DNA of 6,642 nt, taken from sequence record CP126040.1, one strand, 5' to 3'. This stretch comes from a plasmid. A program made the position numbers and the translations under genes. Below the pieces are notes generated by a model, which ran no database searches, was not told the origin of the DNA, and saw only the letters and a program-made list of their open reading frames with translations. Below are positions 1 to 6,642 of this stretch, piece by piece (positions within the stretch are counted from its first letter, which is position 1; each line of letters begins with the position of its first letter).

Positions 1-1452
1 GTGGCAAATTATGCAGTTATCAGGATGGAAAAATACAAGAAAGATAGACTGAATGGGACGCAAAAACACAATCAGCGGGAGTTTCAAAAAAGCAAAAATG
101 AAAACATTGATCGTGGCCGGTCACATCTCAATTACGATCTTATCAACGGTCAACCGATCAGCTACGCACAGGCGGTTCGTGAAAAAATTGAGGGCAGGGT
201 CAAACGGAAAGTGCGGGACGATGCCGTTTTGGTGAGTGAGTTTTTGATTACGGCCAGTCCTGACTACATGAACGGATTGAGCGAGACGGAGCAGCGGCGC
301 TATTTTGAAGCGGCAGTGGATCATCTGAAAGAGAAATACACTGCGGAAAATATGTTGTATGCCACGGTACATATGGATGAAGCGACCCCGCACATGCATG
401 TCGGGATTGTGCCGATCACCGAGGACGGCCGGCTTTCTGCTAAAGATTTCTTTAACGGCAAGCTGAAGATGAAAGCTATTCAGGATGATTTTCACCGGCA
501 TATGGTGAAGAGCGGTTTTGACTTGGAGCGGGGAGAACCAAGCGAAAAGAAGCATGAAAATGTTCACCAGTACAAAATCAATCAGCGGAAAGCGGAGCTT
601 GAGCGGCTGAACGCTGAGATCGCTTTGAAGGAAAAACGGAAAGCGGAATTGGAACAGCAGAACCGAGCGGTCGAATCAGTGGTTTCCGTCAAAAAAGAAG
701 CGCTGACGGCCAAAACGCAAGAGCAGAGGATCCCGACCGTTGAGTATGAAAAAGCCGGTCTTTTCAAAAAAGACAAGGTGACTGTGCCGCAGCATGAACT
801 TGAAAATTTGTATGCTTATGCGGAAGATCAAGGGAAAATGGCGGCGCAACTGTCGCGGCAACTTGAAGCGGAAACGGAAGAGAAGGAACGGTGGAAGTCC
901 ATAGCCGTCGAAGAAAGGGAGCGGGCAGACTCGAAAGATAAGATGCTCTCGGATCTGCAGACGGTTATGAACGAGGAGGTCGAAAAAGCAAAAAGGGGGA
1001 TGCGGCGTAAGCTGACTAAAGAATTTACGGAAGAGCAACGAGAAGAACTCCGTCAGGAAGTGAAAGAAGAGCTGTCTGCTCTGAAAACAGAAAACAGCGA
1101 GCTGAGAACGGAGAATAGGGATTTGAAGCGGCTGACGTTGTCTCTGAGCGAACAAAAAGACAATGAGGTCAAAAAGCATGCCGAAACGAAAAAAAGCCTT
1201 AAAGCGGAAAGAGGTAGGTATGGTGAGCTGCTGAACTTCGCCCAGGAGCAAAATAAAGAGTTTCAGTCGCTGAACGAGGAAAACAAGACGCTAAGAGATC
1301 GGGTGGCCGTACTGGAACAGTGGAAAGACAAAATGGTGCAGTGGGCTAAAGAGAAGTTGCCAAGGGTGCGGAAATTAGCGGCATCGTTTTTCCGTACGGC
1401 TGGAATGCCTAGAGAAGCGAATAAATACAAGGACCATGAATTAGAGCGGTGA
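1..1452 (+). CDS. mob: Plasmid mobilization relaxase / plasmid recombination enzyme, Mob/Pre (MOBV, pMV158 MobM / pUB110 Pre family). It starts at the GTG at position 1.
   Basis: The N-terminus (VANYAVIRMEKYKK...KHNQREF) aligns with the MobM N-terminus (MSYMVARMQKMK...KHNERVF), including the catalytic His in the HN(Q/E)R motif I. The MOBV motif III, HxDExTPHxH, is present as VHMDEATPHMHVGIVPI. The C-terminal half is a long charged coiled-coil, as in MobM/Pre. The single long ORF fills the frame. An RBS-like GGGGGGGA lies at the window end, just 5' of the GTG, if the molecule is circular. Confidence 0.9.
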   Translation: MANYAVIRMEKYKKDRLNGTQKHNQREFQKSKNENIDRGRSHLNYDLINGQPISYAQAVREKIEGRVKRKVRDDAVLVSEFLITASPDYMNGLSETEQRRYFEAAVDHLKEKYTAENMLYATVHMDEATPHMHVGIVPITEDGRLSAKDFFNGKLKMKAIQDDFHRHMVKSGFDLERGEPSEKKHENVHQYKINQRKAELERLNAEIALKEKRKAELEQQNRAVESVVSVKKEALTAKTQEQRIPTVEYEKAGLFKKDKVTVPQHELENLYAYAEDQGKMAAQLSRQLEAETEEKERWKSIAVEERERADSKDKMLSDLQTVMNEEVEKAKRGMRRKLTKEFTEEQREELRQEVKEELSALKTENSELRTENRDLKRLTLSLSEQKDNEVKKHAETKKSLKAERGRYGELLNFAQEQNKEFQSLNEENKTLRDRVAVLEQWKDKMVQWAKEKLPRVRKLAASFFRTAGMPREANKYKDHELER

Positions 1453-1464
1453 CTGTTGGCGGTA

Positions 1465-1944
1465 TTAGCTGTTCTTCCAAAATTGCCACCACTTTTTTTG
1501 TTTAGTGGCTGCGATCATTCTTTGTGTCTCTAGCGACTCCCGTAATGCGGCAGTGAGTGTCTCGTGCCTTTCTTGCTGTCTTTTTTCGAATTGTTCCATC
1601 CGTTCTGCCATCCTTTGGTTGAATTCTTCCTGTCGCTTCATGAATTCAACCAAAGGATTGTCCTGTAGCGATGTAGCGGTATCCGATATGGTCAGTTTTG
1701 AACGATACAGGCTTGCTATATGCTTTACCGTTTCGTCGAGTGAGTGTCCATTGATCTTAGTCATTGTACATAGATACTCTAAAGTCTTTACGTCATCCTC
1801 GGTATAGAGTCGCCATCCTTTTGAATCTTTATTGAAGGAGTAGCCTTGTTCTTCAAGCATACTGGCATACTTGCGGACAGTCACCGGCTCTATACCGAGG
1901 TGTTTTGCGACGTCTTTGGACGATAATTTGACTCCCATATCCAT
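1465..1944 (-). CDS. MerR-family helix-turn-helix transcriptional regulator of about 159 aa, with an N-terminal HTH and a C-terminal coiled-coil. It is convergent with mob, with 12 nt between the two stop codons.
   Basis: The N-terminal segment LSSKDVAKHLGIEPVTVRKYASMLEEQGY...KGWRLYTEDDVKTLEYL matches the MerR-type HTH pattern (helix, turn, recognition helix, then a W/Y-R-x-Y wing). The C-terminus is a Q/E/R-rich predicted coiled-coil. An RBS GAGGTG sits 7 nt before the ATG at 1944. The GTG at 1947 is an alternative start with only 4-nt spacing. Confidence 0.7.
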   Translation of the reverse strand: MDMGVKLSSKDVAKHLGIEPVTVRKYASMLEEQGYSFNKDSKGWRLYTEDDVKTLEYLCTMTKINGHSLDETVKHIASLYRSKLTISDTATSLQDNPLVEFMKRQEEFNQRMAERMEQFEKRQQERHETLTAALRESLETQRMIAATKQKKWWQFWKNS

Positions 1945-2002
1945 CACGAATCACCTCGTAAAATAGGTTCGCTATGGAGAGGCCAGACACCTGCACCCTT
2001 TA

Positions 2003-2021
2003 TTATGTTTGAGTTGTTTTG
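2003..2021. repeat. Copy 1 of a ~19-bp direct repeat, TTATGTTTGAGTTGTTTTG. It sits in the loop of a 9-bp inverted repeat, GCACCCTTT (1993-2001) / AAAGGGTGC (2023-2031).
   Basis: Both the direct repeat and the flanking inverted repeat are read directly in the sequence. This is a candidate operator in the intergenic region between the MerR-like gene and the vbhA-like ORF. Confidence 0.5.
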
Positions 2022-2103
2022 AAAAGGGTGCATTTCAAAAGGAGCGCTGCATACCTAAACTAGAGGAAAAATCCAGTCATGACAGGGGGCTGACTGGGTT
2101 CTT

Positions 2104-2123
2104 TTATGTTTGAGTTTGTTTTG
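2104..2123. repeat. Copy 2 of the direct repeat, TTATGTTTGAGTTTGTTTTG, differing from copy 1 by one T insertion. It lies ~100 bp downstream of copy 1.
   Basis: 19 of 20 positions match copy 1, and both copies are preceded by a CTTT(T) stretch. Confidence 0.5.
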
Positions 2124-2229
2124 GAATTTAGGAGCGGTCACGGAGTGCCCAGTTATACGCACCAAATAAATTGGGGCGTACTGGCGGAAATGACCCGGAG
2201 GGGCTTTTGATAAAGAGGAGGGGGTAGTA

Positions 2230-2397
2230 ATGCAAAAGATTGATTTTGAAACAGGGATGAAATATGTAAGAGCAACTCTTGGCTTTGAGGGCTTAGTGCT
2301 GACGGAAGAAGAGGAAAAGCTTTTAGAAAGGCGGTTTCATGGAGAAATCACAGAAGAAGAATACATACGAAAAGCGCTGGAGCTGTCTTATCTCTAA
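2230..2397 (+). CDS. Small 55-aa protein with the VbhA-like Fic-antitoxin motif. It stands alone, with no Fic-domain gene in the window.
   Basis: ATG at 2230 preceded by a strong RBS, GAGGAGGGGG (2214-2223). The product is MQKIDFETGMKYVRATLGFEGLVLTEEEEKLLERRFHGEITEEEYIRKALELSYL. The segment TLGFEGL...GEITEEEYIRKALE aligns with the VbhA antitoxin core (S-Q-R-L-E-G-L...G-E-L-E-T-S-D-V-I-K-D-L-M-E), including the inhibitory (S/T)xxxEG glutamate motif. The ORF is too short for the supplied six-frame track. Confidence 0.55.
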   Translation: MQKIDFETGMKYVRATLGFEGLVLTEEEEKLLERRFHGEITEEEYIRKALELSYL

Positions 2398-2399
2398 AT

Positions 2400-2720
2400 G
2401 GGAAGCGGGCGCTCTTGGCGTGAGTCAACGGTAACCGGACCGTAGGGAGGATTAAGGAGTTGACTCACTCAGCGCCACCCGAACCCTTTCAGCACTCAAA
2501 CAAACCCGTTTGTTTGACGCCAACCGGCGAGGGAGCCCCCCGAAGAATCGGGGGGTTGGGGGGATTGAAATATTGGCATCCAACGGCCGTCCGTTGGTGG
2601 GTTTGGGCAAAGCCCAAGAACGTGAACTGTGGTGAGAGAAGGGAGTGTAAGGCGACGGCAGCGATAAGCGACCGGATCGAATCCAACCCGAAAGCCCCCC
2701 CATGCTAACAGGGGGGTAGT
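2400..2720 (+). other. GC-rich, hairpin-dense non-coding block. It is a candidate single-strand origin (sso, ssoT/palT-like) for lagging-strand initiation, or alternatively a structured ncRNA.
   Basis: There is a long imperfect inverted repeat, 2407-2432 against 2459-2480. Further stem-loops are CAAACAAAC..GTTTGTTTG (~2498-2517), CCCCCCGA-agaa-TCGGGGGG (~2536-2555), CCAACGG-ccgt-CCGTTGG (~2581-2598) and C8..G6 (~2694-2716). The six-frame ORFs here overlap on both strands and are low-complexity (P/G/R-rich), which fits non-coding DNA. The block lies ~650 bp upstream of the dso on the displaced (+) strand, the usual sso placement in pC194/pUB110-family plasmids. Confidence 0.4.
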
Positions 2721-2767
2721 AATCGCAAAAATAAAAAATGAGCGCATTTTGCTTCCTGGCTGTTGCG

Positions 2768-2810
2768 TAAAAAAGGAAAGGTGGATGTATAAAGCATCCG
2801 CCTTTTTTGT
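2768..2810. terminator. A-run, hairpin GGTGGATG-tataaag-CATCCGCC, then T6. This is a bidirectional rho-independent terminator-like element.
   Basis: The stem-loop followed by TTTTTTG is read directly. An A-run upstream makes it symmetric. Confidence 0.5.
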
Positions 2811-3164
2811 TGCTGTCATCTGTATAGGTATTGATATATGCGTCTGAGAATGCTCAGATTAGCTTCTGAGGGCTTTTAATAAAAAAACCGACCTGAGGGA
2901 AGGGGGTGCTCTTAAAATCGAATATAGAGACGTTTAATGCGTTTGAAAATAAAAAAAGCAGACTTTTGAGAGTCCGCCTTGTTATTTTTAGCCCAGTGCA
3001 CCATTTTCAGCAACTTGAAAATCTTTTGATATGCCTTAGAAGAGTGTAGTGTAAGGGGGTTTTTCCGTGGGAGGGCTTTAAAATATTTTGCAAGATTCAC
3101 TTTTTCGAACTGATTTGAGCGAAAAAGGAACAGATTTGTTACTGAATCTCTTACATGGGTTTTG

Positions 3165-3220
3165 AAAAAAGCGCTTTTGGATGTTAAAAAGGCTTTTTCG
3201 CATGAAAAAAGCCGATTTTC
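3165..3220. repeat. Three phased A-tract / GC-core / T-tract mini-palindromes: AAAAGCGCTTTT, AAAAAGGCTTTTT and GAAAAAAGCCGATTTTC. Their centres fall at about 3172, 3192 and 3212, giving a ~20-bp periodicity.
   Basis: Read directly. A-tracts phased at two helical turns predict intrinsic DNA curvature. The position is upstream of the dso. Confidence 0.5.
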
Positions 3221-3260
3221 AAAAAAAAATCTCCCCCTACGGGGGGGAGATTGGTTTTGA
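3221..3260. terminator. A9, hairpin TCTCCCCC-tacgg-GGGGGAGA, then a T-rich tail. This is a strong bidirectional terminator-like palindrome, strongest on the minus strand where the T9 run follows.
   Basis: The near-perfect GC-rich stem is flanked by an A9 run and a T-rich run. Confidence 0.55.
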
Positions 3261-3278
3261 TCTTGGGTTTTGGGTTTT

Positions 3279-3312
3279 AAAAAAAGACCGGCAATTTTGC
3301 CGGCCTTTTTTG
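3279..3312. terminator. A7, hairpin GACCGGCAA-TT-TTGCCGGCC, then T6. This is a bidirectional terminator-like palindrome.
   Basis: Read directly. Confidence 0.5.
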
Positions 3313-3339
3313 CGATTTTGACGGAGTCGAAATCGGGTT

Positions 3340-3362
3340 TTTTCTTATCTTGATACTATATA
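3340..3362 (+). other. Double-strand origin (dso) nick region of a pC194/pUB110-family rolling-circle plasmid: TTTCTTATCTTGATACTATATAG. The predicted Rep nick is within CTTG/ATA, between 3352 and 3353.
   Basis: The sequence TCTTATCTTGATA matches the conserved pC194/pUB110 dso nick-site consensus (TTCTTTCTTATCTTGATA). A cognate Rep_1-family gene lies 150 bp downstream on the same strand. An adjacent inverted repeat, CGATTT..AAATCG, spans 3312-3336. Confidence 0.75.
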
Positions 3363-3377
3363 GCAACATCTCAAGGC

Positions 3378-3425
3378 AAAAAAAAAGCCTTCGTCCCTTG
3401 TTTGTCAAGGGTTGAGGGCTTTTTT
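3378..3425. terminator. A9, imperfect hairpin GCCTTCGTCCCTTG-tttgt-CAAGGGTTGAGGGC, then T6. Its T-run overlaps the -35 of the rep promoter.
   Basis: Read directly. It probably insulates the rep promoter from upstream read-through, or takes part in rep control. Confidence 0.45.
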
Positions 3426-3453
3426 GACAGGTAAAAACTCCATCTGCTATTAT
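3424..3453 (+). promoter_or_regulatory. Candidate sigma-A promoter for rep: -35 TTGACA (3424-3429), an 18-nt spacer, and -10 TATTAT (3448-3453).
   Basis: A consensus -35 and a 5/6 -10 lie ~55 nt upstream of the rep start, with an RBS AAGGAG at 3499-3504. Confidence 0.5.
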
Positions 3454-3509
3454 TAAGGTGTCGAATCAAAATAATAGAATGCTAGAGAACTAGCTCAGAA
3501 GGAGTTTTT

Positions 3510-4535
3510 GTGTTCATGTATTCATCTGAAAATGATTATAGCATCCTTGAGGACAAAACCGCAACAGGTAAAAAGCGGGATTGGAAAGGGAAAAAGAGAC
3601 GGGCAAATCTTATGGCGGAGCATTATGAGGCCTTACAGAAAAAAATTGGAGCGCCTTACTATGGCAAAAAGGCTGAGCGTTTATCTGAATGTGCAGAGCA
3701 TCTGTCGTTTAAAAGAGACCCGGAAACGGGCAGGTTGAAACTGTATCAAGCCCATTTTTGTAAAGTGAGGTTATGCCCGATGTGTGCATGGCGCAGGTCG
3801 TTAAAAATTGCTTATCACAACAAGCTCATCGTTGAGGAAGCCAATCGGCAGTACGGCTGCGGATGGATTTTCCTTACGCTGACGGTTCGAAATATCGAAG
3901 GTGAAGCATTGAAACCAACGATTTCTGACATGATGAAAGGGTGGAATCGTCTTTTTGGATATAAACGGATTAAGACAGCCACCTTGGGATATTTTAGAGC
4001 ATTAGAGATTACGAAAAATCATGAAGCAGATACATATCATCCGCATTTCCATGTGTTGTTACCTGTAAAGAGAAATTATTTCGGCAAAAATTATATCAAG
4101 CAAGCGGAATGGACAAGCCTTTGGAAAAGGGCAATGAAACTGGACTACACGCCGATTGTCGATATTCGTCGAGTGAAAGGTAAAGCGAAGGTTGACGCTG
4201 AACAGATCGAGAGCGATGTACGGGAAGCGATGATGGAGCAAAAAGCCGTTTTGGAGATTTCTAAGTACCCAGTGAAAGATACCGATGTTGTGCGTGGTAG
4301 CAAGGTGACGGATGATAATTTGAACACGGTGTTTTACTTGGATGATGCGCTTTCTGCGCGCCGGCTTATTGGTTACGGCGGCATTTTGAAGGAAATTCAT
4401 AAGGAACTGAACCTCGGTGATGCGGAAGACGGCGATCTCGTCAAGATTGAGGAAGAAGATGACGAAGTTGCAAATGGTGCATTTGAAGTCATGGCTTATT
4501 GGCATCCTGGCATTAAGAATTACATACTCAAATAA
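3510..4535 (+). CDS. rep: Rolling-circle replication initiator Rep (Rep_1 / pC194-pUB110 family HUH endonuclease).
   Basis: KLYQAHFCKVRLCPMCAWRRSLK aligns with pC194 RepA KLYKANSCKNRFCPVCAWRKARK. The HUH motif is present as HPHFHVLLPV, and the catalytic Tyr motif as EISKYPVKDTD. The GTG at 3510 lies 5 nt after the RBS AAGGAG. An in-frame ATG at 3516 (11-nt spacing) is an alternative start. Confidence 0.92.
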   Translation: MFMYSSENDYSILEDKTATGKKRDWKGKKRRANLMAEHYEALQKKIGAPYYGKKAERLSECAEHLSFKRDPETGRLKLYQAHFCKVRLCPMCAWRRSLKIAYHNKLIVEEANRQYGCGWIFLTLTVRNIEGEALKPTISDMMKGWNRLFGYKRIKTATLGYFRALEITKNHEADTYHPHFHVLLPVKRNYFGKNYIKQAEWTSLWKRAMKLDYTPIVDIRRVKGKAKVDAEQIESDVREAMMEQKAVLEISKYPVKDTDVVRGSKVTDDNLNTVFYLDDALSARRLIGYGGILKEIHKELNLGDAEDGDLVKIEEEDDEVANGAFEVMAYWHPGIKNYILK

Positions 4536-4540
4536 AAAAA

Positions 4541-4568
4541 GAGACCCTCAAAAGGTCTTTTTTTTATG
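4541..4568 (+). terminator. Rho-independent terminator for rep: stem GAGACC / GGTCT(T) with a 7-nt loop (ctcaaaa), then a T9 run.
   Basis: The hairpin plus T9 run lies immediately after the rep stop at 4533-4535. Confidence 0.7.
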
Positions 4569-4727
4569 CCGTGTTTGAATTAACAAAATGCGTTATATGA
4601 CAAAAAAACCTCTATTTTGATTAAATCCTTAATTTTTCCTTAAAAAACAAAATTAAAAACCAATAATAAACAAAAATGTACTATCGTACTATTGTATATA
4701 TTTTTAATTAATGGAAAGGAGACTTCT

Positions 4728-5189
4728 ATGGTTATTAATTCATTAAAAAGAAGCCAAATGCTTCTGCCCTTAACAATTATTTTGTCTTTATTATTAACTG
4801 TTGGTTATGCGTTGCTTCCTGTTAAAGACTCATCTATAGCTAAAGCTGATACAGTAGATAAGACATTTTCAACCACTAGCGGAAAGGCTTGGACTTCAGT
4901 AGCAAAAAAAGCAAACACTAGTGGAGTTTACGTTAAGGTGAAAAAAGGAGAAAGAGTGCTAGTTTCTGTCTTTGCTGATGCAAATAAGGGCAAAGGAAAA
5001 AGAAAATGGGTAAACGTTTCTGGTAGCTCTGGAGGCAGTTTAGGTACTTATGTATCTTCAGGACATACATATCATCTTACCAATTATGCTGTTGAAAGAT
5101 ATGGAAAGGGAGTTCCTATACGTTTACTTGTTGATAAAGGCGGTAAGTCTGGAAAAGTTGAATTTCTTTGGAGTCCAGACTCCAGATAA
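4728..5189 (+). CDS. Secreted small protein, paralog A (153 aa). It has an N-terminal Sec-type signal peptide with a predicted SPase I site AKA|DT, and a ~113-aa mature part.
   Basis: RBS AAGGAG (4716-4721) sits 6 nt before the ATG at 4728. The six-frame track places the start upstream at TTG 4692, which lacks an RBS. A charged n-region (KRSQ) is followed by a hydrophobic h-region, LLPLTIILSLLLTVGYALL, and then AKA-D. The product is ~70% identical to the next ORF. Confidence 0.8.
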   Translation: MVINSLKRSQMLLPLTIILSLLLTVGYALLPVKDSSIAKADTVDKTFSTTSGKAWTSVAKKANTSGVYVKVKKGERVLVSVFADANKGKGKRKWVNVSGSSGGSLGTYVSSGHTYHLTNYAVERYGKGVPIRLLVDKGGKSGKVEFLWSPDSR

Positions 5190-5213
5190 AATTTAAGTTA
5201 AGGAGTGTATTAT

Positions 5214-5663
5214 ATGGCTATTCGAAATATTTTAGAAAAAAGTAAAGTATTAATTATAGTTGGAGCTGTTTTATGTTTAATGGTTTCAATAATTTCTTAT
5301 CCTCCTTTGGCTAAGGCAGATACAAAGGACAGAACTGTAAATGTTAATGCATCACATGGTTGTACTACTGTTGCAAAAAAAGCAAATACTAGTGGTGTTT
5401 ATTTGAAAGTATTGTCTCATGGAAGTGGTCGGAATATGCTTGTTTACGTCGATGCTGATGCGAACAAAGGAAAAGGAAAAAGGCACTGGGTAAATGTTTC
5501 TGGAAAAGATAAAGCTAGTCTAGGTAAATATGTTACAAAGGGGAACACGTATCACCTTACCAATTATGCTGTTGAAAGATACGGAAAGGGAGTTCCTATT
5601 AGACTTTGTTTCGATGGAGATAAAGGGAAAATTAATTTCCTTTGGAGTCCGGATAGTAGATGA
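5214..5663 (+). CDS. Secreted small protein, paralog B (149 aa), with a signal peptide and predicted cleavage at AKA|DT.
   Basis: RBS AAGGAG (5201-5205) sits 8 nt before the ATG at 5214. The h-region is VLIIVGAVLCLMVSIIS. The conserved blocks VAKKANTSGVY, DANKGKGKRxWVNVSG, TYHLTNYAVERYGKGVPIRL and FLWSPDSR are shared with paralog A. Confidence 0.8.
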   Translation: MAIRNILEKSKVLIIVGAVLCLMVSIISYPPLAKADTKDRTVNVNASHGCTTVAKKANTSGVYLKVLSHGSGRNMLVYVDADANKGKGKRHWVNVSGKDKASLGKYVTKGNTYHLTNYAVERYGKGVPIRLCFDGDKGKINFLWSPDSR

Positions 5664-5667
5664 TGAG

Positions 5668-5693
5668 AAGCAGGATTAATCCTGCTTTTTTAT
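5668..5693 (+). terminator. Rho-independent terminator: AGCAGGA-ttaa-TCCTGCT, then T6.
   Basis: A perfect 7-bp stem and T-run lie 5 nt after the stop of paralog B. Confidence 0.7.
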
Positions 5694-5750
5694 TTTGATT
5701 TTGGTAAAATGTGATAAGCGAGTTTTGAAAATGTGGAGGAGGAAATTTCT

Positions 5751-6311
5751 TTGACAAAAGAAAAAGTTTCTAAAAAGAAGAGCTCTATTTTAGAGTGGGG
5801 CAAGGCTATTGTGATAGCCGTTATACTTGCTCTTCTTATTCGGAATTTTTTGTTTGAGCCGTATGTGGTAGAAGGTAAATCTATGGAACCCACTTTGGTT
5901 AATTCAGAAAGATTATTTGTGAATAAGACGGTTAAGTATATAGGCAATTTTAAACGAGGAGATATTATAATTTTAAACGGAAAGGAAAAAGGCGTACACT
6001 ATGTAAAGCGATTAATTGGTTTACCTGGAGACACTGTAGAAATGAAGAATGACCACCTTTTTATTAATGGAAAACAAGTGAAGGAACCATATTTGTCCTC
6101 TAATAAAACAAATGCTGAGAGTATGGGAATAAACCTTACAGGGGATTTTGGGCCAATTAAAGTTCCAAAAGGTAAATATTTTGTTATGGGTGATAACCGA
6201 CAAGAATCCATGGACAGTCGTAACGGTCTTGGTCTCTTTACTAAAGATGATATTCAGGGAACTGAAGAGTTTGTTTTTTTTCCGTTTAGTAATGTGCGTC
6301 AAGCTAGATAA
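5751..6311 (+). CDS. sipP: Type I signal peptidase (SPase I, SipS/SipP-like; ~186 aa from the TTG at 5751).
   Basis: SPase I box B GKSMEPTL carries the catalytic Ser. Box D YVKRLIGLPGD carries the catalytic Lys. Box E is GDNRQESMDSRNGLG. The N-terminus TKEKVSKKKSSILEWGKAIVIAVILALLIRNF closely parallels B. subtilis SipS (MKSENVSKKKSILEWAKAIVIAV...). RBS GGAGGAGG (5735-5742) sits 8 nt before the TTG at 5751. The six-frame track begins at the in-frame GTG at 5733, which would overlap the RBS. Confidence 0.9.
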   Translation: MTKEKVSKKKSSILEWGKAIVIAVILALLIRNFLFEPYVVEGKSMEPTLVNSERLFVNKTVKYIGNFKRGDIIILNGKEKGVHYVKRLIGLPGDTVEMKNDHLFINGKQVKEPYLSSNKTNAESMGINLTGDFGPIKVPKGKYFVMGDNRQESMDSRNGLGLFTKDDIQGTEEFVFFPFSNVRQAR

Positions 6312-6316
6312 TTTTT

Positions 6317-6350
6317 CAGACTGAAACAGGCTATGAGGTCTGTTTTTTAT
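6317..6350 (+). terminator. Probable terminator after sipP. Alternative stems are CAGAC/GTCTG or AACAG/CTGTT, followed by T6 and ATTTTTATTT.
   Basis: A weak stem but a clear T-run lies 6 nt after the stop. Confidence 0.4.
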
Positions 6351-6418
6351 TTTTATTTGAAAATTTAATACATAGAACAAAATGTTCATATATATGCTGT
6401 GGGAGGGGAAAGGATTTT

Positions 6419-6472
6419 CCGATTTTCTGCCGATCACTTATTGGCAGAAAATCGGGTCGGCATGTGGCCGAC
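6419..6472. repeat. Perfect 13-bp inverted repeat, CCGATTTTCTGCC-(11 nt)-GGCAGAAAATCGG (6419-6455), immediately followed by a second hairpin, GTCGGC-atgtg-GCCGAC (6456-6472). No T-run follows either one.
   Basis: Read directly. The element sits in a GC-richer non-coding spacer between the sipP module and oriT. Confidence 0.5.
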
Positions 6473-6560
6473 AAGTGGCACGAACTTTCGATGCGATAGC
6501 GAGAATGAGAGAGCCACCGGCACCGCAGGTCGCACGTCCAAATTGAATCCGTAGGAACAA

Positions 6561-6584
6561 TTTGGTGTAGTGTGTTACACCAAA
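6561..6584 (+). other. oriT: Origin of transfer (oriT) of the pMV158/MOBV type. A 9-bp inverted repeat, TTTGGTGTA / TACACCAAA, flanks GTGTGT. The predicted nick is in TAGTGTG/TTA, between 6574 and 6575.
   Basis: The sequence TAGTGTGTTA is identical to the pMV158 oriT nick-site core (GTGTG/TT). It lies in or near the loop of an inverted repeat, as in MOBV oriTs. If the molecule is circular, it sits ~60 bp upstream of mob. Confidence 0.65.
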
Positions 6585-6598
6585 ACTGAAATTTTGTG

Positions 6599-6627
6599 TT
6601 ACCATAACCCTAATAGAGTGGTATATA
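6599..6627 (+). promoter_or_regulatory. Candidate mob promoter: -35 TTACCA, a 17-nt spacer, then an extended -10 TGgTATATA. It reads into the mob GTG at window position 1 only if the window is a circular unit.
   Basis: The TGn-TATATA motif is read directly. oriT overlapping or abutting the mob promoter is the known pMV158 arrangement, where MobM binding autoregulates. Confidence 0.3.
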
Positions 6628-6642
6628 TTGGGGGGGATTCGT

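Follow-up and report, generated by a model that had tools for sequence, protein, structure and literature searches.

Why does a small plasmid carry the gene of a type I signal peptidase (SPase) directly downstream of two tandem genes for related secreted proteins? The question is posed by plasmid record CP126040.1, from which a stretch of 6,642 nucleotides, here called the window, was analysed. An earlier reading, made from the letters alone (the sequence-only reading), took this arrangement for an undescribed system in which the plasmid supplies both a dedicated processing enzyme and its substrates. The arrangement does exist. It is, however, the sipP module, which has been known since the 1990s from plasmids pTA1015 and pTA1040, and the value of the present analysis is mostly corrective. 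On balance, the region is probably the sipP accessory cassette of Bacillus subtilis-group rolling-circle (RCR) plasmids in a two-copy form, its linkage inherited and its SipP a general SPase. The small secreted proteins, here related to the domain family DUF2712, occur in Bacillus strains of industry, food (natto, doenjang) and biocontrol, where multicopy plasmids encode them.

The cassette and its place in the plasmid

The cassette is 1.8 kb long and low in GC, and contains two paralogous secreted-protein genes (paralogs A and B), one signal peptidase gene and three intrinsic terminators. As the sequence-only reading had described, the three genes are co-oriented and form an AT-rich module bracketed by terminators, with all features at or within a few bases of where it had placed them. 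The features, all on the + strand of the window, are as follows.

4536-4564, +: intrinsic terminator after rep, foldable on both strands (-10.1 kcal/mol, z = -3.5, then a T-run)
4540-6353, +: accessory cassette (two DUF2712-type genes and sipP), flanked by the rep terminator on one side and by the oriT/mob backbone on the other
4565-4727, +: AT-rich leader; TG + TACTAT at 4677-4684 is a candidate promoter, AAAGGAG at 4715-4721 the RBS
4728-5189, +: paralog A, ATG to stop, a DUF2712-like preprotein of 153 aa, served by the RBS at 4715-4721
4728-4847, +: predicted signal peptide of paralog A, ending AKA|DT; mature domain 4848-5186
5214-5663, +: paralog B, from an ATG, a DUF2712-like preprotein of 149 aa; RBS AAGGAG at 5200-5205
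5214-5318, +: predicted signal peptide of paralog B, ending AKA|DT; mature domain 5319-5660
5665-5690, +: intrinsic terminator between paralog B and sipP (-14.0 kcal/mol, z = -4.0)
5698-6353, +: sipP sub-cassette, movable without the paralogs, as seen from homology to CP120571.1
5751-6311, +: sipP, from a TTG, a P-type (Ser/Lys) type I signal peptidase of 186 aa; RBS GGAGGAGG at 5735-5742
6323-6346, +: intrinsic terminator after sipP (-10.5 kcal/mol, z = -2.8, then a T-run)

Folding energies and z-scores support all three terminators, the two flanking the module and the one between paralog B and sipP, as had been proposed. A scan of the region found seven terminator-like sites where 1.0 is expected, and placed the rep terminator on the minus strand (4558-4542). 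The limits of the module had been set at the bracketing terminators. These terminators stand, and the boundaries can be refined by comparison with pBV454-3, a backbone relative without the cassette: homology to it ends at 4539 and restarts at 6354, so that the true cassette boundaries are 4540 and 6353. The composition differs as well. The GC content is 33.8% in the cassette and 44.9% in the remaining plasmid, and GC3 is 0.20-0.28 against 0.46-0.55. The cassette is therefore a discrete, compositionally foreign unit in an exchangeable slot between rep and mob. Within it, Rfam yielded nothing credible, the sole match (Chloroflexus-1, E 0.74) being noise.

The same slot is occupied in a similar manner in pTA1015 and pTA1040. 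Both share with the window a Rep_1 rolling-circle replicon, MobV and a cassette downstream of rep; in the window Rep_1 (268 bits) lies directly upstream of the cassette and MobV downstream, and the gene order matches NC_001765 and NC_001764. That the two plasmids carry sipP had been stated in the sequence-only reading and is correct, and in both of them a homologous, DUF2712-type open reading frame (signal peptide ending A/V-x-A|DT) immediately precedes sipP, a terminator separating the two. Judging by a title, the sipP region of these plasmids was reportedly published as a structural module in 1995. The pTA1015 reading frame (146 aa) is 59-62% identical to paralogs A and B over its full length, and the mature domains in the window are 62-75% identical to the pTA copies. 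pTA1015, pTA1040 and pHYC-10 have one DUF2712 copy, whereas the window has two diverged ones, an A-type and a B-type, the latter with two Cys. The pTA plasmids also differ in having rap-phr, which is missing in the window plasmid.

The two-copy form is likewise present in the databases. The same cassette occurs in at least eight deposited plasmids of B. velezensis and B. amyloliquefaciens (the pS499/IT-45/Bac57 type) at 98.5-99.8% identity and with both paralogs. For example, NZ_CP033053 has it at 99.8%, and its RefSeq coding sequences of 462, 450 and 561 nt have the lengths of paralog A, paralog B and sipP here. Plasmids of this type measure 8.0-8.7 kb and include a rap-phr cassette, in contrast to the 6.6 kb of the window without one. 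The exact protein of paralog A, labelled 'hypothetical protein', can be found on 37 public contigs and that of paralog B on 43, and in the published map of pS499 both are drawn as 'Hyp' (PMC5243856). Because the cassette has been deposited many times, and its one-copy form is present in pTA1015 and pTA1040, the label of an undescribed system has to be withdrawn, and the cassette should no longer be treated as new.

Two secreted paralogs related to DUF2712

The description of paralogs A and B as tandem secreted proteins with shared blocks holds well. Their mature parts are 66% identical (BLASTP E = 2e-50), and the blocks TYHLTNYAVERYGKGVPIRL and FLWSPDSR are common to both. A chance-ORF reading of these genes was considered and is ruled out by a dN/dS of about 0.2 together with conservation across lineages. 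The value is 0.22 for paralog A against paralog B and 0.17-0.41 for the mature domains among the copies compared, with dS up to 1.6. Codon-level comparison thus identifies the paralogs as real genes under purifying selection.

Both are predicted to be canonical Sec/SPase I preproteins. Their signal peptides, scored by a heuristic script and not by SignalP, have an n-region of charge +2 and an h-region of 22 residues with a mean Kyte-Doolittle hydropathy of 2.2-2.3. These features agree with the textbook SPase I site already noticed at AKA|DT, with A at -3 and -1 in both proteins. The same script detected neither a lipobox nor an LPXTG motif in either paralog. Among plasmid-clade copies the pattern is uniform: 11 of the 11 examined end in A/V-x-A|DT, and h-regions are 19-22 residues long. 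The mature products, put at about 113 aa in the sequence-only reading, have 113 aa in paralog A (12.1 kDa, pI 10.1, no Cys) and 114 aa in paralog B (12.5 kDa, pI 9.8, two Cys); the latter groups with the two-Cys clade of pTA1040 type. A structure prediction, which had been suggested for the fold, gave a confident AlphaFold model of paralog A (pLDDT 85, pTM 0.81), an all-β jelly-roll. On this model the mature products are predicted to be basic β-sandwich proteins of 12 kDa. In the fold comparison the toxin component PirA ranked first; the matches, at about 10% identity, are of a generic jelly-roll kind and give no function.

Assignment to a family requires profiles. With Pfam model PF10916.13 (DUF2712), paralogs A and B have no match at E ≤ 10, and the best plasmid-clade score, that of the pTA1015 copy, is 18.7 bits against a cut-off of 22, in an alignment covering nearly the full model. 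Precomputed PF10916.15 tags in the source database cover all relatives, the plasmid clade included. A profile built from the plasmid clade detects P0012, a relative of B. cereus type, with E 1.2e-10; the broadened profile reaches E values down to 1e-47. The profile search that had been proposed for the mature regions thus points to a relation to DUF2712 through the PF10916.15 tags and the profile E values, and stays below the PF10916.13 threshold. By these profiles the paralogs appear to belong to DUF2712, at a sub-threshold level for PF10916.13.

DUF2712 is a tiny family, confined to Bacilli. It is absent from the phage genomes searched, and among species-representative genomes a first scan gave no relative and a second only two loci. 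Searches of Pfam, NCBIfam, PADLOC and PHROGs with the two paralogs gave no significant family, bacteriocin, toxin, defence and phage libraries included, and a sequence-profile search of the PDB gave nothing. Two kinds of weak match were rejected. One, to GXGXG (E 0.013), is due to chance and arises from the KGKGK loop; the others, to anti-sigma factors (E 0.012 and 0.073), reflect a TM segment followed by a β-rich domain. A literature search found no papers on DUF2712 or DUF2705, and none that mentions the accessions of the paralogs.

SipP and its linkage to the paralogs

The signal peptidase had been described as complete, with Ser and Lys boxes intact, and this is borne out. SipP scores 188.1 bits with Peptidase_S26 (cut-off 22.9) and 175 bits with TIGR02227 (cut-off 47), and its Ser box GKSMEPT, Lys box YVKRLIG and the segment GDNRQESMDSR align with the SPase I structures 4nv4 and 4wvg. 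A single N-terminal membrane anchor spans residues 12-30 (mean Kyte-Doolittle hydropathy 2.21). The protein is 90% identical to SipP of pTA1015 and 69% identical both to SipP of pTA1040 and to chromosomal SipT. SipP is said to be able to replace the major SPases SipS and SipT, to go by the title of a paper of Tjalsma et al. from 1999, and as far as that title goes it would be a general enzyme. The same title is the source for cleavage of signal peptides by the SipP of pTA1015. The present allele is predicted to have cleavage activity and to be such a general SPase.

Linkage between the two kinds of gene is tight. All 30 PLSDB small plasmids with a plasmid-clade DUF2712 gene carry sipP, and 30 of the 31 sipP-type small plasmids carry a plasmid-clade DUF2712 gene, in counts that rest, as do all the neighbourhood statistics here, on a search of encoding contigs and of PLSDB and not on a systematic survey. 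Direct adjacency is seen in pTA1015, pBEST195S, pTA1040, pHYC-10, NZ_CP033053 and the contexts L010 and L011/L012, all those inspected, and the linkage spans about five to six sequence-distinct lineages. The paralog family is therefore regularly associated with sipP in other replicons, where its complete absence from sipP plasmids would have spoken against the sequence-only reading.

Such constancy could mean that plasmid SipP exists specifically for two high-flux DUF2712 preproteins. A precedent is known from B. subtilis, where SipW, an ER-type (Ser/His) SPase, is co-transcribed with its cargo in tapA-sipW-tasA and is required for it. There, as in the window, a type I SPase gene adjoins genes of secreted β-rich proteins. 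The co-location of sipP and DUF2712 in every plasmid-clade replicon inspected speaks for a dedicated pair, as do the order of rep, DUF2712 (one or two copies) and sipP, kept among lineages whose proteins are 30-40% different in sequence, and the long h-regions of the signal peptides. In contrast to SipW, however, the enzyme in the window is a P-type Ser/Lys SPase, separated from its supposed cargo by a predicted terminator and separable from it in other plasmids, and DUF2712 cargo elsewhere does not need a linked SPase. A terminator is predicted at this place in all lineages: the hairpin of the window is common to pTA1015, and an unrelated one (-16.6 kcal/mol) takes the same position in pTA1040, L010 and L011. 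In CP120571.1 (rep-hsp20-sipP-mob), which is homologous to window positions 5698-6634 at 97.7%, a sipP 99.4% identical to that of the window stands without any DUF2712 gene, and the breakpoint at 5698 falls just past the terminator between paralog B and sipP. In distant DUF2712 copies the cleavage site is still of the form small-x-A (AKA in the chromosomal copies of the B. subtilis and B. cereus groups), yet no SPase gene adjoins the DUF2712 genes of the chromosomes, of the B. cereus plasmid or of the Lactococcus plasmid; AxA is moreover a generic SPase I site. With the likeness to SipT and the title of 1999 added, the claim of a dedicated enzyme and its cargo is unsupported, and we regard it as improbable.

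The paralogs and sipP thus appear to be separate units, with a predicted terminator between them in every lineage. Promoters are less clear. An extended -10-like element, TGnTATTAT, is kept at the aligned leader position in pTA1015, pTA1040, L010 and L011. A generic promoter scan found seven sites against 6.5 expected from shuffled sequence, not above chance for either unit, and inspection by eye revealed no convincing sigma-A promoter for sipP. Read-through co-transcription is for this reason possible. A split sipP (83 + 102 aa) in L011/L012 was discarded as a sign of dispensability; the assembly is a concatemer in which further reading frames are broken, and sequencing error is the likely source.

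In the preferred reading, that of an inherited linkage and a general SPase, both preproteins would be exported by Sec. Any major type I SPase, whether SipS or SipT of the host or SipP of the plasmid, would cleave them behind AKA, and the proteins so released would have a pI of about 10. SipP would add processing capacity to the host and may offset the load of preproteins expressed from a multicopy plasmid. It would accompany the DUF2712 genes mainly because the two cassettes are neighbours and are inherited together. From hitch-hiking alone one would expect more exceptions than the 30 of 30 allow, so some functional coupling is possible, either load compensation or a preference of these signal peptides, with their long h-regions, for SipP. 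Even if SipP is merely a capacity booster, the cassette would still offer a natural blueprint for secretion at high levels.

Possible roles of the DUF2712 proteins

Outside the sipP clade the family is found in quite different company. In the contexts inspected (a B. subtilis-group chromosome, a B. cereus-group chromosome, a 9 kb B. cereus plasmid and a Lactococcus plasmid) DUF2712 heads a gene-by-gene homologous cluster that encodes three proteins of 4-6 TM segments, an ABC ATPase and an N-anchored extracellular protein. The ATPase matches best the lantibiotic-protection family TIGR03740, with 161 bits against about 122 for generic families, far below the cut-off of 310. The Lactococcus copy adjoins a class II bacteriocin export locus. 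Since DUF2712 elsewhere heads such a LanFEG-like ABC cluster, an envelope-directed binding or antagonistic protein is, by its gene neighbours, the most likely role. The released proteins would bind a conserved extracellular or envelope ligand, and the residues proposed for this are the invariant D44, W54, Y75, N79-Y80-A81, E83 and W108-S109-P110-D111 (numbering of mature paralog A).

Lactococcin 972-type loci offer a comparison. They encode a Sec-dependent β-sandwich bacteriocin with an adjacent ABC transporter. The wider DUF2712 family resembles them and LanFEG systems in that the gene of a Sec-dependent β-sandwich protein precedes those of an ABC ATPase and of multi-TM partners, and the ATPase of its cluster is most similar to LanF-type ATPases. 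It differs in having no sequence match to Lactococcin_972, a mature protein twice as large and three distinct membrane subunits, and the window cassette is without any ABC genes.

The proteins may be benign, secreted or wall-associated binders of lectin or CBM type without an antagonistic role, which would form part of the cell surface or matrix or work outside the cell with the ABC transporter. The family-invariant residues (W, Y, D, N, E) are of the aromatic or acidic kind known from sugar-binding sites. Since the mature proteins are strongly basic, at pI 9.8-10.2, and contain a KGKGK loop, the anionic wall of Bacillus should tend to retain them. Sequence searches matched no CBM or lectin family, however, and the conserved partnership with an ABC transporter is left unexplained; this account is tentative. 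Slightly more doubtful is the view that they are Sec-secreted, bacteriocin-like antagonists of the envelope, from which the LanFEG-like ABC and the anchored proteins would protect the producer in most replicons, the clade on rolling-circle plasmids being effector-only with diversified alleles. It is favoured by the place of DUF2712 as first gene of the conserved transporter cluster, the ATPase family, the bacteriocin neighbourhood in Lactococcus, the PirA fold match and the occurrence of three or four allele types in varying tandem combinations in different plasmids. Against it stand the low TIGR03740 score and the generic nature of the fold matches, as well as the silence of the bacteriocin, defence and phage libraries and of the literature. 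A dN/dS of about 0.2, with half of the residues invariant, is unlike that of rapidly diversifying toxins. The window cassette also lacks an immunity candidate, and a host would need intrinsic or chromosomal protection. Secreted protease inhibitors that reduce extracellular proteolysis of the host are a far weaker proposal and very improbable. The Rap phosphatase, absent from the window plasmid, accounts adequately for the phenotype of pS499; the paralogs resemble no inhibitor family, and the ABC linkage would again be unexplained.

A broader and speculative picture, to which we give about as little weight as to the antagonists, joins these contexts. DUF2712 proteins would be unrecognised Sec-secreted jelly-roll envelope effectors of Bacilli, whose usual partner is a four-component LanFEG-like ABC system with anchored accessories, forming a toxin-immunity or ligand-handling pair. 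On rolling-circle plasmids of the B. subtilis group the SPase would have replaced that partner, giving a minimal, multicopy, allele-shuffling cassette of effector plus processing capacity that confers a competitive or surface-modifying trait. If DUF2712 proteins are Sec-dependent antagonists or envelope binders, they would provide a reason for the persistence of these 'cryptic' plasmids and would constitute a new class of effectors of protein size, protected by an ABC-type system. The LanFEG-like ABC cluster beside DUF2712 outside the sipP plasmids is a concrete, testable handle on their function.

The cassette and its genes

The segment from 4540 to 6353 is a discrete, foreign and composite cassette made up of two conserved genes with signal-peptide features and a complete, general-type type I signal peptidase (SPase I). 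Everything that the sequence-only reading had described here (genes, signal peptides, terminators and a complete SPase) is present in the sequence, as listed below.

Features of the cassette
4536-4564: terminator, hairpin plus T-run, -10.1 kcal/mol
4677-4684: candidate promoter motif TG+TACTAT, the window form of TGnTATTAT
4728-5189, + strand: paralog A, DUF2712-type secreted-protein gene, ATG start, strong RBS upstream
5214-5663, + strand: paralog B, DUF2712-type secreted-protein gene, ATG start, strong RBS upstream
5665-5690: terminator, hairpin plus T-run, -14.0 kcal/mol
5751-6311, + strand: sipP, SPase I, TTG start, strong RBS upstream
6323-6346: terminator, hairpin plus T-run, -10.5 kcal/mol

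All three genes have the same coding lengths as those called by RefSeq in NZ_CP033053, a plasmid of 99.8% identity. The three terminator hairpins have z from -2.8 to -4.0. An extended -10-like sequence, TGnTATTAT, is kept upstream of the first DUF2712 gene across lineages; a generic promoter scan of the region did no better than chance.

The two small genes had been taken for paralogs, and their mature domains are indeed 66% identical (E = 2e-50). The proposed AKA|DT end is found in both signal peptides (n-region +2, h-region 22 residues), and the predicted mature products have 113 and 114 residues (12.1 and 12.5 kDa, pI about 10). SipP, with a single N-terminal anchor, is complete as claimed: Peptidase_S26 is matched at 188 bits, and the Ser, Lys and GDNR boxes line up with those of solved SPase I structures.

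Paralogs A and B are real genes: dN/dS of the mature domains is 0.17-0.41, and the synonymous divergence between A and B is near saturation (dS 1.3). The plasmid clade to which they belong, the sipP-linked DUF2712 proteins of rolling-circle plasmids, is very small: it has 11 clusters in a set of 5.8 billion proteins, and of 1.84 billion representatives scanned with a profile, no more than 6 reached E <= 1e-3. Within the clade, half of the mature sequence does not vary; family-wide, 12 residues are invariant (D44, W54, Y75, N79, Y80, A81, E83, V89 and W108-S-P-D111). Matches to Pfam DUF2712 are sub-threshold only (18.7 bits for the pTA1015 protein, cut-off 22); the source database, which uses a newer version of PF10916, tags all relatives. 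A confident AlphaFold model (pLDDT 85, pTM 0.81) is an all-beta jelly-roll. A sequence search for solved structures yielded no relative of the paralogs, and a literature search on DUF2712 yielded no papers.

Build and earlier occurrence of the cassette

The limits of the cassette are placed at 4540 and 6353 because homology to pBV454-3, a backbone relative with other genes in this slot, stops at 4539 and restarts at 6354. The cassette is compositionally foreign, with GC of 33.8% versus 44.9% and GC3 of 0.20-0.28 versus 0.46-0.55 for rep and mob. It is also itself composite. In plasmid CP120571.1, where the order is rep-hsp20-sipP-mob, the sipP is 99.4% identical to that of the window, and homology to the window begins at 5698, directly past the terminator behind paralog B. 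A terminator between the DUF2712 gene and sipP is present in every lineage. Two unrelated hairpin sequences occupy this position, one in the window and pTA1015, the other in pTA1040 and in L010 and L011 (two tandem-pair lineages), which argues that termination there is itself under selection.

Cargo is exchanged in the slot that separates the rep terminator from oriT/mob (compare records L029, 1711-2999, and L008). This slot holds a DUF5316 gene and a hypothetical gene in pBV454-3, hsp20 and sipP in CP120571.1, and two DUF2712 genes with sipP in the window.

Three or four allele types of the DUF2712 gene can be told apart: a two-Cys type (paralog B, pTA1040), a pTA1015 type, and a type shared by paralog A and the second position of L010. 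These are arranged in differing orders from plasmid to plasmid. In the L010 tandem pair (4894-5799), gene conversion or recombination between cassettes at the 5' ends is suggested because the parts that code for the signal peptides hardly differ (dS 0.07) and the mature parts have diverged (dS 0.72, dN 0.29).

The cassette had been put forward as a candidate for an undescribed system, and this novelty is not borne out: it is already known both as sequence and as arrangement. At least eight PLSDB plasmids carry it at 98.5-99.8% identity, annotated as 'hypothetical protein (x2) | lepB', and the exact sequences of the two paralogs are public in 37 and 43 contigs. One homologous ORF lies immediately 5' of sipP in pTA1015, pBEST195S, pTA1040 and pHYC-10. 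A tandem pair followed by an SPase gene is also found in L010, from Bacillus sp. 18-5, and in L011/L012; further pairs occur on one 8,050-bp contig of B. halotolerans (proteins P0002 and P0004) and on a short metagenome contig (L009). The map of pS499 shows the two paralog genes merely as 'Hyp' (PMC5243856). The region is an ordinary member of the known sipP plasmid module, in a two-copy form that had been deposited before.

In L011 (9033-9589) and L012 (6900-7456), sipP is broken into ORFs of 83 and 102 aa next to intact DUF2712 genes. As the assembly is concatemeric and further ORFs in it are broken too, the split gene is either a pseudogene or the result of a sequencing error. A natto pTA1015-type plasmid is filed under Paenalkalicoccus suaedae (NZ_CP041371.1, 5,820 bp), and partial DUF2712 copies under Staphylococcus xylosus and the Stenotrophomonas maltophilia group (P0064, P0034). 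These deposits are probably contamination or mislabelling.

The wider DUF2712 family and the role of SipP

A broadened profile gathers 39 clusters, mainly of proteins encoded on chromosomes of the B. cereus group and the B. subtilis group. In each of the two groups a conserved gene cluster opens with DUF2712, which is followed by three proteins with 4-6 TM segments, an ABC ATPase and an N-anchored protein (about 180 aa); the B. cereus-group cluster alone has an extra lipoprotein directly after DUF2712. The genes on either side of the cluster are hpf and secA in the B. cereus group, and phrF and speB in B. subtilis. The same cluster, each gene homologous, is carried by B. cereus on a MobV plasmid of 9 kb, and on an 82 kb plasmid of Lactococcus lactis a related cluster adjoins a class II bacteriocin export locus.

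Cluster loci in the compared records
L016: 6001-10088
L019: 6001-10719
L028: 5025-8520
L027: 7025-11846

The cluster has no family assignment. Its ATPase most resembles the lantibiotic-protection (LanF-type) ATPases, with a score of 161 bits, far below the model cut-off, against about 122 for generic families. The DUF2712 proteins of these loci all keep Sec signal peptides with a small-x-A end, which is AKA in the copies from the B. subtilis and B. cereus groups. No signal peptidase is found near DUF2712 at any of these loci, on the chromosomes of both groups or on the B. cereus and Lactococcus plasmids. With an ABC cluster there and no SPase, the usual partner of the family would be a LanFEG-like transporter, and the sipP-linked plasmid clade therefore a derived exception.

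The proposal that enzyme and cargo form one secretion module stands as to linkage, which is tight (not absolute) within one plasmid clade, but finds no support as to dedication: terminators part the units, and the rest of the family has no SPase linkage. The DUF2712 preproteins would be exported by Sec and then cut after AKA by any major SPase, and SipP may represent added processing capacity rather than a dedicated enzyme. That SipP can reportedly stand in for SipS and SipT fits this view.

The mature jelly-roll proteins may bind some envelope or extracellular ligand. A benign binding protein ranks first among the functions considered, with low confidence. An antagonistic effector, for which the ABC system would be the protection, comes close after it and is likewise rather unlikely; a protease inhibitor is last and highly improbable. 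The interest lies in the uncharacterised DUF2712 family and in its newly noted, testable association with the LanFEG-like ABC cluster.

The plasmid backbone

The window, of 6,642 bases, is a small but complete rolling-circle plasmid from the B. subtilis group, in a sequence circularly permuted at mob.

Features of the backbone
1-1452: MobV relaxase
1465-1947, minus strand: DUF3967/MerR-like regulator
2230-2397, + strand: small VbhA-like ORF, 55 aa, sub-threshold similarity to antitoxin VbhA (21.4 bits, cut-off 25.9)
2421-2476, + strand: Bacillus-plasmid RNA (Rfam RF01691), full-length match, 61.4 bits, E 2e-12
3510-4535: Rep_1 initiator
6456-6472 and 6561-6584: inverted repeats that contain GC, shortly before the mob start

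Among public records the nearest relatives are Bac57, pS499 and IT-45, plasmids of 8.0-8.7 kb from B. velezensis / B. amyloliquefaciens. The main difference from these is that the rap-phr quorum-sensing cassette is missing in the window (about 2880-3210, compared with 6953-8648 in record L002). Relative to the pS499/Bac57 type, the window is either a shorter derivative or a sister plasmid. An ORF annotated as VbhA-family is also found in pTA1040; a Fic-type toxin gene is absent from the window plasmid. The GC-rich stretch at 2400-2700, which contains the RF01691 match, is probably the single-strand origin region, and the inverted repeats upstream of mob are probably related to oriT and not terminators.
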